Assembly: GCA_035463335.1 (NCBI GenBank)
Contig: DATHTI010000210.1
Span: 1-31,769, forward strand
DNA: 31,769 nucleotides
Direction: 5' to 3'
DNA from: Pyrinomonadaceae bacterium
GTDB lineage: Bacteria > Acidobacteriota > Blastocatellia > Pyrinomonadales > Pyrinomonadaceae
The translations under genes and the position numbers were made by a program. Below the pieces are notes generated by a model. That model ran no database searches and was not told where the DNA came from. It was given only the letters and a program-made list of their open reading frames with translations. Each line of letters starts with the position of its first letter. Position 1 is the first letter of the stretch. This document shows, piece by piece, positions 1-31,769 of the stretch.

Positions 1-251
1 GTGCTGGCCGGAATCGTTTCCCGAGTGGCCGCGCGAATAACGCGCACGTCGCCCTCGAAAGACGTGAACCGGGCGCCCGCCGGTTGTTTCATCTCGGCCA
101 CGTTTTTGAAGGGGTTTCCGTACTTCCAGACGTAGACCGCCGCGCCTGCCGCGAGGCCACAGAGCGCGAAGATGGCGATTACCAGATAGACGAAACGCTT
201 CTGAATAATCCACCAATCATAAGCAAAACGACTGGTTTTATTCGTAACCAT
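1..251 (-). CDS. 5' part of a membrane-anchored protein, possibly with a FecR-like domain (runs off the window start; not in the ORF track)
   Basis: Manual translation from ATG at 251 is open to the window edge: MVTNKTSRFAYDWWIIQKRFVYLVIAIFALCGLAAGAAVYVWKYGNPFKNVAEMKQPAGARFTSFEGDVRVIRAATRETIPAS. It has one TM helix, then ARFTSFEGDVRV, which resembles the first strands of FecR-type domains. Confidence 0.65.
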   Translation of the reverse strand, partial: MVTNKTSRFAYDWWIIQKRFVYLVIAIFALCGLAAGAAVYVWKYGNPFKNVAEMKQPAGARFTSFEGDVRVIRAATRETIPAS

Positions 252-374
252 TGGTCTAAATCGACTTGGGGAAGGAGGTCCAACCGAGTTGGAACCCAGG
301 TGAGTCCGATCCAGGCAGCAACACTACCGACTCAGGAATTTAGCACACGGGCGCCGCGGATTGCCAGAAGATTT

Positions 375-434
375 TAAACCGATTTGCACGGATTTTACAC
401 TCCCCCATCTAAAATCAGGGTAAATCCGTAGTTA
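375..434. repeat. Family B palindromic element, degenerate
   Basis: TAAACCGATTTGCACGGATTTT ... AAAATCAGGGTAAATCCGTAGTTA; the terC stop is its terminus. Confidence 0.6.
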
Positions 435-1412
435 TTCGTCTGCCGGTAAATCGAAATCCGCTGGTAGGTCGACCGTAATCGTCCGTTCGCCTTCCGGGGC
501 CAAAATCAGCGACGCGACTACTGACCCAACCAAAACGACGGCGACGAAAACGAGCGAAAACTTTATCGGAATGTGGAACCCGACGATCCCGATGAGCATT
601 TTCACGCCGATAAAGCTGAGCACAATGGCGAGGCCGAACCGTAGATAGCGAAACTTTTCCACCACGCCGGCCAGCAGGAAGTACATCGAGCGCAGACCGA
701 GAATCGCAAAGACGTTCGACGTGTAAACAATGAACGTATTCGTAGTGACCGCAAAAATGGCCGGGATCGAATCGACTGCAAACACGAGGTCGGTCACTTC
801 TACGACCATCAGCACGAGCAACAGCAGGGTGCCGGTGAGTTTACCGTTTTGCCTCGTGAAGAACTTTTCCTCATCATAGTGGCGTGAGATAGGAAAGATA
901 CGCGTGACTAGTCGGATGAGCGGGTTTTGTTCCGGATTGACCTCGATCTCTTCCTGCCGGAACATCTTGATTCCGGTATAAACGAGGAAGGCGCCAAAGA
1001 TGTAGATGATCCAGTGAAAGCGATCGATTAGCGCGGCGCCGACGAAAATCATGGTCAGGCGCATAACGAGTGCGCCCATCACGCCCCAGAAGAGTACGCG
1101 GTGCTGAAACTTCGCCGGGACTTTGAAGTAAGAAAAGATCAGGAGGAAGACGAAAAGGTTATCGACCGAGAGCGATAACTCGATAATGTAGCCCGTGAGA
1201 AACTCGAAGCCGCGCTCAGATGTCTGATAGTAAAAAACGACACCGGCGAAAATCATCGCCAGCGTCACCCAGACGGCGCTCCAGAGCCACGCTTCCCGGT
1301 ATTTGATCGTGTGGGCTTTGCGGTTGAAGAGCCCCAGATCGAGGCTCAGCATCGCGAGAATAAATAAACTGAATGCGATCCACAGCCATGTTGAGCCGCC
1401 AAGTGCGTCCAT
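432..1412 (-). CDS. terC: TerC/Alx family integral membrane protein (putative Mn2+/metal homeostasis)
   Basis: Multiple TM helices with TerC motifs ELSLSVDNLFVF, VLFWGVMGALVMR, VEVTDLVFAVDSIPAIFAVT and YTSNVFAILGLRSMYF. Start placed at MDALGG (1412) rather than 1451. Confidence 0.9.
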   Translation of the reverse strand: MDALGGSTWLWIAFSLFILAMLSLDLGLFNRKAHTIKYREAWLWSAVWVTLAMIFAGVVFYYQTSERGFEFLTGYIIELSLSVDNLFVFLLIFSYFKVPAKFQHRVLFWGVMGALVMRLTMIFVGAALIDRFHWIIYIFGAFLVYTGIKMFRQEEIEVNPEQNPLIRLVTRIFPISRHYDEEKFFTRQNGKLTGTLLLLVLMVVEVTDLVFAVDSIPAIFAVTTNTFIVYTSNVFAILGLRSMYFLLAGVVEKFRYLRFGLAIVLSFIGVKMLIGIVGFHIPIKFSLVFVAVVLVGSVVASLILAPEGERTITVDLPADFDLPADE

Positions 1413-1560
1413 GAAGTGGATTAAAATAGCATCTGGTCCGTATTCCGGCAAAGCATGGTAGCCGCGTCCATCCGCGGCTTTGATGTCTTCAGCACCAGCG
1501 CCCCGCTACCGCCCTCGGGTCGGTTGTTGTACAATCCGCAGTTTCTGAAAGGTAACAACA

Positions 1561-3573
1561 ATGCTCAAACAACTCGCCCGATGGGAACGAACCAGCAAAT
1601 ACGTCGTCATAATATTTGCAGTCCTGATGGCCGTCAGCCTTGTGATTTTCTATGCCCCGAGCCGCTCCGCAAGTAACATCGATCCCACCAGAAACACGGA
1701 AGTGGTAGCGAAAGTGGGTTCGGCCAGCATCACCGTCGCTGACGTCGCGCGCATCCGCGAAAACTACGCGCAGATGTTCGGCAACCGCATCAACCTGGCC
1801 CAGCTTGGCGGCAATAAGCGCTTTCTCGAGGGCCTGATCAGCAAGCAGGTGATTGCTCAGGAGGCCGCGCGCCTCGGCCTCGGCGCCAGCGATGCCGAGC
1901 TCGCCGAGAAGATTCGCAAACAGTTTTCCGATGCGTCCGGAAACTTCATCGGCTTCGAACGGTACAAAGAGTCGGTGACGCAACGCTACGGCGACATCGA
2001 GAAGTTTGAGAACGATATACGCGACGAGATTGCGCAGGAAAAACTCCGCGCGTTCGTCAGTGCCAGCGTCAACGTTTCCGACGCTGAAATCGAAGAAGAA
2101 TATAAACGACGCAACAGTTCTTTCGACGTGAGCTACGTGGCTCTTTCGACCGATAAGCTCGCGACGAAGATTCAGCCGAGCGACGAGGAGCTGCGCAGTT
2201 ATTACGAGAGTCACAAGACTGACTATCGTTATCTCGAGCCGCAAAGAAAAGTTCGCTACGTCTTTGTCAATACGGAAAAGGTCGGCTCGAAGCTTCAAAT
2301 TCCCGAGTCGGAGCTGAAGGCGGAATACGACAGTCTCGATCCGAAGTTCAAGGAAGCAGGCGTAGAGATCCAGCAGATTCTTTTGAAAGTGGCGCGGAAG
2401 GATCTCGATGCGCAGGTTGAGCAAAAAACGAAGGACCTCATTACCAAGTTACGCGGCACGACTGGCCAGGCCACGAAAGAAGCATTTGCGGAAGTTGCCA
2501 GAGGAAACTCCGAAGATCCGGAGACCGCGCGAAACGGTGGATTTCTCCTGAAGCCGTTCAAGAAAAACGAAAGCAAACCTCACAGTCTTTACGATCGAGT
2601 TGTTGACATGCAGCCCGGCGACGTTACCGACGTTCCCATTCGTTACGCCGGAAACTTTTACATCCTGCGTCGCGGCGAAAGCGTGCCGAAGACCCTGGCA
2701 GAAGCAAAGCCTGACATCCTCGTCTCATTGCGTAACCGCAAGGCGTATGGCGAAGCATTCAAGCTGGCGCAGAAGGCCCACACGCGTTTACAGGAAACCA
2801 AAGACCCACAAAAAGTTGCGCAGGAGCTTGCCGCACAAGCCAACATGACTCCGGCTGAGATGGTGCGCGAAACGCCGTTCGTGAAGCCCGGCGATGACGT
2901 GCCTGAGATCGGAGCCAATCAGAGCTTTGAGCAGGCGCTCGAGGCGTTGAACAACCCGAATGACGTTGGCGAAGCGACGGGTATCAAGGGCGGCTTTGCG
3001 ATTCCGATGCTGGTTGAAAAGAAAGAGCCGCGCATTCCTGATTTCGACGAAGTAAAGACGAAGGTGGCTGAGGAGATCAAGAACGAGCGGGCGAAGGAAC
3101 AGTTAGAACAGAAAGCCAAAGACCTCGTGGCGGGTCTGACTGGGGCTGACGCGATCAAGGCGGCCGGTGAGAAAGAAGGTTACGACGCCGCCACGGAAGA
3201 GTCGTTCAAACTCGGCTCATCGCTCGGCAAAGCAGGCTCGAGCGCGGCGCTCGATGATCTTATTTACAGTTTGAAGGCGGGCGAGTTCAGTAAGACACCG
3301 ATCAAAGTGGAGGACAAGTGGGTGATTGTCGGTGTCACGAAGAGAAACGACGCTGACATGAATGGACTTGCCGCACAACGCGATACGTTGAAGCAGTCGC
3401 TGCTGGGCGAACGGCAGGACCAGGTGTTTGACGATTACATCACGGGCGTGCAGCAGCGCATGAAGCAGGACGGCAAGATCAAGATCTACGAAGAGGTCCT
3501 GGCGCAACTGGAAGAGGCAGAACCAGCAGCCGAGCCCGGCCTGCCTCCAGGTCTGAATTTCCCAACAAAATAA
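1561..3573 (+). CDS. PpiD/SurA-like membrane-anchored periplasmic chaperone / peptidyl-prolyl isomerase
   Basis: N-terminal TM anchor, SurA N-terminal-like region (VAKVGSASITV; QEAARLGLGASDAELAEKIR), parvulin-like segment FAEVARGNSEDPETARNGG, 670 aa PpiD-like architecture. Confidence 0.85.
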   Translation: MLKQLARWERTSKYVVIIFAVLMAVSLVIFYAPSRSASNIDPTRNTEVVAKVGSASITVADVARIRENYAQMFGNRINLAQLGGNKRFLEGLISKQVIAQEAARLGLGASDAELAEKIRKQFSDASGNFIGFERYKESVTQRYGDIEKFENDIRDEIAQEKLRAFVSASVNVSDAEIEEEYKRRNSSFDVSYVALSTDKLATKIQPSDEELRSYYESHKTDYRYLEPQRKVRYVFVNTEKVGSKLQIPESELKAEYDSLDPKFKEAGVEIQQILLKVARKDLDAQVEQKTKDLITKLRGTTGQATKEAFAEVARGNSEDPETARNGGFLLKPFKKNESKPHSLYDRVVDMQPGDVTDVPIRYAGNFYILRRGESVPKTLAEAKPDILVSLRNRKAYGEAFKLAQKAHTRLQETKDPQKVAQELAAQANMTPAEMVRETPFVKPGDDVPEIGANQSFEQALEALNNPNDVGEATGIKGGFAIPMLVEKKEPRIPDFDEVKTKVAEEIKNERAKEQLEQKAKDLVAGLTGADAIKAAGEKEGYDAATEESFKLGSSLGKAGSSAALDDLIYSLKAGEFSKTPIKVEDKWVIVGVTKRNDADMNGLAAQRDTLKQSLLGERQDQVFDDYITGVQQRMKQDGKIKIYEEVLAQLEEAEPAAEPGLPPGLNFPTK

Positions 3574-3592
3574 TCCGCGTAATCTGTGGTTA
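3572..3592. repeat. Family B repeat, single arm between convergent genes
   Basis: AATCCGCGTAATCTGTGGTTA (reverse complement TAACCACAGATTACGCGGATT). Confidence 0.8.
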
Positions 3593-4597
3593 ATTGCCAA
3601 GCAGTGGTCCAACCTCAGCCTGGGCCACGCTGGTTCTGATCTGCAGCTCGTTTGCGTCCGCAACGATCTTCAGGTTCGACAACGCGCTCTTCGCCAGCAC
3701 CCCTTTCGCTCCAGACAAGCGTCCCACGAAGAACGAGCCAAACTGTTTCAATCCTTCAAGCGTATCGCCAAAATTCTTCGCGGCCTGCGCGTTCACTGCG
3801 CGAGCGGCGATGAACAACTGTAGATCCGTTTCCGTCGTGCCGACCGAGCCGTAAACCTGTCGCAACGATTTCAAGTCAGCGCCAATCGGAGCGTTGCCGA
3901 TGTCGAAATTGTCAACCAGTTGTTCGGTGATGTTGCTGCCGAATCCGATGACGGCATTGGGATCACGACTGGCGAGTGCGATCAGCTCGGCATTCGGTTT
4001 TTTGCGCGAACGACCGGCATCGATCACGCTTCGCACACCCGCTGGATCTCCGAGCGCCAATATGTTCGTGTCGAGCGGCGCGGCAGCGAGCTCACCGATT
4101 CTCACGTCGAATAGACCAAGCAGTTTTAAGTTTTCATCGACTGTAAAGATGTAGATGGTCTTGTCCTGATATTTTTCTTCACGATACTTCCCGTTCGAAG
4201 CAACTCGCCCGGCGGCGACCATGGCCGCTGCGCTGAAGGTTCCATTTGCGAGAGCCACAGTCTGCACCCTGGTCACACCTTCGGACGGATAAGTAAAACG
4301 AACACCGAGTGCGAGGTCCTGAAACATGCGCGGGTCGAGGCCGGTGCGATCCTTGAAGCGATCGATACTCGCGTTGACTTCGCTGAGCTTGGCGGGATTG
4401 CCGGCGAGCATGCGCGGCATCGCTTCGCTCAAAAGTTGTTTCACTTTCACCTGCGCCACCGCATCAGACTGCGGCAATGAAGACATCAGCGTCGAAGCGG
4501 GTTGCGCCGTGCTGCGACCACGCGTTTGCGCGCGAGCTTCAAGTTGGGAAAAAAGTGCGACAAAAACAATCGCAAGTGTCAAAAATCGTGTTTTCAC
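3590..4597 (-). CDS. Secreted hypothetical protein (335 aa)
   Basis: GTG start, Sec signal peptide (MKTRFLTLAIVFVALFSQLEARA), long clean ORF co-oriented with the upstream lipoprotein and thiolase genes. Confidence 0.75.
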   Translation of the reverse strand: MKTRFLTLAIVFVALFSQLEARAQTRGRSTAQPASTLMSSLPQSDAVAQVKVKQLLSEAMPRMLAGNPAKLSEVNASIDRFKDRTGLDPRMFQDLALGVRFTYPSEGVTRVQTVALANGTFSAAAMVAAGRVASNGKYREEKYQDKTIYIFTVDENLKLLGLFDVRIGELAAAPLDTNILALGDPAGVRSVIDAGRSRKKPNAELIALASRDPNAVIGFGSNITEQLVDNFDIGNAPIGADLKSLRQVYGSVGTTETDLQLFIAARAVNAQAAKNFGDTLEGLKQFGSFFVGRLSGAKGVLAKSALSNLKIVADANELQIRTSVAQAEVGPLLGN

Positions 4598-4648
4598 TAC
4601 AAACGGGACTTTCTCCGAAGATTTTGAGAGATTTAGTGGATGCCCCTA

Positions 4649-5380
4649 TCAGTCCTCGGGTTGTGCTGGGGCAATCAATCGTTTCCGAAGCTCAGTAAAA
4701 GTGACTTTTTGATAACCTTCCGGGATTGTAAATAGACTCTTTTCCACTTCGAATTTTATTTCTGAAATCTCCATCGTCACATATGTGCCATCGGACTTCG
4801 TCTCGGATTTAATGGGCATCTGCAACGTTTCATCGATCCACATCAACGTCTCACTCTGGCTGACGTTCGGTGCCCCGGGACTGTTAACAACAATGCGATA
4901 TTTGTTTGTATTGCGGCCGGCAATCACCTCGTTCCCCAATCTTTGATAACTGGTGGTGCCCGCGTCTGTGTGCAGCAGCGCGTCAGGAGAGGACTCCAAT
5001 CCGTCTTCGATTGGATCCGCGGAGCCCCGGCTTTCATCCGTGACGTCTGCGTACACCTTTTCAACCGGTAACAGGAAAAACTGGCCTTCCGGCGTGGTGA
5101 GATGAACGGTTGTCTTCGGCACGCCTGTTGACTCGTAGCGACGCGACTCACCGTCGCGCGCGACGAACGCTTTTGTCACGACACTCTGGCCTTCAGCATT
5201 GACGGCGGTAATGGTGCGGACCGCGCGGTACCGCTCGGGCTCCTTCGTTTGAAACGGTGGAGTTGAGGAGACGACTGTGTCCGGCGACGGGGTTGTATTC
5301 GTGAGGGATTCGTTTTGCGAGCGACAGGCAGCGACGGCGAGTAGGACCACGCAAACTGCAACCAGCCGCAGGACGATCAT
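4649..5380 (-). CDS. Lipoprotein, possible DUF4412/LolA-like beta-sheet fold (243 aa)
   Basis: Start reassigned to ATG 5380, which overlaps the thiolase stop (ATGA coupling). Lipobox LAVAAC. GNEVIAGRNTNKYRI and WIDETLQMPIKSE resemble DUF4412/LolA-type proteins. Confidence 0.65.
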   Translation of the reverse strand: MIVLRLVAVCVVLLAVAACRSQNESLTNTTPSPDTVVSSTPPFQTKEPERYRAVRTITAVNAEGQSVVTKAFVARDGESRRYESTGVPKTTVHLTTPEGQFFLLPVEKVYADVTDESRGSADPIEDGLESSPDALLHTDAGTTSYQRLGNEVIAGRNTNKYRIVVNSPGAPNVSQSETLMWIDETLQMPIKSETKSDGTYVTMEISEIKFEVEKSLFTIPEGYQKVTFTELRKRLIAPAQPED

Positions 5381-6558
5381 ACTCGCTCCAGCAAAAGCGC
5401 GAGTCCCATGCCGCCGCTGACGCAGAGTGTTGCGAGTCCGAGCCGGGCTTGTCGCTTCTGCATCTCGTAAAGCAGCGTCGTCGTGATGCGAACACCGGTG
5501 CAGCCAATCGGATGGCCCAATGCGATCGCGCCACCATTGACGTTCAATCGATCGGCGCCGAAGTCGAGCTCGCGATCGCATGCAATCACCTGCGCCGCGA
5601 AAGCCTCATTCAGCTCGATCAAATCAATCTCGGCAAGCGAAAGCTTCTGTCGCTCGAGCAGTGCACGCACGGCAGGCACTGGACCAATGCCCATGATCTC
5701 AGGCGCCACTCCACAGATCTCATAGTCGACAATTCGCGCTTGTGGCGTGGTTCCGAATTGCTTAAGCCCGTCTTCACTTAGCACGACTACGGCTGCCGCG
5801 CCGTCAGTAATACCTGATGAGTTGCCGGCTGTGACCGTACCGTCTTTGTAGAACACAGGCGGCAGCTTCGCTAGATCGTCGCGCGTGGTGCCGGCGCGGC
5901 AATGTTCGTCCTTTGCGAAGCTCGTTGTCTCACCTTTCTTGCCGCTGATCTCGAGAGACATCACTTCATCGTTGAATCTTCCTGCCTCGATCGCTGCCTG
6001 CGCTTTTTGTTGCGACTTGAGCGCGAACTCGTCCTGCTCGTCGCGCGAGATTTCATACTGGCGCGCAAGCTTTTCGGCAGTTTGGCCCATCAGCAGTCCG
6101 GAGAGCGGATCGCTGAAGCCATCGCGATACATGCCGTCCACGAGTTGCGCGTTGCCCATGCGCGCGCCCCAACGTGCGCCCTCGGCGAAGTAAGGCACGC
6201 GCGACATGCTTTCGGTGCCGCCGGCAAGGACCGCTTCAGAGCGTCCGAGCATGATCTCCTGTGCGGCGAGAATGATTGCTTTCAGACCTGAGCCGCACGC
6301 CTGGTTGATGGTGGCGGCGGGTATGGTTTGCGGTACGCCCGCGCGGAAAGTGATCTGCCGCGCGACGTTTGGACCACCGCCCGCCTGGCGCGCGCAACCC
6401 CAGATTGAGTCGGTGATTTGATCGGCTGCGACACCCGCGCGACGCAGGCTCTCTTGTGCCACCGCGACACCGAGATCCGCGGGCGTCCATGATGCGAGTG
6501 TGCCGCCAAACTTGCCGATCGGTGTTCTTACTGCTCCAGCGAGATAAACGTTCTTCAT
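5377..6558 (-). CDS. Acetyl-CoA C-acetyltransferase (thiolase II)
   Basis: NQACGSG catalytic Cys, NEAFA, GGAIALGHPIG, LCVSGGMG. Confidence 0.96.
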   Translation of the reverse strand: MKNVYLAGAVRTPIGKFGGTLASWTPADLGVAVAQESLRRAGVAADQITDSIWGCARQAGGGPNVARQITFRAGVPQTIPAATINQACGSGLKAIILAAQEIMLGRSEAVLAGGTESMSRVPYFAEGARWGARMGNAQLVDGMYRDGFSDPLSGLLMGQTAEKLARQYEISRDEQDEFALKSQQKAQAAIEAGRFNDEVMSLEISGKKGETTSFAKDEHCRAGTTRDDLAKLPPVFYKDGTVTAGNSSGITDGAAAVVVLSEDGLKQFGTTPQARIVDYEICGVAPEIMGIGPVPAVRALLERQKLSLAEIDLIELNEAFAAQVIACDRELDFGADRLNVNGGAIALGHPIGCTGVRITTTLLYEMQKRQARLGLATLCVSGGMGLALLLERV

Positions 6559-6596
6559 AATTTAGTTGACCAGAAATGTAGCACAGGGTAGAAGTA

Positions 6597-6625
6597 GCCA
6601 CAAAAAGGCACAAATTCACAAAAAG
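6597..6625. repeat. Family A repeat, single arm
   Basis: GCCACAAAAAGGCACAAATTCACAAAAAG in the divergent intergenic region. Confidence 0.8.
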
Positions 6626-6639
6626 CAAGCTACCTCACG

Positions 6640-8172
6640 ATGCTTCGAAGCCTCACATCGCCGGCACAAGTTGATTCTGCGTACCACGAGATCGTCGCGC
6701 TTTTGCGTGAGTATGCGGAGTGGCTGTTTGTGTCTGACGGTGTCGCTCAGTCGCTGCGCAGGGATGAGATCGATGTCGTAGTTATACAGGAGCGACTGAT
6801 GTTTTCCTGTTGGACCGAGAAGGGCACGAGGCTCTGGCGCGTCGCTGCGTGGGAGTGGAATGGACAGTTACTCGAGCTCGAAGTCTCACGCAAGCTGCGG
6901 GCTGAAGTCTCGTTGATTCAGTTGATCCCGCGGACCGCAGCGAAGGCGATAACGGCGACGATTCGTGTAGCGCGTCAAGTCCGGTGCGAGAGACTCGGAC
7001 AGCTTGCAGCAGCGCAGCAATTCGGCAGCGTTGTCGAGCGGTTGTCGCTGAGTCGCGGGACGAAGCCGGGACAGCCGGGACGTTACGCGCAGGTTCTTTT
7101 GAAAACGCGACGAGCGCGTATCGCGGTCACGGGTCCGGTTGTATCCGGCCAGCCTTCGGCAGTTGACGCATTTCTGTCGTCGTCGTTGCTGTGGTTTCGT
7201 CGCACGTGCGATCGTGTGAAGCCGCCTTATGTCGAGCAGCTCTGGTTGATCGTTTCGCCTGATCTGCTCAAGCCGCTGCTATACCGCGTTGCGCTCTTGC
7301 GCAGCAGTTTGAGAGACGTCATCAAGGTGTTCACGGTTGATGAAAATCTCATGGTGTTGACTGAGGCGTCCTGTCCTGACAAGGACGATCTCTGGCGCAA
7401 AAAGCTGGCGCGATTTCCACCGGTTGCGGCTGCGACCGCGACTGAGCTCAGTCTCGCGATCGTTGCTGAAGCGCCCGAGGCGATCGATATAGTGCATTCG
7501 CGTCACGGTGAGACACTGCGTTATTTCGGTCTTCCATTTGCGCGCGTCCGCTCGTTGCTCGGAAACGAGAAGGTATGGTTCGGCATCAACCGCGCCCATC
7601 GTCGCTTACTCGACGAGTCAACCATCAACGATTGGACCAACCTGCTTTGTGATTTGCGCGAGCATCGCTCGGCATCAGCCCTCGATCACCGGCATGCGTT
7701 TTATCGTGCGGCACCGGAAGCGTGGCTGGAGTCGTTGTTGCGTCGCGACATAACCAAACTCGATCCGGGTTTGATCATCGCGCCACTGCACGCACAGTTT
7801 CGTACCGCACGCGGCGCGAAACTCGGCATCAGGCCCATCGACCTGCTGGCCCTGCGACAGGATGGCCGACTGGTTGTAATCGAATTAAAAGTTTCGGAAG
7901 ATCGCGAGCACGTTTTGCAGGGCGCCGATTACTGGCGGCGCGTCGAGGCACATCGCCGTCGCGGCCACATCGCGCGCGCAAACCTCTTCGGCGCGCGCGC
8001 GATCAGAGACGAGGCGCCACTCGTCTATCTCGTGGCGCCCACCCTGCGCGTCCATCCTGCATTTCCGACCCTGGCCCAATGCATCTCGTCCGGCATCGAG
8101 ATCTATCGCTTCGACATCAACGAAGACTGGCGAAGGGGCGTCCGCGTCATGCGCCGCCAAAGAGTTAATTAG
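6640..8172 (+). CDS. Hypothetical protein with a C-terminal PD-(D/E)xK (NucS/EndoMS-like) nuclease motif
   Basis: C-terminal IDLLALRQDGRLVVIELK...LQGADYW matches the D...ExK...Q..Y pattern of NucS-like nucleases. The N-terminal ~350 aa are unrecognised. Confidence 0.6.
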   Translation: MLRSLTSPAQVDSAYHEIVALLREYAEWLFVSDGVAQSLRRDEIDVVVIQERLMFSCWTEKGTRLWRVAAWEWNGQLLELEVSRKLRAEVSLIQLIPRTAAKAITATIRVARQVRCERLGQLAAAQQFGSVVERLSLSRGTKPGQPGRYAQVLLKTRRARIAVTGPVVSGQPSAVDAFLSSSLLWFRRTCDRVKPPYVEQLWLIVSPDLLKPLLYRVALLRSSLRDVIKVFTVDENLMVLTEASCPDKDDLWRKKLARFPPVAAATATELSLAIVAEAPEAIDIVHSRHGETLRYFGLPFARVRSLLGNEKVWFGINRAHRRLLDESTINDWTNLLCDLREHRSASALDHRHAFYRAAPEAWLESLLRRDITKLDPGLIIAPLHAQFRTARGAKLGIRPIDLLALRQDGRLVVIELKVSEDREHVLQGADYWRRVEAHRRRGHIARANLFGARAIRDEAPLVYLVAPTLRVHPAFPTLAQCISSGIEIYRFDINEDWRRGVRVMRRQRVN

Positions 8173-8276
8173 CCACAAAAAGGCACAAAAAGCACATAAG
8201 CCGAAATAAGAAGCGTCCAGTATCTATTGAGCGCCTTCTCTTTTCAGCTTATGTGCTTTTTGTGCCTTTTTGTGGC
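8172..8276. repeat. Family A palindromic element: perfect 30-bp inverted arms, 45-bp spacer
   Basis: GCCACAAAAAGGCACAAAAAGCACATAAGC (8172-8201) and its exact reverse complement (8247-8276), between convergent genes. It could also act as a bidirectional terminator. Confidence 0.95.
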
Positions 8277-8279
8277 CAA

Positions 8280-9455
8280 TCAATGCTTGACGAAGATGCT
8301 GTCGGGTTCGTTGCTGGGTGGTGGAGGTGTGGGTTTGGCGGTCGCGGGTGTGGTCATGTGTGAGAGGGTGTCGTCTTTCGAGTAGATACCCGAGACGCGC
8401 ATCTTGAACTCGTCCGCGTTCGTTGCGTTGTGCAGCGCTTCTTCCTGCGTGATCAGGCCCGCGTGCAGCAAGTGAAACAACGACTGATCGAACGTCTGCA
8501 TGCCGTACTGAGATGTGCCCGCGGCAATCGCCTCGCGAATCAGATACGTCTTCTCTTCGTTGATGATGTGATCGCGAATGAATGCGGTCGAGACGAGCAC
8601 TTCGATGGCCGGCACGCGACCCGCACCTTTTGCGGCCCGCACGAGTCGCATCGAGATCACCGCCTTCAAAATGCCGGCGAGCTGAATACGCACAGACTTC
8701 TGCTGGTGCGCGGGAAACGACGACACGATACGAGTAATCGTCTCCGTCGCATCGAGCGTGTGCAGCGTTGAGAGCACGAGGTGTCCGGTTTCGGCGGCAG
8801 TCAGCGCCGTTTCGATTGTCTCGTGATCACGCATTTCACCGACGAGGATCACGTCCGGATCCTGTCGCAGCGCGCCACGCAACGCTTCCGCAAACGAGCG
8901 CGTATCCACATCAACCTCGCGCTGCGTAACAAACGACTGCTTATCACGATGCAGAAACTCGATCGGATCTTCGATCGTGACGATGTGACCGCTGCGCGTC
9001 GAGTTGATACAGTCGATCATGGACGCGAGCGTCGTCGATTTACCGGAGCCGGTCGCGCCCGTGACGAGGATGAGTCCACGTCTCTCTTCGGCGATCTTTT
9101 CAATGACCGGCGGCAGGCCGAGTTGGGCGACAGATTTATTGTGATCGGGAATGACGCGCAGCACGATGCTGACGGTGCCGCGTTGCTGAAAGATGTTTGC
9201 CCGGAACCGGCCGAGACCCGAGACGCCGTGACCGATATCGACTTCCGAGACTTCCTTGAACCGCTGCTTTTGCCGGTTCGACATCATCGAGAAGGCCATG
9301 TCGAGCGTGTCTTCCGGCTTCAAACGAGGCGCATTTTCGACGGGATGGAGCTCGCCGCCGATACGCATCACCGGGAAAGCTCCCACCTTCAGGTGGAGGT
9401 CGGAGGCGTTATGACTGCACGCAACTCGGAGTAAATCGTCGATTCTTAAGGCCAT
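8280..9455 (-). CDS. pilT: PilT/PilU-family type IV pilus retraction ATPase
   Basis: Walker A GATGSGKS, Asp box TIEDPIE, Walker B ILVGEMRD, His box GHLVLSTLH, GMQTFDQ. The AIRNLIRE motif is diverged (FIRDHIIN), so it may be a PilU-like paralogue. Confidence 0.85.
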   Translation of the reverse strand: MALRIDDLLRVACSHNASDLHLKVGAFPVMRIGGELHPVENAPRLKPEDTLDMAFSMMSNRQKQRFKEVSEVDIGHGVSGLGRFRANIFQQRGTVSIVLRVIPDHNKSVAQLGLPPVIEKIAEERRGLILVTGATGSGKSTTLASMIDCINSTRSGHIVTIEDPIEFLHRDKQSFVTQREVDVDTRSFAEALRGALRQDPDVILVGEMRDHETIETALTAAETGHLVLSTLHTLDATETITRIVSSFPAHQQKSVRIQLAGILKAVISMRLVRAAKGAGRVPAIEVLVSTAFIRDHIINEEKTYLIREAIAAGTSQYGMQTFDQSLFHLLHAGLITQEEALHNATNADEFKMRVSGIYSKDDTLSHMTTPATAKPTPPPPSNEPDSIFVKH

Positions 9456-9536
9456 GAATATCCTGAAAGCTGAACCTTTGCGGGATTTCGAAAGGTTTTA
9501 GGGTGGGATAGCGCAGAAGACGCGCTGGGCACTTCG

Positions 9537-9566
9537 AATATAGCTTGACGGTGTGAGGTCCGTCAA
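9537..9566 (-). promoter_or_regulatory. Putative sigma70 promoter of pilT overlapped by a TTGACGG-N8-CCGTCAA dyad
   Basis: Minus strand TTGACG (9566-9561), 18-nt spacer, TATATT (9542-9537). Perfect 7-bp inverted repeat at 9545-9551 / 9560-9566. Confidence 0.5.
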
Positions 9567-9581
9567 TAAATCTATTTTGGT

Positions 9582-9637
9582 CCACAGATTACGCAGATTA
9601 TATGGATACGAATCTGCGTAATCTGTGGAATCTGTGG
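9582..9637. repeat. Family B palindromic element
   Basis: CCACAGATTACGCAGATT (9582-9599) and its exact reverse complement (9611-9628), plus an extra AATCTGTGG unit. Confidence 0.92.
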
Positions 9638-9638
9638 A

Positions 9639-10688
9639 CTACTTCATCGTGATAACGGCGGTTTCTTCTTCAATTGCGGCAGTCGAAAAGCCATTGTTAT
9701 CGGCTGCTGCTGCCTTGGTCGCGTTGACGTAAGTGAGCCAGTTGCCGGGCGCCTGTCGCTCGCCCTTGGTGATATCGAAGAACGCTTTCTGGATCTTCTC
9801 CGTAATCGGGCCACGGCCGCCCTGGCCGACCGTAATACGGTCGACGGAACGAATCGGCGTAATTTCCGCAGCCGTGCCGGAGAAAAAGAGCTCGTCGGCA
9901 ACGTACAGCGCCGCACGTTGAATCGTCCGTTCCTTGATGGTGATACCGAGCTCCTGGCAGATCTGGATCACGCTGTCGCGAGTGATACCCGGCAGGATCG
10001 ATGACGAGAGCGGCGGCGTCAAAACGATGTCGCCGGTAACGAGGAAGATATTCTCGCCTGAGCCTTCCGACACGTAGCCACGATCGTCGAGCGCGATGCC
10101 TTCGGCAAATCCATTCAACAGCGCTTCCATCTTGATCAACTGCGAGTTCATGTAGTTTGCGCCGCTCTTTGCCATCGCGGGCATTGAGTTGGGCGTTAGC
10201 CTGTTCCAGGTCGAAACACAAACGTCCACGCCCTGCTCGATCGCTTCGTCGCCGAGATACTTGCCCCAGTCCCACGCGCCGATGTAGCACGCGAGCGGAT
10301 TCGGAAACGGGTTCACGCCAAACGCCGGATGCTCTTCGTCAAGACTGCGGAAAAGTATGGGCCGGATGTAGCACTGATCCATCTTGCTGCGCTTGACCAG
10401 CTCGACAGACGCGTCACACAACTGTTCGAGGGTCCACGGGTGGTCCATGCGATAAATTTTTGCGGAGTTGATCAAGCGCTGCATGTGCTCGCGCAGGCGG
10501 AAAATGGCTGGTCCCTGTTTGGTGTTGTAACACCTGATGCCTTCAAAGATGCTGGAGCCGTAATGCAAGACGTGCGACATGACGTGCACCCGCGCGTCGT
10601 TCCAATTAATAAATTCGCCGTTATGCCAAACAACGTCACAGATACGTGGTGTTTTTACGTCCTTAATCTTGCCGTCTTTTGAAAACAT
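9639..10688 (-). CDS. ilvE: Branched-chain amino acid aminotransferase
   Basis: HVLHYGSSIFEGIRCY, YIRP, AKSGANY (PLP Lys), EGSGENIF, ILPGITR, FFSGTAAEITP. AAGGAG RBS upstream. Confidence 0.96.
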   Translation of the reverse strand: MFSKDGKIKDVKTPRICDVVWHNGEFINWNDARVHVMSHVLHYGSSIFEGIRCYNTKQGPAIFRLREHMQRLINSAKIYRMDHPWTLEQLCDASVELVKRSKMDQCYIRPILFRSLDEEHPAFGVNPFPNPLACYIGAWDWGKYLGDEAIEQGVDVCVSTWNRLTPNSMPAMAKSGANYMNSQLIKMEALLNGFAEGIALDDRGYVSEGSGENIFLVTGDIVLTPPLSSSILPGITRDSVIQICQELGITIKERTIQRAALYVADELFFSGTAAEITPIRSVDRITVGQGGRGPITEKIQKAFFDITKGERQAPGNWLTYVNATKAAAADNNGFSTAAIEEETAVITMK

Positions 10689-10917
10689 GTGTTTACTCCT
10701 TCAGGAAATACTGAGATCGAGGGGAAAGGCCTCATCTTCGCTGCGCCACACACTTCGAACAAAAGGAAAATCCAGTGTTTCTCGACATGCGCTGAGTGGG
10801 TTAATCAACAACGCACAATACAGCAGTTTCGCGTCGGTTGGCAAGAACGCTTGCCTGCTGTAAAAATGGTTGCGTAACATCAAACTTGCGACACCTTTAT
10901 CTAGAGATTATTAATTC

Positions 10918-12198
10918 GTGGGGCTTACCCGAAAACCGTTCAAAAACTCTCACATCGCCACTGTATTTACTATTCTGCTCTCGATTTTTATTCCCGGCTG
11001 TACGCAAAGAAACATGAACCAGGAAAACCAACAAACCTCCGTGGCACAATCTTCTGACCCGCTTTCCATACACCAGCGAGCTATCGCGATCGATATGCAC
11101 GTGGACACGGCGCAACGACTGCTCGACGAGCACGTCGATATAGAACAGCAGCTCAGCGATGGGCACTTTGACGCGGTGCGCGCGAAGGCAGGCGGGCTTG
11201 ATGCGCAGTTTTTCTCGATCTGGGTTGAGCCGCAGCTATTTGGCGGCGGTGGCGCAAAGTGCGTGAAGCGAGCTGACGATCAGATTGCAGCGGTGCGCGC
11301 GCTTGCGGAGCAACACCCGGAGACGTGGGTGCTGGCGACGACAGCGGCCGATATCCGGCGCGCGGCGATTGAAGGAAAAATCGCGGCCCTGATGGGACTC
11401 GAGGGTGGTTACGCGATCGATGACCGGCTCGAGAATGTGCAGCGTTACTACGATCTCGGTGTGCGATACATGTCGCCGGCGTGGAGTGTGAGTACGAGCT
11501 GGGCCGGATCTTCCGGCGATGATGTTGGTGCGACGCGCGGTTTGAATGAGTTTGGGAAAAATGTCGTGCGCGAGATGAACCGTCTCGGAATGATGATCGA
11601 CGTGTCGCACGTTTCGGATCAGACGTTCTGGGACATCGTGCAGACGTCTACGGCGCCCATTGTGGCTACACACTCGGCGTGCCGGGCTATTGCAGACGTT
11701 CCTCGAAATCTGACTGACGATATGATCCGCGCACTCGCGAAGACTGGTGGTGTCGTCAACGTGATCTTTTATCCGGAGCACCTCGAGCCCGGTTGGAGTC
11801 AGAAGAAGAAACAGGTTGATGCGGAGATCGCGCCGATGGTCCAGGCGGCGTCGGCGGCTGAGCCTGGCGATGCGGTGCACAAGAAGATGGCGCGCGATCG
11901 AGTGCGGACACGCGAGTACACGCGGCGACTCCCGCCGGTGAAAGTGGCGCGCATCGTGGACCATATCGATCACATTGTGAAACTCGTTGGTGTGGATCAT
12001 GTCGGTCTGGGATCTGATTTTGACGGCGTGCAGATCACGACTGCGGATCTCGCGACCGTCGCCGACTTACCAAACCTGACGAAGGAGCTTTTGCGACGCG
12101 GGTACACGGAGAGTGATGTTAGTAAGATACTTGGCGGGAATATGTTGAGAGTGATGGAAGCGGTGCGGCCACAAGAAGGCACAAAAAGCACAAAATAG
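10918..12198 (+). CDS. Membrane dipeptidase (peptidase M19), probably exported
   Basis: DMHVD, LMGLEGG, IDVSH, ATHS, GLGSDFDG, KILGGN. N-terminal hydrophobic segment ending IPGC. The last 9 residues derive from a repeat. Confidence 0.92.
   Translation: MGLTRKPFKNSHIATVFTILLSIFIPGCTQRNMNQENQQTSVAQSSDPLSIHQRAIAIDMHVDTAQRLLDEHVDIEQQLSDGHFDAVRAKAGGLDAQFFSIWVEPQLFGGGGAKCVKRADDQIAAVRALAEQHPETWVLATTAADIRRAAIEGKIAALMGLEGGYAIDDRLENVQRYYDLGVRYMSPAWSVSTSWAGSSGDDVGATRGLNEFGKNVVREMNRLGMMIDVSHVSDQTFWDIVQTSTAPIVATHSACRAIADVPRNLTDDMIRALAKTGGVVNVIFYPEHLEPGWSQKKKQVDAEIAPMVQAASAAEPGDAVHKKMARDRVRTREYTRRLPPVKVARIVDHIDHIVKLVGVDHVGLGSDFDGVQITTADLATVADLPNLTKELLRRGYTESDVSKILGGNMLRVMEAVRPQEGTKSTK
12168..12195. repeat. 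Family A repeat, single arm inside the dipeptidase 3' end
   Basis: GCCACAAGAAGGCACAAAAAGCACAAAA, encoding PQEGTKSTK. Confidence 0.85.
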
Positions 12199-12200
12199 AA

Positions 12201-13106
12201 ATGCCGAAAATCGGTTTTCATGCTCCGATCAAAGGCGGAGTTCACAATGCGCTGATCGTCGCGAAGGATACGGGTTGCGACACGGTCCAACTCTTCTCGC
12301 GCAACCCTCGCGGCTGGATGGCAAAGCCGTTGACCGTCGAAGACGTGCTCCTGTTTCGCAAGACGCGCAAGCAAACAAAGATCTCGCCGGTACTAATCCA
12401 CTGCAATTACCTCGTTAATCTCGCCGCCGTCGATGATGTGTTTCTACAGAAGTCGCGCGCATCGTTTCGCGAAGAAGTCGAGCGAGCGCTGTTGCTGGAC
12501 GCGGATTATCTCGTAGTGCATCCGGGGAGTGCGCGTGGCGCGTGTGAAGCTGATGGCATCGGATTGTGCGCGGCGAGTTTGCAGATCGCGTGCAAGGGAT
12601 TGAAATTTGGCAAACTCAAAATCCTCCTGGAAAACACTGCCGGGCAAGGCGACTGCATCGGTCATCGTTTCGAGCATCTTCAGGAGATCATTCGTGTTTG
12701 CCCCAAGCTTCCGCTCGGTGTTTGTCTCGACACGGCGCACGCCTTCACGGCCGGCTACGACATTCGCGAAGAAGACGGTCTCGAGGCGCTGCTGCAAAGA
12801 GTGCAAAAGACAGTAAAGACTAAAAACGTCCACGCGATTCATTTCAACGATTCGCGCGCTGCGTACAACTCGCGTGTCGATCGACACTGGCACATCGGCG
12901 AAGGCCACATCGGCGCCGACGCTCTCCGCCGCGTCGCTCGTCACCCGAAACTGAAACACGCGGCCTTCATCCTCGAAACCCCCTACGACGATCCCCGCGC
13001 CGATCTCAAAAACCTCGCCATGCTCCGATCGTTTGTTGAGCCACAAAAAGGCACAAAAATATTGAGGCCACAAAAAGGCACAAAAAACACAAAACGGAAA
13101 ACCTGA
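12201..13106 (+). CDS. nfo: Endonuclease IV (AP endonuclease family 2)
   Basis: QLFSRNPRGW, VVHPGS, LENTAGQG, CLDTAH, HFNDS, RVDRH, ILETP (trinuclear Zn ligands). The C-terminal ~21 aa derive from a repeat. Confidence 0.95.
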   Translation: MPKIGFHAPIKGGVHNALIVAKDTGCDTVQLFSRNPRGWMAKPLTVEDVLLFRKTRKQTKISPVLIHCNYLVNLAAVDDVFLQKSRASFREEVERALLLDADYLVVHPGSARGACEADGIGLCAASLQIACKGLKFGKLKILLENTAGQGDCIGHRFEHLQEIIRVCPKLPLGVCLDTAHAFTAGYDIREEDGLEALLQRVQKTVKTKNVHAIHFNDSRAAYNSRVDRHWHIGEGHIGADALRRVARHPKLKHAAFILETPYDDPRADLKNLAMLRSFVEPQKGTKILRPQKGTKNTKRKT

Positions 13107-13142
13107 CAAAAATCATTTTGTGCTTTTTGTGCCTTCTGTGGC
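13040..13142. repeat. Family A element: two tandem left arms plus one inverted right arm
   Basis: GCCACAAAAAGGCACAAAAA at 13040 and 13067; TTTTGTGCTTTTTGTGCCTTCTGTGGC ending at 13142. Overlaps the nfo 3' end. Confidence 0.9.
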
Positions 13143-13336
13143 AGAATCCCGCAGTAATGTTTTCGAAGAGACCTTTAACTAATCTCCTCCTAACGGTGCC
13201 GCTTCTGCGCCGCGCCTAGGCGCGTGTTCTCGCGGAGCGGCGATTCCAATACTCAAATCTAAAATTCCCAAACGAAGCTCTCGTAAGGCTTTGTGCGGTT
13301 TACTGAAACGTGTTACGTGTATGATTGGATAACGTT

Positions 13337-15883
13337 ATGGACGAAAAATACTTTCCCGAACAGATCGAAAGTAAGTGGCAGGAGCGCTGGAACCATGCCG
13401 GCGTTTTTCAGGCGAAAGACAATGATCCGCGCGAGAAGTTCTATTGCCTCGAGATGTTGCCCTACCCGTCAGGCTTTTTGCACATGGGTCACGTGCGCAA
13501 CTACTCCATCGGCGACGCGCTCTCGTGGTTCAAGCGCCTGCAAGGCTTCAACGTGATGCATCCCATCGGCTGGGATAGCTTCGGCCAGCCCGCGGAACAG
13601 GCCGCCATCAAGCGCGGCGTGAACCCGCGCGACTGGACTGAAAACAACATCACGCACATGCGCGGGCAGTTGCAGCGTCTCGGCATCAGTTACGACTGGT
13701 CGCGCGAGATCGCTGCGCACCGTCCCGACTACTATCACTGGGACCAGTGGTTCTTTTTGAAGATGCTGGATCGCGGCCTCGCTTATAAAAAGGTCTCGCA
13801 GGTCAACTGGTGCCCGAAAGAAGAGACTGTGCTGTCAAACGAACAGTCATCTGGCGGGATCTGCTGGCGGTGTAGTACGCCCGTCGAAAAGCGCGACCTG
13901 GAACAGTGGTTCCTGCGCATCACTGATTACGCCGAGCAGCTCGTCGCCGACATAAAACAGATCGAAGACGGTTGGCCCGAGAAAGTCTTGAAGCGACAGA
14001 GCGACTGGGTCGGTCGCAGCGAAGGTGCATACATCGACTTTGCCGTGAAAGACAGCAAGCAGAAGATTCGTGTGTTCACCACGCGCATTGACACTATTTA
14101 CGGCGCGACTGCGATCGTGATGTCGCCCGAGCATCCGCTGCTCGACGAGCTGCTCGAAGGCTCAGCACTGAAACAGGATGTCGATGCCTTCGCGCAGAAA
14201 GTAAGGACCCAGAGAGCTGCCGGTCGTGAAGTCGGTGAAGAAGAGAAAGAAGGCGTCAACACCGGCGTACTCGCGATCAATCCGTTCAGCGGCGAGACGC
14301 TGCCCGTGTGGGTGGCGAACTACATCCTGATGGAATACGGCACGGGCGCGATCATGAGTGTTCCGGCGCATGACGATCGTGATATGGAGTTTGCACAAAA
14401 ATACTCGTTGCCGATCAGGCAGGTCATTGCTCCGGTGACGCACGAGCAGATTGCGGCTGAGCCATCACCGACGACGGCGGGTGACGCATCGGCGGAGATC
14501 AAACAGGCGTTCACGGATTACGGCATCCTGATCAATAGCGGCGACTGGGGCGCGAAGCTGTCAGAAGTTGCTATACCGGAGATGTCTGCTTACGCGAAAC
14601 AGCACGGCTTCGGTGAACCGGCCGTGACCTATCGCATTCGCGACTGGGGCGTGTCGCGGCAGCGTTTCTGGGGCGCGCCCGTGCCCGTCGTCTATTGCGA
14701 CAAGGACGGCATGGTTCCGGTGCCTTACGCTCAGTTGCCGGTGGTGTTGCCGCAAACGGCTGATTTCACGGGAACAGGCGAGTCGCCGCTCGCGGGCGTG
14801 CCGGAGTTTGTCAACACGGAATGTCCGAAGTGTCATGGTCCGGCGCGTCGTGATACTGACACGATGGATACGTTTGTCGATTCGTCGTGGTACTTCTTCC
14901 GCTATCTCGATCCACGCAACGAAGCCGCGGCGTTTGATCCGAACATCGTGCAACAGTGGACGCCGGTGGACCAGTACATCGGCGGCGACTCACATGCAGT
15001 GATGCATTTGATCTACACGCGCTTCTGGACCAAGTTCATGCGCGACATAGGCATGGTTAATTTCGACGAGCCGGTGAAGCGATTGTTGACGCAGGGCATG
15101 GTAACGAATCGCGTCGAAGGGACTGACGAATGGAAAGCGATGTCGAAGAGCCTCGGCAACGGCGTCGATCCTGACGAGATGATCAAGGCATTCGGCGCTG
15201 ATGCGACGCGGCTGTTCGTCTTGTTCGCGGCGCCGGTTGAAAACGAGCTGCGCTGGTCTGAAAGCGGAATCGAGGGCGCGGTTCGATTTTTGAGACGCGT
15301 CTATATGCTGGTTTGGCGATGGCAGGAAAGATTGTCGCAGCCGATCCAGGCGGGCGCGATGGAGTTCAGTCCGGACGCGCGCACGTTACGAAGAAAGACG
15401 CACCAGACGATCGCGAAGATCACGAGCGACTTCGAACAGTTGCACTTGAACACGAGTGTGGCGGCATTGATGGAGCTGTTGAATCAGATCGTCGACTTCA
15501 ATGCCGATCCCGCAACGGCGTCGGGGGAAGATGCGTTTGCCATGCGCGAGGCCCTCGAGTCCCTCGTGATCATGCTGGCGCCCTTTGCGCCGCACGTGGC
15601 GGAAGAGATGTGGGAAGGACTCGGTCACGCCGGTGGATTGCTGAGCGAAACGCCGCGCTGGCCGGTTGCAGATCCGGAGCTTGCACGAAGTGAAGAGCTG
15701 GAGATCCCGATCCAGGTGAACGGTAAACTCCGCTCACGTGTGATCGCAGCGCCGGACGTTTCCGAGGAAGATCTGCGTGAATCCGCACTCGCTGACGAAC
15801 GCGTTAAGGCGTTGATCGAGGGCCATGAGATCGTGAAAGTGGTAGTCGTTCCACGTCGCCTCGTCAATGTCGTCATACGATGA
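13337..15883 (+). CDS. leuS: Leucyl-tRNA synthetase
   Basis: MLPYPSG, HMGH, GWDSFG, CP1 editing motifs FTTRIDT and GTGAIMSVPAHD, DWGVSRQRFWG, DTMDTF, MSKS, QVNGKLR. Start at 13337 or 13325. Confidence 0.98.
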   Translation: MDEKYFPEQIESKWQERWNHAGVFQAKDNDPREKFYCLEMLPYPSGFLHMGHVRNYSIGDALSWFKRLQGFNVMHPIGWDSFGQPAEQAAIKRGVNPRDWTENNITHMRGQLQRLGISYDWSREIAAHRPDYYHWDQWFFLKMLDRGLAYKKVSQVNWCPKEETVLSNEQSSGGICWRCSTPVEKRDLEQWFLRITDYAEQLVADIKQIEDGWPEKVLKRQSDWVGRSEGAYIDFAVKDSKQKIRVFTTRIDTIYGATAIVMSPEHPLLDELLEGSALKQDVDAFAQKVRTQRAAGREVGEEEKEGVNTGVLAINPFSGETLPVWVANYILMEYGTGAIMSVPAHDDRDMEFAQKYSLPIRQVIAPVTHEQIAAEPSPTTAGDASAEIKQAFTDYGILINSGDWGAKLSEVAIPEMSAYAKQHGFGEPAVTYRIRDWGVSRQRFWGAPVPVVYCDKDGMVPVPYAQLPVVLPQTADFTGTGESPLAGVPEFVNTECPKCHGPARRDTDTMDTFVDSSWYFFRYLDPRNEAAAFDPNIVQQWTPVDQYIGGDSHAVMHLIYTRFWTKFMRDIGMVNFDEPVKRLLTQGMVTNRVEGTDEWKAMSKSLGNGVDPDEMIKAFGADATRLFVLFAAPVENELRWSESGIEGAVRFLRRVYMLVWRWQERLSQPIQAGAMEFSPDARTLRRKTHQTIAKITSDFEQLHLNTSVAALMELLNQIVDFNADPATASGEDAFAMREALESLVIMLAPFAPHVAEEMWEGLGHAGGLLSETPRWPVADPELARSEELEIPIQVNGKLRSRVIAAPDVSEEDLRESALADERVKALIEGHEIVKVVVVPRRLVNVVIR

Positions 15884-15885
15884 GT

Positions 15886-15934
15886 TAACCACAGATTGCA
15901 CGGATTTCACGGAACGATCCGTGTTAATCTGTGT
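15886..15934. repeat. Family B palindromic element after the leuS stop
   Basis: TAACCACAGATTGCACGGATTTCACGGA-ACGA-TCCGTGTTAATCTGTG. Confidence 0.88.
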
Positions 15935-15943
15935 CCCCAATAG

Positions 15944-18217
15944 ATGAGAGAGTGTCCAGTCTGTAGGCGCTGCTACCCCGACGAAACAAATCACTGTCCC
16001 CAGGATGGTGATGCGACAACGCCATCGCTTCTAGGTGAACCAACACTCGACGCCCGCTACCTGCTCGAGCGACGTCTCGGGCAGGGCGGCATGGGCGTCG
16101 TTTTCCAGGCGCGACACATCTTTCTCAAAACCTCTCACGCGATAAAAGTCATTCTGCCGGATCTCGTCGGTAACGATCCGATGCTAACGACGCGGTTTCG
16201 ACAGGAAGCACTCGCGGCCGCCGCGATTCGTCACCAGAACATCATCGCCGTCACAGACTTTGGCGTGGTGCGCGGCACGATGCCTTTCCTCGTCATGGAG
16301 TTTGTGAAAGGCCGATCGCTCCAGGAGATCCTCGCGAAAGAAGGAGTGATGCCGCCGCCGCGTGCGTGGGAGTTCATCAGCGCGATCGCAGCGGGTGTCG
16401 GCGCGGCCCACCGCCAGAACATCGTGCATCGCGATCTTAAACCGCTGAACATCATGGTCCAGGACGACGTGCCGATCGCGGAAGGCGTGAAGATCCTCGA
16501 CTTCGGTCTCGCGAAGATCAAATCCGGCGAGCTGCTCGGCTCGTTCGTGCAAGCGCAAACAAGCGGATTGATGGGATCGCCTTTCTACATGGCTCCTGAA
16601 CAGTGGTCCGACGAAGAGCCTGATGCACGTGCAGACATCTACAGTCTCGGCGTGATTCTTTACCAGATGCTCGCGGGTGAAGTGCCGTTCAAAGGTTCTT
16701 CGATCTCGTCGATCATGAAGAAGCATCTGACGCTGCCGCCGCCGAGTTTTCAGTCGATGGGAGTTTCGGTGCCGCCGGCGATCGAAGCGGTCGTGCGTCA
16801 TGCACTCGAGAAAGAAGTCGCGGATCGCATTGATTCGGTTCCAAACTTTTTGCGTGAGCTTCACGCGGCGTTGAACTCCTCGCCGGTAGTTGCCGCGGCA
16901 ATGCGAAAAACAATCGCGATGGATCCAAACCGCACCATCGCTTCAGTGACGCAACCGGAAATCCCTAAGGCTCCCAATTTCGCTGATACAGCGGTACAGC
17001 CGCCGGTGTCGCCGGATACCAACTTCGGCGCTTCGTTCGAATCACTCGCAGGCACTGTAAGCGGCGCACAGCTAGACAAAGATCTCGCCGGCGGAGCACA
17101 GCAAAAACAGCGCGAGGAAGAAGACCGCTTCAGTAAAGAAAGACAGGAGCGCGATCGGCGCGAGCAGGAACAGCAGGCAAAGTTCGAACGCATGGCGCTC
17201 CAGGCGCAAGAGCTCGAAGACAGGCTCGAGCGTTTGTCTGGCAGCATGCCTCCGGCTCTCGATCCGGAAGCGACGCGGGTGCAGGGAACTGCTACGAACC
17301 GGCAACGGGCGCTTGATTCGCTTCCGGGTGGTGCAGTTGGCACAGGGAAAATGATTGTGGATCTCTCACCGAAACGAAAAGGTCCACCTCCATTGTTATA
17401 CATCGGCGCCGTCGTGTTTGTGCTGTTCCTCGCCGGCGCCGGCATCACGGCTTACATGATGTTTCGACCCGGTGCTCGCCCAGCCGATCCCACCCCGACG
17501 CCGACTCCAGTCGCACCACCAAAAGCACAAGCTGACCTGCTGCCAATCAGCGGTGGAACTTTTCTGATGGGACGTAAGAGCGGTCCACCGCAGGAAACGC
17601 CCGCGCATGCTGTGACCGTGCGGTCGTATTTAATGGATCGCACGGAAGTCAGTAACACGGAATACGCAGACTTCGTACGCGAGACTGACCACGTAGCACC
17701 ATCTCACTGGATCGCGAAAAAACCACCATTCGGACAGGAGATGTGGCCGGTCGTGAACGTATCGTTTGACGACGCGACGGCCTTTGCCGCATGGCGCTCG
17801 AAACGCGATGGCGTCATCTACCGTCTCCCGACCGAAGAAGAATGGGAATATGCGGCGCGAAACGGCGAGCAAAGCGATTTGTACCCGTGGGGACCTGATT
17901 GGAAAGACAAGGCGGCGGTCTTAAAAGATGCGACTCCGGCGGCTGTCGGCTCGCGCGCGGAAGGTAAGAACAAGTGGGGCGTTTTTGATTTGATCGGAAA
18001 TGTTTGGGAATGGACCTCCTCAAAAGCCTGGGTATATCCGGGCAATCCGGCTAAAGTTCCCGCAAGTATTCAGGATTGGGTGACGATTCGAGGCGGTTGT
18101 TACGTCAGCGATCCCGCGAAATCCGATGCTCCAGTGTCGTCTTGTTTGCGGGAGTTTGTGCCGCCGTCAACCAAGACTACGCTGTTGGGCTTCCGGCTCG
18201 TGCGCAGTGGATCTTAG
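15944..18217 (+). CDS. Hanks-type Ser/Thr kinase with N-terminal zinc ribbon, TM helix and C-terminal FGE-sulfatase (SUMF1)-like domain
   Basis: CPVC...CPQDG, LGQGGMG, HRDLKPLN, DFG, GSPFYMAPE, DIYSLG, TM segment LLYIGAVVFVLFLAGAGITAYMMF, FGE motifs RLPTEEEWEYAAR and GNVWEW, C-terminal GFRLV. Confidence 0.92.
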   Translation: MRECPVCRRCYPDETNHCPQDGDATTPSLLGEPTLDARYLLERRLGQGGMGVVFQARHIFLKTSHAIKVILPDLVGNDPMLTTRFRQEALAAAAIRHQNIIAVTDFGVVRGTMPFLVMEFVKGRSLQEILAKEGVMPPPRAWEFISAIAAGVGAAHRQNIVHRDLKPLNIMVQDDVPIAEGVKILDFGLAKIKSGELLGSFVQAQTSGLMGSPFYMAPEQWSDEEPDARADIYSLGVILYQMLAGEVPFKGSSISSIMKKHLTLPPPSFQSMGVSVPPAIEAVVRHALEKEVADRIDSVPNFLRELHAALNSSPVVAAAMRKTIAMDPNRTIASVTQPEIPKAPNFADTAVQPPVSPDTNFGASFESLAGTVSGAQLDKDLAGGAQQKQREEEDRFSKERQERDRREQEQQAKFERMALQAQELEDRLERLSGSMPPALDPEATRVQGTATNRQRALDSLPGGAVGTGKMIVDLSPKRKGPPPLLYIGAVVFVLFLAGAGITAYMMFRPGARPADPTPTPTPVAPPKAQADLLPISGGTFLMGRKSGPPQETPAHAVTVRSYLMDRTEVSNTEYADFVRETDHVAPSHWIAKKPPFGQEMWPVVNVSFDDATAFAAWRSKRDGVIYRLPTEEEWEYAARNGEQSDLYPWGPDWKDKAAVLKDATPAAVGSRAEGKNKWGVFDLIGNVWEWTSSKAWVYPGNPAKVPASIQDWVTIRGGCYVSDPAKSDAPVSSCLREFVPPSTKTTLLGFRLVRSGS

Positions 18218-18313
18218 CGCCTTTGGCCGTGCCTCGAAGCTGATCTACAATCCATCACAGTATTTCTTCAGTGATCCATAAGTTCTCGTTTTTGCCACCA
18301 GGGAGAGTAATAC

Positions 18314-19555
18314 ATGAGTACTAACGCAATACTGCGCGCCGCCTTTTTAAGCTCAGTCGCGCTTTGTCTCGGCCTGTGGACGGTTGTGAGTGTTCACGCC
18401 CAGGACGTGGGCGGCGACGTTGGCGGCGGCGCGGGAATCTTCCGGGCCAAGAATCCCGAGACGAAGAAGAGCGCCGCTAAGCCCGGCACCGGGACAAAAC
18501 CCGCAAGCCGCACGGGTGGACCCACGCGTGTCAGGCCGGCAAATGCCGAGCGCATAGAAGAGTTGTTAGACAAAGGCAACGAGGCCCGCGACGCGCGCAA
18601 GTTTGCAGACGCTGAGGCGGCATATAAAGACGTTTTGAAACTCAACCCGCGCGACGCACGCGCTGCCTACGGGCTGGGCAACATATACTCCGACCAGCAA
18701 CGCTGGGACGATGCTGAAGCCGCCTACCGCAATTCTGTAACGTGGTCGCCGAAAGACGCTGACGCTCACGTGGCTTTGAGCGTAGTGCTGGTGCAGCCAA
18801 GTGCCGGTGGCGACAACGCAAAGCGGTTGGCCGATGCCGAGATGTTTGCGAGACGCTCAGTGCAGATCGATCCAAAGAACGCGGTCGGTTGGGACCGTCT
18901 CGGAGTAGCTCTGCAGGCACGCGGTCTTTTGAATAGTGAAACTGAACATTCATATCGACGCGCCATCGAGATAGATCCGCAGTTTGCAGTCGCGTACGCG
19001 CATTTGGCGCGCATGCTCAATCGCTCAGGTAAGCCGGCTGAAGCGGCGCCGTTGTATGAAAAAGCCATTGAGCTCGCGAAGGATCCGGCTACGCTCAACC
19101 TGATCGCCGACTCGCTCCAGGGCGAGCAGCTTTGGCCGCAATCGGAGCCGGTACTAAAACGAGCCCTCGAGCTCGATCCAAATAACCTGACTTCGTTGTT
19201 GCTGATGGGACGCTACCTGATCGTTTACAGGAAATTCCAGGAGGCAGAACCTTATTTGAAGTCGGCGACTGAAGTGGCGTCAGGTGCGTTTCAGCCCTTC
19301 AATCTTTTAGGCCGTGCTTACCTCGGAATGGATCGATTCAGTGACGCTGAAGCAACCTACGAACGCGCCTCGACCCTGGCCGCTTCTGCCCAGAAGAAAC
19401 AACTTGCTGGTATGTTTGGCTTTGAAGGTGTCGGCGATGGCTATCTGAAGTCCAACCAGAAAGACAAGGCCGTTCGCGCTTATCAGCGAGCGCTCGAGCT
19501 GGACCCAAGCAATAATGGCGCTGCCCAGAAGCTCGCCAAAGCGCGAGCTAATTAA
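18314..19555 (+). CDS. Secreted tetratricopeptide-repeat protein
   Basis: GGGAGA RBS, signal peptide ending VHA, many TPR-like helices (AYGLGNIY, AYAHLA, YQRALELDP). Confidence 0.88.
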   Translation: MSTNAILRAAFLSSVALCLGLWTVVSVHAQDVGGDVGGGAGIFRAKNPETKKSAAKPGTGTKPASRTGGPTRVRPANAERIEELLDKGNEARDARKFADAEAAYKDVLKLNPRDARAAYGLGNIYSDQQRWDDAEAAYRNSVTWSPKDADAHVALSVVLVQPSAGGDNAKRLADAEMFARRSVQIDPKNAVGWDRLGVALQARGLLNSETEHSYRRAIEIDPQFAVAYAHLARMLNRSGKPAEAAPLYEKAIELAKDPATLNLIADSLQGEQLWPQSEPVLKRALELDPNNLTSLLLMGRYLIVYRKFQEAEPYLKSATEVASGAFQPFNLLGRAYLGMDRFSDAEATYERASTLAASAQKKQLAGMFGFEGVGDGYLKSNQKDKAVRAYQRALELDPSNNGAAQKLAKARAN

Positions 19556-19599
19556 GTGCCAACTTACGAAATCTGATTCCCGTTTAAGAGGTCTGCTGT

Positions 19600-20868
19600 A
19601 TGAAGAGTTGCCCCAAGTGTAATCGTACGTTTCCGGATGAAGGTCAGAAGTTTTGCACGTTTGATGGCGGCTTATTGATAGCCCCGCAAACCTTCGATCC
19701 GAATGCGACGATGCGCGCGACGTCAATCGATCTGAACGCAACGTCGGAACGACCGACAAGTCGCGATCTACCGGATCCAAATGCAACGATCATCGAAAAC
19801 TATCCAGCGACGGTTGCATTGCCGCGCAACACTGGTCCAACTACTGGTCCGGCCGGATCAGCTCCAAATACATCGGACATCTCGCGGCCGGCAACTCCGC
19901 CGCCGCCTCCGCCGCCGGTAACTCCACCGCCACCACCGACGCCGCCTGCGGTTGAGCCACCACCGCAGCGCACGACAGGCGAAGTCGCGCCACTGGCAGC
20001 CACCGTAGCGACATCAGCTCCGTTGCCCCAGCCCGCACCATCTGCGCCTCTGCCACCGCAGCCAGTGGCGAAGAAGAAGTCGAAAGTGCCGTGGATCATC
20101 GCCGGCGTTCTGCTGTTTCTATTGCTTAGCGGTGGCGCTCTGGCCGGCATCTTCTTCGCCGTGGTGAAGCCGCGTTTGGACGAGATGGCTGCGGAAAGAA
20201 ATCCGAATCGTCCGGTTGAAAACTTAAACGCCAGCACGCCGACGCCGGCGCCTTCCGTGGAAACGCCGACGCCCGCGCCTGAGGAAGCGTTTGTGCCGCC
20301 GCCGGGAACAGTGAAGTTTGAAAACTCAAACGAAAAGCTCGACGGTAAACTAGCCGAGCACTATTTTGATTTCTCTTTTTATTATCCGCAGAACTGGAAA
20401 CGCGATCCGAAGTCAGGCGTATCAGGTGCAGTAAACTTCGTTTCAGTCGATCGCAGTCTGCCGCCGGATTTCACTCAGGAGAGTTTTGCGGTGGGCTGGT
20501 ACACCAGCACGGGAACGTTTGTTGGCGACCTGTCGAGCTATCCGCAACGTGCGGAGGAATACAGCAACTCGCTTGCGAAGCGCATTCCAGAGTATAAGAA
20601 GATCTCTGAAGGGCCAACGAAGGTCAATTCCATGCAGGGCTACGAATTCCGTTGGGAAGGCCTTTCAAAGGGAACTGACCGTGGCGACCTGAAGCTTTGG
20701 GGACGGGTCATATTTCTGCCGACCGGAACAGAAGGAGACACGACAGGCGCAACCTTGACCATGCTGACTACATCTCTCGCAGGAGAATTGTCGTCGGTTG
20801 CAGACGTAGGCGAGCGCGGCGAGATGCCGGTGATTCTGGATTCGTTCCGATTTGGCAAAAAGAAATGA
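19600..20868 (+). CDS. Single-pass membrane protein: N-terminal zinc ribbon, Pro-rich linker, extracytoplasmic C-terminal domain
   Basis: MKSCPKC...FCTFDG, poly-Pro region, KKKSK followed by a TM helix, globular C-terminal domain (FSFYYPQNW, possibly PsbP/DcrB-like). Confidence 0.8.
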   Translation: MKSCPKCNRTFPDEGQKFCTFDGGLLIAPQTFDPNATMRATSIDLNATSERPTSRDLPDPNATIIENYPATVALPRNTGPTTGPAGSAPNTSDISRPATPPPPPPPVTPPPPPTPPAVEPPPQRTTGEVAPLAATVATSAPLPQPAPSAPLPPQPVAKKKSKVPWIIAGVLLFLLLSGGALAGIFFAVVKPRLDEMAAERNPNRPVENLNASTPTPAPSVETPTPAPEEAFVPPPGTVKFENSNEKLDGKLAEHYFDFSFYYPQNWKRDPKSGVSGAVNFVSVDRSLPPDFTQESFAVGWYTSTGTFVGDLSSYPQRAEEYSNSLAKRIPEYKKISEGPTKVNSMQGYEFRWEGLSKGTDRGDLKLWGRVIFLPTGTEGDTTGATLTMLTTSLAGELSSVADVGERGEMPVILDSFRFGKKK

Positions 20869-20878
20869 AGTGGTAGCA

Positions 20879-21511
20879 ATGTCTGAAAGAAATAAAGAAG
20901 TTAATACACTAAAATTTTGGACGCCGCTGCGCGTGGCGTGCACGATGATCTCGCTGGGCCTGCTCGCCGCATTCGGTGTCTCGAGCTGCAACTCAAACGA
21001 TTCTACACCGGTTACAACGACGGCAAACCGCCCCGCGGCTTCGGCCCGTCCGGCTAGTTTGGCTATGTTGCCGCGACCGATCCTCGATGCTGAAAACAAA
21101 GCCACCAGCGGTAGTCCGATTAAACTCGGAGACTATTCAGGAAAAGTTTTACTGGTTAACCTATGGGCGACGTGGTGTGGTCCATGCCGGTCGGAGATCC
21201 CGGAGCTCGTCAAGCTTCATAAGGAGTTTCAGAGTCGTGGCGTCGAGATGATTGGACTCTCGACTGAGGATCCGGTCGCGTCTGCCGAGAGCGTGAATAA
21301 CTTTATCCGCGAATACAATGTCGATTACCAGGTCGGCTGGGCCACGCGCGAGGTAGCCCAGACGCTGATGCAGGGACGCGGTTCGATACCGCAGAGCTTC
21401 ATAATCGCGCGCGACGGGCGCATCGTAAAGCGTTTTATCGGGTTCAGAGCTGACCTCACGCCTGGCCAAATCAAGGCTGCACTCGAGGAGGCACTGGCGG
21501 AAAAGGGCTGA
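20879..21511 (+). CDS. TlpA/ResA-family thiol-disulfide oxidoreductase
   Basis: LVNLWATWCGPC, IPQSFII (cis-Pro loop), N-terminal hydrophobic anchor ending VSSC. Start at 20879. Confidence 0.92.
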   Translation: MSERNKEVNTLKFWTPLRVACTMISLGLLAAFGVSSCNSNDSTPVTTTANRPAASARPASLAMLPRPILDAENKATSGSPIKLGDYSGKVLLVNLWATWCGPCRSEIPELVKLHKEFQSRGVEMIGLSTEDPVASAESVNNFIREYNVDYQVGWATREVAQTLMQGRGSIPQSFIIARDGRIVKRFIGFRADLTPGQIKAALEEALAEKG

Positions 21512-21679
21512 TTATTCGGTCTTGTCTTCGTCCTGTTGTCGTAATCCTTCGGCGACTTCTCTCTTCGTCTCGCCTTCGAGTTTTTTCATCTCCGCTTCAA
21601 CGCGTTGTTCTGCCTGATCCATTGGCGCTGGCTCGTCCATCTCGTCCTGAGTTTTAATTTTGTTTTTATCGATACTCAT
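21512..21679 (-). CDS. Small charged protein (55 aa), not in the ORF track
   Basis: Manual translation: MSIDKNKIKTQDEMDEPAPMDQAEQRVEAEMKKLEGETKREVAEGLRQQDEDKTE. GGGAGA RBS upstream; it fills the intergenic gap without overlap. Confidence 0.65.
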   Translation of the reverse strand: MSIDKNKIKTQDEMDEPAPMDQAEQRVEAEMKKLEGETKREVAEGLRQQDEDKTE

Positions 21680-21816
21680 TTTAAGTTCTCCCGCTGACCT
21701 TTGTTCGACGATCTAGGCTAACAAGCGACACGTTACAGAAGTGCTGGGTTTTATTTACGATTCTGCTGCAAACGCTCGACAAAGATGTTGGCGCGGAGGT
21801 AGACTGCAAGACCACG

Positions 21817-22239
21817 ATGGATTTGTTCTCGAACAAAGCTGTGCGATTGCTGCTCGCGGTTAGTGTTTCGCTCTGGATGGCGGGTGGCTGCCTCCTTGGT
21901 TGCGCTAACAGCGCGCTGGGCGCCGAGGCGACTCAGAGTAGCGAGAATGTGATTGAGGCCGGCAGTAGCTGTCACGCGAGGCACGCGAAACAGGAATTAC
22001 TGGGTGTGCCGTCGTTCGTTCCGTCTCCGCGCGGGATGATGAATGAGTGTCCCCTGGTCGTGAATTCTACGGCCGTCACTTCGAAAAACAGCACATACGT
22101 ACCGGAACCCGGACGTGGTCCATTCACGGCTTTACCCAGCTTCGAGAAACAGATCGTGCACACGGACAACACCCGCGTTGCTCCGTTCCTGCCTAATCGT
22201 GGTCCAACCCACCTTCGTTGTTGTGTCTTTCTGATCTAG
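21817..22239 (+). CDS. Cys-rich exported leader-like protein ending RGPTHLRCCVFLI (putative regulatory uORF)
   Basis: N-terminal hydrophobic helix with CxxxC, SCHARH, C-terminal CC. First gene of the metal-protein operon; its 3' end can pair with the downstream SD. Confidence 0.7.
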   Translation: MDLFSNKAVRLLLAVSVSLWMAGGCLLGCANSALGAEATQSSENVIEAGSSCHARHAKQELLGVPSFVPSPRGMMNECPLVVNSTAVTSKNSTYVPEPGRGPFTALPSFEKQIVHTDNTRVAPFLPNRGPTHLRCCVFLI

Positions 22240-22336
22240 AGATCTGCCTGCCTGAAGCTCATTTTCAGCCGTGTGCTGGTGCGTTCCCGACCGGCACGCG
22301 AAACACTAATTCTCTAGAGACAGGAGTACTACAATG
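22222..22336 (+). promoter_or_regulatory. SD-sequestering RNA structure between the leader ORF and the Cys-rich protein gene
   Basis: UCUAGAGA (22235-22242) is complementary to UCUCUAGA (22311-22318). UUUCUG (22228-22233) pairs with the SD CAGGAG (22321-22326). Inner 11-bp hairpin 22270-22300 with two G-U pairs. Confidence 0.6.
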
Positions 22337-22654
22337 AAACCCCGTAAGAACACTATTCTTATTCTCCTCCTTGGTTTGCTGCTGGTTGCATTTGCAGCAG
22401 TTTCGGCCCAGACGTCCTCGCAAGGCGATCAGAAGAAGAAGTCTGAGAGTTGTTGCGCGATGGAGTCGTGTTGCGACGGCGACTCGTGCGAGATGAAAAA
22501 AGAGGGCGAGACGAATGCCGAAGGCAAACATAGTTGCTGTGGTGAGTCGTGTGACATGAAAACGAAGCACGACGCCAAGATGAAGCACGACAAAGACGGC
22601 AAGCACGAGTGCTGCAACGCCAAGACCAAGAACAAGACCAAGAAGGTAACGTAA
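22334..22654 (+). CDS. Secreted metallothionein-like Cys/His/Met-rich small protein
   Basis: AGGAG RBS, signal peptide ending VSA, 10 Cys including four CC pairs, 4 His, internal repeat SCC-x-SC[ED]MK. Confidence 0.75.
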   Translation: MKPRKNTILILLLGLLLVAFAAVSAQTSSQGDQKKKSESCCAMESCCDGDSCEMKKEGETNAEGKHSCCGESCDMKTKHDAKMKHDKDGKHECCNAKTKNKTKKVT

Positions 22655-22657
22655 GTT

Positions 22658-22678
22658 TAGCCACGGATAGCACGGATA
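22658..22678. repeat. Family B repeat, single arm within the metal operon
   Basis: TAGCCACGGATAGCACGGATA between the Cys-rich protein gene and the beta-barrel gene. Confidence 0.75.
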
Positions 22679-22687
22679 AAAAGAACG

Positions 22688-24139
22688 ATGGGATGGAAAT
22701 TCTTCGTTTACCCTGCGCTGTTGATTTTATTGGCGCAGGGTAAACCTCTATTTGCGCAACATGAGGGCCACCAGATGCCGCAGCCAAAACCTGCGGCATC
22801 GCCCTCCGCGTCACCGTCAGCGTCACCGTCAGCGTCGCCGGAGTCTACCGCTGATCACTCGGGTCACATGGACCATGGCGTCTTTGTGATGCACGACGAT
22901 CAGATGTTCATTCGTCTGGGGCAGAGAGAGGCGAACCTCGTGCCGATGGGACGAAGGATGGGCTCCGGTAGCTCGTGGCAGCCGGACTCGAGCCCGATGC
23001 CGATGCTGCACAAGCAATCGGGCGAGTGGCTGTTGATGTTTCATTACAACCTCGTCGCCGGCGTCAATCGCCAGGGTGGACCAAGAGGGGTGACGAAGTT
23101 TGAATCAGCAAACTGGTTCATGGCGTCGGCAATTCGACGTGCCGGTCCGGGAACACTCGAGCTGCGCGGTATGTTGAGTGCTGAGCCATTCACGTTTCCG
23201 CCCGGCGGCTCGCCACTGCTTTTCCAAACCGGTGAAACTTACAAAGGCGAGCTGATAATCGACCGGCAACATCCACACGATCTGTTCATGGAGCTAAGCG
23301 CGAATTACGCCGTGCCCATTGGCGACCGGGCGAGCTGGTTTGTGTATGCCGGATATCCCGGCGAGCCTGCCCTTGGTCCAAATGCATTCATGCATCGTGC
23401 GTCAGCGTCGGAAAACTCATCGGCGCCGCTCTCGCACCATTTGCAAGACTCGACGCATATCGCTTTCGGCGTGCTGACCACGGGATTCACCTATCGCTGG
23501 TTCAAACTGGAAGGCTCCATTTTCAACGGCCGCGAGCCGGGCGAGAACCGTTATAACTTCGAAGCCAATCCGTGGAGCTCGCGGTCGGTCAGGTTGTGGT
23601 TTGCGCCAAACAGCAACTGGTCCATGCAGGTGAGCCACGGGTTTTTGCGAAATCCGGAAGCGCTCGAGCCGGGCGACGTGCGTCGCACCACCGCGTCGAT
23701 CAGTTACAACAAGCCTTTTGAGCGCGGCAACTGGGCTTCGAGTTTGATCTGGGGCCGTAACCACGAGAGCCACGGCGGCGAGATTTTTAACCTGAACGGA
23801 TATGTGGCAGAATCCACATTGAGGTTTCTCGATCGGAATTACTTCTACACGCGTCTCGAATTGACGGACAAAAACCAGTTACTGCGCGATGATGATCGCC
23901 TCAGCCTCGGCATCACTGACCATCATCCGTCGTTTCGCATCGGCGCTTATACTTTCGGCGGCGCGCGCGATATTTGGAACACTGAAAAGACTTCCGTCGC
24001 GATTGGCAGCGACCTGACGTTCTATTCGAAGCCGTCGCTACTCGATCCGATTTACGGAGCGAATCCGGTTTCGTGGAAAGTTTTTGTGAGAGTAAGACCG
24101 GGTCCGATGAATATGAGCTCAATGCACGGCACGCATTAA
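22688..24139 (+). CDS. Putative outer-membrane beta-barrel with His/Met-rich termini
   Basis: Signal peptide followed by QHEGHQM and HSGHMDHG; MGSGSSWQP; amphipathic strands (WSMQVSHG, WASSLIWG, WKVFVRVRP); C-terminal MNMSSMHGTH. Confidence 0.65.
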   Translation: MGWKFFVYPALLILLAQGKPLFAQHEGHQMPQPKPAASPSASPSASPSASPESTADHSGHMDHGVFVMHDDQMFIRLGQREANLVPMGRRMGSGSSWQPDSSPMPMLHKQSGEWLLMFHYNLVAGVNRQGGPRGVTKFESANWFMASAIRRAGPGTLELRGMLSAEPFTFPPGGSPLLFQTGETYKGELIIDRQHPHDLFMELSANYAVPIGDRASWFVYAGYPGEPALGPNAFMHRASASENSSAPLSHHLQDSTHIAFGVLTTGFTYRWFKLEGSIFNGREPGENRYNFEANPWSSRSVRLWFAPNSNWSMQVSHGFLRNPEALEPGDVRRTTASISYNKPFERGNWASSLIWGRNHESHGGEIFNLNGYVAESTLRFLDRNYFYTRLELTDKNQLLRDDDRLSLGITDHHPSFRIGAYTFGGARDIWNTEKTSVAIGSDLTFYSKPSLLDPIYGANPVSWKVFVRVRPGPMNMSSMHGTH

Positions 24140-24152
24140 GGAGTACGCAATA

Positions 24153-24635
24153 ATGAAGAAAAACTGGCTATTAATTGCAGGCATCGCAGTGCTGGTTGTC
24201 GCAGCGGTGGTGATGGTCAACTCAGCAGGGAAGCAACCGCAGGTAACAGCTATCCAAAACCAGCCGCAAACACCGGCGCCTCGTCACGAGCATGCGCCCA
24301 ACACCACGGCGAAAACCGTTCCGGCGTATTTTGAGGTTGCGCCGAGCAAGTCGAATCTGGGACCAACGCTCGATCCCAACTCGTTCACTGGCATCACACG
24401 CGATGCGTATCGTGCCGCGAAAGAGATACCGGTGACGCTCGCGCAGTTGCCGTGTTACTGCCACTGCGACCAGGGCTTTGGTCACAAGAGTCTCTACAGT
24501 TGCTTTGAAGACGATCACGCGTCGCACTGCGACGTCTGCGTTCGTGAAGCACTGCTGGCGCTGAAACTAGAGAAGGAGCAGAAGATGACGCCAGCTCAGA
24601 TCCGCGACACAATCGTCGCGCAATACTCTCACTAA
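24153..24635 (+). CDS. PCYCGC-motif family protein (here PCYCHC)
   Basis: LPCYCHCDQGFGHKSLYSCF...HASHCDVC, N-terminal membrane anchor, AAGGAG RBS. Confidence 0.85.
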   Translation: MKKNWLLIAGIAVLVVAAVVMVNSAGKQPQVTAIQNQPQTPAPRHEHAPNTTAKTVPAYFEVAPSKSNLGPTLDPNSFTGITRDAYRAAKEIPVTLAQLPCYCHCDQGFGHKSLYSCFEDDHASHCDVCVREALLALKLEKEQKMTPAQIRDTIVAQYSH

Positions 24636-24640
24636 ATTCT

Positions 24641-24693
24641 TAACCACGGATTACACGGATGTGAGCCGATAAATCTGTGTAAATCCGTGGCTA
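24641..24693. repeat. Family B palindromic element at the junction of the two convergent metal operons
   Basis: TAACCACGGATTACACGGAT ... ATCTGTGTAAATCCGTGGCTA. Confidence 0.9.
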
Positions 24694-25041
24694 CTTCTTC
24701 TTGATGGCGGAGATCTTCATGGTGCCGGCGGCCGTCTCGATCGTGAAGTCGACCTGGTCGTTGACGCCGATGCCCTTCAAGAGGTTCGGATCCGTCACCG
24801 GAAATTCCATTTGCATGGCCGGCATGAGCCCGTCGATTTCGCCATGATCGATCTCGATCGCGGGTGCTTTCGGATTCGTATACACGGCTTTAACAACCCC
24901 GGCGCCTTGATATGTATTAGTTTGCACCGCCGCGGCCGGGCCGCTCGGTGTTGCTGCTGGTGCTGCTTGTTTGTTAGTTGGTGGAGCGCCGCAAGCACTG
25001 AGCAAGATCAGCGCTCCAAAGAAGATTCCTACTCGGCCCAT
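24691..25041 (-). CDS. CusF-like periplasmic copper-binding lipoprotein
   Basis: IDHGEIDGLMPAMQMEFPV is the CusF H...MxM site, with Met in place of the E. coli Trp. Lipobox LLSAC. ATG 25041 overlaps the upstream stop (TAATG); alternative start 25062. Confidence 0.85.
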   Translation of the reverse strand: MGRVGIFFGALILLSACGAPPTNKQAAPAATPSGPAAAVQTNTYQGAGVVKAVYTNPKAPAIEIDHGEIDGLMPAMQMEFPVTDPNLLKGIGVNDQVDFTIETAAGTMKISAIKKK

Positions 25042-26276
25042 TATTTGGCCGGAGAGAGCCATATACTTCGCTTCTCCTTCTCTTTCCCAATGTAGACGAC
25101 GAACAGTTTGTCGTTCGCAAATGCACCGGCAGGTAGCTCAGCGTTGGCTGCAACACTCAATGCCGAGCCGGTAGTTCCGATGTCGCGCATCTTCGTCTCT
25201 GCCGTATCGGCACTCTGCCAGACAGCTATCATACTCTGACTGCCTGCCGCGAGTGCTGGTGTGCCGCGCACGGTTTCCTGCGACAGCAACTGCCGCGGTG
25301 AGAAGCTGCGGCCTTTGTCTTTCGACTCCGCAAAGTAAACTCCCGGCGCTCCTCCTTCACCGGCTGCAAACCACACGATCTTGAGACTGCCCGAAGCACT
25401 GTCCACCGACAACGATGGTCCGGATACCGGGCATCCCTGCAACAACCAGCGATCGTCGCTGACGATCACCGGCGCGGAAAACTTCGTTCCTCCATCAGTC
25501 GAGCTCGCGACTGCGATGTGCCGATAATTTCCCGGGAGCACCTGGCGCCAACCAGCATACAACGTTCCATCAGCGGAAACAGCCAGCGAAGTCTTACAAC
25601 ACGGGCATGCGTCGGACGCAACTTTGCGATTCGCAGAGAAACTACGGCCGCCGTCGGTCGATGTCGCAAGATAAAGCTCGCGGTTGCTCTCCATATGATG
25701 GCCTTCAGCTTTTGCCGAGGGCTTTGGTGCGTGGACGTTGCGCTCGTCGAGCCAGCCGGCGTAGATCCGTCCGTCTTTTGCGACCGCAAGCGAGTGCATA
25801 CCGTGCGGGCCCGGAGTTTTGTCGTCGTTAACTTTTACTTCACTCGCAAACGTCTGACCGCGATCGGTAGAAGCAGAGAGATAGATATCGGTTCCGTGTT
25901 TGTCGCCGGCATCGACGCGCGCGGTCCAAAGAACGTAAACAGAGCCGTCAGGAGCAACGGCGATGCTGGGTTGATCGCCACGCCAGGCTGTGGTCATGCC
26001 GGGCTGGCTATTTACGCGAACAGGCGCGCCCTGCATCTCGGCCTTTTGGTTGAAATGGGCGAGCATGACGTCGGCCTGTTTGGCGTTGTGATTGACCCAC
26101 GCCACATAGAATGTGCCGTCCGGGGCTGTAGCCGTCGCCGGTTCTGCCGCATCGATTCCCGCGGCGGAGATCTGAACTGGTTGTGGTGGAGCGGTGTCGC
26201 GGGTTGCGGCGACGTGTTTGCAACCCGCGAGCGCGATTAAAACGACACCAGGGAGCAGTAATTTAAGTAATGACAT
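25041..26276 (-). CDS. BNR/Asp-box beta-propeller lipoprotein ('sialidase family') with CPCC and His/Met motifs
   Basis: Lipobox LAGC, four Asp-boxes (STDRGQTF, STDGGRSF, STDGGTKF, SKDKGRSF), ACPCC, HGMH, GHHM, GCP. Confidence 0.8.
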   Translation of the reverse strand: MSLLKLLLPGVVLIALAGCKHVAATRDTAPPQPVQISAAGIDAAEPATATAPDGTFYVAWVNHNAKQADVMLAHFNQKAEMQGAPVRVNSQPGMTTAWRGDQPSIAVAPDGSVYVLWTARVDAGDKHGTDIYLSASTDRGQTFASEVKVNDDKTPGPHGMHSLAVAKDGRIYAGWLDERNVHAPKPSAKAEGHHMESNRELYLATSTDGGRSFSANRKVASDACPCCKTSLAVSADGTLYAGWRQVLPGNYRHIAVASSTDGGTKFSAPVIVSDDRWLLQGCPVSGPSLSVDSASGSLKIVWFAAGEGGAPGVYFAESKDKGRSFSPRQLLSQETVRGTPALAAGSQSMIAVWQSADTAETKMRDIGTTGSALSVAANAELPAGAFANDKLFVVYIGKEKEKRSIWLSPAK

Positions 26277-26283
26277 ACCGTGT

Positions 26284-29070
26284 TCAAAAACTCACCTTCA
26301 TCCCAAATTGAAACTGCCGCGGATCGAATGCGGCTGTCGGTTGTCCAAACCTCGGTAAAGGCTGGACGCCCGAGCCGAACGTGTTGTTCGGTACTCCGAG
26401 ATTCGCGCGGTTCAGGACATTGAAGCCTTCCGCCAGTAGCTGTAAATCGACTCGCTCCGTCAGCCGGATCCTTCGACTCAAACGCAAATCAAGTGACGCG
26501 AAGTCAAACCCGCGTCCTGTATTGCGTCCGACGCCAACCGGTCGATCGTTGAAGTTCGTATCGAAGTTGCGATCGCTTCCCAGCAGCACGTTGAACGGCA
26601 AACGCGACGCGTAGGTGAATATGTAGCCCATCTGAAAACCGCACAGGAAGCGCTGGAACCCGGTGGCTTTGGCGTGTCGCGGCACTTCGAGCGAACCACT
26701 GACCACGAGACGATGGCGCTGGTCGTTGTCGGACAAACCGCGATCGTCGTTTATGTTGAAGCTGTTCTGCACGCTCGAGAAGAAGAAGTTGCCCGCGTCG
26801 TCGATCGTCTTGGAGAGAGTATAGGAGAGACGCAGGCTGGCCCAATGTGTAGGGCGCTGGTTGTAAGAAACAACCATACCGTCGTAGTTCGACTTTCCCG
26901 AGCTCTCGAAGCGCGAGATGTTGCCCCAATTCGAATCGGGCCGGCCCAGATTGGGAATGCCCGCTGAGACCGGAACTGTCGGCACATTCGCATTCCGCGA
27001 AAGGATCAGGTGTAACGCGCGTACGTGCAGGTAACCGACTGACACGACCGCATTGCCCGGAAGCTCACGTTCGACCTGGAAATTCGCCTGCTGGCTGTAA
27101 CTCGATTCGATATTCGGGTCAATGCGCGTGATGTTTGGCTTAGTCGGTAACGTCGCCGGTTGCAACGATAGAATGTTTGGAAACACCGGCGCGCCGGGCT
27201 GCGTGGGCGACAACTGGACCACGATATACTTCGAGCCGTCGCGCTGGAGTGCGTTGGAGGTTGCGCGTAACGGAATGCGATCGTAGTAGAGCCCGAAGCT
27301 GGCGCGAATGACGGTCTTTCGGTTGCCTGGCGCGTAGACGATTCCCACTCGCGGCGAAAGGTTGTCGGTATCAGTCTGGATCGGATCCGGCAGGAACTGT
27401 AGATCGTAACGAAGCCCGGCATTGATCGTGAGATCGGGCCGGACGCGCCATTCATCCTGCGCAAACACGCCCACATTCGGATTCGATTGAAGCTGGCCCG
27501 GCACGCCGAACGCCTGCTGAAAAGTCTGGTAGTTGCCGCTGAGGAAGGTGCTCATCGAGTTGAACTGGTAAACGCCTTCCAGAGCGCCGGGAAAGAAAAT
27601 GTTGACGCGGTTGTAGAGAAAGTTGCCGCCCACTTTCAACGTATGCGCCCCGCGCTGCGTCGAGATGTTGTTTACAGCTTCGAACAGGTTGATATCGCGA
27701 CCCTGCGGCGAGAATGTCGCAATGCCGAGGTTTGCAATTCCGGTGATGTTGATTGCTGGTCCAACCGTGTCATTGACTGGGGAGTCGAGGCGGCTATTTG
27801 TGTATTGAAACCGCGCCTCGTTCAGCGTGTGGGCGTTGAATGTGGTTACGTTGCTGACTTGCACCGTCTGATCCGTGTCGGTCAGGCCCGTGCCGCGGCT
27901 GACAGCGTTGAGTCCGCCCACGTTGCGCGAATTGACGGCATTGATGTGGTAGAGACTGTAACGAGCGCTGAGCTGGTTCCGCGAATTGAGGTTGTGATCG
28001 ACCCGGGCGAAGAAATTGGTGGTGTCGAAACTCGCCGGCACCACGCCGCTGCTGATCAATGGACCGCCATAGTTGATCGCACGCAGGCGATTATTGATAG
28101 GGTTCACTAAAGCCGGATCGATCGTAATAACGGCGGAATAATTTCGACGCGTCTGTTCGAAGTTAGTGAAGAAGAACGTTCGATCGTGCCGAATTGGTCC
28201 GCCGATCGAGCCGCCGTACTGCGCCTGCGTCAGCAGATCTTTTGTCGGCGCGATGGGATTGCGCGCGTCGAAACGCTGGTTACGAAAGAACCCGTATAAG
28301 CCGCCGTGCCAGTCGTTCGTGCCTGACTTCGTCAGAATGTTGACGACGCCGCCTGAAGCCCGGCCAAACTCGGCAATACCGCCGGAAGTCACGACCTGAA
28401 ACTGGTCGATCACTTCCTCGCTGTAGTAAGTGCCCGTGAGGTCGGCCGCGTCATCGTTAGCTGAGACACCGTCGACGATGAAGCTGTTATAGAGATTGCG
28501 CTGGCCGGCGATCGAGATGCCCTGGCCGGGCACGGCCGAAGTCTCGGCGAAGCGCTGGTTGCTTCCGGTGTTGGTTGGTGAAACTCCCGGCACCAGCAGC
28601 GCGAGATCGAGAAAGTTTCGGCCATTCAACGGCAGCTCGTTGATCTCTCGCGGACGGATTGTTTCCGTGATCTGCGTGCGGACTGTTTCGACGATCGGCA
28701 CGTCTGAGCCGATGTTGACCTGCGCTGTAACACCCGCGACATTCAACTTAACCCGTAAATCGAGAGCCTGACCCACCAGAACGGTGAGCTGTCTGGTTAT
28801 CGATTCGAAGCCCTGGGCTTCAAATTTCAGGTCGTAAGCGCCTGTGCGAAGGTAAGGGAAGCGATATCGACCTTCCACGTCGCTTGTGGTTGTTAGTTGG
28901 TGGTTAGTCTCGAGATGCGTGGCCGTCACCGTGACGCCACTCACCATGGCGCCCTGTGTATCTTCGATTCGGCCGCTGAGCGTACCGGATGTGACGCTTT
29001 GCTGTGCTGCACCGAGACCCGAAACAATAAAAACTAAGAGGGCAGCATAAAGATAGATAGGTATTCGCAT
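26284..29070 (-). CDS. TonB-dependent receptor, Oar-like, with N-terminal carboxypeptidase-regulatory-like domain
   Basis: Signal peptide, SGRIEDTQGAMVSGVTVTAT, LPLNGRNFLDLALLVPGV, AEFGRASGGVVNILTKSGTN, FAQDEWRV, C-terminal QFQFGMKVSF. Confidence 0.93.
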   Translation of the reverse strand: MRIPIYLYAALLVFIVSGLGAAQQSVTSGTLSGRIEDTQGAMVSGVTVTATHLETNHQLTTTSDVEGRYRFPYLRTGAYDLKFEAQGFESITRQLTVLVGQALDLRVKLNVAGVTAQVNIGSDVPIVETVRTQITETIRPREINELPLNGRNFLDLALLVPGVSPTNTGSNQRFAETSAVPGQGISIAGQRNLYNSFIVDGVSANDDAADLTGTYYSEEVIDQFQVVTSGGIAEFGRASGGVVNILTKSGTNDWHGGLYGFFRNQRFDARNPIAPTKDLLTQAQYGGSIGGPIRHDRTFFFTNFEQTRRNYSAVITIDPALVNPINNRLRAINYGGPLISSGVVPASFDTTNFFARVDHNLNSRNQLSARYSLYHINAVNSRNVGGLNAVSRGTGLTDTDQTVQVSNVTTFNAHTLNEARFQYTNSRLDSPVNDTVGPAINITGIANLGIATFSPQGRDINLFEAVNNISTQRGAHTLKVGGNFLYNRVNIFFPGALEGVYQFNSMSTFLSGNYQTFQQAFGVPGQLQSNPNVGVFAQDEWRVRPDLTINAGLRYDLQFLPDPIQTDTDNLSPRVGIVYAPGNRKTVIRASFGLYYDRIPLRATSNALQRDGSKYIVVQLSPTQPGAPVFPNILSLQPATLPTKPNITRIDPNIESSYSQQANFQVERELPGNAVVSVGYLHVRALHLILSRNANVPTVPVSAGIPNLGRPDSNWGNISRFESSGKSNYDGMVVSYNQRPTHWASLRLSYTLSKTIDDAGNFFFSSVQNSFNINDDRGLSDNDQRHRLVVSGSLEVPRHAKATGFQRFLCGFQMGYIFTYASRLPFNVLLGSDRNFDTNFNDRPVGVGRNTGRGFDFASLDLRLSRRIRLTERVDLQLLAEGFNVLNRANLGVPNNTFGSGVQPLPRFGQPTAAFDPRQFQFGMKVSF

Positions 29071-29160
29071 GGACTTCTCCGCAAAATGAATGAACGTGCC
29101 TCCGGACTAAGTCGAGTCCTGAGGGCTTGATCAATTAGAGATCTATTCAGCGGAGATGGA
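29068..29160 (-). promoter_or_regulatory. Anti-SD/SD helix coupling the RGPP leader to the TonB receptor start
   Basis: On the mRNA, UCUCCGC (29156-29150, codons just after RGPP) is perfectly complementary to the receptor SD GCGGAGA (29082-29076). An inner GGACU/AGUCC hairpin lies between them. Confidence 0.7.
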
Positions 29161-29694
29161 CGGAGGTCCCCTGGGACTGGCTTGCTCCGAGTTTTCATCT
29201 GACGAAAAAAGGAGCACTTGTTCCTCGTAGAGCGACGCTGTCGTTACTGAGGAATTCTGTTGCCTGTTGGGTTGGACAATGCTTTCGCGTTTTTGCTGTC
29301 GAGTCGCGCTCGCTGCGCAGGACGCGCAATCCATGCGACAGGGCTGACTCAACGCGTTTGATTCAGCACCAGGGTATGAGGAGTTTGTTTCAGCAGTTTG
29401 GCTGTGTGAGTGTGAAGATTCGGCAATGGGTTCGGCAACGATGGTGATTCCATCGGTTTCCATTTCGGCCCCGTGCGAACCACACATCGGCTCCGATTTG
29501 GGTGGCGGGACCTTTTTCGCAGCGATCCCCGATTCGCAATGTCCTGCTGTTTTGCCAACGCAGCAGGGCATCGTGCTCGCCGTATTCAACGAGGCGTTGG
29601 CGACGCGAAACGGTTCAGCAGCCACAAAAAGGCACAGAAAACACAAAACGCCGAGCGAAAAAATCTTGTGCTTTATGTGCTTCTTTGCGGCCAT
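29143..29694 (-). CDS. DUF2946/CruR-like regulatory leader protein with signal peptide, Cys motifs and RGPP arrest motif
   Basis: Signal peptide, PCC...HC, CRMDCASC (includes CxxC), C-terminal SPRGPPSISAE-stop; the stop lies 72 nt upstream of a TonB receptor gene. Confidence 0.75.
   Translation of the reverse strand: MAAKKHIKHKIFSLGVLCFLCLFVAAEPFRVANASLNTASTMPCCVGKTAGHCESGIAAKKVPPPKSEPMCGSHGAEMETDGITIVAEPIAESSHSHSQTAETNSSYPGAESNALSQPCRMDCASCAASATRQQKRESIVQPNRQQNSSVTTASLYEEQVLLFSSDENSEQASPRGPPSISAE
29621..29691. repeat. Family A palindromic element inside the 5' end of the RGPP leader ORF
   Basis: GCCACAAAAAGGCACAGAAAACACAAAA (29621-29648) and the degenerate inverted arm TTGTGCTTTATGTGCTTCTTTGCGGC (29666-29691). 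Confidence 0.85.
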
Positions 29695-29703
29695 TTGAAT
29701 AAC

Positions 29704-29952
29704 CTACTGGGCCGGTTCTTGCGGGACGGGCTTCTTAACGAGTTTCATCTTGCACTTCGGACAAGTACCTCGTTTTTTCGAGGTCACGTCCGCGTGCATG
29801 GGGCAGACATAGTGGAATTTGGTTGGCTTTTTGGGATGCGCCGAGCGTTCCTTCTGTGCTGCGGTAGCGACGGGCACAGAGTACACCTGGGAGCTGGTCA
29901 GAAGCAATGCGGCCGCGAAGAGCGGCACGATCAGCAGCCGTACGAAGTGCAT
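29704..29952 (-). CDS. Secreted heavy-metal-binding domain protein (YxCPMH...CPKCxMxL)
   Basis: YVCPMHADVTSKKRGTCPKCKMKLV after a signal peptide. This is the motif found on CusB/CopA N-termini (HMBD). Confidence 0.88.
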   Translation of the reverse strand: MHFVRLLIVPLFAAALLLTSSQVYSVPVATAAQKERSAHPKKPTKFHYVCPMHADVTSKKRGTCPKCKMKLVKKPVPQEPAQ

Positions 29953-30052
29953 TTCTTACCCTGGATCCAAGCGTCTTCCTGCTCACCTCGCATCGACGGC
30001 GAGCAGGAAGAGTGCTTTGATAGGCCCGCCAGTAGGCGGGTCGTGATTTTCC

Positions 30053-30292
30053 CTACACGGCCGTCTTGGCAGCGCTGAAGGTTTTTCTGCTGCCGTCTCT
30101 GGCTAACGTAACTTTCCTCCACACGGTCTTGCCTTTGCCGTTCCCAAACGGGGCGTTCGGGAAAGGCTGCCCGGCCGCGACAAATTCAATAACGTTGAAT
30201 AGGTCGTCAGAGCATTCGTATAGGTTCGTGTCGGTACAGATCGTGCCCGTCTGAAAGCTGTCTATGCCCATTCTTAATTGTTCTTGATTCAT
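30053..30292 (-). CDS. Small cytoplasmic protein, possibly YjzC-like
   Basis: AAGGAG RBS. The pattern F-x-x-G...Y...G-x-x-FP...W resembles YjzC-like proteins; family assignment is tentative. Confidence 0.55.
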   Translation of the reverse strand: MNQEQLRMGIDSFQTGTICTDTNLYECSDDLFNVIEFVAAGQPFPNAPFGNGKGKTVWRKVTLARDGSRKTFSAAKTAV

Positions 30293-30396
30293 ACCTGTTC
30301 TCCTTCAGGAATGGAAGTTCATTTAACTTTGCTTCCAGTATTCGGGAAGCGCTAGTGAATTTATTGCCGGCCGCGTTGCGAGCTGACTCTTTGAAA

Positions 30397-31056
30397 TCAG
30401 AGCGACTCCCATCGCAGCGTTACCGATTCATCAGGACGATATGCAATCACCATCAGCTTCACGAGCTGCTGGGTGCTTTTGTCTTTCTTGTCCGCAGTCC
30501 TCACGAGATAGATGTGGCCCAACTTAATGGGAGCCGCTACAGGTGATCCTACTTCTGTGAGTTTGGAATTTTCCGGCAGCGGTTGGAATTCCTGCTTCCC
30601 AAGGTCCTGCTTCAGGACCATGACTTTGTCGCCTCGAAGATGTATGGAAGCGAAGCCGGTTCCGCCTCCTTGTGCGTCCTCAAAGCCATTACGGCTACTG
30701 AGTTCGTCTGCCGTGCCGAGATCGACAATCGCCCCCGGCCGGTCAGCCTCAATGCCGGCGACAAGATTGCTACCAGCGAAACTAAGGTCACTGCAGCGGT
30801 TAACCCAGGTATTGTCCGTAAACACCATTCCTTCTTTACCATCACTGAAACAGAGCGTCCGGGCGAGGGGATCAATGGAATACATGGTGAAGATTCCACC
30901 ACGTTTTTTTGGCTGAGCCGCGCGCTTCTCATCGGGTGTTGAGGGCGTTTGAGCTCTCATCACCTGCTGGGAAGTGAATCCGATGAACACGACCAACACG
31001 ATGAAGAGAAAGCTTTTCATGACCTCAGGTTTTTGACTGTCAAAATTCAAATTCAT
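30397..31056 (-). CDS. Secreted hypothetical protein
   Basis: Strong GGGGAGG RBS before ATG 31056; hydrophobic signal region FLFIVLVVFIGF. Confidence 0.7.
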   Translation of the reverse strand: MNLNFDSQKPEVMKSFLFIVLVVFIGFTSQQVMRAQTPSTPDEKRAAQPKKRGGIFTMYSIDPLARTLCFSDGKEGMVFTDNTWVNRCSDLSFAGSNLVAGIEADRPGAIVDLGTADELSSRNGFEDAQGGGTGFASIHLRGDKVMVLKQDLGKQEFQPLPENSKLTEVGSPVAAPIKLGHIYLVRTADKKDKSTQQLVKLMVIAYRPDESVTLRWESL

Positions 31057-31106
31057 ATCCTCCCCTTTGTATTTTGGTCTAGTGGGGAGACCTGCTTTAG
31101 TTGATG

Positions 31107-31769
31107 TTATCGACTAGCCACGTTTGGCAGCGGCACGAGTTCCTGAAACTTTTTGTCGTCAATATGACGCGCTTCGTTCCGCAGCCTGAGTTCCTGGAAG
31201 TAATAGAACGGAACAAACGCGGACCCATATTTGTCGCTGATCCAGTCGTCCTTCTGGACGTAATTGAGCGGGTACAGATTGATATCTTCCGAGCACTGGT
31301 TGAGACTTTCGGCAACCGCCTTAACAACCAGAATGTTATTGAGATAGGTCGCATCATCTAAAGTCTCTCGACCGATGGTGTACAAAAGCGCGCCTTCGCG
31401 AGCCCGGCGTTCCCACTCCTTAATGATCTTCAACGCCCTTTCATACTGCCGGGAGTTGATTTCCAAACGCAGTGTGGTTTCAGAGTCGGTTCGTGCCTCT
31501 CGAAGATAGTTCTTGTATACGTCGGGAGGGACGGTGCCCAAGGCCCTTTCACCTTTCGCTAAATAGACACCGAAGGCGTCGATTGTGGGAGTTCCTCCTA
31601 CCAGTTTGATAACCGCGGGGAAGGCCGAGCCGCTTGAATCGTAGAACTCTCCCTTGCGGGCAGAGAGCACAATGAAATACCGGTCGGGATCGACCCTGGT
31701 CCAGCGAGTGGTTCCTATGCCCGGTATTGCGCAAGTGATCGAAGTGTCGTCATAGCTGACGAGTTTCAT
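31107..31769 (-). CDS. Hypothetical protein, probably 5'-truncated by the window edge
   Basis: Open frame of at least 220 codons running to the window end; no recognised motif. Confidence 0.65.
   Translation of the reverse strand: MKLVSYDDTSITCAIPGIGTTRWTRVDPDRYFIVLSARKGEFYDSSGSAFPAVIKLVGGTPTIDAFGVYLAKGERALGTVPPDVYKNYLREARTDSETTLRLEINSRQYERALKIIKEWERRAREGALLYTIGRETLDDATYLNNILVVKAVAESLNQCSEDINLYPLNYVQKDDWISDKYGSAFVPFYYFQELRLRNEARHIDDKKFQELVPLPNVASR

What the first reader, a model, noticed from the sequence alone, without database searches (positions are those of the whole stretch)
29621..29694. A palindromic repeat appears to encode the entire signal peptide of the RGPP leader
Seen in sequence: the leader ATG (29694) abuts a family A element. 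One arm reads as the basic n-region (AAKKHIKHK). The spacer plus the opposite arm read as the hydrophobic h-region (IFSLGVLCFLCLFVA), followed by AE. An A-rich arm gives Lys/His/Thr in one orientation and Leu/Phe/Val/Cys in the other, so any in-frame copy of this palindrome resembles a Sec signal. Inference: the repeat has been exapted as an export signal, which would matter because CruR-type regulation is tied to membrane targeting. The same sequence would also form an mRNA hairpin right at the start codon.
Basis: partly seen in the sequence, partly recalled or inferred. Interest (0 to 1): 0.72.

Follow-up and report, generated by a model that had tools for sequence, protein, structure and literature searches.

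The report
Palindromic repeat turned into signal peptide
A copy of a dispersed palindromic DNA repeat of a soil acidobacterium sits just after the start codon of a small metal-regulatory leader gene and is translated as the charged and greasy parts of its export signal; at least four other exported proteins of the same genome show the same thing.

Summary
Observation confirmed. Window 29621-29691 is a 28+15+28 nt imperfect palindrome. Its arms differ at 2 and 5 of 28 positions from a repeat family with about 250 arms in this Pyrinomonadaceae genome. The family occurs in 27 of 60 sampled genomes of the genus.

The palindrome starts one base after the ATG (29692-29694) of a conserved 183-aa leader that ends in RGPP. 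The leader lies between a heavy-metal-binding gene and a TonB-dependent receptor.

- Codon-position variation in 44 orthologues shows that the loop and the T-rich arm are translated.
- Distant homologues have ordinary, repeat-free hydrophobic N-termini at the same place. An intermediate form joins the repeat to part of the ancestral h-region. The c-region (P..A-x-A) is ancestral.
- The arms lack T or A, so no frame has a stop codon. Every frame reads basic, then hydrophobic.
- GH13, CusF-SCO1, nuclease and glycoamylase genes of this genome carry in-frame copies where orthologues have normal signal peptides.

So exaptation is well supported, but export itself is untested. The hairpin is real (-34 kcal/mol), but I found no clear selection on it.

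The scan's own notes already described family A and the leader in this window.

The parts
29143..29694 (-). 183-aa Cys-rich leader ORF that ends ...SPRGPPSISAE. It belongs to a conserved family with no Pfam match.
   Evidence: ORF list. 478 homologues, most of them full length. Invariant CC, C53, PMCG, CxxC and PRGPP in the alignment. No Pfam hit.
29692..29694 (-). ATG start codon, 9 nt after the stop of the upstream gene, with no Shine-Dalgarno-like sequence.
   Evidence: Sequence. An in-frame stop lies 3 codons upstream. The ATG is kept in 42 of 44 canonical orthologues and is TTG in 2. A subgroup starts at an ATG inside the arm.
29664..29691 (-). A-rich arm of the family A palindrome. It covers codons 2-10 (AAKKHIKHK), the basic n-region.
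   Evidence: 5 of 28 mismatches to the consensus. Net charge of the n-region is +4.
29649..29663 (-). 15-nt spacer or loop. It covers codons 11-15 (IFSLG), the start of the h-region.
   Evidence: Across orthologues, third codon positions vary freely and second positions do not (entropy 1.33 against 0.21), which indicates translation.
29621..29648 (-). T-rich arm of the family A palindrome. It covers codons 16-25 (VLCFLCLFVA), the core of the h-region.
   Evidence: 2 of 28 mismatches. Position-2 entropy is 0.18 against 0.55 at position 3. The best 12-aa Kyte-Doolittle mean is 2.97.
29593..29619 (-). Codons 26-34 (AEPFRVANA). This c-region is not part of the repeat. P..A-x-A aligns with the ancestral LxP(I/V)AxAS of repeat-free homologues. 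Candidate signal-peptidase sites are VAA|E and ANA|S.
   Evidence: Codon-level comparison of the R, R' and N types.
29161..29172 (-). RGPP motif, 7 codons before the stop.
   Evidence: Invariant P174 R175 G176 P177 P178. RGPP is a documented arrest motif (PMC12992588).
29704..29952 (-). Upstream gene: an 82-aa exported heavy-metal-binding-domain protein.
   Evidence: Pfam HMBD PF19335, E 4e-13.
26284..29070 (-). Downstream gene: a TonB-dependent receptor with a carboxypeptidase-regulatory-like N-domain. Its start lies 72 nt after the leader stop.
   Evidence: Pfam OMP_b-brl_4, CarboxypepD_reg, Plug.
8172..8276 (.). Reference copy of family A in the window: paired arms with 1 mismatch each and a 49-nt spacer. 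It is not translated as part of the leader and serves for comparison.

Best explanation
The 71-nt palindrome is an old, decayed copy of a REP-like dispersed repeat (family A). It came to lie directly behind the start codon of a conserved RGPP-terminated leader gene and is now ordinary coding sequence. The A-rich arm encodes the positively charged n-region. The spacer and the T-rich arm encode the hydrophobic h-region. The ancestral c-region with its A-x-A site follows. In effect the repeat replaced the original n- and h-regions of the leader's Sec-type export signal or membrane anchor.

This works because the arms contain no T (A-rich arm) or no A (T-rich arm). No frame can therefore hold a stop codon. 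Every frame reads Lys/Thr/His/Gln-rich first and Phe/Leu/Cys/Val-rich second. Because the element is a palindrome, that order is the same whichever way it inserts.

Shown here: repeat origin, translation, protein-level conservation, replacement of an ancestral signal, and recurrence in other genes. Inferred: that the segment targets the nascent leader to the Sec/SRP pathway, which in CutF- or SecM-like leaders couples export to release of the C-terminal arrest. The residual mRNA hairpin at +4..+74 is most likely a relic that coding constraint keeps largely intact. It may make leader initiation depend on ribosomes arriving from the upstream gene.
For: Repeat origin:
- The arms have 2 and 5 mismatches of 28 to a family with about 250 arms in G000. 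The control pattern gives 0.
- 93% of 246 family sites are not spanned by long ORFs, so the family is basically extragenic.
- G016 and G023 carry the family, yet their leader homologues have repeat-free N-termini.

Translation:
- In 44 orthologues the loop has position-2 entropy 0.21 against 1.33 at position 3. The T-rich arm has 0.18 against 0.55.
- There are no indels in 95 nt across 52 distinct sequences.
- The only in-frame starts lie at or inside the A-rich arm.
- Residues G15, L17, C21, F23 and A25 are invariant.

Replacement of the ancestral signal:
- N-type and outgroup homologues carry ..ALSFxATLxPxAxAS.. before M(A/P)CCVGK.
- The R' type (L026, L107, L108, L112) joins the repeat-coded ..CLFVA directly to (L/I)SFVAPL(L/V)PIA(N/G)AS.
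- The R type has ..CLFVA-AEPFRIANAS.

Signal-like properties: n-region charge +4, a 16-residue uncharged run, and KD 2.97, comparable to the repeat-free homologues.

Generality:
- Ten further G000 genes with Pfam-confirmed bodies have an in-frame copy at the N-terminus.
- For GH13, CusF-SCO1, SNase and glycoamylase, orthologues without the copy have conventional signal peptides at the aligned position. The copy-bearing genes have no other hydrophobic segment.
- Loop-length differences between species are multiples of 3.
- All three frames of both arms are open and read basic, then hydrophobic.
Against: - There is no experimental or SignalP-type evidence for export or cleavage.
- The ATG has no SD and is followed at once by a stable hairpin, which should hinder independent initiation.
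- The tree of the mature part rejects the repeat-bearing leaders as one clade (AU p 3e-5, or 0.005 with L016 left free). A single vertical origin is therefore not enough, and recombination or repeated replacement must be invoked.
- The c-region is somewhat long if cleavage is at ANA|S.
- In CruR, the closest studied analogue upstream of a TonB receptor, the export signal was dispensable for regulation (PMC9426467).
Confidence: 0.78

Rival explanations
1. The selected feature is the RNA hairpin, not the peptide. On this view a stable stem-loop immediately after the start codon gates leader translation, for example by making it depend on coupling to the upstream HMBD gene, or it stabilises or processes the mRNA. 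The signal-like peptide would be a tolerated by-product.
For: - The native MFE of codons 2-25 has a median of -32.5 kcal/mol, against -18.8 +/- 5.2 for synonymous recodings (median z -2.8).
- 86.5% of cells are paired, against 42-60% when partners are slid. Three pairs carry double changes: 17-83, 36-64 and 40-60.
- Other lineages carry other palindromes at the same spot. A CGCAAAG-period repeat starts at +4 in L004, L024, L025 and L027 (MFE to -58, z to -9). A perfect 22-nt palindrome lies at +2 in N-type leaders.
- In G006 the only matches of that second family found in the genome are the two arms in the leader itself.
- The ATG has no SD.
Against: - Synonymous-codon diversity in the T-rich arm is as high as in the rest of the gene (2-fold 0.52 against 0.53; 4-fold or more 1.23 against 0.89).
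- Shuffling partners among sequences still gives 85.0% pairing, so column conservation explains most of the pairing.
- A subgroup has lost the outer 9 nt of the stem and starts at an ATG inside the arm.
- Deep outgroups (L006, L007, L009, L030, L032) show no significant hairpin.
Confidence: 0.15
2. The repeat-coded segment is translated but works as an uncleaved N-in/C-out membrane anchor rather than a cleaved Sec signal peptide.
For: - The uncharged run is 16 residues, flanked by K10 and the invariant E27-P28-x-R30.
- R' forms have a 26-residue uncharged run.
- The DUF2946 literature counts both signal peptides and N-terminal anchors (PMC9426467).
Against: - 16 residues is short for a transmembrane helix.
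- The conserved A-x-A|S, and V-A-A|E, fit the -3/-1 rule.
- Repeat-free homologues keep P..A-x-A at the same place.
- CutF's signal is cleaved (PMC9973294).
Confidence: 0.2
3. The palindrome is untranslated 5' leader RNA and the protein starts downstream, for example at Met42. The apparent signal peptide would then be an artefact of a stop-free repeat read in frame.
For: - Stop-free read-through of the repeat into cytoplasmic genes is common in this genome (HAD, SDR and FabZ-like examples). An open frame alone is therefore not evidence of translation.
- The ATG has no SD.
Against: - The loop and T-rich arm show a coding-type substitution pattern.
- All homologues, including repeat-free ones, have a hydrophobic segment before M(A/P)CCVGK.
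- No other hydrophobic segment exists in the window's protein.
- Start codons are conserved upstream of the h-region in all 52 distinct sequences.
Confidence: 0.04
4. The resemblance is chance or convergence, or the repeat family originated from this gene's signal-peptide sequence rather than the reverse.
For: Signal peptides are compositionally simple. Lys-rich and Phe/Leu-rich codons are naturally complementary.
Against: - 26/28 and 23/28 nucleotide identity in exact inverted geometry. The control pattern gives 0 hits in 61 genomes.
- Recoded versions of the same peptide fold far less well.
- The family has hundreds of mostly extragenic copies in many genomes, including genomes whose leader lacks it.
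- The leader copy is more diverged from the consensus than typical copies.
Confidence: 0.03

Closest known systems
Rickettsia palindromic elements (RPE) and other intragenic MITE/REP-like insertions (ERIC, BOX), as reviewed in PMC10969869
   Same: A short, stop-free palindromic repeat is inserted in frame into protein-coding genes, is translated, and is kept as part of the product. It occurs in many unrelated genes of one genome.
   Different: RPEs are about 150 bp, sit inside mature proteins and have no assigned role. Here the element sits at the extreme N-terminus and takes the place of the n- and h-regions of export signals. This is seen in several exported proteins and in all three frames. 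My paper searches found no report of a repeat-derived signal peptide.
CutF (Rhodobacter capsulatus) and CruR (Bordetella pertussis), DUF2946 leader proteins (PMC9973294, PMC9426467)
   Same: A small exported Cys-motif protein with a C-terminal Pro-rich or R(A/G)PP arrest motif, encoded just upstream of a metal-related gene (a TonB-dependent transporter for CruR). The CxxC-to-R spacing here is 48 residues, against 45 in CruR.
   Different: No Pfam DUF2946 match. The motif is RGPP rather than RAPP. The protein is longer (183 aa) and from Acidobacteriota. CutF needs its Sec signal and CruR does not. Neither has a repeat-derived signal.
RAPP/RGPP arrest peptides (ApdA, ApdP, SecM-like monitoring substrates; PMC12992588)
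   Same: A small protein with RGPP a few residues from the C-terminus, a predicted localisation signal and a co-directional downstream gene. TonB-related downstream genes are a listed class.
   Different: Arrest has not been tested here. The present finding concerns the origin of the N-terminal signal, not the arrest motif.
REP elements (repetitive extragenic palindromes) with RAYT transposases
   Same: A short imperfect palindrome present in hundreds of copies, mostly extragenic, patchily distributed among related genomes, with a conserved outer flank (TTA|GCCAC).
   Different: The only Y1-transposase gene found in G000 is flanked by a different repeat. How family A is mobilised is unknown. 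The arms are built of CAC-A4-5 units.
[quoted passage not shown]
   Same: Coding DNA with dyad symmetry whose translation yields membrane-associated peptide segments.
   Different: PARCELs are tandem 25-residue domains inside surface proteins of Mollicutes and others. They are not dispersed extragenic repeats recruited as signal peptides.

Membership tests
Family A dispersed palindromic repeat of this genus | Arm sequence matches the consensus GCCAC-A5-GGCAC-A5-GCAC-A4 | tested here: met
   2/28 and 5/28 mismatches. Orthologous leaders show 0-8 mismatches.
Family A dispersed palindromic repeat of this genus | Two inverted arms separated by a short unrelated spacer | tested here: met
   The spacer is 15 nt. 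The family range is 2-79 nt, with a mode near 14.
Family A dispersed palindromic repeat of this genus | Outer flank TTA|GCCAC ... GTGGC|TAA | tested here: not met
   The family flank has T 58%, T 69% and A 71% at -3..-1. At the leader the flanks are ATG and TGC. This is consistent with an old copy remodelled as coding sequence.
REP/RAYT system | A Y1 (RAYT) transposase gene flanked by copies of the same repeat | tested here: not met
   G000 has one PF01797 gene (C411:352-693). It is flanked by a different inverted repeat, and the nearest family A arm is 1.2 kb away. The genome is 88% complete, so absence is not shown.
Sec-type (signal peptidase I) signal peptide | Positively charged n-region | tested here: met
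   MAAKKHIKHK, net +4. K/R is conserved at positions 5, 8 and 10.
Sec-type (signal peptidase I) signal peptide | Hydrophobic h-region of about 10-16 residues | tested here: met
   Residues 11-26 are uncharged. The best 12-aa KD mean is 2.97, against 2.4-2.8 in repeat-free homologues.
Sec-type (signal peptidase I) signal peptide | c-region with small residues at -3 and -1 | tested here: inconclusive
   There are two candidate sites by inspection, V-A-A|E (after residue 26) and A-N-A|S (after residue 34). No SignalP-type predictor was available.
Sec-type (signal peptidase I) signal peptide | Actual export and cleavage | not testable with these tools
   This needs reporter fusions or N-terminomics.
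RAPP/RGPP arrest peptides | R(A/G)PP close to the C-terminus of a protein under 300 aa, with a co-directional downstream gene | tested here: met
   PRGPP is invariant, 7 codons before the stop. The receptor start lies 72 nt downstream.
RAPP/RGPP arrest peptides | Ribosome stalling at the motif | not testable with these tools
   This needs in vitro translation or toeprinting.
CruR/CutF family (DUF2946, PF11162) | Match to the Pfam model | tested here: not met
   No Pfam family at E up to 1. The Atlas look-alikes are unnamed acidobacterial clusters.
CruR/CutF family (DUF2946, PF11162) | Cys motif at a fixed distance (about 45 residues) from the arrest motif | tested here: met
   C123-x-x-C126 and R175 have 48 intervening residues, and all are invariant. 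CruR has 45 (PMC9426467).
RPE-like in-frame palindromic insertions | The repeat copy lies inside an ORF, in frame and stop-free, and is conserved as peptide among orthologues | tested here: met

The most novel reading that the evidence does not exclude
Family A palindromes, and perhaps other T-less/A-less palindromic repeats of these genomes, act as ready-made signal-peptide cassettes. They repeatedly overwrite the N-termini of exported proteins. At this leader, a start-proximal hairpin has in addition been recruited three separate times from three different palindromes because the RNA structure itself gates leader translation, making it depend on ribosomes arriving from the upstream metal-binding gene.
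Probability: 0.2. Interest if true: 0.85.

Novelty: new variant of a known kind. Interest (0 to 1): 0.68.

Why it matters
Signal peptides are known to be degenerate, and palindromic mobile repeats are known to land in frame in genes (the Rickettsia RPEs). This case links the two ideas. A stop-free palindrome always reads basic, then hydrophobic, so it is a pre-adapted export signal in any frame and either orientation.

The data show it replacing ancestral signals in a regulatory leader and in at least four enzymes or chaperones of one genome. That gives a concrete, testable route by which selfish repeats create or renew targeting signals. It is also a caution for annotation, because starts upstream of such repeats are easily mis-called in both directions.

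For the leader itself, the finding defines what must be mutated to ask whether export is coupled to RGPP arrest. It also provides natural variants for that test: the R, R' and N types.

Tried and rejected
- **Rfam:** nothing in the window reaches any family's threshold.
- **Pfam and Atlas for the leader:** no family, only unnamed acidobacterial clusters.
- **Single origin of the repeat-bearing leaders:** the mature-part tree is poorly resolved. An AU test rejects one clade, so I do not claim a single vertical origin. L016 looks like a mosaic, with an R-type N-terminus and an N-clade C-terminus. L085 is truncated and was mis-typed.
- **Selection on the hairpin:** I tested covariation, synonymous diversity and synonymous recoding. 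The results point in different directions, so this is left open.
- **Does the element carry its own ATG?** No. Only 9 of 248 arms have an in-frame ATG within 12 nt.
- **RAYT association:** the one Y1 transposase is flanked by another repeat.
- **Expression:** one soil RNA-library contig of 172 nt covers 29264-29432. Contigs cannot show starts.
- **Literature precedent for a REP- or MITE-derived signal peptide:** three full-text searches found none. This is absence within that library only.
- **Unpublished genomes:** rows from G048 (L142, L184) appeared among the repeat-free orthologues. G054 was flagged but gave no locus that I used.

Full report
**What is there.** The window comes from a Pyrinomonadaceae (Acidobacteriota) metagenome-assembled genome. 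Record titles of related loci name the group. On the minus strand an ORF runs from ATG 29694 to a stop at 29143 and encodes 183 aa. It is flanked upstream by an 82-aa exported protein with a heavy-metal-binding domain (29704-29952) and downstream by a TonB-dependent receptor (26284-29070). The base after the ATG begins a 28-nt A-rich arm (29691-29664). A 15-nt spacer and a 28-nt T-rich arm (29648-29621) follow.

**The palindrome belongs to a real, abundant repeat family.**
- A search of the whole genome (G000; 3.8 Mb, 88% complete) with the arm consensus finds 45 exact arms and 252 arms with up to 3 mismatches.
- The count on each strand is 126, against 0 for the reversed-pattern control.
- 144 arm pairs form palindromes with spacers of 2-79 nt.
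- The leader's arms differ from the consensus at 2 and 5 of 28 positions.
- 27 of 60 other sampled genomes of the genus carry the family, from a handful to more than 400 arms each. The rest have none or one.
- 229 of 246 sites in G000 are not spanned by an ORF with 60 codons on both sides, so the family is basically extragenic and REP-like.
- Its outer flank has the consensus TTA|GCCAC.
- No Rfam family matches.
- The one Y1-transposase gene of the genome is flanked by a different repeat, so how family A moves is unknown.
- Two independent soil-metagenome assemblies contain the leader region, including the palindrome, in single contigs. Depth spikes about a hundredfold over the better-conserved arm because of the other copies.

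**The ORF is a real, conserved gene and the palindrome is translated.**
- The protein has 478 homologues at E up to 0.01. Nearly all of the 120 best listed are 173-187 aa and cover 95-100% of the query.
- In a 20-sequence alignment the N-terminal segment is conserved as protein, with G15, L17, C21, F23, A25, E27, P28 and R30 invariant. The same holds for MxCCVGK, H52-C53, EPMCG, CxxC and PRGPP.
- I collected 107 homologous loci with DNA. 52 distinct sequences carry the palindrome in the same fixed geometry, with no indel across 95 nt.
- In the 44 sequences with the canonical start, the spacer codons have entropy 0.21 at position 2 and 1.33 at position 3. The T-rich arm has 0.18 and 0.55. This is the signature of translated sequence under purifying selection.
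- The A-rich arm varies mostly by K/R/T/H/N exchanges that keep it basic.
- An in-frame start is always present upstream of the hydrophobic part: ATG at the canonical place in 42, TTG in 2, and an ATG created inside the arm (MKHIRHR...) in a subgroup that has lost the outer 9 nt.
- A start at Met42 would leave the protein without the hydrophobic segment that every homologue has.

**The repeat replaced an ancestral signal.** Three N-terminal types exist.
- **N type and outgroups.** These include genomes G006, G016, G015, G009, G012, G004 and G023. They have ordinary N-termini with a basic stretch, an h-region such as ..FVAITIALSFIATLIP.. and a c-region V/I-A-S/G-A-S, followed about ten residues later by M(A/P)CCVGK. 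No family A arm is detectable.
- **R type.** The window and 54 other distinct sequences have the palindrome followed by AEPFRIANAS.
- **R' type.** L026, L107, L108 and L112 have the repeat-coded MVAKKFIKHK..ALCFLCLFVA joined directly to (L/I)SFVAPL(L/V)PIA(N/G)AS. This is the repeat plus the distal half of the ancestral h-region.

At codon level R looks like R' minus four codons. The P..A-x-A c-region is therefore ancestral and only the n- and h-regions are repeat-derived. G016 and G023 possess the repeat family (65 and 42 arms) but have repeat-free leaders. This argues against the family having arisen from this gene.

A complication is that a tree of the mature part does not make the repeat-bearing leaders one clade. 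An AU test rejects that clade (p 3e-5, or 0.005 with the apparent mosaic L016 left free). All R sequences share the identical junction, so I favour one insertion followed by recombination between related lineages. Repeated replacement is not excluded.

**Why a palindrome of this kind looks like a signal peptide.** The A-rich arm has no T and the T-rich arm has no A, so neither can contain a stop codon in any frame.
- The three frames of the consensus A-rich arm read ATKRHKKHK, PQKGTKSTK and HKKAQKAQ.
- The three frames of the T-rich arm read FCAFCAFLW, FVLFVPFCG and LCFLCLFV.
- A palindrome reads A-rich then T-rich on both strands, so every orientation gives basic then hydrophobic, which is the n-then-h order.
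- The window's N-terminus has charge +4, a 16-residue uncharged run and a 12-residue Kyte-Doolittle mean of 2.97. This is within the range of the repeat-free homologues.

**The same recruitment occurs in other genes.** I scanned G000 for T-rich arms in frame with at least 80 downstream codons and an upstream start. This gave both obvious 5'-UTR cases and candidates with no alternative signal. In the UTR cases, cytoplasmic enzymes have a clear start after the repeat.

Ten candidates all have Pfam-confirmed bodies:
- a sensor kinase with periplasmic propellers;
- a GH13 amylase;
- a C13-like peptidase;
- a DUF4440 protein;
- a HEAT-repeat protein;
- a glycoamylase;
- a CusF-SCO1 lipoprotein;
- an ABC permease;
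- a staphylococcal-type nuclease;
- an S9 peptidase.

For four of these I fetched orthologues across the genus and compared N-termini.
- **GH13.** G000 and G046 read MHKMHK..FLCFLCLFVA-PFCSAQ, with 0 mismatches in the T-rich arm. G002 has both arms. Other species have unrelated normal signals before the same ..VTKVDPPSWW.
- **CusF-SCO1.** G000 has both arms in the second frame (MRPQKGTKSTK..LSFLCLFVA) before the lipobox. G010 and G046 have only the A-rich arm, used as n-region. More distant species have plain MKK-type lipoprotein signals.
- **Glycoamylase.** G000, G044, G042 and G046 all keep the palindrome in frame despite a 27-nt difference in loop length. Other species have normal signals.
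- **Nuclease.** G000 and G044 carry decayed arms and the others have normal signals.

All three reading frames are thus seen in use.

**The hairpin.**
- The sense-strand RNA folds into one long stem from +4 to +74, with MFE -43.6 kcal/mol for 121 nt and z -4.2. It has 22 Watson-Crick pairs, 4 G-U pairs and 2 mismatches.
- Across orthologues the 72-nt element folds at a median of -32.5 kcal/mol. Synonymous recodings of the same peptides give -18.8 +/- 5.2, and other windows of the same genes give -17.4.
- 86.5% of pair cells are paired, against 42-60% with slid partners. Three pairs show double changes.
- However, shuffling partners among sequences still gives 85.0% pairing.
- Synonymous codon diversity in the T-rich arm equals or exceeds that in the rest of the gene.
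- One subgroup has lost the outer stem.

I therefore cannot show selection on the structure. It may be a relic kept by coding constraint.

One observation keeps the question open. Outgroup leaders L004, L024, L025 and L027 carry a different palindromic repeat (CGCAAAG period) in frame from +4, with MFE down to -58 kcal/mol. In G006 the only matches of that family found in the genome are the two arms in the leader itself. N-type leaders have a good SD, an ATG and then a perfect 22-nt palindrome from +2. Deep outgroups have no significant hairpin. The R-type ATG has no SD and lies 9 nt after the upstream stop. Initiation by ribosomes that terminate on the HMBD gene is a reasonable but untested inference.

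**Relation to known systems.** RGPP near the C-terminus of small exported proteins upstream of TonB-related genes is a described class of candidate arrest peptides, and CruR arrest has been shown (PMC12992588). This leader resembles CruR and CutF in architecture. It has an export signal and a CxxC motif 48 residues before R of RGPP, against 45 in CruR. It has no Pfam DUF2946 match, so I do not file it as a member.

Replacing residues 5-44 of CruR with an out-of-frame sequence did not affect expression or regulation (PMC9426467). For CutF, in contrast, deleting the Sec signal or swapping it for a Tat signal abolished or strongly reduced the response (PMC9973294). Which model applies here is unknown.

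For the repeat itself, the closest precedent is the in-frame insertion of Rickettsia palindromic elements and other intragenic MITEs (PMC10969869). I found no report of such an element serving as a signal peptide.

**Verdict.** The exaptation reading is well supported by comparative sequence evidence and extends beyond this gene. Export, cleavage and any role of the hairpin remain to be tested. It is a new variant of a known kind: translated palindromic repeats, here acting as N-terminal targeting signals.

Noticed in passing
L004, L024, L025, L027 (leader homologues of other species); G006:C716:530-591: A different palindromic repeat family (CGCAAAG period; peptide AKAQRRK..FAPLRLC) sits in frame from +4 of the leader ORF, before the ancestral h-region, and forms hairpins of -37 to -58 kcal/mol. 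The family has 278 arms in G016. In G006 the only matches found are the two arms in the leader.
   Followed up: partly
L018, L019, L021, L092 and other N-type leader loci: N-type leaders have an SD-like GAAGGA, an ATG and then a perfect 22-nt palindrome (TGTTTATAGCG/CGCTATAAACA) that starts at +2 and encodes MFIARYKQ. This is a third kind of palindrome at the same start codon.
   Followed up: partly
L016 against L019/L022; tree: L016 has the repeat-coded N-terminus but a mature part and C-terminal tail (WEHVIPRGPPLNLR) of the repeat-free clade. An AU test rejects the repeat-bearing leaders as one clade. This suggests recombination within the leader gene.
   Followed up: partly
G000 contigs C74, C205, C243, C269, C272, C314, C333, C377, C506, C522 (loci L114, L118, L119, L121, L122, L124-L128): Ten further genes with Pfam-confirmed bodies carry an in-frame family A copy as their only N-terminal hydrophobic segment. 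Four were checked against orthologues. The ABC permease and the sensor kinase may use it as a first transmembrane helix.
   Followed up: partly
G000:C411:352-693 (L185): The only Y1 (IS200/RAYT-type) transposase gene found in the genome is flanked by inverted copies of another repeat (..AACGCCGAAGGCGTTCGCTAATTT..CCCAGGGTTC..), not by family A.
   Followed up: partly
window 29161-29325 (minus strand; residues 123-178): The invariant C123-x-x-C126 lies 48 residues before R175 of RGPP. This is close to the 45-residue CxxC-RAPP spacing reported as conserved in DUF2946 proteins, although the protein has no Pfam match.
   Followed up: no
L003/L017 (G010:C5:442886-443396): The G010 orthologue of the leader is interrupted. 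The match continues in another frame after about residue 143, with a TGA in frame. This is either a frameshifted gene or an assembly error.
   Followed up: no
window 29619-29650: In three soil metagenomes contig depth rises from about 6-10 to about 900-4400 over the T-rich arm only. Family A arms are therefore very abundant in those soils.
   Followed up: no
window 29264-29432: A 172-nt contig from a soil RNA-seq library matches the middle of the leader ORF, with 3 differences and a 3-nt insertion. This is a weak hint that a close relative's leader is transcribed.
   Followed up: no
family A flank, genome-wide; L124/L171: The consensus flank TTA|G creates a TAG stop in the PQKGTK frame. In the glycoamylase gene the corresponding codon is TCG, so a single change may have opened that frame.
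   Followed up: no
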